Notes under the pieces: model-generated | Seen by the model: the letters and a program-made list of their open reading frames with translations, nothing else | What the model was told of the DNA's origin: nothing | Database searches by the model: none | Part shown: piece after piece, positions 1-29,692 of the stretch | How positions within the stretch are numbered: the first letter of the stretch is position 1 | How the letters are laid out: the number at the start of each line of letters is the position of its first letter | DNA from: a bacterium | GTDB lineage: Bacteria; Patescibacteriota; Gracilibacteria; UBA1369; LOWO2-01-FULL-3 | Direction: 5' to 3' | Length of the DNA stretch: 29,692 nt | Assembly (NCBI GenBank): GCA_027622635.1 | Contig: JAQBYK010000001.1 | Coordinates: forward strand, 1 to 29,692 | Position numbers and translations under genes: made by a program

Positions 1-2
1 AA

Positions 3-713
3 CTTTGGGGAAATATCAGAAATTTAGTCAAATTTGGTGCTTCTGAGGATGAAATTTGGGCTGCCATTGAAGCTATACAAAACAGTCTTGATGATATCGA
101 TTATGAAAATGTTTTTGGAGAGAATTCTGTAGAATTCTACGACGTAGAGTTTGGAGAAAATCCGGCCTGGTATTGGGATGATGTTATGACTACGCGGAAG
201 AAGGGCATAATAAACGGGTATAGCGATGATGATGGATTGACTGGTTACTTTGGACCTGGAGACAATGTAACCTATGCAGAGGCGCTTAAGATGACCTTGG
301 AAGCTGCAGGATATGGAGAGGCATCTCACAATGAAAACATATTTTGGTATGAGGGATATCTTGTTAGATTGGACGAGCTTTCTCTACCCGGGCTTAATCG
401 TGGAAGTTATGAGTGGAATGCCACTGCACCTCGGGGAGACATTCTTATGATGGTAAATGGCATTTTCGGATTGGAAGCCGTTGATTATGTGGATGGCACA
501 TTCCCGGATGTATCCGCTAGTGACTCAATTGCAGATGACGCAATGGCATCTTACTTGGCCGGAATATTTACCGGTGCCGGCGAAACGGGAAATCTTAATC
601 CAAATGACTTTATAGATAGGGCATCTTTTGCTAAAGTGATTAACGTTGGATATGATTATTTATCAGATGAAAACTTTACAGATACACTAAAGACATTTAA
701 TCAAAAATTGTAA
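3..713 (+). CDS. S-layer homology (SLH) domain surface protein, 5'-partial (frame open to window edge)
   Basis: Frame is open from nt 3 (LWGNIRNLVKF...), so the 186 start in the ORF track is internal. SLH-like repeats: FYDVEFG..AWY..VMTTRKKGIINGY..GYFGPGDNVTYAEALKM and FPDVSASDSIADDAMASYLAGIFTG..GNLNPNDFIDRASFAKVI. Confidence 0.8.
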   Translation, partial: LWGNIRNLVKFGASEDEIWAAIEAIQNSLDDIDYENVFGENSVEFYDVEFGENPAWYWDDVMTTRKKGIINGYSDDDGLTGYFGPGDNVTYAEALKMTLEAAGYGEASHNENIFWYEGYLVRLDELSLPGLNRGSYEWNATAPRGDILMMVNGIFGLEAVDYVDGTFPDVSASDSIADDAMASYLAGIFTGAGETGNLNPNDFIDRASFAKVINVGYDYLSDENFTDTLKTFNQKL

Positions 714-1093
714 TGAATCAAAAAGAAACAGGTCGCTACATAGCCCTGGCAGGTGCAGCCCTTGTCCTAATAGGCGGAGCATTTGACTGGGATCATGCAG
801 CGGGGTTTCACCTAAAAGCATATGAAGCTCCGGATTGGATGATAGCTGCGGGTGCGGCAGTGATTGCAATACTATTTCTCTTAATCAAGAAAATACCAAT
901 TTGGATTTCTTTGTTCTTCATTGCAATAGTCATAGCGGTTGGGGTATTTGATTTTTATGCGATCATGAGTACGAATTCCGATGAAGGAATAAGGATAAGC
1001 GTTGGGCAAGGTCTTTATCTTACAATCGCAGGCGGTATCCTCGCGACAATCGGAATAATTTCGCACATAGTGAAGAACAAAAGTGCAGAATAA
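713..1093 (+). CDS. Small hypothetical membrane protein (about 4 TM segments)
   Basis: 126 aa with four hydrophobic stretches. Its start overlaps the upstream stop (TAATG), suggesting translational coupling. Confidence 0.7.
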   Translation: MNQKETGRYIALAGAALVLIGGAFDWDHAAGFHLKAYEAPDWMIAAGAAVIAILFLLIKKIPIWISLFFIAIVIAVGVFDFYAIMSTNSDEGIRISVGQGLYLTIAGGILATIGIISHIVKNKSAE

Positions 1094-1094
1094 C

Positions 1095-1122
1095 TTTACA
1101 AAAAAAAGATCTCTGCTAATAT
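1095..1122 (+). promoter_or_regulatory. Sigma70-type promoter of the ilv leader/operon
   Basis: TTTACA (1095-1100), 16 nt spacer, TGc-TAATAT (-10 at 1117-1122, extended TG at 1114-1115). The predicted start site (about 1129-1130) coincides with the leader ATG. Confidence 0.6.
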
Positions 1123-1129
1123 CAACACA

Positions 1130-1177
1130 ATGAAACGTCTCATACTAATTATTTCAGTGCTAATTATTATCCTCTAG
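1130..1177 (+). CDS. ilvL: ilv operon leader (attenuator) peptide MKRLILIISVLIIIL
   Basis: ATG AAA CGT CTC ATA CTA ATT ATT TCA GTG CTA ATT ATT ATC CTC TAG: 15 aa, 11 of them Ile (6), Leu (4) or Val (1), no Thr. Lies directly upstream of a terminator and the ilv genes. Too short for the ORF track. Confidence 0.88.
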   Translation: MKRLILIISVLIIIL

Positions 1178-1203
1178 TCCAGAGAGACGTTTGCATTAAA
1201 AGT

Positions 1204-1237
1204 AAAAACCTCTCTGCACTGCAAAGAGGATTTTTTT
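1204..1237 (+). terminator. Intrinsic terminator of the attenuator
   Basis: AAAAA-CCTCT-C-TGC-act-GCA-A-AGAGG-A-TTTTTTT. Confidence 0.85.
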
Positions 1238-1239
1238 AT

Positions 1240-1287
1240 TTGAAAATTGTAATGTTTGAAAATTGAAAATTATAAATTGTAAATTAA
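1240..1287. repeat. AT-rich imperfect tandem heptamer run ((T/G)AAAATT / TAAATT)
   Basis: ttgaaaattgtaatgtttgaaaattgaaaattataaattgtaaatt between the terminator and the thrC start. A similar run occurs at about 20403-20426. Confidence 0.5.
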
Positions 1288-1291
1288 TTAT

Positions 1292-3130
1292 ATGGTCACA
1301 CTAAACGAAAATTTCTACACCCTTCAATGCATAAACTGCAAAGCGGAATTTGATGAGCACACAACCTGCACAAAGTGCCTCAAATGTGGCTGTTCTCTTG
1401 ACGTAATCTACAACTATGATTTTATTAAGCAGCGATTAAATCTCTACGCGCTCAAGCATTCGCCCATATCGGCACTAAAATACCTGACATTCTATCCGAT
1501 CATAGATTTATCGAAAATCATCACTTTAAACGAAGGTGGAACACCACTTCACCACTGCAAAAATCTTTCAAAAAAATATAAACTAAACAATCTTTTCATA
1601 AAAAATGAAGGAGCAAACCCAACCGGAGTATTCAAAGATAGAGGCACACTTGTAGAAATAACGAAAGCCCAGGAAATGGGGGCAAAAGCGGTTTGTTTTG
1701 CATCAACAGGAAACATGGCTGCATCTGTAGCCGCCTATTGTACTCAGGCAAAACTTCCTTGCTACGTTTTGGTACCGGAAGGAACCCCAATCGGAAAATT
1801 GGCGCAAACACTTTCATATGGCGCAAGAATAATCCAGGTACGTGGCACATACTCTCAGTGTTCTAAATTGGCCGAACAAATGGCCAAGAAGCACGGCTTC
1901 TTTTTGGCGGGAGATTATGCGTTCAGACTTGAAGGTCAAAAATCTCAGGCATACGAAATAGCCGAACAGCTGGGTTGGAAAGCTCCTGATTATCTCGTGT
2001 GCCCGGTTGGAGTAGGCACAAACATATCGGCAATTTGGAAAGGATTCAGTGAGCTTCATAAATTAGACTTAATCGACAAGCTCCCAAAAATAATAGCGGT
2101 ACAACCTGATGGATGTGATGTTGTTGTTCGAGCCTTTAATTCCAAAAGCAAAAAATTAGTGGAAATCGAAAAACCAAACACCGTGTGTAGCGCAGTCGCG
2201 GTTTCAATGCCATTCGATGGAATGAAAGTACTAAAAGCTCTAAAAGATTCCGGTGGTTGTGGAGTTAGCATACCTGACGAAGAAGTTCTGGCAATTGAGC
2301 AAACTTTAGCCAGAGAAGAGGCTATATTTGTTGAACCGTCGGGTGCTCTTCCTCTTGCCGCAGTGGCAAAGTTAAGTGAGAAAGGATTCTTTAAAAAAGA
2401 TGACACCATTGTTTGTGTGGCAACAGGTAATGGGCTCAAAGACCCAAAATCCGCGGTAAAAATTATTCCGGACCCTCCCACAATTGATCCCGAATTATCA
2501 GAAGTAGACAATTACCTTAAATACAAACTTTATCAAATCCAATCCGAGGGGGTTAAAAATCGAAGTAAAATTCTTTGGAAAAAAATTCCTTCGGAAAAAG
2601 ATTTAAAAAAGATTGTCCATGATGAATTCGGAATCAATTTAAGTAAGGCGGTATTGAAAGGCACTACTGATAGCATCAAAAAATTTGAGACAAAAGGCAA
2701 GAAGATAAATAAACAAGATATTCAAAATATTATTGAAGAACAGCTGGACGAATATAATCAGAAGGAAAAACATCTCAAGATAATAGATTTCGAAGTTAAA
2801 ACTTCTAAATACAAAGAGGCGGAGGCAAGTATTAAACTAAGCTATGGAAATAAAATACTTATTGAGCAGGCCAAGGGTGTAGGTGCGGTAGATGCGATAA
2901 TAAGTGCTCTAAAAAAAGCCATCAAAGGTCACGATAAACTGGAAATAAAACTAATAGACTACAATGTTGAAATATTCACGGGCGGTGTTGAAGCAGCAGT
3001 GAAAGTTGTTATGACCGCTATTGATAAAAATGGAAATCGTATCATCGCACAGGCTACATCACCTGACGTAATCGTAGCCTCGGTAAGTGCTTTTGAGAAA
3101 TGCTACAACTTCCTATACCACAGAAAATAA
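1292..3130 (+). CDS. thrC: Threonine-synthase-like PLP enzyme fused to a C-terminal LeuA/CimA-type allosteric (dimerisation) domain
   Basis: N-terminal CxxC..CxxC zinc ribbon; KNEGANPTGVFKDRG (PLP Lys115), ASTGN, RLEGQKS, FVEPSGA, TGNGLKDP (fold-type II ThrC, to about aa 385). Aa 494-612 match the LeuA_dimer pattern GVGAVDAIISAL..IKLIDYNV..GGVEAAVKV..ATSPDVIVASVSAF..N. Confidence 0.85.
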   Translation: MVTLNENFYTLQCINCKAEFDEHTTCTKCLKCGCSLDVIYNYDFIKQRLNLYALKHSPISALKYLTFYPIIDLSKIITLNEGGTPLHHCKNLSKKYKLNNLFIKNEGANPTGVFKDRGTLVEITKAQEMGAKAVCFASTGNMAASVAAYCTQAKLPCYVLVPEGTPIGKLAQTLSYGARIIQVRGTYSQCSKLAEQMAKKHGFFLAGDYAFRLEGQKSQAYEIAEQLGWKAPDYLVCPVGVGTNISAIWKGFSELHKLDLIDKLPKIIAVQPDGCDVVVRAFNSKSKKLVEIEKPNTVCSAVAVSMPFDGMKVLKALKDSGGCGVSIPDEEVLAIEQTLAREEAIFVEPSGALPLAAVAKLSEKGFFKKDDTIVCVATGNGLKDPKSAVKIIPDPPTIDPELSEVDNYLKYKLYQIQSEGVKNRSKILWKKIPSEKDLKKIVHDEFGINLSKAVLKGTTDSIKKFETKGKKINKQDIQNIIEEQLDEYNQKEKHLKIIDFEVKTSKYKEAEASIKLSYGNKILIEQAKGVGAVDAIISALKKAIKGHDKLEIKLIDYNVEIFTGGVEAAVKVVMTAIDKNGNRIIAQATSPDVIVASVSAFEKCYNFLYHRK

Positions 3131-3142
3131 ACCAAACTATAA

Positions 3143-4066
3143 ATGTCTAAAACTTTTCCCTACACATACATAAAAGGAAGAACAACTAGGACAAAAGACG
3201 CAAAAGTGCCTATCCAATGCAAGGCCATTCAATATGGACTTGGTTGCTTTACCGGCATTCGCGGATTCTGGCATAAGAAAAAAAAGAATCTTTATCTATT
3301 CAGACTTGAAGATCACTACAAAAGACTTAAGAATTCTTCCAAACTTTTGGGAATGAAATTCGACTACACATATCCGGAGTTCAGAGAGATCATTTTTAAA
3401 TTGGTAAAACGCAATAAGGTCAAAGAAGACCTATATATAAGACCAACTCTATATGCGGCATCAACACTTCTCACACCTCGTTTTGATAACCCGGATGACG
3501 ATCTTGCCATTTACATGATATCTCTAAAAAATTATTTCAAAGCAGATCGAGGATTAAATGTTTGTATTAGCAGCTGGACCAGATTTAGTGACGACATCAT
3601 TCCGACAAAAGCAAAAAGTACCGGTGCATATGCCAATGGTGCGCTCGCAAAAACAGAAGCTTTGAGAAAAGGTTTCGATGAGCCAATATTCTTAGACGCA
3701 AAAGGCAATGTATGCGAAGCCAGTGGCGCCAACATTTTTGGCATAAAGAATGGAGTGATCTGGACTCCACCAACGACAGCCAGCATTTTAAACGGAATTA
3801 CTCGTGACAGCTTAATCAAACTCGCAAGGAAAGAACTCAAACTAAAAGTTGAAGAGAAAAATTTCAAGAAGGAAAAGCTATTTCAATTTGATGAATTATT
3901 CTTGTCGGGCACAGCAGCGAAAATCACTCCGGTAGCAAGTGTGGATAAAAAGAAAATTGGAAATGCATCGCTGGGTCCAATTACCGCGCAACTAAAAACA
4001 CTATATGACAAAGCTGTAATGACTGACCTAAAAGGTTACGAGAAATGGTGTACATCTATATATTAA
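3143..4066 (+). CDS. ilvE: Branched-chain amino acid aminotransferase
   Basis: [30 protein letters not shown] (PLP Lys), [23 protein letters not shown]: fold-type IV aminotransferase, in ilv context. Confidence 0.92.
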
Positions 4067-4073
4067 ATTAATC

Positions 4074-5759
4074 ATGACTAATCAAAATCTCAAAAAAAGG
4101 AGTTCACTTATGACGGATGGAGACGCTCGTGCTCCAAGTCGCGCTATGCTTCGTGGCACAGGATTTAAGGACGAAGATTTTAAAAAACCACTAATAGGGG
4201 TTGCCAGTTGTTGGAGTGAAATCACAACTTGTAATATGCACCTGGACAAATTAGCAAAGAGTGCAAGGGATGGAGTTTGGGATAACGAAGGGGCAGCGCA
4301 AATATTCGGGACAATCACAGTTTCCGATGGTATTTCCATGGGACATGAAGGTATGAAGTATTCACTTGTAAGCCGCGAAGTAATTGCTGACTCAATTGAG
4401 ACGGTTGCCGGCGCGCAGCGCTTTGATGGCCTGATTTGTGTAGGTGGTTGTGACAAGAATATGCCCGGATCCCTTATGGCAATCGCCAGAGTAAACGCAC
4501 CTGCAATATTCATATACGGAGGAACAATAATGCCGGGTAAATTTGAAGGAAAAGACATCGACATAGTTAGTATTTTCGAAGCCGTTGGCAAATTCCAGTC
4601 CAAAAAAATAGACGAAAAAGAATTTCACGAAATTGAATGCAATGCCTGCCCGGGGCCGGGATCATGTGGTGGCATGTACACCGCAAATACAATGTCATCA
4701 GCAATCGAAGCACTTGGGATGGCTTTGCCATATGGATCTACAACACCTGGAATTTCAACTGAAAAATTAGAAGAATGCGAAAAAGCGGGGAAACAAGTTC
4801 TGGAACTAATCAAAAACAACATCACTCCGGACAAAATTATGACAAAAAAAGCATTTGAAAATGCAATTACGGTAGCCCTGGTACTGGGTGGATCAACAAA
4901 TGCGGTTCTACATTTGTTAGCCATGGCTCATTGTATTGGGGTAGAGCTAAACTTAGAAGACTTCAATCGCTTGTCGGATAAAACCCCACAACTGGCAAAT
5001 CTAAAACCGGGAGGAAAATATGTGACAGTCGATCTACATCGTATAGGAGGACTTCCCGCTGTCATGAAAACGCTACTTGATGCAGGAATGATCCACGGAG
5101 AATGTATGACTGTTACTGGAAAAACTGTTGCGGAAAATTTAGAAAACGTTTCACATTTTTCAAAAGATCAGGACGTTGTTATGCAACTGGAAAATCCAAT
5201 AACCAAAACCGGCCCATTTGCAATATTGCACGGGAATCTGGCGCCTGAAGGTGCGGTTGTAAAAATTAAGGGACTAAAAGCAACCAAGCACAGTGGCCCT
5301 GCAAAAATTTATGATTGTGAAGAAGATGCATTCCACGCGATTGAGCAAGACAAAGTAAAAGCCGGTGACACAGTGGTAATAAGACATGAAGGACCCAAGG
5401 GCGGCCCGGGAATGCGCGAAATGCTGTCAGTCACCTCGGCACTAATCGGCAAAGGGATTGGCCACGAAGTTGCGCTTATTACAGATGGTCGCTTCTCAGG
5501 TGGAAGTCATGGATTCATCATAGGACACACAGCCCCGGAGGCATATGTTGGTGGACCTATCGCACTAATCAAGGACGGCGACATCATCAACATAGATTTG
5601 GAAAATAAATCAATGGACGTAGAACTCAGTGAAGAAGAGCTCGCAAAGCGCCTTGAAAACTGGACAAAACCGGCCCCTAAGTATAAATTTGGGGTCTTAC
5701 GCAAGTATATTGAAACAGTCGGCTCACCAAAATACGGTGCTATCACAGATAAATTTTAA
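4074..5759 (+). CDS. ilvD: Dihydroxy-acid dehydratase
   Basis: [73 protein letters not shown]. Confidence 0.97.
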
Positions 5760-5773
5760 TTAACCTAAAAACC

Positions 5774-6820
5774 ATGACAAAATTAAATTTCGGAGGCAAA
5801 GACGAAGAAGTTGTTACACGCGAAGAACTTCCTCTATCAAAGGCACAAGAAATATTGAAAGACGAAACTATCGCAGTCTTAGGCTACGGAGTGCAAGGGC
5901 CGGGTCAAGCAATGAACCTAAAAGACAACGGCATCAATGTAATAATCGGCCAAAGAAAAGGCGGTGATTCATGGGAAAAGGCCCTTAAAGACGGATGGGT
6001 GGAAGGCGAAACACTTTTTGAGCTTGAAGAAGCGGCAGAAAAGGGAACCGTATTAATGTATTTACTTTCAGATGCGGGACAGAAAATGTGTTGGCATAAG
6101 GTGCGACAGCACCTTAAAAAGGGAAATGCGCTATATTTCTCACATGGTTTTTCGATAGTTTACAAAGACCAAACCGGAGTTATACCACCGGAAGACGTGG
6201 ATGTGATTCTTGTCGCACCAAAAGGACCGGGAGGGAAACTAAGAGAACTCTTCCTAAAAGGAGAAGGTGTTAATTCAAGTTTTGCCATTCACCGGGACGC
6301 TACCGGTAATGCAAGAGATCGCGCTCTCGCACTTGGTATCGCGGTCGGATCAGGGTTCTTATTTGAAACTACATTTGAAAAAGAAGTTGTAAGCGATTTA
6401 ACAGGCGAAAGAGGTGTCCTTATGGGGGCAATAGCTGGAATAATGGAGGCTCAGTACAACATTCTTAGAAAAAACGGACACAGCCCATCAGAAGCTTTTA
6501 ACGAGACTGTTGAAGAAGCCACTCAAAGTTTAATTCCTTTAATAGGAGAAAACGGAATGGATTGGATGTACGCAAATTGCTCCACGACAGCTCAGAGAGG
6601 TGCATTGGATTGGAGACACAAATTCCGCGAGGCCACAGAACCGGTATTTGAAAAACTATATGACAGCGTCAAAACGGGAAAAGAAACAGAGATTGTACTT
6701 AAAGCGAATAGCGATCCAAATTATAAAGAAAAACTGAAAGAAGAACTCGACGAAATGGCAAAGTCGGAAATGTGGCAGGCAGGACGTACAGTTAGATCCT
6801 TGCGGCCAAAAGCCAGTTAA
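5774..6820 (+). CDS. ilvC: Ketol-acid reductoisomerase (Bacteroidetes/fungal Ilv5-like type)
   Basis: GYGVQGPGQ Rossmann motif, YFSHGF, VAPKGPG, SDLTGERGVLMG, EAFNETVEE, NCSTTAQRGALDW; N-terminal LNFGGKDEEVVTREE extension. Confidence 0.95.
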   Translation: MTKLNFGGKDEEVVTREELPLSKAQEILKDETIAVLGYGVQGPGQAMNLKDNGINVIIGQRKGGDSWEKALKDGWVEGETLFELEEAAEKGTVLMYLLSDAGQKMCWHKVRQHLKKGNALYFSHGFSIVYKDQTGVIPPEDVDVILVAPKGPGGKLRELFLKGEGVNSSFAIHRDATGNARDRALALGIAVGSGFLFETTFEKEVVSDLTGERGVLMGAIAGIMEAQYNILRKNGHSPSEAFNETVEEATQSLIPLIGENGMDWMYANCSTTAQRGALDWRHKFREATEPVFEKLYDSVKTGKETEIVLKANSDPNYKEKLKEELDEMAKSEMWQAGRTVRSLRPKAS

Positions 6821-6828
6821 GAAATCAG

Positions 6829-8667
6829 ATGCTAAAAACTAAATCACAAAAAGTGAAAAAAGAAGCAATCAAACCCCATAACAGGGCAAACATAACGCAC
6901 AACATACCAAAAACTCTAACGGGAGCAGACTTGTTTTGCCAAGCCCTTGCGGACCAAGGTGTTGAGATAATGTTTGGAATACCGGGAGGAGTTGTTTTAC
7001 CACTTTATGATAGAATAAATAAGTATGGTCATCATATCAGGCATATATTACCAAGCCACGAACAAGGTGGAGGATTTGCAGCGGACGGCTACGCCAGAGT
7101 TACGGGCGAAGTGGGAGTAGCCCTTGGAACATCCGGGCCGGGTGCCACAAATCTCATGACCGCAATTGCAAATTCGATGATGGATTCTGTGCCAACTGTG
7201 TATATAACCGGACAGGTTGTTGAAAATTTCATTGGCACAGACGCATTCCAGGAAACGGACGTAATCGGGATGTCTATGCCGATTGTTAAGCATAGCTATC
7301 TGGTGACCCAAGCAAGGGACATTTCACGAGTAGTAAAAGAAGCATTTTATATCGCGAAAACGGGACGCCCGGGCCCGGTTCACATTGATCTGGTGAAAGA
7401 CATCTGGTTTCAGGAGGCAAAGTACAAGTCGGATCCAAAGATGGACTTGCCGGGCTATAGTCCCATTGCTGAACATTGCAGCGATCGTGATATTGCAAAG
7501 CTGGATATTCTTTTAGAAAAAAAAGGTGTGAAGCCAATTATTTTTGCAGGGCATGGAGTCGAATTATCGGGAGCCCAGGCAGAGTTGGTAGAATTTGCGG
7601 AGAAGCATAACATACCTGTAGCTTCCACTCTACTGAACTTGGGAAATTTCCCGCAAGGGCATGAACTTTGGGCTGGAATGATAGGAATGCACGGCGATGC
7701 GGTCACAAACTACGCCACACATGACGCAAATCTTATCATCGGCATTGGGTGTCGTTTTGATGACCGTATTACAGGTAAACTTGAGACATTCATAAAGGAC
7801 ACAACATTCGTGCACATGGAAATCGATCCATCCGAAATTGGGAAAATTGTGCCCACAGAATTACCTTTGCCAGGAGATGTAAAAGACTTGTTAACTCGTG
7901 CAAATAAAGTGCTTTCCAATCACACTTTTCCGGACTGGTGGGATCAAATAAACAAATGGAAAAAGAAATATGGTTTTCTCGATTTCAAATTAAATCCTGA
8001 AAACGATAAGAAATTCTTAAGTCAGCCCAGAATAATACAGATGCTATCAGAAATTACTAACGGCGAGGCAATTGTCGCAGCTGATGTAGGTCGTCACCAA
8101 ATGTGGACAGGTCGATTCTATCGTTTCAAAAATCCAAATTCCAATCTCACATCGGGAGGGCTGGGGTCTATGGGGTACGGTTTGCCGGCTGCTATGGGAG
8201 CAAAACTCGGAAAACCGGATCGCGAAGTATGGAATATCTCGGGTGATGGTGGATTTATGATGAATGTACAAGAACTCGCGACTATAGCCGAACACAAAAT
8301 TCCTGTCAAAATTGCAATTATGGAGGACAAAGCACTCGGGATGGTAAGGCAATGGCAAAATCTGCTTTTCAAAGGAAACCTTTCTCATTCCGTATTAACA
8401 AACCCGGATTTCGTAAAATTATCCGAATCCTTTGGCATCCCTGCCTGGCGTGCACACAGCTACAAAGAAGCGGAAAAAGCAATTAAAGAAGCACGAAAAG
8501 TAGATGGGCCGGCTTTGATAACATTCATGGTCGACCCGGACGAACACGTCTACCCAATGGTCCCACCCAATACCGCACTTGGCGATCAAGCCCTTAAAGA
8601 CTCAGATCTATTACAAGATAAAGCCCATAAATATGACGAAGAAGACTTACTACAAGGTCACACTTAG
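6829..8667 (+). CDS. ilvB: Acetolactate synthase (AHAS) large subunit
   Basis: FGIPGG, HEQG (catalytic Glu), TSGPGATN, ITGQV, FQETD, GRPGPVHID, GMIGMHG, RFDDR, SGGLGSMGYGLPAA, GDGGF ThDP motif, LGMVRQWQ. Confidence 0.95.
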   Translation: MLKTKSQKVKKEAIKPHNRANITHNIPKTLTGADLFCQALADQGVEIMFGIPGGVVLPLYDRINKYGHHIRHILPSHEQGGGFAADGYARVTGEVGVALGTSGPGATNLMTAIANSMMDSVPTVYITGQVVENFIGTDAFQETDVIGMSMPIVKHSYLVTQARDISRVVKEAFYIAKTGRPGPVHIDLVKDIWFQEAKYKSDPKMDLPGYSPIAEHCSDRDIAKLDILLEKKGVKPIIFAGHGVELSGAQAELVEFAEKHNIPVASTLLNLGNFPQGHELWAGMIGMHGDAVTNYATHDANLIIGIGCRFDDRITGKLETFIKDTTFVHMEIDPSEIGKIVPTELPLPGDVKDLLTRANKVLSNHTFPDWWDQINKWKKKYGFLDFKLNPENDKKFLSQPRIIQMLSEITNGEAIVAADVGRHQMWTGRFYRFKNPNSNLTSGGLGSMGYGLPAAMGAKLGKPDREVWNISGDGGFMMNVQELATIAEHKIPVKIAIMEDKALGMVRQWQNLLFKGNLSHSVLTNPDFVKLSESFGIPAWRAHSYKEAEKAIKEARKVDGPALITFMVDPDEHVYPMVPPNTALGDQALKDSDLLQDKAHKYDEEDLLQGHT

Positions 8668-8884
8668 AGTGCGAAATGAAGCCGGCGTACTTGCCCGCAT
8701 AACCACTCGTATTCGCAAATTCCAGGTTAACATCAGATCTCTTGATGTTGCCCCAATTGATGAGAAGGAAAAATTCTCAGATATTCATATGGTGTTGGAA
8801 ACTGAAAAATCAGACATCACTACAATCATGAAAAAGACCGAGAGTCTAATTCCGGTGGTTGAGGCCTTTTATGAAAAACAATAA
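8633..8884 (+). CDS. ilvN: AHAS small regulatory subunit (single ACT domain, 83 aa)
   Basis: MTKKTYYKVTLRVRNEAGVLARI..VNIRSLDV ACT signature. ATG at 8633 is preferred over 8579 and overlaps the ilvB end by 35 nt. Confidence 0.82.
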   Translation: MTKKTYYKVTLRVRNEAGVLARITTRIRKFQVNIRSLDVAPIDEKEKFSDIHMVLETEKSDITTIMKKTESLIPVVEAFYEKQ

Positions 8885-8885
8885 C

Positions 8886-10058
8886 TTAGTACATTCCCAA
8901 AAGCGTTAGTTTCTCAGTAAGTTTTGCTTTAAGCTCCACCCTTCTGGCATCTCCAACAAAGGCGGTAGCAACGCCATTTTTGGCAATCTGTGCCATGTCC
9001 TCAGGTCTAAGATACAACCTTGCTCCACATTGTTTAAGCATATCCATAACACTCGAAACCCCAAAAAATAATGGGTCGTCAGTACAAATTGTAGCTTTAA
9101 TGCCACGTTCAAGAAACTGACGCAAGGGACTATGTCTCAAAGGTGTAAATCGCATTAGGTCGTTGCTCACCGGGCAGGTTTCAACTCCAATCCCTCTCTC
9201 TTTTGCCAAAGTCATTAATATAGGATCTATAGACATAGATGTCCCATGTCCGATACGCCTGGCTCCCAATTGTAGTATTGCATCTTCCACAAAACTTGGC
9301 GGCGCACCCTCGTATTGTGGGTATTCCCCTTGTTCACCGGCATGAACGGTCAATGGAACACCGGCATCTCTGGCAGGAGACAAAACATCCAAAAATCTCT
9401 TTGGTGGATACTGTGCATTTTCAATTCCGGCAATATCTATTCCTACCGGATTGTCTGGATCATAGAGTTCCAAAACTGCATCAACGACATGCCTAGCTTG
9501 ATCTTTTAGAGGATCATAATTTTTGGGATTGTAGTCGGCATCCTCAGGAGTTATCAATCCTTTCTCCCGGCTAAAACAAGAAATAAAAGTCCCGGAAACC
9601 CCAAAGTCATCATATGCCCGATTAATACCTGCCTGCATAGCTGCAATAACATTTTTTATGGGAGCTCCGACCGGACCGGATAGAGACATAGGAGAGGCTC
9701 TGAGCTCAGCATGAATACTCCCTGCTTCATGCTCTCCTTTCATTTGTTCATAAGCAGCGTATTCCAGATCATCTTCACTTCCAAAAACCGAGGACAACAT
9801 CCTATAAGCATTAAGGAAATTCACAATTCCATCACTCTCTGAAAATCCATTTACTACACTATCGACATAGGCCCGTATAGAGTCAGGATCTTGTGGATCT
9901 ACTCCATCAACGACTTCCCCTTCTCTTGTTAAGAATTTTTCAATCCCATTTCTTTGAGCTAAAGTGGCAATTACTTCAGGAGTCATCCCAGCTTCGAAGT
10001 GACGATGCAATTCGACTGTCGGAATTTTGTCTATTTGTGGTGCAGCTAATCCAGCCAT
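8886..10058 (-). CDS. add: Adenosine deaminase family amidohydrolase
   Basis: ELHRHFE (HxH), HAGE, RIGHG, ETCPVSN, TDD metal/catalytic motifs all intact. ATG at 10058; alternative TTG start at 10079. Confidence 0.85.
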   Translation of the reverse strand: MAGLAAPQIDKIPTVELHRHFEAGMTPEVIATLAQRNGIEKFLTREGEVVDGVDPQDPDSIRAYVDSVVNGFSESDGIVNFLNAYRMLSSVFGSEDDLEYAAYEQMKGEHEAGSIHAELRASPMSLSGPVGAPIKNVIAAMQAGINRAYDDFGVSGTFISCFSREKGLITPEDADYNPKNYDPLKDQARHVVDAVLELYDPDNPVGIDIAGIENAQYPPKRFLDVLSPARDAGVPLTVHAGEQGEYPQYEGAPPSFVEDAILQLGARRIGHGTSMSIDPILMTLAKERGIGVETCPVSNDLMRFTPLRHSPLRQFLERGIKATICTDDPLFFGVSSVMDMLKQCGARLYLRPEDMAQIAKNGVATAFVGDARRVELKAKLTEKLTLLGMY

Positions 10059-10114
10059 ATACTTTCTTAAAGTGGACAATTAAAACAGAATGGCCGGAAA
10101 AAATCAAACCTAAA

Positions 10115-10543
10115 TTATTCTATCAGACCTAAAATCAAAGTTTTAAATTCATCTCTCGCCTTCATCCCCTCGGGAGAATCATCCCCTAGACTGATTTTCC
10201 CACTGAATACTTTATCCACATGATCTCTCATCCATGGACCTCTGCCTTTAGAAAAGGCCACCCTGGTAACTCCAGGGAAATCCCTGGTAATTTCTTGGGC
10301 TACATCACTTCCACTAACATTTTCATATTCAATCCCGTCATCCCCTAGAGGCTGAAAGCCATTTGAGTTAAGAGCATAATCAATCAGCGCGACTCTGACC
10401 AAACCTAAAGCCAAAATTCCCACGGCTTCTCTAAGAGTATCAGGAGCTACCACAGCACAGTCTTCGGGCAACCATCTTTCCAAGATCTCACGTACACTCT
10501 CCCTTGTAGCAGGATCATCTTCAATAAGCAGAACTTCTTTCAT
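10115..10543 (-). CDS. Stand-alone response-regulator receiver domain protein
   Basis: VLLIEDD, ALIDY (phosphoacceptor Asp), SGSDV, VAFS, SGK; no output domain. Confidence 0.75.
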   Translation of the reverse strand: MKEVLLIEDDPATRESVREILERWLPEDCAVVAPDTLREAVGILALGLVRVALIDYALNSNGFQPLGDDGIEYENVSGSDVAQEITRDFPGVTRVAFSKGRGPWMRDHVDKVFSGKISLGDDSPEGMKARDEFKTLILGLIE

Positions 10544-10647
10544 TAACTTGGTTTTTCTTCTTCATCAATCTACTTCCCTCTCAGCTACATGAACCGATAT
10601 GGGTAATGAATTAATCGAAATAATAAAATTAACAAAAATTAGCCCGG

Positions 10648-10676
10648 AATTTACGTGATATACAGGCATTTGTCAA
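10648..10676 (-). promoter_or_regulatory. Sigma70-type promoter for the receiver/add genes
   Basis: Minus strand TTGACA (10676-10671), 17 nt, TAAATT (10653-10648). Confidence 0.6.
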
Positions 10677-11411
10677 CTATTCAGCAAGGCCGGTTCCACC
10701 ATGGAGATCTTTACCACCATTTTTGATGTATTGCTCGATAACTTTACAAGCTCTTTCGAACAATTCTGGACTATAATTTTTGAATGTATGTTCTAACTCT
10801 CGTGAAAGATCCCATGTGTATATTCGCCCCTGTTGAAACAATTTTTCAAGAATAAGAATCCGAAGTTGCACTTCAATAACAGAAGGATCGTTCGAAGGTC
10901 TTTCAGCATATTTGGTAGCGAGACGTGTTTTGTATTCGTTCATTTTACGTTGCATGACAACTCTTTTATCAGGAGGTAAAAGTATTTCAAGACTTCTTAA
11001 TTCTTCAGTTTTGTCCGTATCTGAGCTGCTATCTTCACAATATCCTTTAATGACCATCCAGGCAGATGCAAAATATTCGGCATTGTAATTAGGATAAGTT
11101 TCCCTTAATTCAGATTGAAATTGATTACTATTTACAGTTCCATCACGAAGTAACCTTTCGATGATCAATATACTTGTTGCCATTATGACAACTGACCTAT
11201 CATCATTTGGCCTGTTTTTGTACTTGGTACTAAGCCTATTTCTGTATTCAAACATTTTATTGCTAAGCTGTTCACGTTTATCATCAGGCAGCTTCAAGGA
11301 AAGTCCTTTAACTTGATGATCAGACGCTTCGCCATCGCCTGCGTTATCATCGTAGTCATCACTGCCACTATCATCATCAGGATATCTATGTGCGTTTCCA
11401 TCTTCACTCAT
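10677..11411 (-). CDS. Hypothetical protein with an acidic N-terminus and two tandem ~90 aa helical domains
   Basis: The internal repeat aligns without gaps (37 of 89 identical by hand count). ATG at 11411 is preferred because the 11447 TTG lies at or upstream of the predicted start site. Confidence 0.7.
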   Translation of the reverse strand: MSEDGNAHRYPDDDSGSDDYDDNAGDGEASDHQVKGLSLKLPDDKREQLSNKMFEYRNRLSTKYKNRPNDDRSVVIMATSILIIERLLRDGTVNSNQFQSELRETYPNYNAEYFASAWMVIKGYCEDSSSDTDKTEELRSLEILLPPDKRVVMQRKMNEYKTRLATKYAERPSNDPSVIEVQLRILILEKLFQQGRIYTWDLSRELEHTFKNYSPELFERACKVIEQYIKNGGKDLHGGTGLAE

Positions 11412-11451
11412 AGGAAAAATTGATAAAGTATTAATGCATCCCACCAAAAAT

Positions 11452-11480
11452 ATTATACCACAATTGAGGGCTTATGGCAA
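11452..11480 (-). promoter_or_regulatory. Near-consensus sigma70 promoter
   Basis: Minus strand TTGCCA (11480-11475), 17 nt ending in TGG, TATAAT (11457-11452). Confidence 0.75.
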
Positions 11481-11498
11481 AAAATCCCCGGGGATTTT
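11479..11498 (-). terminator. Palindrome/likely intrinsic terminator after yajQ
   Basis: Perfect 18 bp palindrome AAAATCCCCGGGGATTTT (11481-11498). The minus strand ends in T6, 7 nt past the yajQ stop. Confidence 0.55.
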
Positions 11499-11505
11499 CA
11501 AAAGT

Positions 11506-12000
11506 CTATCTGTAATTAGTAAATTCCAATGGCACTTTCATTGAAGAATCCGCCTTTAACCTTGCCATTATTCCCTGCAAATCATCTATTGATTTTGAAG
11601 AAACTCTCACACTGTCTCCCTGAATGGAGGCTTTTGCTTTCGAAAATTCATCACGTATCATTTTCGAAATATTTTTGGCATTCTCCTGATCCAGGCTCTT
11701 TATCAGCTCAATTTCTATTCTTACCCTCATACCGCCAACCTCCTTTATCTCCCCCCTCTTGAGAATTTTTTGAGAAAGATTCCGGCTCAACATTTTCTTC
11801 CCCAAAATATCCACAACAGACTCAACTTGGATATTACTTGGTGCGGTAATCTTGATATTCTCATCACTAAGCTCAATCTCAATATTCGCATCCTTGAGGT
11901 CAAAGCGATTTATAGCTTCTCTTTTGGCCTGATCAACGGCATTTCGGAGTTCCTGAAAATCAAACTTCACAACGATATCCATAGAATGTTCACTAGCCAT
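11506..12000 (-). CDS. yajQ: YajQ family nucleotide/c-di-GMP-binding protein
   Basis: MASEHSMDIVVKFDFQELRNAVDQ..RFDLK..KASIQGDSVRVSSKSIDDLQ..PLEFTNYR; ATG at 12000. Confidence 0.92.
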   Translation of the reverse strand: MASEHSMDIVVKFDFQELRNAVDQAKREAINRFDLKDANIEIELSDENIKITAPSNIQVESVVDILGKKMLSRNLSQKILKRGEIKEVGGMRVRIEIELIKSLDQENAKNISKMIRDEFSKAKASIQGDSVRVSSKSIDDLQGIMARLKADSSMKVPLEFTNYR

Positions 12001-12050
12001 GATTGATTCGTAAAATAACAAAGAAATTCTAACCTGATGTGCTTAATTTG

Positions 12051-12347
12051 TCAGTTTTTATTTATCACTGTCCAGATCATCTCCAAATCAATCCCAAAAT
12101 ATTTATGAACAATTCTGTTTCTCATGCCTGCAAGTTTATACCACTCCACAGAAGCATGATCGTCTTTCCAGTCTTCGGGTAGCTGTTTTGTTGCTTCCCC
12201 TATGATTTCGAAGTTTCTTACAACAGCATCAATTGTTTTTGAGTCCTCAGCAAATTCAGAAAAATTCAAGTCTTTGATATAATTGAAAATCTTTTCAATT
12301 GCTTCCGAAATATCTTCCAATAACAGATCAACTTCTCTTTTAGACAT
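12051..12347 (-). CDS. HEPN (DUF86/HepT-like) RNase toxin, possibly C-terminally truncated
   Basis: DAVVRNFEIIGEA and GMRNRIVHKY (Rx4HxY). Ends abruptly at IWTVINKN*, 98 aa. Confidence 0.82.
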   Translation of the reverse strand: MSKREVDLLLEDISEAIEKIFNYIKDLNFSEFAEDSKTIDAVVRNFEIIGEATKQLPEDWKDDHASVEWYKLAGMRNRIVHKYFGIDLEMIWTVINKN

Positions 12348-12630
12348 AAATTAGGTCTTGTGATAGTACTGCAAAATATTTCGGTTTCACCCCAGATTTT
12401 GATACCAGATCTACTCTAGTACCCACAATTTCTTCTAGCTCATTTGCTAAATCTATAAACTCCAAACCTAATGGCTCATAAAACTCCACCATCACATCCA
12501 AGTCACTCTCTTTTTTTTGTTCACCTCGAGCGTAGGAGCCAAAAATAGCGATAGTTTTTATCTTATATTTATCCTGCAATTCCTGTTTTTTACTTTGAAG
12601 TGCCCCTTTAATTTCTTCTGTAGAATGCAT
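12340..12630 (-). CDS. Minimal nucleotidyltransferase (MNT/MntA-like) antitoxin
   Basis: IFGSYARGEQKKESDLDVMV (GSx10DxD), VDLV. Overlaps the HEPN start by 8 nt. Confidence 0.88.
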   Translation of the reverse strand: MHSTEEIKGALQSKKQELQDKYKIKTIAIFGSYARGEQKKESDLDVMVEFYEPLGLEFIDLANELEEIVGTRVDLVSKSGVKPKYFAVLSQDLIYV

Positions 12631-12702
12631 ACATATATTTTACCCAAAACCAATCAATTAAGCCAGTTATTTAATTATTTTGAATTAAGTAAAAAGCCAC
12701 TC

Positions 12703-12778
12703 TGGAGCCACCTTGCGGGTTCGAACCGCAGACCTACTGTTTACAAGACAGTTGCTCTACCAGCTGAGCTAAGGTGGC
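12703..12778 (-). tRNA. tRNA-Thr(TGT)
   Basis: GCCACCTTAGCTCAGCTGGTAGAGCAACTGTCTTGTAAACAGTAGGTCTGCGGTTCGAACCCGCAAGGTGGCTCCA; 76 nt, anticodon loop CT-TGT-AA, encoded CCA. Confidence 0.97.
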
Positions 12779-12880
12779 TAATTGATTTTCATGTATCGCT
12801 TTTGCTAGCTCTTTCCTCCTCATCATCCGATTCACTGCGTTCATCGCATGCTGTGAGGATGAGCTAAGGTGGCTAATTGA
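12765..12880. repeat. 21 bp direct repeat duplicating the tRNA-Thr 5' end (12765-12785 and 12860-12880)
   Basis: TGAGCTAAGGTGGCTAATTGA occurs twice, 95 bp apart; the spacer contains a hairpin. Confidence 0.9.
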
Positions 12881-12900
12881 CGTGTCTAAAAGCACGCGGA

Positions 12901-12929
12901 ATATTATTTAAAATAAAGCCTTCTGTCAA
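12901..12929 (-). promoter_or_regulatory. Sigma70 promoter of tRNA-Thr
   Basis: Minus strand TTGACA (12929-12924), 17 nt, TAATAT (12906-12901). Confidence 0.75.
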
Positions 12930-12956
12930 TCTTTGGATTTCCTATCGATTAAGGCC

Positions 12957-13049
12957 AAAGAAAGTGGGTACAAATATTCTCAAGCGAATGGAGCGACCAT
13001 GCTTGGGCGCGACTTTTGAGCGAAGAGAATATTTGTACCCACTTTCTTT
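12957..13049. repeat. 93 bp element with 25 bp perfect inverted repeats (MITE/REP-like)
   Basis: AAAGAAAGTGGGTACAAATATTCTC (12957-12981) and GAGAATATTTGTACCCACTTTCTTT (13025-13049), with a 43 nt GC-richer core. Confidence 0.85.
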
Positions 13050-13077
13050 CCTTTTAACAAATATGTAAAATTCAACC

Positions 13078-14004
13078 ATGACAAAACTAAAAAAAGAATG
13101 CCAAAAATACCTGCCCGGAGTTCTATTCGAAGAATCACTCGAAAAATACTCAACATTCCGTATAGGCGGTAAAGCCGACTTCTTCTATAAACTCAAAAGC
13201 AACAAAGAGTTTCCAAGTATTATAAAATTCTGCATAAATGAAAATCTCCCATTCTTCATTTTCGGAGCCGGTAGCAATATTCTTTTTAGTGACAAAGGTT
13301 TCCGAGGGTTGGTCATAAAAATAGAAACTGAAAAATTAGAATTCACAGGCACAAACATAAAAGCGGATGCGGGAGTCCTTGTATCAAAACTCATCAAGGA
13401 ATCAGTTGCAAAGGGTTTGTCGGGACTTGAAAAATGGGTAGGGCTCCCGGGCACTGTAGGTGGGGCTGTACGCGGAAATGCCGGATGCAACGGTCTTGAA
13501 ACAAGAGACATCTTGATAGGAGCAACCATCTTGGATCCTAAAACAGGTAGCATACAACAAGCAAAGAATGCCTATTTTCACTATGACTATCGTTATAGCA
13601 AACTTAAAAGAACGGGAGAAATAGTTTTAGATGCAACATTTAAACTGGAGAAACGCAAATTTTCAGCCCAAAAACAGAAACAAATAATGGATGAAATCCG
13701 CAAATTCAGACAAGAAAAACAGCCATTTGGCTCTACAACAGGTTCATTTTTCAAGAATCCATCACCGGACACACCTGCAGGAATGCTGATCGACCAGGCG
13801 GGTCTCAAAGGTAAAACTATCGGTAAAGCCAAAATATCCGAAAAGCACGCCAATTTTTTTCTCAACAACGGAGGGGCTTCATACAAGGATATACTGAAAC
13901 TGGCCAAACTGGCCAAACGGCAAGTTAAAGCCAAATTTGGGGTGATATTGGAAGAAGAAGTTCAAATTCTCTCTGAAAAAGGACCCATAACACTTGCAGT
14001 CTAA
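13078..14004 (+). CDS. murB: UDP-N-acetylenolpyruvoylglucosamine reductase
   Basis: TFRIGGKA, GAGSNILF, PGTVGGAVRGNAG, GSFFKNP, HANF, LEEEV. Confidence 0.96.
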   Translation: MTKLKKECQKYLPGVLFEESLEKYSTFRIGGKADFFYKLKSNKEFPSIIKFCINENLPFFIFGAGSNILFSDKGFRGLVIKIETEKLEFTGTNIKADAGVLVSKLIKESVAKGLSGLEKWVGLPGTVGGAVRGNAGCNGLETRDILIGATILDPKTGSIQQAKNAYFHYDYRYSKLKRTGEIVLDATFKLEKRKFSAQKQKQIMDEIRKFRQEKQPFGSTTGSFFKNPSPDTPAGMLIDQAGLKGKTIGKAKISEKHANFFLNNGGASYKDILKLAKLAKRQVKAKFGVILEEEVQILSEKGPITLAV

Positions 14005-14022
14005 TCTGTTATCTGCTATAAT
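13994..14022 (+). promoter_or_regulatory. Strong sigma70 promoter of the pilin gene
   Basis: TTGCAG (13994-13999), 17 nt ending in TGc, TATAAT (14017-14022). Confidence 0.7.
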
Positions 14023-14046
14023 TACATACGAAATAACCTATTTCCT

Positions 14047-14442
14047 ATGAAATCTAAAAGTCAAATTATCAAACAGACGCTCCTAGTGTTTGCATTGATG
14101 ATCGGTGCGATCAGCCTATTCTCTGCTATTCCGATGGCAAGTGCGGTAGGACTGCTTGACGCTGGCGACAATCCAGAAGTAATTGGAGCGGCTACGGGAG
14201 GAGAAACCTCACTAAGAGGACTTATCCTAACGCTCGTTAACTACTTCCTTGGATTTTTAGGTCTCCTTGCTGTAATCATGATTATCTACGGAGGTGTCAG
14301 TTATGTGACATCTGCTGGTAATGATGAAGCTGTAGGAAAAGCTAAGAAAATCATCATGTATGCCGTTATCGGTATCATCTTGATTCTATTATCTTTCGTA
14401 CTAGTAAGAGCAGTACTCGGAGCCGGAACAGGTACTGAATAA
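14047..14442 (+). CDS. TrbC/VirB2-like pilin (CPR-type)
   Basis: Signal peptide ending ASA, then LILTLVNYFLGFLGLLAVIMIIYGGVSYVTSAGNDEAVGKAKKIIMYAVIGIIL, the two-helix T4SS-pilin pattern. Confidence 0.8.
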   Translation: MKSKSQIIKQTLLVFALMIGAISLFSAIPMASAVGLLDAGDNPEVIGAATGGETSLRGLILTLVNYFLGFLGLLAVIMIIYGGVSYVTSAGNDEAVGKAKKIIMYAVIGIILILLSFVLVRAVLGAGTGTE

Positions 14443-14509
14443 AAATTCAATACCAACAAAAAGGCAAAGAACTATACCGTTCTGAACGTAATAACTTTAT
14501 TGACCGCTT

Positions 14510-14537
14510 AAAGCCCCTGCTTGTCAGGGGTTTTTTT
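14510..14537 (+). terminator. Intrinsic terminator (probably bidirectional) between pilin and the PRC-barrel gene
   Basis: AAAG-CCCCTG-cttgt-CAGGGG-TTTTTTT. Confidence 0.85.
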
Positions 14538-14550
14538 ATTCCAAATATGC

Positions 14551-15075
14551 TTAAGCAGCGGGCATTTCTTCAAGCAAAACCGGGGATTCCTTTATCTTCT
14601 CCTTAATCTTCGTATTATCCTTGATAACAATCTTATCAGGTAGAATTTCGATAATGTCCTTTGCTGAAATAATTCTGCTTTCATACCTTACTAAACCAAG
14701 TATCCCCTTTGATACATATAGCTTCTGCAACATCAAAATATCGGTATCAACAGAAAAATCATTTACTTTTCCAAGCTTTTCGCCATTTTTAGTCTCGACT
14801 TTGTTATGAATGAGATTTATTCCTCTTTTTTGCACCTCGGAGATTCGAATAACATCATTTCCATCAATGATACTGTCAATATTGTTTATTTTGATAACTT
14901 CAGTCCAGGAAACAACATCGATAGGCACGATAACGAGGTTTTTGCTCTGATTAACTACAAAGGCAAGCAATTTGCCGGTTTCGGTGTCGATTATTAGGTC
15001 CTTAACAGTAGTAAGAGGTCGAACACTATCATCGTAAACAGGAGTACCAATTATTTTAGAATAAAGCCTATGCAT
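14551..15075 (-). CDS. PRC-barrel domain protein (two barrels)
   Basis: SKIIGTPVY..VKDLIIDTETGKLLAFVV and HNKVETKNGEKLGKVNDFSVDT..LQKLYV. Confidence 0.8.
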   Translation of the reverse strand: MHRLYSKIIGTPVYDDSVRPLTTVKDLIIDTETGKLLAFVVNQSKNLVIVPIDVVSWTEVIKINNIDSIIDGNDVIRISEVQKRGINLIHNKVETKNGEKLGKVNDFSVDTDILMLQKLYVSKGILGLVRYESRIISAKDIIEILPDKIVIKDNTKIKEKIKESPVLLEEMPAA

Positions 15076-15153
15076 GTCCCAATTATAACCTATTACCTTA
15101 AAAATCTCTTAACAATAATCATTTTATTGGATAGACTCTCCAAGAACAAATAT

Positions 15154-15230
15154 CGGGGTGTAGCTCAGTTGGCTAGAGTGCGCGCTTTGGGAGCGTGAGG
15201 CCGGAGGTTCGAGTCCTCTCACCCCGACCA
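15154..15230 (+). tRNA. tRNA-Pro(TGG)
   Basis: CGGGGTGTAGCTCAGTTGGCTAGAGTGCGCGCTTTGGGAGCGTGAGGCCGGAGGTTCGAGTCCTCTCACCCCGACCA; 77 nt, anticodon loop TT-TGG-GA, encoded CCA. Confidence 0.97.
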
Positions 15231-15272
15231 TAGAAAAAATGGCTCCGCCGCAGGTGGGGACAGTTTTTCTAT
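15225..15272. repeat. 48 bp direct repeat, left copy (tRNA-Pro 3' CGACCA plus downstream hairpin)
   Basis: CGACCATAGAAAAAATGGCTCCGCCGCAGGTGGGGACAGTTTTTCTAT, identical to 16534-16581. It folds as ATAGAAAAA..CTCCGCC-gca-GGTGGGG..TTTTTCTAT. Confidence 0.93.
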
Positions 15273-15449
15273 CTGCCCGTGAAAAGGACGAGAAACCAGG
15301 TTCGATTCAGTTCCACTTGCTAGGAATGACGACTGAAAGGAGGAAATGAGTAGGAAGAGAACCACAGATTAAAAGTTTTCAAAAAACCAGTTGACAAGAT
15401 GTGATAAGTATGATTAAATAATAAACCATTTTATTTTTAACCTAGCATT

Positions 15450-16202
15450 ATGGAACATATAGCAAGAAGGCACACAGATCTTAACCCTGAACAATCAGAA
15501 GACGAAATCTTCGAAACCGACGTAGCAAGTTTAAACGCACTTCGGGAGCAACTTGAAATAGGTGCCAACGACACGGGAAAAATAGCACTGTTGATAAGAC
15601 GTGAACAGGACGAAGCAAGGGCAAAACTGGTCGATGCGGTGGTTAAGCTGGCAGAGACGCCGGAAATCCCACAACAATTCAAAGCTCAGTACGACAATTT
15701 GCCCGATCAAATCAAAGTACGCTGTACCTGGAAAGAACTGTCTTACAGGCTTGTCGAGCAAGGGGATGCTCACTATCTTAAACTGGCAACGGACATGGAG
15801 GAAGGTGGAGAACTGGTTTATATAGATGAAGAAGGCAATCCCGTCTTCCGTGAAGGCGGAGTCGAGCCTGTCCTTAAAGGCAAAAGTTACAATCAGACAA
15901 GAGAAATTCTATATGGAAAAGATTATGAGGAAGGAACGCCCCACTATGGCTATGAGATGCCCAATAGTAATGAAGAATTAAGGCAGATAGAAGAAATAAC
16001 CGGCCGCTCATTCGTTGCAAGTAACAATAGAGATGAATATAGAGCGACACACATGGAAAGTGGCAAAAAACCTTCCTTCTCTCGCCGTGCTCGTTTCGGT
16101 CCGAACAGTGGGAATGTTTCCTTCTATGGCGCCTACGATCCTAACCTTGAGTCTCCGAAGCTCGGGTTGGTGCGCCTGCTAAGGGTCAAAAAAATGGCTT
16201 AG
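15450..16202 (+). CDS. Hypothetical protein with a C-type-lectin/FGE-like C-terminus (distant DUF4256-like); candidate DGR target
   Basis: 250 aa ending RRARFGPNSGNVSFYGAYDPNLESPKLGLVRLLRV. A TTGACA box lies at 15391-15396 upstream. The family resemblance is by eye only. Confidence 0.6.
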   Translation: MEHIARRHTDLNPEQSEDEIFETDVASLNALREQLEIGANDTGKIALLIRREQDEARAKLVDAVVKLAETPEIPQQFKAQYDNLPDQIKVRCTWKELSYRLVEQGDAHYLKLATDMEEGGELVYIDEEGNPVFREGGVEPVLKGKSYNQTREILYGKDYEEGTPHYGYEMPNSNEELRQIEEITGRSFVASNNRDEYRATHMESGKKPSFSRRARFGPNSGNVSFYGAYDPNLESPKLGLVRLLRVKKMA

Positions 16203-16237
16203 TCTTTGAACCTTAATTTTCTTTTTTCTTTTTCTTT

Positions 16238-16272
16238 AGCTTCCCGCAATTTGCGGGAAGCTTTTATTTTTT
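16238..16272 (+). terminator. Perfect hairpin plus T-tract (terminator and/or DGR-type downstream hairpin)
   Basis: AGCTTCCCGCAA-T-TTGCGGGAAGCT (16238-16262) followed by TTTATTTTTT. Confidence 0.75.
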
Positions 16273-16533
16273 AAATTTTTGTTGTAAGTTAATCACAACG
16301 GTGAATAGACACCTGCCCTTGGAGGTAAGGCTACCGTAGAATGTCATTTCATCAAAAAGGTTTTGAATTAAATAAGAAGCCTGAAAGACCATTATAGTCA
16401 AAATAGACCATTAGGTTTGAGTGAAAGATACTCCAACAAAAAGGGAGTGAAAAAAGCAAACCCGCCTGCGTAAGCTGGCGGAAGTTTAGCTGTACTCATC
16501 TCTAAAATAGGTTCGAGCTTCGTTCAGGAGCTG

Positions 16534-16581
16534 CGACCATAGAAAAAATGGCTCCGCCGCAGGTGGGGACAGTTTTTCTAT
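16534..16581. repeat. 48 bp direct repeat, right copy
   Basis: Identical to 15225-15272. Preceded by AGGTTCGAG (16509-16517), which also matches the tRNA-Pro T-loop (15205-15213). Confidence 0.93.
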
Positions 16582-16620
16582 GCTTGACTTCCCTCTCCAA
16601 CTAGCCGAAAATCAACTTCC

Positions 16621-17448
16621 ATGACAAACATAAACCCACAAGTTGTTTTAATCTGCGTCCACGACGGTTCACATAAGGAATTCTTAAAAAATCATCCGGA
16701 TTTGCATGAGATTTTTAAAGACTACGCTGAAATATTTGAGTCCTATCTTAAACTGGAACGCGATTTCGCAGCGCTCGCACTAACTCGAGAAATCAAAAAA
16801 CTTTTAAAAAAGGAAATAAAAGTCGCTTCAGTTGAAGTAACAGATTTGCCAAGAGGAATCATAGATGCAAATCGCACACCGGAAGAAGCAATTCGAAGAG
16901 TATTTAATCATGAAGAACATCCTGAACTGGTAAAAAAATTCATGCACACTTACGAAACAATCACAAAACAAGCACTGGAAGCACTTGAGAATCTCAGCCA
17001 GGACGGCCTTTTTCTGGATATTCATACAATGATTGATTTTAGTCCAAGTGAGCTTGTACCGATCAGCCCGGGTTCATTTGCAATGCAGGAGTACATTGAG
17101 GCGCGCACAAATCCAGATAGACTTAAAGAGCGGCGCCTGGTCAACTTTCTTACTGCACGTGAAAATCAACCCTCTTTGGCTCATCCCGGGTTAGCCGGTA
17201 ACCTTGAGAAGGGTTTCAACAGGGACAAGCTCAAAGTAAGCCACAACGACCCCTATCGCCTCTTAGATTGGACCATGCTTAATCATTACATGAGCAAATA
17301 TCCTCAAAAAGGCATCGGGATAGATATACCGATATGCGAGCTGTCAAAAGATGGTGAATCTTGCGAGATCAATCCTATACTAGATCCAAGCAAAATAGCT
17401 AGAAAAGGAGAAATCATAGCCTCTGCTATTTTAGCAACTCTATCCTAA
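16621..17448 (+). CDS. Hypothetical protein, N-formylglutamate-amidohydrolase-like Zn hydrolase fold
   Basis: LICVHDG..E, DLPRGIIDANR, FLDIHTM, and a G.DI motif resembling FGase family patterns. Confidence 0.5.
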   Translation: MTNINPQVVLICVHDGSHKEFLKNHPDLHEIFKDYAEIFESYLKLERDFAALALTREIKKLLKKEIKVASVEVTDLPRGIIDANRTPEEAIRRVFNHEEHPELVKKFMHTYETITKQALEALENLSQDGLFLDIHTMIDFSPSELVPISPGSFAMQEYIEARTNPDRLKERRLVNFLTARENQPSLAHPGLAGNLEKGFNRDKLKVSHNDPYRLLDWTMLNHYMSKYPQKGIGIDIPICELSKDGESCEINPILDPSKIARKGEIIASAILATLS

Positions 17449-18087
17449 TCTAAGTTTAATAAATTCATCCAGATTCTTGCACTTCAAATACTTATTGTGC
17501 TTTTTTTCCCACGCAATAGTAGAAACAGGTTTGGAACCATAGTCATGCCCTGGAAAAATTTTCGTATCATCAGGCAAAGCGGAAATTTTCTGCAAACTAT
17601 TATAAAGATCTTCAACATTGCTGCCTTCCAAGTCAGCCCTTCCACATCCTTCCACAAAAAGGGTATCTCCGGTGATTAATTTCGGGATACCATCAGCAGC
17701 CTCAGCGGCAGTGATATAATAACAGACTGCATCATCAATATGGCCGGGTGTATAGAGAACCTTAACATTCAAATCACCGATCTTAATTTCATCTCCGTCC
17801 TTAACAAACACACACATTTCATCATTGGCATCAACACGACCTCGGCCGTTTTCATGCATATAAACTGGTATCGCATACTTATCCACAATACCGGGCACAC
17901 CTTCAATATGATCATGATGAGTATGGGTAACAAGTATCATTTGCGGACCCAACAAATCATACTCAATTTCTGTAATCAAGTGAGGAACATCTCCGGGATC
18001 AACAATAGCGATATTCTTCCCAACATCATCACCAATAAAGTATGAGAAATTATTGTCGTAACCATTTATAGGAATTTGTCTAACCAT
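17440..18087 (-). CDS. MBL-fold metallohydrolase (glyoxalase II-like)
   Basis: DNNFSYFI, VDPG, THTHHDH, TPGH, TGDTLFVEGCGR, FPGHDY. Confidence 0.88.
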   Translation of the reverse strand: MVRQIPINGYDNNFSYFIGDDVGKNIAIVDPGDVPHLITEIEYDLLGPQMILVTHTHHDHIEGVPGIVDKYAIPVYMHENGRGRVDANDEMCVFVKDGDEIKIGDLNVKVLYTPGHIDDAVCYYITAAEAADGIPKLITGDTLFVEGCGRADLEGSNVEDLYNSLQKISALPDDTKIFPGHDYGSKPVSTIAWEKKHNKYLKCKNLDEFIKLRLG

Positions 18088-19031
18088 TAAAATGCACCAC
18101 CAAGTAAACTCATGACATCAAGAGCACCTTCAGGTATTTCCAAATCAACATCTTCATTTAAATTGCTTAGTTCATAACTGAATTCAAGATCCAAACTACC
18201 TTCAGAATCTTCCAAGTCTTCAACTTCCAGGTTGCCTGCAAATTTCCTGATAGTCCTGTCATCAATGCCAATCCATACTTCTCCATCAAAGCCCATTCCA
18301 ACAAGAACATCTCTTAATTCAGACTCATCGGATTCACTTAGTGTTGCTAAACCATTTATTTCATTTACTCCCTTTGTGTATTCAACAATTCCGTTCGGAT
18401 CTAGATCAACCTCATAACGATATGAATTAACACCGCCAACATTCCCGGTTCCATTATACTTAACATCCTTAAAAAACGAAGAATTTTTGACCAAATCCTT
18501 CATCTGTTTTTCTTGCTCGGATAATTCAGAATCGTCCTCCCCGCTATACGCTTGAAGAATTTCTGTGAACTCAGCGGGAATTTCCGCAAAAAACCATTTG
18601 TTAAAATAAGGCTCCACAAAAGCAACAGGTATCTGATCCTGAAAACTGGTTAAACTGGAAACCATGAAATAAACATTACCACCTGTCATCCTGACTTCTC
18701 CGGCAAGGCCCTCTTCTTCGCCGTCGTCAATTGTTCCGTTACCGTTAATTTTGAAGGAAAATTCAGGATTTTCTCTGTCCGTATTGTCGTATGCACCACT
18801 TATACCCAGATCAAGCAAAAATTCAGTAAATGGAAGTCCAGGCTCTGGCTCGGCAAGATTAAAAGTAATATCGGTAGACATCGCATACTCGGCAGAGTTG
18901 ACGTCAATCAAATTACTTATCCCTTCGCTTACTACATCTTCCGGACTTTTTTCAGGGCCCCCTCCGCTACCACAGGCAGTTAAAAGAGTAGCAACAGCGA
19001 GACTCAATACAAGAACTTTTAGAATTTTCAT
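18087..19031 (-). CDS. Acidic lipoprotein of unknown function
   Basis: MK..hydrophobic..LLTAC lipobox, followed by a beta-rich acidic domain. Confidence 0.7.
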   Translation of the reverse strand: MKILKVLVLSLAVATLLTACGSGGGPEKSPEDVVSEGISNLIDVNSAEYAMSTDITFNLAEPEPGLPFTEFLLDLGISGAYDNTDRENPEFSFKINGNGTIDDGEEEGLAGEVRMTGGNVYFMVSSLTSFQDQIPVAFVEPYFNKWFFAEIPAEFTEILQAYSGEDDSELSEQEKQMKDLVKNSSFFKDVKYNGTGNVGGVNSYRYEVDLDPNGIVEYTKGVNEINGLATLSESDESELRDVLVGMGFDGEVWIGIDDRTIRKFAGNLEVEDLEDSEGSLDLEFSYELSNLNEDVDLEIPEGALDVMSLLGGAF

Positions 19032-19082
19032 AATTTCAAATTTAATAGATTAAAAAAATGTTATTTTAATTGGCGAATAAAG

Positions 19083-19712
19083 TCAAAACTTTCTAGCCCT
19101 GATTATTTGATTGATCCATGTTCCTTTCTCTTCAACATAAGCATCTTGTTCTATTTTAAAGAATTGATGATCTAACTCCTTAAGAACCTTTTCAGGACTA
19201 TGATAAAAAGAATTTATTACTATTTCTTCTCCATTTTTTAGCTTCAATTTAGGCGCCTTCTTCTGATTAATATTGGTTAAGACAAATTTCCCATCGGAAC
19301 CAAGCACTCGATAGACTTCTCCAAATAATTTGGACAAATCCCTGATATGAACCAACAAAAAAGTTGCCAGGACAAAGTCGAAAGTTCCATCTTCATAAGG
19401 AAGATTAAGTGCATCTGCTTTTACAATATCCAAAGCGGGATATTTTTCTTGAGCAATCTTGACCATCTCACCGGAAACATCACAAGCTTTTACATCAGCA
19501 CCAAAGACCTTAAGTTCACCGATCAGTCTTCCGGTTCCACAACCAAGATCTAAAACTTTCTTACCCTTAAGATCACCAACAAATGCAAATAACCTGTCTT
19601 TCTCAAAACATCGCAACAATTTATAATCCTTCTCATATTGCTTGGCATACATATCGTATCCTTCAGCGGAATTATAGACGTTAGAGCCGTTTTTTTTGCC
19701 TTTATAACTCAT
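19083..19712 (-). CDS. Class I SAM-dependent methyltransferase
   Basis: VLDLGCGTG, ACDVSGEM, ADALNLPY..TFD. Confidence 0.9.
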   Translation of the reverse strand: MSYKGKKNGSNVYNSAEGYDMYAKQYEKDYKLLRCFEKDRLFAFVGDLKGKKVLDLGCGTGRLIGELKVFGADVKACDVSGEMVKIAQEKYPALDIVKADALNLPYEDGTFDFVLATFLLVHIRDLSKLFGEVYRVLGSDGKFVLTNINQKKAPKLKLKNGEEIVINSFYHSPEKVLKELDHQFFKIEQDAYVEEKGTWINQIIRARKF

Positions 19713-19731
19713 ATCAAGTAATATTATAGCA
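19696..19731. promoter_or_regulatory. Overlapping divergent promoters in a 20 bp intergenic gap
   Basis: Plus strand: TTGCCT (19696-19701), 17 nt, TAATAT (19719-19724), ATG at 19733. Minus strand: TGc-TATAAT (-10 at 19728-19723), ATG at 19712. Confidence 0.5.
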
Positions 19732-19732
19732 T

Positions 19733-20107
19733 ATGGGAAAAGGAGGAAAAAAACCGGAAATGCACGAAATCGCTGAAACTCGCCAGGCTGGCAAGGATGC
19801 GGCTTTTGAAGACATATTAGAACGTGTAAAGGCTGCCGGTGGTGAAATCACTTTAGATGAAACGGCACCTCTCTATACAGAAGTAGGATCTCAAGAATTG
19901 GAGGTTGGATATCAAAGATTAGTCGAGTTCAATTTAAACAGAATAGATTTTCAGCTAACAAGAAAAGTCGAAAATGCGGTTCTTCAAGGCTCAGGACATC
20001 AAAAACACCTTGAAGATTTGGAAGTAGCCCGTTCAAACATTACCATGAAAAAGAAGGCTGACACTTCACAGGACTGGCAAGTGGTCGATTTGGAGGACAT
20101 GTTCTAG
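19733..20107 (+). CDS. Hypothetical protein
   Basis: 124 aa ORF with protein-like composition that fills the gap; no recognised motif. Confidence 0.65.
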   Translation: MGKGGKKPEMHEIAETRQAGKDAAFEDILERVKAAGGEITLDETAPLYTEVGSQELEVGYQRLVEFNLNRIDFQLTRKVENAVLQGSGHQKHLEDLEVARSNITMKKKADTSQDWQVVDLEDMF

Positions 20108-20379
20108 CCCAAATACTCCCAATAACACTCCTGACAGTAAATGGTGTATTTGCTGTCAGCAGAGTAAGTACTAACAATATTCTTCTTACATTTGTCGCAC
20201 TTTCTCTTATATAGTTTTCTTTCATTTCTCAAACTAAGCCGCCTCTTTCTTCTACAATCAGGGCAATTTTCCGGAAAATCCAATTTTTTCTTTTTATAGA
20301 AGAGCTGTTCTGCAGGAATTATCAAAAAATCCTTTCCGCAAGCTTTACACCCTTGTTTTTCACTTGTAGCTTCAGCCAT
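20104..20379 (-). CDS. CxxC-x17-CxxC-like zinc-ribbon protein (CPR-type)
   Basis: CKAC..FYKKKKLDFPENCPDCRRKRRLSLRNERKLYKRKCDKC..YCQECY. Confidence 0.8.
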   Translation of the reverse strand: MAEATSEKQGCKACGKDFLIIPAEQLFYKKKKLDFPENCPDCRRKRRLSLRNERKLYKRKCDKCKKNIVSTYSADSKYTIYCQECYWEYLG

Positions 20380-20424
20380 AATATTTAACGTTTAAATAAT
20401 ACTTGAAAATTAAAAAATTGAAAA

Positions 20425-21378
20425 TCAACTCGGCCATTCCATTTCAGCATTACTATCTTCATAGGGATAAGTCGAACAGGGAAAATTGTAATACTCACCA
20501 CTTTCCTTCATCTCTCTAATAATTTTCTCTACCCTCTCAAAATACTCATCCTTTGAGAATTGTTCATTAAAGACACAATATTGCTTATGCTTCAAGCTGA
20601 AGCAGCCAAAACAATCCTGAGAATTATAGACGTGCTCACAATGATCCAGATCATTACTGTCAAAACAAGTTACGCAAAAATTTGAGTTAACAAGGTTCAT
20701 AGAAGACATAACTTCGTAGTTGAGTTCCTCATTATAGTAGGAATTACTCATATCAAAGCAGTCTTTTAGGCTAACACAATTATTACAGTGTCCACAGTCT
20801 TCCATGTCTTTAACATCAAAACAATCAACGGCATTCTTAGAATTATAAACATAGTCACCACTACAGTTTTCATTATTGAGAACATGGGTATAAAGATGAG
20901 GCGCTTGCTTCTTGGCTTCTTCCAGCATCTCAAGAAGCTTTTCTTTGTCGCTTTTCAGCTCTTCAACTCTCCTAACATACTCATCTCTTTCATATTTTTT
21001 ATTTCCAATATGGTACTGCTTGCGCCTAAGACCTGTACAACCAAAACAGTTGTTACATCCGGTACAATCATAGCAATAATCACAATCGGTACAATTAGTG
21101 CAATCCTGAGAATGATTAACGTTATAAGACTCAATGCAGTCGACACAATCGTAACAGAGCTCACATTTCTGACAGTAATCACAGTCAGCACAATCAGTGG
21201 AATCATAAAGCCAAAATCCGTAATAGCAATTTTCGTCATACTCGCTTCCGCATAGGAGATGAGAATTTTTCACATTCCCGGAATACGAAACATAAGGACT
21301 ATTCTCACAATTGATAGCCATTAGTGCTATGCGAGGAACCAGGTCCCTAAGCTCCTCCATTTGTTTGATGTAATGCAT
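20425..21378 (-). CDS. Cys-rich repeat protein (CPR family)
   Basis: Many CxxC/DCxDC repeats, e.g. DCADCDYCQKCELCYDCVDC and NCFGCTGLRRKQYHIGNK..Y; second block DCFGCFSLKHKQYCVFNEQF. Confidence 0.8.
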   Translation of the reverse strand: MHYIKQMEELRDLVPRIALMAINCENSPYVSYSGNVKNSHLLCGSEYDENCYYGFWLYDSTDCADCDYCQKCELCYDCVDCIESYNVNHSQDCTNCTDCDYCYDCTGCNNCFGCTGLRRKQYHIGNKKYERDEYVRRVEELKSDKEKLLEMLEEAKKQAPHLYTHVLNNENCSGDYVYNSKNAVDCFDVKDMEDCGHCNNCVSLKDCFDMSNSYYNEELNYEVMSSMNLVNSNFCVTCFDSNDLDHCEHVYNSQDCFGCFSLKHKQYCVFNEQFSKDEYFERVEKIIREMKESGEYYNFPCSTYPYEDSNAEMEWPS

Positions 21379-21384
21379 ACAAAT

Positions 21385-21837
21385 CTAAGTCAAAACCTTC
21401 TTAGCCCATTTCTCCATTTCGTTTTCCTGCTTATCTGTCTTATGACCAAAACCGAAACAGTGAAGCAAACCGTGCACAAATAGGATTTCAATTTCACGTT
21501 TCAAATCATGCCCCTTTTTTTTGGCTTGTTTCTTAGCCGTATCAACTGAAATGAAGATATCTCCTGCAATTATATCGCCCTTCTCAGATTCATGCTCGGT
21601 TACCTCGAGATAGGCAAAAGAAATAACATCAGTCGGACTGTTTTTTCTGCGATACTCTCCGTTCATTGCCTTAATGGTTTCATCATTTATCAAAACCAAA
21701 TCAATAAGACCATTCCGATTGTTTAGTTTCTTATCAATCTTGGAGCGAAGAATTTCATAAAACTTCTCTATTCTTCTTTTGAATAGAGTTTTCGTAACTT
21801 TTTCTTCTGTTTCGTTTGTAAACCCAAATTTCAGCAT
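21385..21837 (-). CDS. ybeY: rRNA maturation endoribonuclease YbeY
   Basis: MNGEYRRKNSPTDVISF, GDIFIS, HGLLHCFGFGH (H3x H5x H-like zinc motif), EMEKW. Confidence 0.92.
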   Translation of the reverse strand: MLKFGFTNETEEKVTKTLFKRRIEKFYEILRSKIDKKLNNRNGLIDLVLINDETIKAMNGEYRRKNSPTDVISFAYLEVTEHESEKGDIIAGDIFISVDTAKKQAKKKGHDLKREIEILFVHGLLHCFGFGHKTDKQENEMEKWAKKVLT

Positions 21838-21841
21838 AAAT

Positions 21842-22813
21842 CTATCTTAACCAAAGCATGTTATACACCTGCCATTCCTCATCGTCAATTTCCCAATAAG
21901 GATATATTGCAACTCCGGCAAAATTATTCTCATTGCTCCTTATATTATTTAATCCTGCCAAAATTCCTTTAAGTCCATTTTCAATATTTTCTATTTCAGG
22001 ATCATAAGCCTCAGTCTTTTCATTATAAGCGGGGATACCAACAAAAAGCTCTTTCCCATCAAGCAAATTGCTTAACCAGATGGTCTGTTCTTTGACTAGC
22101 CAAATGTATAACCAGTCACGATCAATGCCCGTATCATAGGCCATTACTACAATTTGATCTGCGTAATCCGCAACATTGAGATAGTTAACTTCGGAATTAT
22201 AATTCTTAAATTCATGAATATTTTTGGTCATCCAAATTAGGGATTGAGGAATGAACTCCGCAAGTGCAACGGAAATAGTTTTTTCTTCCAGCATTAATCC
22301 CCTACTCTCTTTTAAGAGTTCAATAAAAGCAAGGTCACCGTCCCAAACCGGTTCAATATCAAAATGAATCCCATCAAAACCAACCAGACCGGACAAGATC
22401 ATAGATTGTTTAGCAATCTCATGTCGCACATCAGCGTTGTCAAGATCAACATTTCCTCTTATTTGTCCAAGCCAGGCCTGATAACTGATGTTGGGATTAA
22501 TGGCTTTAACTCTATCAACAAAGCTAATTGCATACTCATAAGTTTTTGGATCTATAGATCCGTTCTCTTCAAATGGACCGGAATGCACAAAGACTGTGTC
22601 AATTTCATTTTGGTCTAAATTTTTTACAAGAGCCTCGATTTCTTCATCAGTTTTTTCTTCACCAACCCAACTGTGTCCGAGCCAAACAGCGTTATGACCC
22701 GTATTAAAAAAAGATCCCGGTCGATTAGAAGAAAAACCAATTACAAAAATCCATATTGCCAAAAAAAGAATAAAAATAACTCCCAAAACAGTGATTTTCC
22801 ACCAACTACGCAT
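21842..22813 (-). CDS. Membrane-anchored GH18-like (chitinase-fold) TIM-barrel protein
   Basis: N-terminal TM segment, FDGIHFDIEP (DxxDxDxE-like), VVMAYD. Confidence 0.6.
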   Translation of the reverse strand: MRSWWKITVLGVIFILFLAIWIFVIGFSSNRPGSFFNTGHNAVWLGHSWVGEEKTDEEIEALVKNLDQNEIDTVFVHSGPFEENGSIDPKTYEYAISFVDRVKAINPNISYQAWLGQIRGNVDLDNADVRHEIAKQSMILSGLVGFDGIHFDIEPVWDGDLAFIELLKESRGLMLEEKTISVALAEFIPQSLIWMTKNIHEFKNYNSEVNYLNVADYADQIVVMAYDTGIDRDWLYIWLVKEQTIWLSNLLDGKELFVGIPAYNEKTEAYDPEIENIENGLKGILAGLNNIRSNENNFAGVAIYPYWEIDDEEWQVYNMLWLR

Positions 22814-23339
22814 TTTTCAATTTCTTTAAAGCATCATAAACTATAATCCCATAACACACCGCAACATTCAAAGAATTTGCTCTGCCAAGCATAGGTACTG
22901 AAATAGCCATATCAACATGCTCCATCAATTCATCAGAAATTCCTTCAACTTCATGGCCCAGCACAAAGCAAACAGGAAAATCATACTCAGCTTCTGAATA
23001 ATCAACTGCACCTTCCGCAAGCTCTACAGCCACAATCTTAATCCCAGCACATTTAAGTTTCTTAACAAGTTTGATCGCATCATCATGATGTTCAAACGGA
23101 ACCAATTCTTCAGCGCCAAGGGCGGTCTTGGAAATCTCATTTCGAGGAGGAAAACCGGTAAAACCACATAAATATAGTTTTTTTAATAAAACTGCGTCAG
23201 AGGTCCTAAAAATAGATCCTACGTTGTAAAGGCTTCTAACATTCTCCAGTAAAACATAAAAGTCAGATCGCTTTTTGCTCTTGAGTTCGGAAATCGAAGG
23301 CTTCATTTTTTGAATGTCCTCATGCTCAATTTTCTTCAT
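22806..23339 (-). CDS. TrmH/SpoU family RNA methyltransferase
   Basis: LENVRSLYNVGSIFRTSDA, KTALGAE, FVLGHEVEGI, IPM-like SVPMLGRANSLNVAV. Confidence 0.9.
   Translation of the reverse strand: MKKIEHEDIQKMKPSISELKSKKRSDFYVLLENVRSLYNVGSIFRTSDAVLLKKLYLCGFTGFPPRNEISKTALGAEELVPFEHHDDAIKLVKKLKCAGIKIVAVELAEGAVDYSEAEYDFPVCFVLGHEVEGISDELMEHVDMAISVPMLGRANSLNVAVCYGIIVYDALKKLKNA

Positions 23340-29692: not shown

Follow-up and report, generated by a model that had tools for sequence, protein, structure and literature searches.

A predicted isoleucine-responsive leader-peptide attenuator upstream of an isoleucine/valine operon in Candidatus Peregrinibacteria

In the enterobacterial leaders ilvL (of ilvGMEDA) and ivbL (of ilvBN), stalling of the ribosome on Ile, Leu and Val codons decides whether an antiterminator or an intrinsic terminator forms ahead of genes of branched-chain amino acid (BCAA) synthesis. 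These leaders have 32 codons, depend on a Shine-Dalgarno (SD) sequence, are multivalent (Ile+Leu+Val or Leu+Val) and contain tandem hairpins. The usual picture of bacteria of the Candidate Phyla Radiation (CPR) is one of minimal biosynthesis with few regulators. The closest described case to the element presented here is the ilvBNC attenuator of Corynebacterium glutamicum, whose 292-nt leader region encodes the 15-residue peptide IlvL (MTIIRLVVVTARRLP) and contains three hairpins, the first of which shields the initiation site; its transcript start and leader start codon are one nucleotide apart, and the system is mainly Val-responsive (PMC11857589). In mycobacteria, leaderless mRNAs reportedly start with a Cys-rich short ORF (a polycysteine sORF) that controls the operon by Cys supply (bioRxiv 10.1101/834739). 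For the ilv-leu operon of Staphylococcus aureus, a Leu-rich attenuator peptide that acts together with CodY is reported (PMC5794164).

A full-text literature search found no published leader-peptide attenuation in the CPR/Patescibacteria, and an earlier reading of this DNA, made from the letters alone (the sequence-only reading), likewise knew of none. The analysed stretch of 29,692 nucleotides (the window) belongs to a genome of 1.16 Mb (84% complete), which that reading had called CPR-like; this was correct, as the organism is, like its relatives, a Candidatus Peregrinibacteria/Peribacteria MAG. The element identified in the window is very probably a ribosome-mediated leader-peptide transcription attenuator, predicted to sense the supply of isoleucyl-tRNA and to gate a ThrC-like/ilvE/ilvD/ilvC/ilvB operon. 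Its parts and the adjacent genes are as follows:

1095-1122, plus strand: leader promoter (consensus scan), with -35 box TTTACA (1095-1100), 16-nt spacer and extended -10 box TGcTAATAT (1114-1122)
1130-1177, plus strand: leader ORF MKRLILIISVLIIIL, 15 codons, with ATG at 1130 and TAG at 1175-1177
1130-1141, plus strand: segment 1a, start codon and codons 2-4, pairing with 1184-1196 (anti-antiterminator)
1169-1178, plus strand: segment 1b, last two sense codons and stop (ATCCTCTAGT), pairing with 1218-1220 and 1225-1231
1180-1186, plus strand: segment 2, 5′ arm of the antiterminator, CAGAGAG
1190-1206, plus strand: inner hairpin UUUGC/GUAAA capping the antiterminator, variable in sequence among relatives
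1209-1217, plus strand: segment 3, shared arm CCTCTCTGC, pairing with segment 2 (through 1210-1216) or with segment 4 (through 1209-1213 and 1215-1217)
1221-1237, plus strand: segment 4, 3′ arm of the terminator, GCA.AGAGG (1221-1229), followed by A and a run of seven T (T7, 1231-1237)
1240-1291, plus strand: A/T-rich element of ATTGAAA/ATTGTAA repeats, lying after the terminator and ahead of the first gene
1292-3130, plus strand: ThrC-family PALP + LeuA_dimer fusion (Pfam, NCBIfam), the first gene behind the leader
3143-4066, plus strand: ilvE (Pfam, NCBIfam)
4074-5759, plus strand: ilvD (Pfam, NCBIfam)
5774-6820, plus strand: ilvC (Pfam, NCBIfam)
6829-8667, plus strand: ilvB-like TPP enzyme (Pfam, NCBIfam)
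1292-8667, plus strand: the whole Ile/Val operon, predicted to be regulated, directly downstream of the leader

The locus shares with C. glutamicum ilvBNC a 15-codon BCAA leader, an effectively leaderless mRNA (predicted here), an ilv operon, and three competing hairpins: (i) a start-shielding anti-antiterminator, (ii) an antiterminator and (iii) a terminator. It differs in belonging to another phylum, in having no sequence relationship to that system, and in its Ile-run leader of about 108 nt, as opposed to a Val-responsive one. The pairing of the sORF end with the 3′ arm of the terminator found here is not described for C. glutamicum ilvBNC (PMC11857589). Enterobacterial ilvL and ivbL share the stalling logic, but the leader in the window has 15 codons, is probably leaderless and is dominated by Ile. 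The mycobacterial sORF attenuators, as reported, are alike in their leaderless sORF rich in a single amino acid, and differ in that amino acid (cysteine) and in their host phylum (Actinobacteria). The S. aureus ilv-leu leader peptide reportedly also attenuates a BCAA operon outside the Proteobacteria, but is Leu-rich, linked to CodY and not leaderless.

The mechanism proposed below is that of the textbook cases (trpL, ilvL, ivbL), while the lineage and the sequence family are unpublished as far as searched; the nested, default-OFF pairing predicted by folding would be a local twist on this known mechanism. A Peregrinibacteria lineage that retains Ile/Val synthesis would also have kept or evolved control by the ribosome as sensor, apparently on a leaderless mRNA and in an organism that barely uses SD sites.

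The leader ORF comprises six Ile, four Leu and one Val codons (11 of 15), as the sequence-only reading had stated. Its proposal of joint Ile/Leu/Val sensing holds as far as it describes an attenuator of a BCAA operon, but the control codons are mainly those for Ile, and Leu and Val are variable. In the window the Ile codons lie at 1142-1144, 1148-1153 and 1163-1171. Over 17 leaders, Ile accounts for 99 of 256 internal residues (39%, versus 7.9% of the proteome), Leu for 16% (versus 9.3%) and Val for 9% (versus 6.4%), and Leu or Val is wholly absent from several of them. Two Ile clusters are conserved, an "II" that precedes the stop by about 8-9 codons and an "III(I)" that precedes it by 2-5, and exchanges between ATT, ATC and ATA among the leaders are synonymous, preserving Ile. 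The orthologous sORFs contain 13-25 codons, differ by indels that are multiples of 3, and all close with an Ile run, one or two codons and a stop. Their last codon (CTC, TTC, GCC or TCG) varies in step with segment 4; the last "Leu" codon is therefore kept mostly for RNA pairing and not for the amino acid. Judging from this codon usage, the leader appears to be mainly an isoleucine sensor. This fits an operon (1292-8667) that is devoid of leu genes and whose first, ThrC-like enzyme bears an allosteric sensor domain of the LeuA/CimA type (Pfam, NCBIfam). The attenuator family in turn supports the idea that this ThrC-like enzyme is part of isoleucine synthesis.

The three mutually exclusive pairings proposed by the sequence-only reading (a stem burying the start codon, a 7-bp antiterminator and a terminator with T7) are all present, and they overlap. 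The start-burying stem (9+3 bp) joins ATG 1130-1132 to CAT 1194-1196, and AAACGTCTC (1133-1141) to GAGACGTTT (1184-1192), forming a duplex of -14.3 kcal/mol (z = -4.25 against shuffles). Pairing of the 5′ part of the sORF with segment 2 recurs, at positions that are not strictly conserved: z is below zero in 15 of 17 leaders, with a mean of -1.7, and in 8 of them the start codon takes part. The antiterminator joins CAGAGAG (1180-1186) to CTCTCTG (1210-1216), and the fold of 1178-1218 reaches -12.8 kcal/mol (z = -4.5), a value equalled by none of 200 shuffles. The terminator, which consists of CCTCT (1209-1213) paired with AGAGG (1225-1229) and an inner 3-bp stem followed by T7 (1231-1237), has -9.2 kcal/mol (z = -2.7). 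Its arm 1209-1213 overlaps the antiterminator arm 1210-1216. In a constrained model of the window each of the two structures has -10.3 kcal/mol; being similarly stable, they would leave the switch to rest on kinetic order.

A fourth pairing was missed by the sequence-only reading. It joins the end of the sORF, ATCCTCT(AGT) at 1169-1178, to two stretches further on, 1218-1220 and AGAGGAT (1225-1231). This interaction of segment 1b with segment 4 (1b:4) wraps the antiterminator into one long hairpin abutting the T-run (-24.0 kcal/mol, z = -5.1).

Leader DNA from four other genera aligns with that of the window at 72-79% identity. Across all five genera there is no change in the start codon, in ATTATTATCCTCTAG or in the promoter hexamers, where TTTAC and TGCTA..A..T are the constant positions. 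Orthologous loci were collected via the ThrC-like protein, and 17 of them retain the 5′ end of the gene with upstream DNA. In 14 of these an sORF of 15-25 codons with an Ile run, the pair of hairpins and a T-run lie 11-118 nt before the ThrC-like start codon; a fifteenth (L019), truncated by a contig end, still has the last part of its sORF and the pair of hairpins, and its T-run lies some 125 nt ahead of the start codon. In the orthologous leaders the purine-rich segment 2 starts 1-5 nt past the stop codon and is followed by segments 3 and 4 and the T-run, and none of the 17 leaders lacks a hairpin with a T-run behind it.

For the comparison of leaders a covariance model, R1, was built from alignment A2; segment 4 was misaligned in it, and a second model, R2, made from three seed leaders with a clean alignment, took its place. 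Realignment of 18 leaders to R2 gave alignment A7, from which the model R3 was built. A plain MAFFT alignment of 15 leaders (A3) was dropped; its stems were misregistered, and RNAalifold recovered only 4 pairs from it.

The ThrC-like gene is present in 18 of the 56 genomes of the family. Where its 5′ end is assembled, 15 of 16 genomes have the leader (14 match R1, and one, G060, matches R3). In the gene-carrying genome without a leader (G056, locus L013), the ThrC-like gene lies directly behind another gene; an archaeal-labelled MAG (L027) also has no leader. Only one of the 38 genomes of the family that are devoid of the gene (G021) matches the leader model. The match is a paralogous Ile leader, MSAIIISSIIIIS, which precedes another gene (for a 290-aa protein) and whose stems have co-varied (CGAGGCT/AGCCTCG and CCTCG/CGAGG, plus a T-run). 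In a metagenome scan the 15-mer ATTATTATCCTCTAG was found in at least 120 stretches; none of the 80 loci listed matches R3 at E up to 0.001, and the matches among those listed are thus considered to be due to chance.

On A7 (18 sequences), the nested structure 1b:4 + 2:3 has 90.7% of its cells paired, compared with at most 57% once the partners are slid, and 13 of its 17 pairs have changed on both sides; none of 500 shuffles is as good. Since A7 was fitted to this structure, its counts are inflated, although the stop codon anchors 1b and the T-run anchors segment 4. Helix 1 (1b:4) comprises 7 pairs (91.9% paired, 4 with changes on both sides), and helix 2 (the antiterminator, 2:3) 10 pairs (89.9% paired, 9 with changes on both sides). 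A7 was not fitted to the terminator (3:4), which is 83.7% paired as against at most 62.8% when slid by 1-3 columns, with 8 cells changed on both sides and 1-2 of 500 shuffles equalling it; this figure is an underestimate, because divergent rows are out of register.

In divergent lineages whole arms have been exchanged, CCTCT/AGAGG being replaced by CCTCCG/CGGAGG, CCACC/GGTGG or CCTCG/CGAGG, and segment 2 and the last codons of the sORF follow these exchanges. By eye, the common arm set is CCTCTCTG/AGAGG with CAGAGAG, that of L017 and L018 is CCCTCCGCC/CGGAGG with GGCCGAGGG, and that of L024 and L026 is GCCACCAC/GGGTGG with GGTGG. The last sORF codons become GCC GCC in these arm-swapped leaders and TCG in G021. 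When arms were swapped between leaders, the mean energies with own versus foreign partners were -12.0 versus -8.2 kcal/mol for 2:3 and -10.0 versus -6.6 kcal/mol for 3:4; as the automatic segmentation failed for L039 and L020, no weight is placed on this comparison.

With sORF, promoter and stems conserved and the stems co-varying, the element is far beyond chance. Conservation of the sORF and stems in relatives was one of the points on which the sequence-only reading had made its proposal depend, and both are conserved, with covariation; its view that a BCAA operon of a CPR bacterium is controlled by a ribosome-stalling leader-peptide attenuator is supported by these data. The recurrence of the leader with co-varying stems makes a classical ribosome-sensing attenuator very probable. 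The family also provides a covariance model with which such leaders can be annotated.

The same data bear on the position of the hairpin between two genes. The upstream neighbour is a membrane-protein gene (713-1093, stop at 1093), with no terminator in the sequence between it and the leader. The hairpin with T7 might accordingly be read as the terminator of that gene, which has no other, with the sORF as a chance ORF in an AT-rich spacer and the operon promoter at 1256-1285. Repeats of the ATTGAAA/ATTGTAA kind fill the 54 nt from the T-tract to ATG 1292, and in them a consensus scan detects a promoter-like TTGAAA (1256-1261), 18 nt, TAAATT (1280-1285) and 6 nt up to the ATG, which is a leaderless geometry; a weaker match of this kind occurs in a relative of the same genus. 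Such an arrangement would not account for the conservation, with covariation, of the sORF, its Ile run and the competing stems, nor for the leader having a conserved promoter of its own. Moreover, the leader stays with the ThrC-like gene where the upstream gene differs, and the distance from T-run to start codon is only 11-22 nt in most relatives and other genera, which leaves too little room for a separate promoter. We consider it very improbable that the hairpin serves merely the upstream gene.

Runs akin to 1240-1291 are found just upstream of the start codons of rpsS, SufB-like, NadE-like and other genes of the same genome. The rpsS gene is normally internal to a ribosomal-protein operon; a similar run before it makes an SD-independent translation enhancer at least as likely as a promoter for 1240-1291. 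If it is a promoter, the repeat could partly bypass the attenuator in this genome.

A terminator/antiterminator pair alone would also suit a translation-independent switch, i.e. a riboswitch, a T-box-like tRNA sensor or the target of a protein. A scan of positions 600-1800 against Rfam (E up to 10) gave only chance-level matches, all below gathering scores, and no match to Leu_leader, Thr_leader, His_leader, Trp_leader, a leu/phe leader or T-box. Between the arms there is only a short stretch of variable sequence, with no conserved ligand pocket. What is conserved is instead an ORF with an in-frame Ile run and codon-phase indels, together with a fixed spacing of Ile codons, stop codon and segment 2. 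These observations make a switch acting without translation highly unlikely.

The action of a ribosome on the leader was simulated by masking all RNA 5′ of the A-site codon and 10 nt beyond it, and constrained partition functions were computed at equilibrium. With the A site on the Ile run, the terminator (3:4) has a probability of about 0-0.15 in 13 leaders, that of the window among them; once the A site reaches the last two codons or the stop, this rises to 0.8-0.99. Folding with and without a ribosome footprint had been suggested by the sequence-only reading; in this equilibrium model it gives a switch from antiterminator to terminator in 13 of 15 leaders, which falls between codons -3 and -2. 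Of the other two, L016 adopts the terminator fold at every ribosome position and L021 switches several codons early. Without a ribosome, the leader RNA of the window adopts the long hairpin 1b:4 + 2:3, which still runs up to the T-tract.

From the pairings and this model we infer termination at T7 and a response to isoleucine, which would proceed as follows. The transcript would begin at, or within 1 nt of, AUG 1130, and a ribosome would probably load directly on the 5′ AUG. When Ile-tRNA is scarce, the ribosome would stall on the Ile codons of 1148-1153 or, chiefly, those of 1163-1171, covering segment 1b and leaving 1180-1186 free. Segment 2 would then pair with 1210-1216 once this is transcribed, so that 1225-1229 would remain partnerless and RNA polymerase would read through into the operon. 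When Ile-tRNA is plentiful, a ribosome at the last codons or at TAG 1175-1177 would cover segment 2; the hairpin 1209-1229 would form before T7, and transcription would stop near 1235. If the ribosome is absent or released, either the 1a:2 pairing would free the terminator or 1b:4 would close around 2:3; both of these ribosome-free folds are expected to terminate, and hence the default state is expected to be OFF. That host-derived amino acids switch the operon off, as the sequence-only reading proposed, is speculation.

The manner in which the sORF is translated was considered separately. As had been noted before, the -10 box ends 7 nt (1123-1129) before ATG 1130, and no SD sequence is present upstream of the sORF (1130-1177). 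The sequence-only reading deduced a probable leaderless mRNA from this spacing together with the missing SD; the absence of an SD stands, but is not diagnostic, since this genome hardly uses SD sequences: an SD-like 4-mer occurs at -20 to -5 in only 8% of 754 long ORFs, versus 21% inside genes. The argument for leaderlessness at 1130 lies in the spacing between -10 box and ATG. Among the long ORFs of the genome, 54 have a -10-like hexamer that ends 6 nt ahead of their ATG and 17 have one that ends 7 nt ahead of it, where other spacings yield about 5; the 7-nt spacing of the leader falls within this peak. Such a sharp peak indicates that leaderless starts are common in this organism; a second, broad hump lies at 20-27 nt before the ATG. 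It is rather likely that the leader transcript is leaderless in this genome, with a start probably at 1129 or 1130, and from the same spacing we infer leaderless translation of the sORF (1130-1177).

The attenuator may be real without the sORF being leaderless, if the transcript starts further upstream or arrives by read-through from gene 713-1093 and the sORF is initiated internally and independently of SD. In a genome that hardly uses SD, internal initiation of this kind must be routine, and gene 713-1093 and the leader have no terminator between them. The -10-to-start spacer, moreover, measures 20-24 nt in 5 of the 17 orthologous leaders, which places these in the second hump; L010, L011, L012, L014, L025 and L039 have a spacer of this length, and two leaders, L024 and L026, begin with GTG; strict leaderlessness is thus not universal in the family. 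Against such an origin of the transcript stand the conserved extended -10 box with its 7-nt distance to the ATG in the window, the spacer of 6-10 nt in about 12 of 17 leaders (6-8 nt in 9, and about 9-10 nt in 3 more) and the genome-wide peak at 6-7 nt. On balance, we regard a longer transcript as unlikely for the window, though a good deal less so than the alternatives to attenuation itself.

R3 matches 18 of 151 genomes of the order, and its matches outside the family are sister leaders of like architecture. These include (i) MKFSAKNIINLVIIITQ before a ThrC-like gene, (ii) M..YIIGIII(I)PR before ilvE in two genomes, (iii) MNKTAQNIIIAIIISSPHGE before an HMGL-like LeuA/CimA synthase, and (iv) the Phe/Trp/Tyr-rich leaders MQHRSSNQFWSFYFYPSS and MRTHSFSFWAYFYPLA before DAHP synthase in two genomes. 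Their codons follow the downstream pathway, with Ile before ilvE, LeuA/CimA-like and ThrC-like genes, and Phe, Trp and Tyr before DAHP synthase. Control codons that track the pathway are a classical hallmark of leader-peptide attenuation, and neither a micropeptide nor a plain terminator would readily explain this match.

The peptide encoded in the window is strongly hydrophobic, and its length and character are conserved, features that would suit a functional micropeptide (a membrane peptide or a type I toxin) with the hairpin as its own terminator. However, its C-terminal residues (Leu, Phe, Ala-Ala, Ser) vary with the RNA partner, unlike those of a protein, and the sister leaders are aromatic-rich or polar instead of hydrophobic, in agreement with the downstream pathway. 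The element is also tied to biosynthetic genes. A micropeptide as the primary function is extremely unlikely; besides attenuation, the leader peptide may have a role in trans. For the reasons given with each, the readings as a T-box or riboswitch, as a hydrophobic micropeptide or toxin and as the terminator of the upstream gene were rejected.

In a phylum-wide sample, only one of 150 other Patescibacteria genomes (G314) has a match, with a leader that resembles those of L024 and L026 and precedes a gene for a Cys/Met PLP enzyme; as the model is specific to one sequence family, this result says little about other CPR attenuators. It is possible, though we propose it only tentatively, that Peregrinibacteria use one modular, mostly leaderless attenuator chassis as a general amino-acid sensor, with closure of the sORF end on the terminator 3′ arm, a default-OFF state and re-coding for each amino acid. 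The leader family would in any case offer a guilt-by-association handle on unknown genes behind the same type of leader. If the modular chassis exists, genes of unknown role found there would be new players in isoleucine supply, the candidates being those for the 290-aa protein of G021, which has a kinase fold, proteins of about 92 aa (G074 and G134), an ATP-grasp-like protein (G160) and the Cys/Met-type PLP enzyme of G314.

The first gene of the ilv operon (window 1292-3130) encodes a PALP enzyme of the threonine synthase family (NF006050, 311 bits) with a fused LeuA_dimer allosteric domain, and the operon that it heads is devoid of ilvA. The presence of an Ile-specific leader fits a predicted role of this ThrC-LeuA_dimer enzyme in the synthesis of an isoleucine precursor. 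A close homologue (52% identity) is located in L027, a contig binned as Candidatus Aenigmatarchaeota, where the leader is absent from the locus; its occurrence in this bin could reflect either gene transfer or a binning error.

Leaders of related design were also identified ahead of other genes, including a paralogous Ile leader (MSAIIISSIIIIS) in genome G021, which lacks the ilv operon. The positions of the G021 features and of two aromatic leaders are as follows:

L044 (G021, contig C59), near 1502-1615, minus strand: sORF of the paralogous Ile leader
L044, 618-1487, minus strand: downstream gene, 290-aa protein
L049 (genome G083), 1501-1627: Phe/Trp/Tyr-rich leader before DAHP synthase
L057 (genome G121), 1501-1621: Phe/Trp/Tyr-rich leader before DAHP synthase

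The G021 leader carries its own antiterminator and terminator. The 290-aa protein encoded behind it had no match in Pfam or NCBIfam, and its Atlas model is weakly similar to protein-kinase-like folds (TM 0.52-0.56). The Phe/Trp/Tyr-rich leader peptides, which share the hairpin architecture of the Ile leader and precede DAHP synthase (PF00793 and PF18152), are predicted aromatic amino-acid attenuators, found in the same order as the window's genome. In a genome of another family of the phylum (G314), an L024/L026-type leader (MKALLSVLLVLVIIIAA; locus L058, 1498-1610) precedes a Cys/Met-metabolism PLP enzyme (PF01053), which might supply 2-oxobutanoate in the manner of a methionine gamma-lyase. 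Ile-run leaders with terminators are located upstream of an ATP-grasp-like 427-aa protein (L048, genome G160) and of two uncharacterised proteins of ~92 aa (L050, G074; L053, G134).

Shine-Dalgarno sites are hardly used in the window's genome (G000, Peregrinibacteria), where SD-like 4-mers precede only 8% of long ORFs (vs 21% inside genes). Genome-wide, -10 hexamers peak sharply 6-7 nt ahead of ATG, so leaderless mRNAs appear to be common. Several genes, including the ThrC-like gene, rpsS and SufB-like and NadE-like genes, are preceded by runs of ATTGAAA/ATTGTAA-like heptamers located 0-10 nt 5′ of the start codon, which could act in translation, as an enhancer or standby site, or else form part of a promoter:

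window 1240-1291: heptamer run
contig C90, 2376-2412: heptamer run
contig C95, 1025-1079: heptamer run
contig C32, 7118-7145: heptamer run
contig C134, 13904-13938: heptamer run
contig C16, 4063-4097: heptamer run

What the first reader, a model, noticed from the sequence alone, without database searches (positions are those of the whole stretch)
1292..3130. Threonine-synthase fold fused to the LeuA/CimA allosteric amino-acid-binding domain
Seen: after the ThrC core (ends about aa 385) come a helical linker (about aa 430-490, resembling the subdomain between the TIM barrel and regulatory domain of isopropylmalate synthase) and a complete LeuA_dimer-type domain (aa 494-612). Established: this domain binds Leu in 2-isopropylmalate synthase and Ile in citramalate synthase and gives feedback inhibition. 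It is normally attached to the HMGL TIM barrel, not to a fold-type II PLP enzyme. Inference: domain shuffling gave a BCAA feedback switch to an enzyme at the entry of the Ile pathway.
Basis: partly seen in the sequence, partly recalled or inferred. Interest (0 to 1): 0.85.

Follow-up and report, generated by a model that had tools for sequence, protein, structure and literature searches.

The report
ThrC-like enzyme with isoleucine sensor
The first gene of this isoleucine/valine operon is a real, widespread fusion of a threonine-synthase-type enzyme with the isoleucine-sensing domain of citramalate synthase. It most likely makes the isoleucine precursor 2-oxobutanoate in place of the missing threonine deaminase, so its database name "threonine synthase" is probably wrong.

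Summary
Window 1292-3130(+) encodes a 612-aa protein. It has a Cys4 ribbon, a ThrC-type PLP core (PALP E 1e-78), LeuA-type linker helices and a complete LeuA_dimer domain (E 2e-24). By fold, the C-terminal domain is closest to the Ile-bound CimA regulatory domain 3F6H (TM 0.85).

It is not a chimera. The full-length fusion occurs in at least 80 species genomes of Patescibacteria, Methylomirabilota (NC10) and others, all named "threonine synthase".

The interpretation needs changing:
- Four of the five phosphate ligands of ThrC are replaced, invariantly in 76 fusions.
- Eight relatives also carry an ordinary ThrC behind thrA.
- Ten fusion-bearing relatives have no homoserine dehydrogenase.
- 19 of 21 have ilvC.
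- None of 61 relatives reaches the IlvA cut-off.
- RidA lies next to the fusion, or in its operon, in at least 19 loci.

The sensor pocket matches CimA's isoleucine pocket, not that of LeuA from the same genomes. A conserved leader peptide ending in an Ile run, with a terminator/antiterminator switch, precedes the gene.

Best reading (about 0.6): an Ile-inhibited, ThrC-derived threonine dehydratase that stands in for IlvA. No assay exists, and four NC10-side genomes carry both the fusion and IlvA.

This scan found the same fusion earlier on other DNA. I tested those readings here independently.

The parts
1095..1122 (+). promoter-like site (TTTACA-16 nt-TAATAT with TG) just before the leader ORF
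   Evidence: Consensus scan only. This is weak evidence.
1130..1177 (+). leader peptide ORF MKRLILIISVLIIIL-stop (7 Ile, 4 Leu, 1 Val of 15 residues)
   Evidence: Read from the sequence. Homologous leaders, each ending in a run of 3-4 Ile followed by Leu or Phe and the stop codon, lie 65-140 nt upstream of the fusion gene in relatives from 9 further genera.
1180..1216 (+). antiterminator hairpin (CAGAGAG 1180-1186 pairs with CTCTCTG 1210-1216), starting 3 nt after the leader stop codon
   Evidence: Folding. The same arrangement, with changed sequences, is present in all 10 aligned relatives.
1209..1237 (+). terminator hairpin (1209-1229) plus T7 run (1231-1237); mutually exclusive with the antiterminator
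   Evidence: The scanner detects the hairpin. No Rfam family matches.
1292..3130 (+). gene for the 612-aa ThrC-like / LeuA_dimer fusion protein
1316..1411 (+). N-terminal Cys4 zinc ribbon (residues 9-40; C13, C16, C29, C32)
   Evidence: All four Cys are invariant in 76 fusions. The ribbon is typical of PRK08197-type ThrC.
1469..2506 (+). fold-type II PLP catalytic core (residues 60-405). The Schiff-base Lys is K115. The remodelled pocket comprises M142, G207-D208-Y209, V241 and T243, with R212 kept.
2519..2704 (+). helical linker homologous to the LeuA/CimA linker subdomain (residues 410-471)
   Evidence: IPMS models align from residue 410-416. BLASTP to the genome's own LeuA covers 415-612. 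Foldseek aligns 171-176 columns to MtLeuA.
2705..3115 (+). LeuA_dimer regulatory domain (residues 472-608) with a CimA-like Ile pocket (V533, D534, L554, Y557, I561, V570, P591)
3143..4066 (+). ilvE (branched-chain aminotransferase)
4074..5759 (+). ilvD (dihydroxy-acid dehydratase)
5774..6820 (+). ilvC (ketol-acid reductoisomerase)
6829..8667 (+). ilvB (acetolactate synthase large subunit; no ilvN follows)

Best explanation
The protein is a ThrC-derived PLP enzyme that no longer makes threonine. It converts L-threonine to 2-oxobutanoate plus ammonia (threonine dehydratase chemistry, the reverse of ThrC's last half-reaction). This supplies the Ile-specific substrate to IlvB-IlvC-IlvD-IlvE, which are encoded directly downstream. 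Its C-terminal module was taken, linker included, from a citramalate-synthase-like enzyme. That module dimerises and binds L-isoleucine at the dimer interface, giving feedback inhibition. Expression of the whole operon is also controlled by an Ile-codon leader-peptide attenuator. Shown here: the architecture, the remodelled phosphate pocket, the paralogy with a canonical ThrC, the association with ilv genes and RidA, the CimA-like pocket, and the attenuator elements. Inferred: the substrate, the product, Ile binding and inhibition.
For: (1) ThrC's phosphate ligands (Tth numbering T88, N154, S155, R160, N188; positions mapped) become M142, G207, D208, R212 and V/C241. M142, G207-D208-Y209 and R212 are 76/76 in fusions, whereas 8 canonical class I ThrC representatives have T, NS.N, R and N. 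A 98% SH-aLRT branch separates this clade from canonical ThrC.
(2) Eight of 21 fusion-bearing relatives also have a canonical ThrC (TIGR00260 about 290-305 bits) directly after thrA. The same-genus genome is one of them.
(3) Ten of 21 have no homoserine dehydrogenase, including genomes 96-97% complete.
(4) 19 of 21 have ilvC. The order fusion-ilvE-(ilvD-ilvC)-ilvB is conserved.
(5) No relative reaches the IlvA cut-off. In 20 of 21 the best IlvA-model hit is the fusion itself.
(6) RidA, the enamine/imine deaminase that partners Ser/Thr dehydratases, is adjacent or in the same operon in at least 19 loci. It also follows a short clade member that lacks the sensor.
(7) The pocket residues L554, Y557, I561, V570 and P591 equal LiCMS L451, Y454, I458, V468 and P493, and are conserved in at least 72 of 76 fusions (Y or F at 557). 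LeuA orthologues of the same genomes have L, F/Y, A/S, G/A and T.
(8) The C-domain homodimer model scores ipSAE 0.50, against 0.00 for the best of 3 controls. That mark was reached by 21 of 30 proteins solved as pairs and by 0 of 23 solved as single chains. The runs agree in at least 89% of contacts and pLDDT is 84. The interface contains the pocket residues. Because similar complexes are solved, this shows likeness, not binding.
(9) An Ile-run leader peptide plus a terminator/antiterminator switch is conserved in 10 genera.
(10) Published precedent: ThrC enzymes of Microcystis, T. thermophilus and B. subtilis deaminate Thr to 2-oxobutanoate in vitro (PMC12172450). The isolated CimA LeuA-type domain binds Ile specifically (PMC13381585).
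Against: There is no biochemical evidence for any member. The lists of ThrC phosphate ligands and LiCMS pocket residues come from my memory of Omi 2003, Murakawa 2011 and Zhang 2009. I could only check that the numbering lands on the right residue types; the papers were not retrievable. R212, the Arg that binds phosphate in ThrC, is retained. Four of 41 genomes on the NC10 side carry both the fusion and a bona fide IlvA (over 475 bits), and 15 carry a catalytic-only dehydratase, so 'replacement' is not universal. In NC10 the gene has no ilv neighbours. LeuA promiscuity (a citramalate route) cannot be excluded as the source of 2-oxobutanoate. NCBIfam still scores the protein above the threonine synthase cut-off. 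A Thermococcus relative with STGNM, but N in place of D208, may be a working ThrC.
Confidence: 0.6

Rival explanations
1. The enzyme forms 2-oxobutanoate directly from O-phospho-L-homoserine, or another activated or free homoserine, by beta,gamma-elimination and deamination. This is a known side reaction of ThrC. It would bypass threonine and is still Ile-regulated.
For: ThrC chemistry passes through the same aminocrotonate intermediate, and R212 is retained. The window's genome and 10 other fusion-bearing relatives do have AK-HSDH. The ilv, RidA and attenuator evidence fits this reading equally well.
Against: Four of five phosphate ligands are replaced, and an invariant Asp (D208) sits where phosphate binds. 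Ten of 21 fusion-bearing relatives have no homoserine dehydrogenase, so they have no route to homoserine phosphate.
Confidence: 0.15
2. It is a genuine threonine synthase whose activity is throttled by a branched-chain amino acid. Threonine would then be passed to an unrecognised deaminase, or 2-oxobutanoate would come from LeuA acting as a citramalate synthase.
For: Scores exceed the curated ThrC cut-offs. Identity to solved ThrC is about 36-40% in structural alignment, with phmmer E-values of 1e-64 to 1e-74. It is the only ThrC-type gene in 11 fusion-bearing relatives and in the incomplete genome of this window.
Against: The phosphate pocket is rebuilt. The gene coexists with a canonical ThrC in 8 relatives and with two in a complete NC10 chromosome. 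It is present in genomes without homoserine dehydrogenase. It is linked to RidA. In the window's genome the canonical thrC is probably just lost at the contig break directly after thrA.
Confidence: 0.12
3. It catalyses some other fold-type II reaction, such as Ser dehydration to pyruvate, racemisation, or a beta-replacement making a non-protein amino acid. The LeuA_dimer domain would then sense a ligand other than Ile.
For: The ThrC-like superfamily has diversified repeatedly (cysteate synthase and many 'other' clades). The new Asp208 could bind a cationic or hydroxyl group. In NC10 the context is uninformative.
Against: The gene holds the first position of ilv operons in many genera. The leader is Ile-specific. 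The pocket is identical to the Ile pocket of CimA at 5 of 6 positions.
Confidence: 0.1

Closest known systems
Class I (Zn-ribbon / short) threonine synthase ThrC, EC 4.2.3.1 (PDB 2ZSJ, 6CGQ/6NMX, 2D1F, 1UIM/1V7C; TIGR00260, PRK08197)
   Same: The fold is the same. The FKDRG Schiff-base lysine, the STGN carboxylate loop, the TGNGLKDP motif and the Cys4 ribbon are shared. Identity is about 36-40% in structural alignment.
   Different: The phosphate pocket is changed: T88 to M, NS.N to G-D-Y with a one-residue deletion, and N188 to C/V. These changes are invariant in the clade. There is an extra C-terminal module of about 200 aa. The gene sits in ilv or RidA context instead of thr context, and it coexists with a canonical ThrC.
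Biosynthetic threonine deaminase IlvA, EC 4.3.1.19
   Same: It has the same proposed reaction and pathway position (first Ile-specific step, first gene of an ilv operon). It has the same logic of Ile feedback through a C-terminal sensor plus Ile-dependent attenuation of the operon. It belongs to the same PLP fold-type II superfamily and shares the partnership with RidA.
   Different: The catalytic domain is of ThrC lineage (IlvA models score about 100 bits against cut-offs of 379-411). The sensor is a LeuA_dimer domain, not the ACT-like Thr_dehydrat_C domain (none found).
Citramalate synthase CimA of Leptospira interrogans, regulatory domain with Ile (PDB 3F6G/3F6H); LeuA regulatory domain (1SR9/3FIG)
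   Same: It is the best structural and only sequence match of the C-terminal domain. The Ile-pocket residues L451, Y454, I458, V468 and P493 are identical, and the predicted dimer places them in the interface. The linker helices are also homologous to LeuA.
   Different: There is no HMGL/DRE-TIM catalytic barrel. Y430 of LiCMS is V533 here. The module is attached to an unrelated catalytic fold, so the allosteric coupling must be new.
'Moonlighting' ThrC of Microcystis aeruginosa and the side activities of T. thermophilus and B. subtilis ThrC (PMC12172450)
   Same: These are ThrC-fold enzymes shown in vitro to deaminate Thr to 2-oxobutanoate. They establish that the chemistry is accessible to this fold.
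   Different: Those enzymes still make threonine from O-phosphohomoserine and have no LeuA_dimer domain. I did not test whether the cyanobacterial lineage shares the M/G-D-Y signature.

Membership tests
Threonine synthase (EC 4.2.3.1; TIGR00260 / PRK08197) | Fold-type II PLP core with the Schiff-base Lys in an FKDRG motif, and a score above the curated HMM cut-off | tested here: met
   PALP E 1e-78. PRK08197 scores 311.5 against 303 and TIGR00260 scores 242 against 167. K115 is invariant. Foldseek TM is 0.83-0.87 to solved ThrC.
Threonine synthase (EC 4.2.3.1; TIGR00260 / PRK08197) | Pocket for the substrate or product phosphate (Tth T88, N154, S155, R160, N188; list from memory of Omi 2003 and Murakawa 2011) | tested here: not met
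   M142, G207, D208 and V/C241 replace four of the five ligands. Only R212 is kept. The pattern is 76/76 in fusions, and 8/8 canonical representatives keep the ThrC residues.
Threonine synthase (EC 4.2.3.1; TIGR00260 / PRK08197) | Acts as the genome's threonine-pathway enzyme (co-occurs with homoserine dehydrogenase and kinase; thr context) | tested here: not met
   Ten of 21 fusion-bearing genomes lack homoserine dehydrogenase. Eight have a separate canonical ThrC behind thrA. The fusion's neighbours are ilv genes and RidA.
Threonine synthase (EC 4.2.3.1; TIGR00260 / PRK08197) | Converts O-phospho-L-homoserine to L-threonine plus phosphate | not testable with these tools
   Needs an enzyme assay.
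Biosynthetic threonine deaminase IlvA (TIGR01124 / TIGR01127) | IlvA-type catalytic domain scoring above the family cut-off | tested here: not met
   TIGR01127 scores 100.5 bits against 378.75, and TIGR01124 scores 70 against 411.
Biosynthetic threonine deaminase IlvA (TIGR01124 / TIGR01127) | C-terminal ACT-like Thr_dehydrat_C regulatory domain (PF00585) | tested here: not met
   There is no PF00585 hit in the protein or in any of the 61 relatives. That search is of limited sensitivity.
Biosynthetic threonine deaminase IlvA (TIGR01124 / TIGR01127) | Functional role: Ile-regulated supply of 2-oxobutanoate at the head of the ilv pathway | tested here: inconclusive
   Context, RidA linkage, absence of IlvA, the Ile-type pocket and the Ile leader all fit. 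The activity itself is untested.
LeuA/CimA family (DRE-TIM metallolyase with LeuA_dimer) | HMGL-like TIM-barrel catalytic domain (PF00682) | tested here: not met
   There is no PF00682 hit in the protein. The genome's only HMGL gene is leuA on contig C1.
LeuA/CimA family (DRE-TIM metallolyase with LeuA_dimer) | Linker subdomain plus LeuA_dimer regulatory domain that dimerises | tested here: met
   PF08502 E 2e-24. IPMS models align from residue 410. Foldseek to 3F6H gives TM 0.85. The homodimer model scores 0.50 against a control of 0.00; this shows likeness, not proof.
Leader-peptide transcription attenuator (ilv/trp type) | Short ORF rich in the regulatory codons, with a stop codon next to segment 2, mutually exclusive antiterminator and terminator hairpins, and a U-run | tested here: met
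   Window 1130-1237. The arrangement is conserved with sequence changes in 10 genera. Function is not tested.

The most novel reading that the evidence does not exclude
A third, so far unrecognised enzyme solution for the committed step of isoleucine synthesis. It is a threonine-synthase descendant that lost its phosphate pocket and became an Ile-feedback-controlled 2-oxobutanoate-forming lyase by capturing the CimA-type sensor. It is used by many Patescibacteria, Methylomirabilota and others, and is systematically misannotated as threonine synthase.
Probability: 0.6. Interest if true: 0.8.

Novelty: new variant of a known kind. Interest (0 to 1): 0.72.

Why it matters
If this is right, metabolic reconstructions of candidate-phyla bacteria and NC10 methanotrophs are wrong in two ways. 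They credit these organisms with a threonine synthase they may not have, and they miss a complete isoleucine pathway. It would be a clean natural example of an allosteric module moved between unrelated catalytic folds while keeping its ligand. It would also show how loss of a product-binding pocket can redirect PLP reaction specificity. The compact, Ile-specific sensor and the leader-peptide attenuator in a reduced-genome lineage are of interest for biosensor design and for understanding regulation in Patescibacteria.

Tried and rejected
- Assembly chimera: rejected, because there are more than 100 full-length homologues and 80 independent species loci.
- Upstream 126-aa ORF (713-1093) as RidA: rejected. 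It is a small membrane protein with no Pfam hit. The genome's RidA genes lie on contigs C24 and C140.
- GHMP-kinase hit on C22 as homoserine kinase: rejected. It sits beside ispDF, so it is probably ispE.
- PF00585 as the sole IlvA detector: set aside as too insensitive, since it rings in only 5-6 of 14 control genomes. I supplemented it with TIGR01127.
- NC10 gene neighbourhood: uninformative, with only unrelated housekeeping genes.
- Rfam search of the leader region: no match.
- Literature: no paper on a ThrC/LeuA_dimer fusion was found. Searches for the ThrC phosphate-site residues found nothing useful. Murakawa 2011 and Zhang 2009 could not be retrieved, so the residue lists rest on memory plus numbering checks.
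- Context of an archaeal short clade member (P0142): uninformative.
- Strict 'fusion replaces IlvA everywhere': rejected, because 4 of 41 NC10-side genomes have both.
Full report
OBSERVATION. Window 1292-3130(+) is one open frame of 612 codons. Pfam finds PALP at residues 77-379 (E 1.1e-78). It also finds a complete LeuA_dimer domain at 472-608, covering 2-130 of 131 profile positions (E 1.9e-24, 86.5 bits, cut-off 24.9). NCBIfam places the N-terminal 385-400 residues in threonine synthase: PRK08197 scores 311.5 bits (cut-off 303) and TIGR00260 scores 242 bits (cut-off 167). Several isopropylmalate-synthase models align to residues 410-610. BLASTP to the genome's own LeuA covers 415-612.

A full-length AlphaFold model (pLDDT 85.5) matches solved ThrC structures with TM 0.83-0.87. 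A model of residues 405-612 (pLDDT 84.9) has as its best PDB matches the Ile-bound regulatory domain of Leptospira citramalate synthase. These are 3F6H and 3F6G (E 5e-9, TM 0.80-0.85, rmsd 2.0-2.7 A, 31% identity). Next comes M. tuberculosis LeuA over 171-176 columns.

NOT A CHIMERA, AND WIDESPREAD. More than 100 clusters of full-length homologues (55-82% identity) carry both Pfam domains, and wherever they are named they are called 'threonine synthase'. Among GTDB species genomes, the 80 best loci are nearly all full-length fusions. They come from Peribacteria, Peregrinibacteria, Gracilibacteria and other Patescibacteria, and from Methylomirabilota (NC10), including Ca. Methylomirabilis MAGs. 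There is also one MAG each labelled Chlamydiae, Baltobacteraceae, Sulfotelmatobacter and Wirthbacteria. The window itself comes from a Peribacteria genome of 1.16 Mb that is 84% complete.

CONTEXT. ilvE, ilvD, ilvC and ilvB follow on the same strand with gaps of 8-15 nt. The order fusion-ilvE-(ilvD-ilvC)-ilvB recurs in most Patescibacteria loci. In the own genome the only other PALP gene is trpB, and the only HMGL/LeuA_dimer gene is a bona fide leuA next to leuB.

IS IT THE ORGANISM'S THREONINE SYNTHASE? I searched 61 genomes of the same order.
- 21 carry the fusion.
- Eight of these, including the same-genus genome, also have a canonical ThrC of about 430-455 aa. It scores higher on TIGR00260 (290-305 bits against 232-252 for the fusion). 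It lies directly after a thrA gene encoding aspartokinase, ACT and homoserine dehydrogenase.
- In the window's genome the thrA contig ends inside the gene, so the missing canonical thrC is most simply an assembly gap.
- Ten fusion-bearing genomes have no homoserine dehydrogenase and no canonical ThrC. These include genomes 96-97% complete. They cannot make O-phosphohomoserine.
- By contrast, 19 of 21 fusion genomes have ilvC, and 19 of 24 ilvC genomes have the fusion.
- No genome has an IlvA regulatory domain.
- With the IlvA model TIGR01127, no genome reaches the cut-off. In 20 of 21 fusion genomes the best hit is the fusion itself, at about 91-110 bits.
- One ilvC-positive genome without the fusion (G053) has two LeuA-like paralogues, a likely LeuA plus CimA pair.
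These genomes are related to one another, so the counts are descriptive only.

ACTIVE SITE. I used the HMMER alignment to T. thermophilus ThrC. Its numbering reproduces K61, S84-T88, N154-S155, R160 and N188. The residues I recall as ligands of the substrate or product phosphate (Omi 2003; Murakawa 2011; not retrievable) map as follows:
- K61 to K115, kept.
- T88 to M142.
- N154-S155 to G207-D208, with a one-residue deletion.
- R160 to R212, kept.
- N188 to V241.
In 76 fusions from species genomes, M142, G207-D208-Y209, R212 and T243 are invariant, and position 241 is C, V, A or S. Eight canonical class I representatives have T, NS.N, R and N.

A tree of the cores puts all 'STGNM / G-D-Y' sequences on one side of a 98% SH-aLRT branch, away from canonical ThrC and other ThrC-like groups. 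Short members without the sensor are interleaved with the fusions. Murakawa et al. showed, as I recall, that the retained phosphate directs ThrC towards threonine, and that without it the enzyme releases 2-oxobutanoate. Loss of the pocket therefore predicts exactly the proposed change. In vitro Thr deaminase activity of ThrC enzymes is documented (PMC12172450).

RidA. An earlier agent of this scan reported RidA in the context, and I tested this. RidA is the enamine/imine deaminase that works with Ser/Thr dehydratases. RidA homologues lie directly beside the fusion, or at the end of its ilv operon, in at least 19 loci. Most of the loci that lack ilv neighbours are among these. A short clade member without the sensor (P0133) is also followed by RidA at a 5-nt gap. 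In the window itself RidA is not adjacent. The genome has two Rid genes elsewhere, one of them 42-66% identical to the adjacent ones.

THE SENSOR. The only PDB sequence hit of residues 405-612 is the LiCMS regulatory domain. The numbering was checked against 463K/464T in PMC13381585. With it, the Ile-pocket residues I recall from Zhang 2009 (Y430, D431, L451, Y454, I458, V468, P493') correspond to V533, D534, L554, Y557, I561, V570 and P591. Five of the six side-chain pocket positions are identical.

Across 76 fusions the counts are L554 76, Y/F557 76, I561 72 (V in 4), V570 75 and P591 74. LeuA orthologues from the same genomes have L, F/Y, A/S/T, G/A and T. The sensor is therefore CimA-like (Ile), not LeuA-like (Leu).

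A homodimer model of residues 488-612 scores ipSAE 0.50, against 0.00 for the best of 3 controls. That mark was reached by 21 of 30 proteins solved as pairs and by 0 of 23 solved as single chains. The runs agree in at least 89% of contacts, and pLDDT is 84. The interface (497-507, 530-534, 554, 556-561, 570, 590-598) contains the pocket residues. Because CimA and LeuA dimers are solved, this shows likeness, not proof of binding. PMC13381585 shows that the isolated CimA domain binds Ile but not Val or Leu.

ATTENUATOR (found here). The 198-nt spacer before the gene contains several elements:
- A promoter-like site at 1095-1122.
- A 15-codon ORF at 1130-1177 encoding MKRLILIISVLIIIL.
- A hairpin (1180-1186 with 1210-1216) that begins 3 nt after the stop codon.
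- An overlapping terminator hairpin (1209-1229) followed by T7.
Equivalent leaders, each ending in a run of 3-4 Ile followed by Leu or Phe and the stop codon, with the same pair of exclusive hairpins built from different sequences, precede the fusion gene in 9 further genera. Rfam has no match. This is the classical ilv-type logic. A ribosome stalled at the Ile codons lets the antiterminator form. A ribosome that reaches the stop codon masks it, and the terminator forms. Together with the sensor this gives two layers of Ile control, as for E. coli ilvA.

LIMITS.
- Nothing has been assayed.
- In NC10 the gene stands among unrelated genes.
- A complete NC10 chromosome has the fusion, two canonical ThrC genes, one LeuA and no full IlvA.
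- Among 41 genomes around that chromosome, about 35 have the fusion. Of these, 22 have no other dehydratase-like gene, 15 have a catalytic-only dehydratase, and four have a bona fide IlvA as well. The fusion is therefore not always a replacement.
- R212 is retained.
- A Thermococcus relative with STGNM, but Asn at position 208, may be a working ThrC.
- LeuA promiscuity is not excluded.

VERDICT. The most likely reading (0.6) is an Ile-inhibited, ThrC-derived threonine dehydratase supplying 2-oxobutanoate. Less likely readings are direct formation from homoserine phosphate (0.15), a feedback-regulated true ThrC (0.12), and something else (0.1). I found no paper on this architecture. The scan had flagged the same fusion on other genomes. 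My tests agree with those follow-ups, and they add the paralogue and homoserine-dehydrogenase phyletic evidence, the Ile-pocket calibration against LeuA of the same genomes, and the attenuator.

Noticed in passing
window 1130-1237: A leader-peptide transcription attenuator (MKRLILIISVLIIIL, with antiterminator and terminator) lies in a Patescibacteria genome and is conserved in 10 genera upstream of the fusion gene. There is no Rfam family for it.
   Followed up: yes
G000 contig C94 = L013:2-2821(-); relatives L015:1826-4969, L016:3320-5801, L018, L020: thrA (aspartokinase-ACT-homoserine dehydrogenase) carries a C-terminal P-loop kinase-like domain of about 130-230 aa (GMSNIGKT). In one genus this domain is a separate 224-aa ORF. 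It always sits between thrA and the canonical thrC. It has no Pfam or NCBIfam family, apart from a weak AAA_33 hit for the tail. No GHMP homoserine kinase was found, so this is a candidate non-orthologous homoserine kinase.
   Followed up: partly
G000 contig C137 = L002:1324-2163 and 2274-2543: trpB is split into two ORFs (279 aa and 89 aa), with about 38 profile positions missing between them. This could be a frameshift, a pseudogene or an assembly error. The trpD/C and trpA neighbours are intact.
   Followed up: no
window 6829-8667 and downstream: The acetolactate synthase large subunit has no ilvN small-subunit gene after it. The next gene, an adenosine deaminase at 8886-10079, is on the other strand. 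I did not search for ilvN elsewhere in the genome.
   Followed up: no
window 3-713 and 713-1093; L025, L042, L046: An SLH-domain protein and a 126-aa membrane protein are conserved upstream of the operon in several relatives. Their function is unknown.
   Followed up: partly
G053 (L122, L123): This relative has ilvC but no fusion. It carries two LeuA-type paralogues, one 55% and one 28% identical to the window genome's LeuA. The divergent one has Y, V, V at the pocket positions, so it is a likely CimA. That would be complementary to the fusion.
   Followed up: partly
G024:C6:17899-18765: One fusion-bearing relative also has a Ser/Thr-dehydratase catalytic domain (288 bits on TIGR01127) inside an 879-aa open frame. 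This is an unusual, large architecture that I did not examine.
   Followed up: no
L094 and L096 (uncultured bacterium; Ca. Methylomirabilis sp.): A second ThrC-like ORF (411 aa and 354 aa) lies next to the fusion gene. In L096 it sits beside a thrA-like fragment. These may be tandem paralogues that show how the clade arose.
   Followed up: no

What the first reader, a model, noticed from the sequence alone, without database searches (positions are those of the whole stretch)
1616..2023. ThrC-like enzyme has a remodelled phosphate site and sits where ilvA should be: possible non-orthologous 2-oxobutanoate source
Seen: the usual TGSFKDRG, NS(V/I)NPxR and PVGNxGN motifs read TGVFKDRG, A206-G-D-Y-A-F-R212 and PVG-V241-GTN. 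From memory of T. thermophilus ThrC, the substrate phosphate is held by Lys61, Thr88, Asn154, Ser155, Arg160 and Asn188. Here the Asn154, Ser155 and Asn188 equivalents are Ala, Gly and Val, with an Asp next to them. The operon has every step to Val/Ile except ilvA or cimA, and the leader has no Thr codons. Established: threonine synthases release 2-oxobutanoate as a side product, bound phosphate steers the reaction to Thr, and B. subtilis ThrC has an associated dehydratase activity. Inference: this protein may be a feedback-regulated threonine dehydratase or phosphohomoserine lyase. Caveat: ThrC subfamilies vary naturally in the NSVN loop.
Basis: partly seen in the sequence, partly recalled or inferred. 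Interest (0 to 1): 0.8.

Follow-up and report, generated by a model that had tools for sequence, protein, structure and literature searches.

The report
ThrC-derived stand-in for threonine deaminase
The first gene of this isoleucine/valine operon is labelled "threonine synthase", but it has lost the conserved phosphate-site motifs, carries a LeuA/CimA-type feedback sensor, and most likely makes the isoleucine precursor 2-oxobutanoate in bacteria that lack the usual threonine deaminase.

Summary
Window 1292-3130 (+) encodes a 612-aa protein. It has an N-terminal Cys4 ribbon, a class-I ThrC-like PLP domain (about 250 bits to solved ThrCs), and a C-terminal LeuA_dimer regulatory domain that this finding did not name.

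The four motifs read TGVFKDRG, STGNMAAS, AGDYAFR and PVGVGTN. Met142, Gly207, Asp208, Tyr209 and Arg212 are invariant in 120 homologues and in 34 cross-phylum fusions. None of five solved threonine synthases has these variants.

The gene heads a leader-peptide-attenuated operon: fusion, ilvE, ilvD, ilvC, ilvB, short ilvN.

- In 40 relatives, all 15 genomes with ilvD (window's own included) have the fusion, and no genome without it has ilvD.
- None has IlvA. At most one LeuA-type gene is present, except one extra weak hit in G035, so cimA is not apparent.
- Seven relatives also carry a separate canonical ThrC.
- Eight have the fusion but no homoserine dehydrogenase or ThrC.
- RidA co-occurs in 18 of 18 fusion genomes and is often adjacent.

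The same "GDY" clade sits in ilv operons of Francisellaceae, other Gammaproteobacteria, Bdellovibrionota and Chlamydiota that lack IlvA.

Best reading (about 0.65): an Ile-feedback-regulated threonine ammonia-lyase derived from ThrC. There is no biochemical proof. No paper on it was found in the searched library. This scan had already flagged the same fusion in other genomes.

The parts
1095..1122 (+). Promoter-like site (TTTACA, 16 nt, TG-TAATAT) upstream of the leader
   Evidence: The TTTACA and -10-like hexamers recur upstream of the leader in G001, G019 and G020 (sequences printed). This is a consensus match only.
1130..1177 (+). Leader peptide ORF MKRLILIISVLIIIL* (6 Ile, 4 Leu, 1 Val, no Thr)
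   Evidence: Read. It is conserved in three other genera: MKRLVLIISVIIIIL, MKKLALSLLIIVIIIL and MKKLVQLIIVVIIIL.
1180..1237 (+). Attenuator. CAGAGAG (1180-1186) can pair with CTCTCTG of the terminator's 5' arm. The terminator stem is 1209-1229, followed by a T-run at 1231-1237.
   Evidence: Fold (-27.7 kcal/mol, z = -3.3, 0 of 200 shuffles as good). Terminator-like stem. The same arrangement occurs in relatives. The switch mechanism is inferred.
1292..3130 (+). Fusion gene, 612 aa: Cys4 ribbon, ThrC-like PLP domain, linker, LeuA_dimer domain
   Evidence: Homologues cover 100% of its length. AlphaFold model has mean pLDDT 86 and pTM 0.81.
1328..1387 (+). N-terminal Cys4 zinc-ribbon (C13, C16, C29, C32)
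   Evidence: All four Cys are present in 118 of 118 aligned homologues.
1478..2491 (+). ThrC-like fold-type-II PLP domain (about residues 63-400). Schiff-base Lys115 lies in FKDRG.
   Evidence: PF00291 at 265 bits. TIGR00260 at 242 bits. 223-253 bits to the four solved bacterial ThrCs (141 to Arabidopsis), at 37-39% identity by Foldseek. Foldseek TM about 0.85 to ThrC structures.
1616..2023 (+). It holds the remodelled site: V113, M142, A206-G207-D208-Y209, R212 and V241.
2705..3115 (+). LeuA_dimer (LeuA/CimA allosteric) domain, residues 472-608. It contains the GVGAVDA loop.
   Evidence: PF08502 at 86.5 bits against a cut-off of 24.9. The only significant solved match (E 3e-5) is the Leptospira citramalate synthase regulatory domain 3f6g/3f6h. 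G529, G531, D534 and D592 are invariant.
3143..4066 (+). ilvE, branched-chain amino acid aminotransferase
   Evidence: NF005146 at 322 bits, over cut-off.
4074..5759 (+). ilvD, dihydroxy-acid dehydratase
   Evidence: TIGR00110 at 766 bits.
5774..6820 (+). ilvC, ketol-acid reductoisomerase
   Evidence: TIGR00465 at 334 bits.
6829..8667 (+). ilvB, acetolactate synthase large subunit
   Evidence: TIGR00118 at 678 bits.
8633..8884 (+). Short (83 aa) ACT-only acetolactate synthase small subunit (ilvN/ilvM-like). It overlaps the end of ilvB.
   Evidence: PF22629 ACT_AHAS_ss at 35.8 bits. In-frame ATG at 8633.

Best explanation
The protein is a ThrC-derived threonine ammonia-lyase (EC 4.3.1.19-like). 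It converts L-threonine to 2-oxobutanoate plus ammonia for isoleucine synthesis, and so replaces the missing IlvA.

Shown:
- It keeps the PLP machinery of threonine synthase (Lys115 in FKDRG, the GxGTN loop, TGNGLKD).
- The residues that are conserved in verified threonine synthases, and that are reported to hold the substrate phosphate, are replaced by Met142, Gly207/Asp208 (with Tyr209) and Val/Cys241.
- These replacements are fixed across a monophyletic "GDY" clade.

Inferred:
- Without a phosphate site the enzyme neither binds O-phosphohomoserine well nor has the bound phosphate that steers water addition towards threonine.
- It therefore performs the beta-elimination that ThrCs already show as a side reaction. 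It releases 2-aminocrotonate/2-iminobutanoate, which RidA hydrolyses to 2-oxobutanoate.
- The fused LeuA/CimA-type regulatory domain binds a branched-chain amino acid, most likely isoleucine, and feedback-inhibits the enzyme. [quoted passage not shown]
- Transcription of the whole operon is additionally controlled by an Ile-rich leader peptide and attenuator.
For: 1. Architecture and residues. PALP plus LeuA_dimer. Phosphate-site motif changes against five solved ThrCs. These changes are invariant in 120 close and 34 cross-phylum homologues. The PLP-binding residues are intact.

2. A distinct clade. In a 196-row tree, 93 GDY rows plus 1 other form one split (support 98). All 45 fused forms fall in a 60-row subclade (support 98).

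3. Operon position. It is the first gene of fusion-ilvE-ilvD-ilvC-ilvB here and in G019 and G020. GDY genes also sit inside ilvB/C/D clusters in Francisellaceae, other Gammaproteobacteria, Bdellovibrionota, Chlamydiota, a deltaproteobacterium and several Patescibacteria.

4. Phyletic pattern in 41 genomes (the window's plus 40 of the same family/order). ilvD is present in 15, and all 15 have the fusion. None of about 23 fusion-less genomes has ilvD.

5. No alternative source was found.
- No IlvA over threshold in any of the 41. The best IlvA-model hit is the fusion itself at about 100 bits, except in G024, where an 879-aa IlvA-like ORF scores 287 bits.
- At most one LeuA-type HMGL gene per genome, except an extra 167-bit hit in G035, so cimA is not apparent.
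- No Met gamma-lyase family hit in the window's genome.
- The same holds in whole genomes of Francisella sp. 19X1-34, the complete gammaproteobacterium Psp_hYS2021, a Bdellovibrionales MAG and three others: canonical ThrC is separate and there is no IlvA-like gene.

6. It is a paralogue of the real ThrC. A class-II thrC (Thr_synth_N + PALP, 290-305 bits) coexists with it in seven relatives, including the same genus, where it lies in a thrA...thrC cluster.

7. The substrate is not home-made phosphohomoserine. Eight relatives (89-97% complete, for example G020 at 97% in 10 contigs) have the fusion and the ilv genes but no homoserine dehydrogenase and no thrC.

8. RidA link.
- PF01042 is present in 18 of 18 fusion-bearing genomes against 2 of 23 without the fusion.
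- It is adjacent to the fusion in G026, G032, G035, G037 and G038 and in L047, L062, L068 and L110.
- Two non-fused close relatives are translationally coupled to RidA.
- RidA genes are known to cluster with threonine dehydratase genes (PMC4433059).

9. Chemistry precedent. Canonical ThrCs deaminate threonine at low rate, and a Microcystis ThrC produced alpha-ketobutyrate from threonine in vitro (PMC12172450).

10. Regulation. The leader peptide is Ile-rich and conserved in four genera. The only significant solved match of the C-terminal domain is the Ile-binding regulatory domain of Leptospira citramalate synthase.
Against: - No enzymology exists for any member.
- Arg212 (Arg160 equivalent) and Lys115 are retained, so some phosphate or other anion binding cannot be excluded.
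- NCBIfam equivalog models for threonine synthase still pass (TIGR00260 at 242 against a cut-off of 167; NF006050 at 311.5 against 303).
- Some genomes with the fusion also have IlvA/TdcB-like genes (Gracilimonas tropica, an NC10 genome, G047), so it is not always the only candidate.
- In Balneolota and NC10 the gene is not in an ilv operon.
- The window's own MAG is 84% complete and shows no canonical thrC, so taken alone it could not exclude a ThrC role.
- The relatives are MAGs, and absence calls depend on completeness.
- The effector (Ile, Leu or Val) is not determined.
- The phosphate-binding roles of the ThrC residues are recalled, not verified here.
Confidence: 0.65

Rival explanations
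1. It is an O-phosphohomoserine (or other activated homoserine) gamma-lyase. It makes 2-oxobutanoate directly and bypasses threonine: the ThrC reaction aborted before water addition, as reported for mammalian THNSL2 (recalled, not checked here).
For: - ThrC chemistry passes through the same aminocrotonate intermediate.
- Arg212 and Lys115 are retained.
- The window's lineage has thrA fused to a shikimate-kinase-like domain that could supply phosphohomoserine.
- In Balneolota the gene lies next to thrA and thrC.
- The RidA and ilv links fit this reading as well as they fit threonine deamination.
Against: - Eight relatives carry the fusion and the ilv genes but lack homoserine dehydrogenase and thrC, so they cannot make the substrate.
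- Four conserved phosphate-site residues are replaced, and an invariant Asp is introduced next to the site.
Confidence: 0.12
2. It is a genuine threonine synthase whose activity is allosterically tuned by branched-chain amino acids, as its database name says.
For: - It passes TIGR00260 and NF006050 thresholds.
- It has 37-39% identity and TM about 0.85 to solved ThrCs.
- No other thrC was found in the window's 84%-complete MAG.
Against: - A higher-scoring canonical thrC coexists in the same genus and six other relatives, and in Francisella sp., Psp_hYS2021, Gracilimonas, NC10 and Methanoperedens.
- The fusion is present in genomes with no hom.
- The conserved phosphate-site residues are lost.
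- It co-occurs strictly with ilvD and RidA rather than with hom.
- The thrA contig of the window's genome ends exactly where thrC follows in the sister genome.
Confidence: 0.06
3. It is another PLP reaction on a different amino acid. Candidates are methionine gamma-elimination to 2-oxobutanoate, serine dehydration, or a beta-replacement as in cysteate synthase.
For: - The remodelled pocket is more hydrophobic (Met, Val/Cys, Tyr), which could suit a thioether.
- ThrC relatives have evolved new reactions before (cysteate synthase).
- An archaeal GDY subtype has no ilv context.
Against: - Cysteate synthase model TIGR03844 scores 88 bits against a cut-off of 325.
- The tight ilv-operon and Ile-leader context points to 2-oxobutanoate supply.
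- Balneolota place the gene beside thr genes, not met genes.
- Making isoleucine from methionine is costly.
Confidence: 0.08

Closest known systems
Class-I (short, bacterial/archaeal/plant-type) threonine synthase ThrC, EC 4.2.3.1 (T. thermophilus 1UIM/1V7C, Aquifex 2ZSJ, B. subtilis 6CGQ/6NMX, M. tuberculosis 2D1F); Zn-ribbon subtype PRK08197
   Same: - Same fold and 37-39% identity.
- Same PLP lysine motif FKDRG, EGQK and TGNGLKD.
- The N-terminal Cys4 ribbon is as in the PRK08197 subtype.
- The parent chemistry already yields 2-oxobutanoate as a side product.
   Different: - Thr88, Asn154, Ser155 and Asn188 equivalents are replaced by Met, Gly, Asp (plus Tyr) and Val/Cys, with a one-residue shorter loop.
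- It has an extra C-terminal LeuA_dimer domain.
- It sits in ilv operons, not thr operons.
- It coexists with a canonical ThrC.
Biosynthetic threonine ammonia-lyase IlvA, EC 4.3.1.19
   Same: - Proposed same reaction and pathway position.
- Same fold-type-II PLP superfamily.
- A C-terminal allosteric domain for end-product feedback.
- Gene clustering with ilv genes and RidA.
   Different: - It is not an IlvA by sequence (about 100 bits against a cut-off of 379).
- The regulatory domain is LeuA_dimer, not ACT-like.
- It descends from ThrC.
Regulatory domain of citramalate synthase CimA and isopropylmalate synthase LeuA (PF08502; Leptospira CimA 3F6G/3F6H)
   Same: - The domain scores 86.5 bits to PF08502.
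- It aligns to 3F6G with a conserved GxGxxDA loop.
- In CimA this domain senses isoleucine at the first committed step towards 2-oxobutanoate, which is the same regulatory logic.
   Different: It is attached to a PLP enzyme instead of the HMGL-like TIM barrel. The ligand is not determined.
Moonlighting ThrC of Microcystis aeruginosa (PMC12172450)
   Same: It is a ThrC-family protein shown to make alpha-ketobutyrate from threonine in vitro.
   Different: - That enzyme is still primarily a threonine synthase with a reportedly comparable active site.
- It has no LeuA_dimer domain.
- An IlvA is present in that organism.
Mammalian threonine synthase-like 2 (THNSL2) phospho-lyase and archaeal cysteate synthase (both recalled from memory)
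   Same: Both are examples of ThrC homologues that have left threonine synthesis for elimination or replacement reactions.
   Different: - Both act on phosphorylated substrates.
- Cysteate synthase model TIGR03844 is not met (88 against 325 bits).
- Neither has a fused feedback domain.

Membership tests
Threonine synthase (TIGR00260 / EC 4.2.3.1) | Sequence model score above the curated cut-off | tested here: met
   TIGR00260 at 242.3 bits against a cut-off of 167.1. NF006050 at 311.5 against 303.
Threonine synthase (TIGR00260 / EC 4.2.3.1) | Fold-type-II PLP fold with the Schiff-base lysine in the FKDRG motif | tested here: met
   Lys115 lies in TGVFKDRG. Foldseek TM about 0.85 to ThrC structures.
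Threonine synthase (TIGR00260 / EC 4.2.3.1) | Conserved substrate-phosphate site (Thr88, Asn154, Ser155, Arg160, Asn188 in T. thermophilus numbering; roles recalled, not verified) | tested here: not met
   Four of the five are replaced (Met142, Gly207, Asp208, Val241). Only Arg212 is kept. The replacements are invariant in the family.
Threonine synthase (TIGR00260 / EC 4.2.3.1) | Acts as the genome's threonine synthase: co-occurs with hom and homoserine kinase, typically as the sole or thr-clustered copy | tested here: not met
   A separate canonical thrC is present in seven relatives and in five other genomes. Eight relatives have the fusion without hom.
Threonine synthase (TIGR00260 / EC 4.2.3.1) | Converts O-phosphohomoserine to threonine | not testable with these tools
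   This needs an enzyme assay.
Biosynthetic threonine ammonia-lyase IlvA (TIGR01124 / TIGR01127) | Sequence model score above the curated cut-off | tested here: not met
   TIGR01127 at 100.5 bits against 378.75. TIGR01124 at 70.2 against 411.3.
Biosynthetic threonine ammonia-lyase IlvA (TIGR01124 / TIGR01127) | C-terminal ACT-like regulatory domain(s) | tested here: not met
   The C-terminus is LeuA_dimer (PF08502). There is no ACT hit.
Biosynthetic threonine ammonia-lyase IlvA (TIGR01124 / TIGR01127) | Pathway role: clusters and co-occurs with ilv genes and RidA, in genomes with no other 2-oxobutanoate source | tested here: met
Biosynthetic threonine ammonia-lyase IlvA (TIGR01124 / TIGR01127) | Deaminates L-threonine to 2-oxobutanoate and is inhibited by isoleucine | not testable with these tools
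   This needs an enzyme assay or complementation.
LeuA/CimA allosteric domain (PF08502 LeuA_dimer) | Domain model score above the gathering cut-off | tested here: met
   86.5 bits against 24.9, residues 472-608; 89.8 bits on the DNA.
LeuA/CimA allosteric domain (PF08502 LeuA_dimer) | Attached to an HMGL-like (alpha-isopropylmalate/citramalate synthase) catalytic barrel | tested here: not met
   There is no PF00682 in this protein. The only HMGL-like gene of the genome is leuA on contig C1.
LeuA/CimA allosteric domain (PF08502 LeuA_dimer) | Binds Leu or Ile and transmits inhibition | not testable with these tools
   Only the conserved GxGxxDA loop and its alignment to 3F6G were seen.
Cysteate synthase (TIGR03844) | Sequence model score above the curated cut-off | tested here: not met
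   88.1 bits against 324.9. Solved cysteate synthase 9k3c scores only 21 bits.

The most novel reading that the evidence does not exclude
A whole unrecognised enzyme family exists: ThrC-derived, LeuA_dimer-regulated threonine ammonia-lyases. It has displaced IlvA as the entry enzyme of isoleucine synthesis in many lineages (Peregrinibacteria and other Patescibacteria, Francisellaceae and other Gammaproteobacteria, Bdellovibrionota, Chlamydiota, probably Balneolota and NC10). All members are currently annotated as threonine synthase. It would be a natural case of an enzyme's side reaction becoming its main function by loss of a phosphate site, with a regulatory domain taken from a different enzyme class.
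Probability: 0.65. Interest if true: 0.8.

Novelty: new variant of a known kind. Interest (0 to 1): 0.7.

Why it matters
- **Missing step.** If right, it fills the "missing ilvA" gap in isoleucine synthesis for several phyla, including cultivable Francisellaceae, Fastidiosibacteraceae and Balneolaceae.
- **Annotation.** It corrects a systematic annotation error, since every member examined scores above the TIGR00260 cut-off or is named threonine synthase. It also changes metabolic reconstructions of candidate-phyla bacteria. Some would wrongly be credited with threonine synthesis and wrongly denied isoleucine synthesis.
- **Enzyme evolution.** It would be a clean natural example of neofunctionalisation. 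Removing a phosphate site turns a beta,gamma-replacement enzyme into an eliminase.
- **Allostery.** The LeuA/CimA sensor domain would be shown to be portable between unrelated catalytic folds.
- **Testability.** The hypothesis can be tested directly with standard assays and E. coli complementation.

Tried and rejected
- **Cysteate synthase.** Rejected (TIGR03844 at 88 against 325 bits; 9k3c at 21 bits).
- **A canonical thrC or IlvA hidden in the window's genome.** The PALP scan found only the fusion and trpB. tblastn with the sister genome's class-II ThrC and an IlvA-like query found nothing else. The MAG is only 84% complete and the thrA contig ends before the expected thrC.
- **cimA.** Only one HMGL-like gene (leuA) is present in this genome and in the relatives, apart from one extra weak hit in G035.
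- **Methionine gamma-lyase family.** Only weak hits in the window's genome, the best 30.5 bits, just over the 27-bit Pfam cut-off.
- **Standard homoserine kinase thrB.** Not found.
- **Literature.** Nine full-text searches found no paper describing a ThrC-LeuA_dimer fusion or a GDY-type ThrC.
- **Mechanism papers.** The papers that would verify the phosphate-site residue roles (PMC3024773, PMC7050208, DOI 10.1074/jbc.M110.186205) are not held.
- **Cluster look-up.** It gave no useful taxonomy.
- **Structure.** Prediction and Foldseek only re-confirmed the ThrC fold and added nothing on substrate.
- **Effector specificity.** It could not be settled from sequence. The only significant solved match (E 3e-5) is the Ile-binding CimA domain, at just 27 bits.
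- **Neighbourhoods of P0136 and P0154.** Uninformative.
Full report
**What is there**

Pfam finds a PLP-dependent PALP domain (residues 77-379, 265 bits). It also finds a C-terminal LeuA_dimer domain (residues 472-608, 86.5 bits), which this finding did not name. This is the allosteric domain of isopropylmalate and citramalate synthases.

The N-terminus carries a Cys4 ribbon, conserved in 118 of 118 homologues.

NCBIfam would still call the protein threonine synthase. TIGR00260 scores 242 against a cut-off of 167, and NF006050 scores 311.5 against 303. IlvA models score about 100 bits against cut-offs near 380, and cysteate synthase scores 88 against 325.

The AlphaFold model is confident (pLDDT 86, pTM 0.81). 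Its closest solved folds are bacterial threonine synthases (TM about 0.85, 37-39% identity).

**The observation**

| Canonical ThrC | This protein |
|---|---|
| TGSFKDRG | TGVFKDRG |
| NSVNPxR | AGDYAFR (one residue shorter) |
| PVGNAGN | PVGVGTN |

The deletion makes the register ambiguous. HMMER pairs Gly207 with Asn154 and Asp208 with Ser155. Arg160 (Arg212) is kept, as is the PLP lysine.

The changes are fixed, not drift.
- M142, A206, G207, D208, Y209 and R212 are 120/120 in homologues of 55-100% identity.
- M142, G207, D208, Y209, R212 and the G-x-G-T-N loop are invariant in 34 fusions from several phyla.

That these ThrC positions bind the substrate phosphate is recalled from the T. thermophilus literature. 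I could not verify it, because the papers are not held. What I did verify is their conservation in all four solved bacterial enzymes.

**Surroundings**

The gene is the first of an operon: fusion, ilvE, ilvD, ilvC, ilvB, and a short 83-aa ACT-only small subunit.

Upstream lie three elements.
- A promoter-like site.
- A 15-codon leader, MKRLILIISVLIIIL.
- An attenuator in which CAGAGAG can pair with the 5' arm of a terminator hairpin followed by a T-run.

The leader and attenuator are conserved in three other genera. The control signal is therefore Ile-dominated, with no threonine codon.

**The genome and its relatives**

The window comes from a 1.16-Mb, 84%-complete MAG. Homologue names place it in the Peregrinibacteria/Gracilibacteria part of the Patescibacteria.

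Its only PALP genes are this one and trpB. Its only HMGL-like gene is leuA.

It has a thrA (aspartokinase-homoserine dehydrogenase) whose reading frame runs on into a shikimate-kinase-like domain and off the contig end. In the same-genus genome G001 a canonical class-II thrC follows that gene. The missing thrC here is therefore most likely an assembly gap.

Results across the window's genome plus 40 relatives (41 in all):

| Feature | Result |
|---|---|
| Fusion | 16 genomes, plus two fragmentary copies |
| ilvD | 15 genomes, all with the fusion; none of about 23 fusion-less genomes has it |
| IlvA | None passes threshold; the fusion is itself the best IlvA-model hit, except in G024 (an 879-aa IlvA-like ORF) |
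| LeuA-type gene | At most one per genome, except an extra weak hit in G035 |
| Canonical ThrC | Coexists with the fusion in six relatives; a seventh (G038) has only a split copy |
| Fusion and ilv genes without hom or thrC | Eight relatives |
| RidA | 18 of 18 fusion genomes against 2 of 23 others; adjacent to the fusion in five |

**Beyond this lineage**

A search of 1.8 billion representatives found fused relatives down to 36% identity. It also found unfused relatives with the same STGNM / GDY / GTN signature. Two unfused ones are translationally coupled to a RidA gene.

A motif scan of GTDB genomes returned at least 120 loci. By tblastn, fused forms occur in:
- Balneolota, including isolates such as Gracilimonas tropica and Fodinibius halophilus
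- NC10
- Francisellaceae and Fastidiosibacteraceae isolates
- other Gammaproteobacteria
- Bdellovibrionota
- Chlamydiota
- Micrarchaeia
- several Patescibacteria

In Pseudomonadota (10 of 13 loci), Bdellovibrionota and Chlamydiota the gene lies between ilvB, ilvC and ilvD. In some Balneolota it lies beside thrA and a canonical thrC.

Whole-genome checks gave the following.
- Francisella sp. 19X1-34 and the complete gammaproteobacterium Psp_hYS2021 have a separate canonical ThrC. A Bdellovibrionales MAG and three other genomes each have a class-II-ThrC-sized PALP gene besides the GDY gene.
- None of these six has an IlvA-like gene.
- The first two have a single LeuA-type gene.
- Gracilimonas, an NC10 genome and G047 do have IlvA/TdcB-like genes as well.

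In a 196-row tree the GDY sequences form one well-supported split, and all fused forms fall in one subclade. An archaeal subtype (STGNMGAS / GDYPWR, about 380 aa, for example in Methanoperedens) is a third paralogue without ilv context. I leave its function open.

**Mechanism**

Best reading (about 0.65): a ThrC-derived threonine ammonia-lyase under branched-chain amino acid, probably Ile, feedback through the LeuA_dimer domain.

- Shown: the architecture, the fixed loss of the conserved phosphate-site residues, the intact PLP site, the clade, and the gene-context and phyletic patterns.
- Inferred: the substrate, the product, the role of RidA in hydrolysing the released enamine/imine, the effector, and the attenuation switch.

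Precedent comes from the known threonine-deaminating side activity of ThrCs and from the Microcystis ThrC (PMC12172450). RidA is also known to cluster with threonine dehydratase genes (PMC4433059).

The main rival is a phosphohomoserine gamma-lyase that bypasses threonine. It fits the chemistry and the RidA and ilv links equally well. It is disfavoured by the eight hom-less fusion-bearing genomes and by the lost phosphate site.

A true, allosterically tuned threonine synthase is unlikely given the coexisting canonical ThrC and the hom-less genomes.

**Novelty**

Nine literature searches found nothing on this fusion or clade.

This scan had already flagged the same fusion on other DNA, and earlier follow-up agents reached the same reading. 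Those are unchecked AI notes. I reached and tested the points independently before looking.

I rate it a new variant of a known kind: a fold-type-II PLP eliminase born from ThrC with a sensor domain taken from another enzyme class.

Noticed in passing
window 1095-1237: There is a classical leader-peptide transcription attenuator (Ile-rich 15-codon leader, antiterminator/terminator alternative) in a candidate-phyla bacterium. It is conserved with its promoter-like site in four genera (G000, G001, G019, G020).
   Followed up: partly
G000:C94:2-2830 (-); L009:2226-5366 (+): ThrA (aspartokinase-homoserine dehydrogenase) is fused to a C-terminal shikimate-kinase-like P-loop domain (PF01202, 28 bits). 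The ORFs are 918-1056 aa in several relatives. Standard thrB was not found, so this may be a non-orthologous homoserine kinase that makes a trifunctional protein.
   Followed up: partly
L014:2756-5392 (+) (G024:C6): An 879-aa ORF joins an IlvA-like PALP domain (287 bits to TIGR01127 over the catalytic part) to a Cys_Met_Meta_PP (cystathionine synthase/lyase-type) domain. This is an unusual two-PLP-domain fusion, in a genome that also has the ThrC-LeuA_dimer fusion.
   Followed up: no
window 8633-8884 (+): The acetolactate synthase small subunit is a very short (83 aa) ACT-only protein. Its start overlaps the last 35 nt of ilvB.
   Followed up: partly
L039:5356-6492 (-) and about 20 other Methanosarcinales loci (for example L021, L028, L031, L043): An archaeal subtype of the GDY clade (STGNMGAS / GDYPWR.EGTK, about 380 aa, unfused, no ilv context) is present. 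In Methanoperedens nitroreducens it is a third paralogue beside two higher-scoring ThrC-family genes. Its function is unknown.
   Followed up: partly
L017:8001-9702 (+); also P0131's contig: Unfused GDY-type genes (49-50% identical to the window's PLP domain) are translationally coupled to a RidA (Ribonuc_L-PSP) gene outside any ilv operon.
   Followed up: partly
G000:C137:1657-2615 (L002:1324-2163 and following): trpB of the window's genome is split over two reading frames. The first 279 aa match TIGR00263 positions 1-272 of 385, and the rest is in another frame. This is either a frameshift or an assembly error.
   Followed up: no
window 3-713 (+) and 23326-25407 (-): Two SLH-domain proteins are present, one with six FG-GAP repeats. 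They suggest an S-layer-anchored surface protein set in this Patescibacteria genome. A T4SS-pilin-like ORF lies at 14047-14442.
   Followed up: no
L013:1835-2992 (-) (G020:C1): There is a further divergent 386-aa PALP protein (96 bits to thrC, 62 bits to ilvA models) in a hom-less relative that also has the fusion. It was not classified.
   Followed up: no

What the first reader, a model, noticed from the sequence alone, without database searches (positions are those of the whole stretch)
16071..16262. Candidate DGR variable region in an orphan target gene (no RT or template in the window)
Seen: in codons 16071-16187 only 1 of 39 ends in A, against 18 of the first 39 codons of the same gene, and only 15 of 117 nt are A. 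Putative variable codons are NNY (CGT, GGT, AGT, TCC, TAT, GGC, GAT, CTT, TCT) and scaffold codons avoid A (CCG, GGG, CTC, GTG, CGC, CTG, GTC). The peptide ends in a CLec/FGE-like xGxxRxxR motif, and a perfect 12 bp hairpin lies 35 nt after the stop. Established: DGRs mutate template adenines, so AAY becomes NNY in a 3' variable region of CLec-fold targets; they use a downstream hairpin, are abundant in CPR, and can act on remote targets. Inference: a trans-diversified ligand-binding protein carried on the tRNA islet.
Basis: partly seen in the sequence, partly recalled or inferred. Interest (0 to 1): 0.75.

Follow-up and report, generated by a model that had tools for sequence, protein, structure and literature searches.

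The report
Orphan DGR variable region, cassette truncated
The adenine-poor end of this gene is a real hypervariable region written by a diversity-generating retroelement, but here the template and reverse transcriptase that relatives carry just downstream have been cut away, so it is an ordinary member of a known kind of system caught in a truncated, probably frozen state.

Summary
Codons 16071-16187 have 1 of 39 ending in A and 15 A in 117 nt. This is the most A-poor 117-nt stretch in the whole window.

The DGR reading also holds. Homologues of the 250-aa gene (15450-16202) in Peregrinibacteria/Gracilibacteria contigs lie directly upstream of a template repeat, an antisense avd and a 318-aa reverse transcriptase. 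Their VR/TR mismatches are only at template adenines: 21/21, 14/14 and 23/23.

Against two of those templates, the window's VR differs at 17 of 32 shared-A columns but at only 2 of 64 shared non-A columns. All 15 of its A's sit on template-A columns. With a deep alignment the protein models confidently (pLDDT 88.7), and residues ~110-250 take a C-type-lectin fold like Mtd, TvpA and TaqVP.

What is missing: the 84%-complete genome has no TR, avd or RT. The window keeps the conserved, apparently structured ~220-nt leader that precedes TR in relatives. Homology stops where TR should begin. The gene plus leader sit in a 1.3-kb islet with no integrase, flanked by perfect 48-nt repeats at tRNA-Pro.

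Most family members examined are orphans too. It is most likely a frozen VR from a truncated cassette. Trans diversification is not excluded.

The parts
15154..15230 (+). tRNA-Pro (TGG); its last 6 nt begin the left 48-nt repeat
   Evidence: ARAGORN; Rfam tRNA 63.7 bits
15225..15272 (.). Left copy of a perfect 48-nt direct repeat (tRNA 3' end CGACCA plus the post-tRNA terminator hairpin); left islet boundary
   Evidence: the repeat finder (48/48 identical, spacing 1309); terminator-like site 15243-15259
15450..16202 (+). DGR variable-protein (target) gene, 250 aa. It has an N-terminal helical region and a C-type-lectin-fold domain (about residues 110-250). No Pfam or NCBIfam hit.
   Evidence: ORF; homologues; AF2 pLDDT 88.7; CTLD/FGE/DGR-VP fold matches; DUF4256 and Fib_succ_major models
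16071..16187 (+). Variable region (VR), 39 codons. About 15 codons correspond to template AAY/GAC/CAT codons, interleaved with invariant scaffold codons.
   Evidence: 17/32 changes at columns where both relatives' TRs have A against 2/64 at shared non-A columns (Fisher p 2e-8); all 15 A's lie on TR-A columns
16170..16187 (+). Conserved 3' end of the VR (GTGCGCCTGCTAAGGGTC). It is identical to the VR ends of active relatives, and VR/TR homology stops here, so it is IMH-like.
   Evidence: the TRs read CTGATAAGGGTC or CTGCTAAAGGTC at this place
16238..16272 (+). Intrinsic-terminator hairpin (11 bp, 3-nt loop) plus T tract, 35 nt after the stop
   Evidence: A different stem occupies the same place in L001; L003 and G019-C6 have none
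16280..16500 (+). Conserved, apparently structured non-coding leader. In relatives it lies between VR and TR. Here it is retained without a TR.
   Evidence: 77% identical to L003 10842-11044; alignments; 43 consensus pairs, 15 with double changes against 5.8 in shuffles; also found in DUF4256-type cassettes of G007, G002 and G027
16456..16489 (+). 34-nt hairpin-containing element at the point where homology to the DGR leader decays. It is 100% identical in another genus and forms the right end of a multicopy repeat in G027.
16502..16533 (+). Degenerate stretch resembling a tRNA T-arm and 3' half (AGGTTCGAGC...), sitting where TR should start. Its 26-nt core is conserved next to tRNA-Pro in other genera.
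16534..16581 (.). Right copy of the perfect 48-nt direct repeat; right islet boundary
   Evidence: Logan contigs of the probable source run span 16461-16581 and 15243-16236 without differences

Best explanation
Gene 15450-16202 encodes a variable protein of a diversity-generating retroelement. It has an N-terminal helical region and a C-type-lectin-fold ligand-binding domain, and the last 39 scaffold codons (16071-16187) are the variable region.

In an ancestor or donor, an RT/Avd complex copied an A-rich template repeat (about 13 AAY codons) with adenine-specific errors. The resulting cDNA replaced the VR. This explains three features: template A's became any base, variable codons read NNY, and non-A scaffold positions stayed fixed.

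In relatives the cassette runs: target-VR, terminator, a ~220-nt structured leader, TR, antisense avd, RT. In this window the cassette is cut at the 5' edge of TR. The target, VR, IMH-like end and leader remain. They are followed by a short repeat-end element, a degenerate tRNA 3' half, and the right copy of a 48-nt repeat that bounds a 1.3-kb islet with no integrase at tRNA-Pro.

No TR, Avd or RT is in the assembled genome, so the VR is most likely a frozen variant that no longer diversifies.

Shown: the A-specific signature, homology to complete cassettes, the CLec fold, the truncation point and the repeats. Inferred: that the VR was written by retrohoming in this lineage or its donor, that it is now inactive, and that the protein binds a ligand.
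For: -: homologues P0004 and P0005 lie directly upstream of a 318-aa RVT_1 RT; L003 also has a bAvd.
- VR/TR mismatches are A-only in three cassettes (21/21, 14/14, 23/23).
- the window VR against the two TRs differs at 17/32 shared-A columns and 2/64 shared non-A columns (p 2e-8). All 15 of its A's lie on TR-A columns. Its A count (15) is like that of active VRs (14-19).
- the same scaffold/hypervariable pattern holds across 107 family members.
- confident model. The top 50 structural matches are nearly all C-type-lectin/FGE fold, and include Mtd 1yu0 (Z 5.5), TvpA 2y3c (Z 5.8) and TaqVP 5vf4 (Z 5.4).
- the leader is conserved up to about 16499, and TR should follow there.
- no TR, RVT_1, RT or Avd in the 1.16-Mb genome.
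- seven other family members have no adjacent TR or RT. L016 and L017 have the same flanking genes as L001 but lack the cassette.
- G023 (98% complete) has a homologue and no RT. The remote G019 copy mismatches the only TR at 12 non-A sites.
- a second assembly of the probable source run agrees across the junction.
Against: - The genome is only 84% complete, in 159 contigs. DGR modules are easily lost from MAGs: G007, rated 100% complete, has target, TR and avd at a contig start but no assembled RT.
- RVT_1 occurs in 22 of 56 genomes of the same GTDB family, so an unassembled RT is plausible.
- The VR is as A-depleted and as close to relatives' TRs at non-A sites (9/84 against L003) as active VRs are. 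The leader is intact. So either the loss was recent or the element is still served in trans.
- No raw-read data were available to test for present-day variation; only contigs were.
Confidence: 0.7

Rival explanations
1. The VR is an active remote target. A cognate TR, Avd and RT exist in the unassembled 16% of the genome or on an unbinned element, and still rewrite 16071-16187 in trans through the intact IMH-like end.
For: - The genome is 84% complete and fragmented.
- RT is missing from the assembly of G007 although its cassette is present.
- RTs are common in the family, in 22 of 56 genomes.
- The VR 3' end is identical to those of active relatives, and the VR is not decayed.
- Roux et al. 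2021 (PMC8144416) note that remote targets exist and are missed by adjacency-based surveys.
Against: - blastn with 7-nt words over all 159 contigs finds no TR-like copy.
- There is no RT or Avd by profile or tblastn.
- The locus's own cassette is truncated at TR.
- In G019, the one near-complete relative with a remote copy, that copy does not match the TR at 12 non-A positions.
- Contigs of the probable source run show no alternative VR; this is weak evidence, because contigs drop rare variants.
Confidence: 0.2
2. The truncation is an assembly artefact. The true locus carries TR-avd-RT, and the assembler jumped across repeats (VR/TR or the 48-mers), or the 1.3-kb unit is a separate circular molecule wrongly threaded into the chromosome.
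For: - Perfect 48-nt repeats create an ambiguous graph node.
- Depth is low, about 6x.
- The same-genus genome G001 has contig breaks on both sides of this site.
Against: - Logan's independent assembly of the probable source run gives contigs covering 15243-16236 and 16461-16581 with no differences, so the leader-to-repeat junction exists in the reads.
- No RT or TR contig is anywhere in the bin.
- 48 nt is shorter than typical reads, so an assembler can span it.
Confidence: 0.05
3. It is not DGR-related. The A-poor stretch reflects amino-acid composition or selection on a conserved C-terminus.
For: The invariant C-terminal motif GVVRLLRVKK and the scaffold residues are under strong purifying selection across the family.
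Against: - Changes are concentrated on columns that are A in relatives' templates (17/32 against 2/64).
- Homologues have TR, Avd and RT with A-only mismatches.
- The variable positions use NNY-type residues family-wide.
Confidence: 0.02

Closest known systems
CPR (Patescibacteria) cellular DGRs, 'clade 2' of Roux et al. 2021 (PMC8144416), first surveyed by Paul et al. 2017
   Same: - The relatives have a cellular cassette with a C-terminal VR on a small target that has no recognisable Pfam or transmembrane domain, a short RT (~318 aa), a bAvd, and adenine-specific VR/TR mismatches.
- Roux et al. predicted that such unannotated CPR targets are new C-Lec variants. The model here bears that out.
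   Different: - The window itself lacks TR, Avd and RT; only the target, VR and leader survive.
- I could not check whether this exact target cluster is in their supplementary tables.
- In this clade avd lies antisense between TR and RT, and a conserved structured leader precedes TR. I did not find this described in the papers I could read.
Structurally characterised DGR variable proteins: Bordetella phage Mtd (1YU0), Treponema TvpA (2Y3C), Thermus TaqVP (5VF4)
   Same: C-type-lectin fold with the VR forming the C-terminal part and ending in a G-x-x-R-type motif. VIA-align gives Z 5.5, 5.8 and 5.4 over 116-132 residues.
   Different: - There is no detectable sequence similarity.
- The Z scores are middling, and the fold assignment rests on how consistent the hit list is.
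- The N-terminal helical region is unrelated, and no signal peptide or membrane anchor is seen.
Pfam DUF4256 (PF14066)
   Same: - It is the best predicted-structure match (ESM Atlas cluster, TM 0.49/0.60, 151 residues).
- It has a similar C-terminal ...G-x-R-x-x-LRV ending.
- DUF4256 proteins are targets in the same type of cassette, with the homologous leader, in G007 and G027.
- DUF4256 genes neighbour two orphan family members.
   Different: - The window protein does not match the PF14066 model (E > 1).
- The family profile does not find the DUF4256 targets significantly.
- Only 1 of 107 family members hits PF14066, at 2.6e-5.
- It is a fold-level sister, not a member.
tRNA-associated genomic islets with att-like direct repeats
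   Same: The islet is inserted at the 3' end of a tRNA gene, has perfect direct repeats that include the tRNA terminus, and has a degenerate tRNA 3' half at the distal end.
   Different: - It is only 1.3 kb, with one cargo gene and no integrase.
- Only 6 nt of the repeat are tRNA; the rest is the post-tRNA terminator.
- No empty site could be recovered in the same-genus genome because of contig breaks.

Membership tests
Diversity-generating retroelement (complete, active system) | VR at the 3' end of a target gene that differs from a template repeat almost only at template adenines | tested here: inconclusive
   The genome has no cognate TR to compare. By proxy, against the TRs of two homologous cassettes, the VR differs at 17/32 shared-A columns and 2/64 shared non-A columns. 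The homologues' own VR/TR pairs are A-only.
Diversity-generating retroelement (complete, active system) | Template repeat (TR) present in the genome | tested here: not met
   blastn with word size 7 over all 159 contigs finds only the VR itself. The genome is 84% complete, so absence is not proven.
Diversity-generating retroelement (complete, active system) | DGR-type reverse transcriptase | tested here: not met
   There is no PF00078 match at E <= 1 in the own genome. tblastn with the RTs of L001 and L003 gives no hit better than E 1.4.
Diversity-generating retroelement (complete, active system) | Accessory protein Avd | tested here: not met
   tblastn with the L003 bAvd gives no hit better than E 2.3.
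DGR variable (target) protein family | Homologues are targets inside complete cassettes | tested here: met
   L001, L003 and G019-C6 have the target followed by TR and RT; L003 also has an annotated bAvd. A contig in run X6 has the leader followed after 71 nt by a TR-like copy.
DGR variable (target) protein family | C-type-lectin fold carrying the VR at its C-terminus | tested here: met
   AF2 gives pLDDT 88.7, above 95 over residues 71-250. In VIA-align, about 45 of the top 50 chains are CTLD/FGE fold and include Mtd, TvpA and TaqVP, with Z 5-7. Atlas returns DUF4256 and Fib_succ_major. Foldseek against PDB gives only weak matches.
DGR variable (target) protein family | Conserved IMH-like 3' end of the VR where VR/TR homology stops | tested here: met
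   16170-16187 is identical to the VR ends of L001, L003 and L004. The TRs differ there by one A and diverge immediately after GGTC.
DGR variable (target) protein family | Present-day hypervariability of the VR within the population | not testable with these tools
   Only Logan contigs were available, at about 6x depth. They show no variant, but contigs drop rare variants.
Pfam DUF4256 (PF14066) | Match to the family HMM above the gathering score | tested here: not met
   There is no hit at E <= 1. 1 of 107 relatives hits at 2.6e-5. The family profile against DUF4256 targets gives E 8.5. Structural similarity is TM 0.49/0.60.

The most novel reading that the evidence does not exclude
The ~220-nt structured leader between VR and TR has no Rfam match and is conserved across cassettes with different target families. 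It may be a functional cis element of this CPR DGR clade. On this reading, the window's 1.3-kb islet (target, VR, IMH and leader between 48-nt repeats at tRNA-Pro) is not mere debris. It would be a mobilisable 'target-only' module that can be exchanged between genomes and re-armed, or served in trans, by an RT/TR elsewhere. That would make this a modular way of spreading pre-diversified receptors.
Probability: 0.12. Interest if true: 0.65.

Novelty: new member of a known kind. Interest (0 to 1): 0.42.

Why it matters
- It shows that a reader can spot a DGR variable region from codon composition alone, even when no RT or template is nearby.
- It annotates a protein family with no Pfam or NCBIfam match (214 clusters at 50% identity, in Peregrinibacteria/Gracilibacteria-type CPR) as C-type-lectin-fold DGR targets.
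- It places DUF4256 among DGR targets.
- It documents that most members of the family found here are orphans. RT-anchored surveys miss these by design (PMC8144416). They include clean presence/absence of the TR-RT module between the same flanking genes.
- This gives material for asking how often DGR targets outlive their retroelement.
- The conserved structured leader upstream of TR is a candidate new RNA component of CPR DGRs.

Tried and rejected
- Pfam and NCBIfam scans of the protein gave no hit.
- A profile search of PDB sequences gave nothing.
- Foldseek against PDB gave only weak rows, E >= 0.026.
- The first AF2 model, from 12 sequences, was poor (pLDDT 60.5) and was replaced by the model from the 107-sequence alignment.
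- The search for related loci returned only 2 loci from genome contigs and 1 from metagenome contigs.
- A leader motif scan of viral contigs found nothing.
- Read laying on contigs showed no variant VR in the probable source run. This says little, because contigs drop rare variants and depth is about 6x. An apparent alternative joint in record 1 turned out to be the left 48-mer mapped onto the right copy.
- An empty-site test in the same-genus genome G001 was impossible: its contigs end 43 nt after tRNA-Pro and begin about 130 nt before the downstream gene.
- The family profile against DUF4256 targets was not significant.
- Rfam has no family for the leader. The RsaOG hit over the terminator (26 bits against a threshold of 50) is noise. 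There is no Rfam hit for the 34-nt and 26-nt elements.
- Paul et al. 2017 is not held in the library. A full-text search for DUF4256 found no paper.
- Hairpin as an obligatory DGR recognition element: rejected, because two active cassettes lack it.

Full report
**Observation.** ORF 15450-16202 (+) encodes 250 aa. In frame, codons 16071-16187 have 1 of 39 ending in A and 15 A in 117 nt. The first 39 codons have 18 of 39 and 45 of 117. Across the whole 29.7-kb window, no other 117-nt stretch has so few A's. The hairpin is at 16238-16262, with an 11-bp stem and a 3-nt loop. It starts 35 nt after the stop, folds at -19.5 kcal/mol, and is followed by a T tract. tRNA-Pro(TGG) lies at 15154-15230.

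**What the gene is.** Pfam and NCBIfam give nothing. A word-indexed search found 11 homologues, named only as hypothetical proteins of Candidatus Gracilibacteria or Peregrinibacteria. A full profile search found 214 cluster representatives. The alignments show three parts:
- a conserved core;
- a C-terminal patch in which invariant scaffold residues (P208, R212, A214, F216, P218, G221, V223, P231, G239) alternate with hypervariable positions, populated mostly by residues that NNY codons can encode (D, N, S, Y, G, R, F, V, H);
- an almost invariant ending, G-V-V/R-R-L-L-R-V-K-K.

**Relatives sit in complete DGR cassettes.** P0004 (L001) and P0005 (L003) lie directly upstream of a 318-aa RVT_1 reverse transcriptase. 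In L003 a bAvd gene above Pfam's cut-off lies antisense between the repeat and the RT. Each locus has a 118-nt direct repeat of the gene's 3' end about 410-420 nt downstream. All mismatches are at adenines of the downstream copy: 21/21 in L001 and 14/14 in L003. A same-family genome, G019 (99% complete), has a third cassette with 23/23 A-only mismatches. These are textbook VR/TR pairs. A contig in a groundwater run (X6) also shows the leader followed, after 71 nt, by a TR-like copy.

**The window's VR carries the same signature.** I aligned it codon for codon with the TRs of L001 and L003. It differs at 17 of the 32 columns where both TRs have A, and at only 2 of the 64 columns where both share another base (Fisher p 2e-8). 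All 15 of its A's lie on template-A columns. The last 18 nt of the VR (16170-16187) are identical to the VR ends of the active relatives, and VR/TR homology stops exactly there. So the stretch is a DGR-written variable region; I put this at about 0.95.

**Fold.**
- With 12 sequences the AF2 model was poor. With 107 it reached pLDDT 88.7, and above 95 from residue 71 on.
- An exhaustive structural comparison gave a top-50 list made almost entirely of C-type-lectin-like and FGE-type domains over residues ~110-250. It includes the DGR variable proteins TvpA (Z 5.8), Mtd (Z 5.5) and TaqVP (Z 5.4).
- The Z values are middling. The case rests on how uniform the list is.
- The best predicted-structure match is a DUF4256 cluster (TM 0.49/0.60). 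Several Fib_succ_major clusters, another family of CLec type, are also listed.
- One family member hits PF14066 at 2.6e-5. The window protein and the family profile do not. It is therefore a fold-level sister of DUF4256, not a member.

**What is missing.** The genome (1.16 Mb, 159 contigs, 84% complete) has no TR-like copy and no RVT_1. tblastn with the relatives' RT and Avd finds nothing. Locally, 16261-16462 is 77% identical to the VR-to-TR spacer of L003. Multiple alignment shows the homology running to about 16499, ending with ...CTCATC against ...TTCATC in relatives, which is where TR begins in them. In place of TR the window has three things:
- a 34-nt element (16456-16489) that is 100% identical in another genus and forms the right end of a multicopy repeat in G027;
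- a degenerate tRNA-like 3' half (16502-16533);
- the right copy of a perfect 48-nt direct repeat (16534-16581).

The left copy of that repeat (15225-15272) starts in the last 6 nt of tRNA-Pro. The gene and leader are therefore the only cargo of a 1.3-kb islet with no integrase. An earlier first-reader note (e1-5333681) described the same repeats, and I confirmed them independently. Logan contigs of the probable source run cover 15243-16236 and 16461-16581 without differences, so the junctions are in the reads.

**Orphans are common in this family.**
- No adjacent TR or RT was found for P0002/L004 (the closest homologue), P0010, P0011, P0012/L016, P0006/L017, P0008/L018 or L014.
- L016 and L017 have the same flanks as L001 (a large upstream gene on the opposite strand, a UvrD/PDDEXK helicase in L001 and L016, and an S1-domain gene downstream), yet only L001 has the leader-TR-RT module.
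- G023 (98% complete) has a homologue and no RT.
- In G019 the remote second copy differs from the only TR at 12 non-A positions, so it is not a current target.
- Orphan VRs drift. L016 has 33/81 non-A changes against the L001 TR and 26 A's. The window has 9/84 against the L003 TR and 15 A's, like active VRs. The window's VR is therefore either recently orphaned or still served in trans.

**Caution on absence.** G007 is rated 100% complete and has target, TR and avd at a contig start, yet no RT in the assembly. RVT_1 occurs in 22 of 56 genomes of the GTDB family. I therefore give the frozen-orphan reading 0.7 and trans activity 0.2.

**The hairpin.** It has the form of an intrinsic terminator. 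L001 has a different stem at the same place. L003 and G019-C6, both with clean A-only VR/TR pairs, have none. So it is not an obligatory DGR element here.

**The leader.** Seven cassettes share a conserved non-coding element between the terminator and TR. They include DUF4256-type targets in G007 and G027 and an unannotated target in G002, each with A-biased VR/TR mismatches (19/20, 19/20 and 16/17). RNAalifold predicts 43 pairs. Of all cells, 96.8% are paired. Fifteen pairs change on both sides, against 5.8 +/- 1.7 in shuffles and 3-6 in slid controls. The structure was derived from the same seven related sequences, which inflates these figures. Invariant G-U pairs point to the + strand. Rfam has no match.

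**Comparison with the literature.** Roux et al. 2021 (PMC8144416) report four relevant points:
- DGRs are enriched in CPR;
- CPR 'clade 2' DGRs are cellular;
- their targets usually lack recognisable domains and probably hide new C-Lec variants;
- remote targets are missed by RT-anchored surveys.

The present case fits that picture. It is a new member of a known kind, seen in a truncated state.

**Verdict.** The DGR/CLec interpretation is supported. The 'trans-diversified' inference is unsupported but not excluded.

Noticed in passing
window 16280-16500; L003 10860-11085; L001 10870-11045; L011 1195-1445(-); L035 2000-2225; L033 495-725(-); L034 1680-1905(-): A conserved, apparently structured ~220-nt RNA leader lies between VR and TR in Peregrinibacteria-type DGR cassettes with different target families. 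It has 43 consensus pairs, 15 of them with compensatory changes, and no Rfam family.
   Followed up: partly
L033 788-1624(-) (G007); L035 1175-1957(+) (G027): Bona fide DUF4256 (PF14066) proteins are DGR targets, with VR/TR mismatches 19/20 at adenines in each. A full-text search found no paper mentioning DUF4256.
   Followed up: partly
L003 11223-11567(-); L035 2354-2698(-); L033 26-373(+, antisense to its target): In this DGR clade the avd gene lies between TR and RT on the opposite strand and overlaps the RT start. This differs from the usual avd-TR-RT order.
   Followed up: partly
window 16456-16489: A 34-nt hairpin-containing element is 100% identical in G004:C15. It is 97-100% identical at three contig ends of G027, where it ends a multicopy repeat after a gene terminating ...AKLELR*. 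It may be a mobile-element end sitting at the cassette breakpoint.
   Followed up: partly
window 16502-16527: A 26-nt T-arm-like motif (TAAAATAGGTTCGAGCTTCGTTCAG) is 100% conserved in G031, 7 nt from the 3' end of tRNA-Pro(tgg) on the other strand. Together with the next 12 nt (16502-16539) it is 92% identical in G004:C27, and that longer stretch is abundant in contigs of three groundwater and aquatic runs (X1, X2, X6).
   Followed up: partly
L001 10001-12465 vs L016 4700-5537 and L017 2308-3093: There is clean presence/absence of the leader-TR-RT module among loci that share the downstream S1-domain gene; L001 and L016 also share an upstream UvrD/PDDEXK helicase (L017's upstream gene is unannotated). 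The orphan copies show progressively drifted VRs.
   Followed up: partly
L011/L012 (G019:C6 ~418560-420000): The RT next to the G019 cassette reads in two overlapping frames, with a THTHTH-coding simple repeat at the switch. This may be a frameshift or an assembly error.
   Followed up: no
L003 8372-9841(-) and 12762-14039(-); tRNA-Pro(cgg) 14152-14228(-): The L003 cassette is bracketed by two AAA_14/DUF4143 ATPase genes and lies next to a tRNA-Pro. G023's orphan copy lies about 320 nt from a tRNA-Asp. tRNA-linked placement recurs.
   Followed up: no
window 16621-17448: The gene downstream of the islet has only a weak N-formylglutamate amidohydrolase (PF05013) match, E 9e-4 and below the cut-off.
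   Followed up: no
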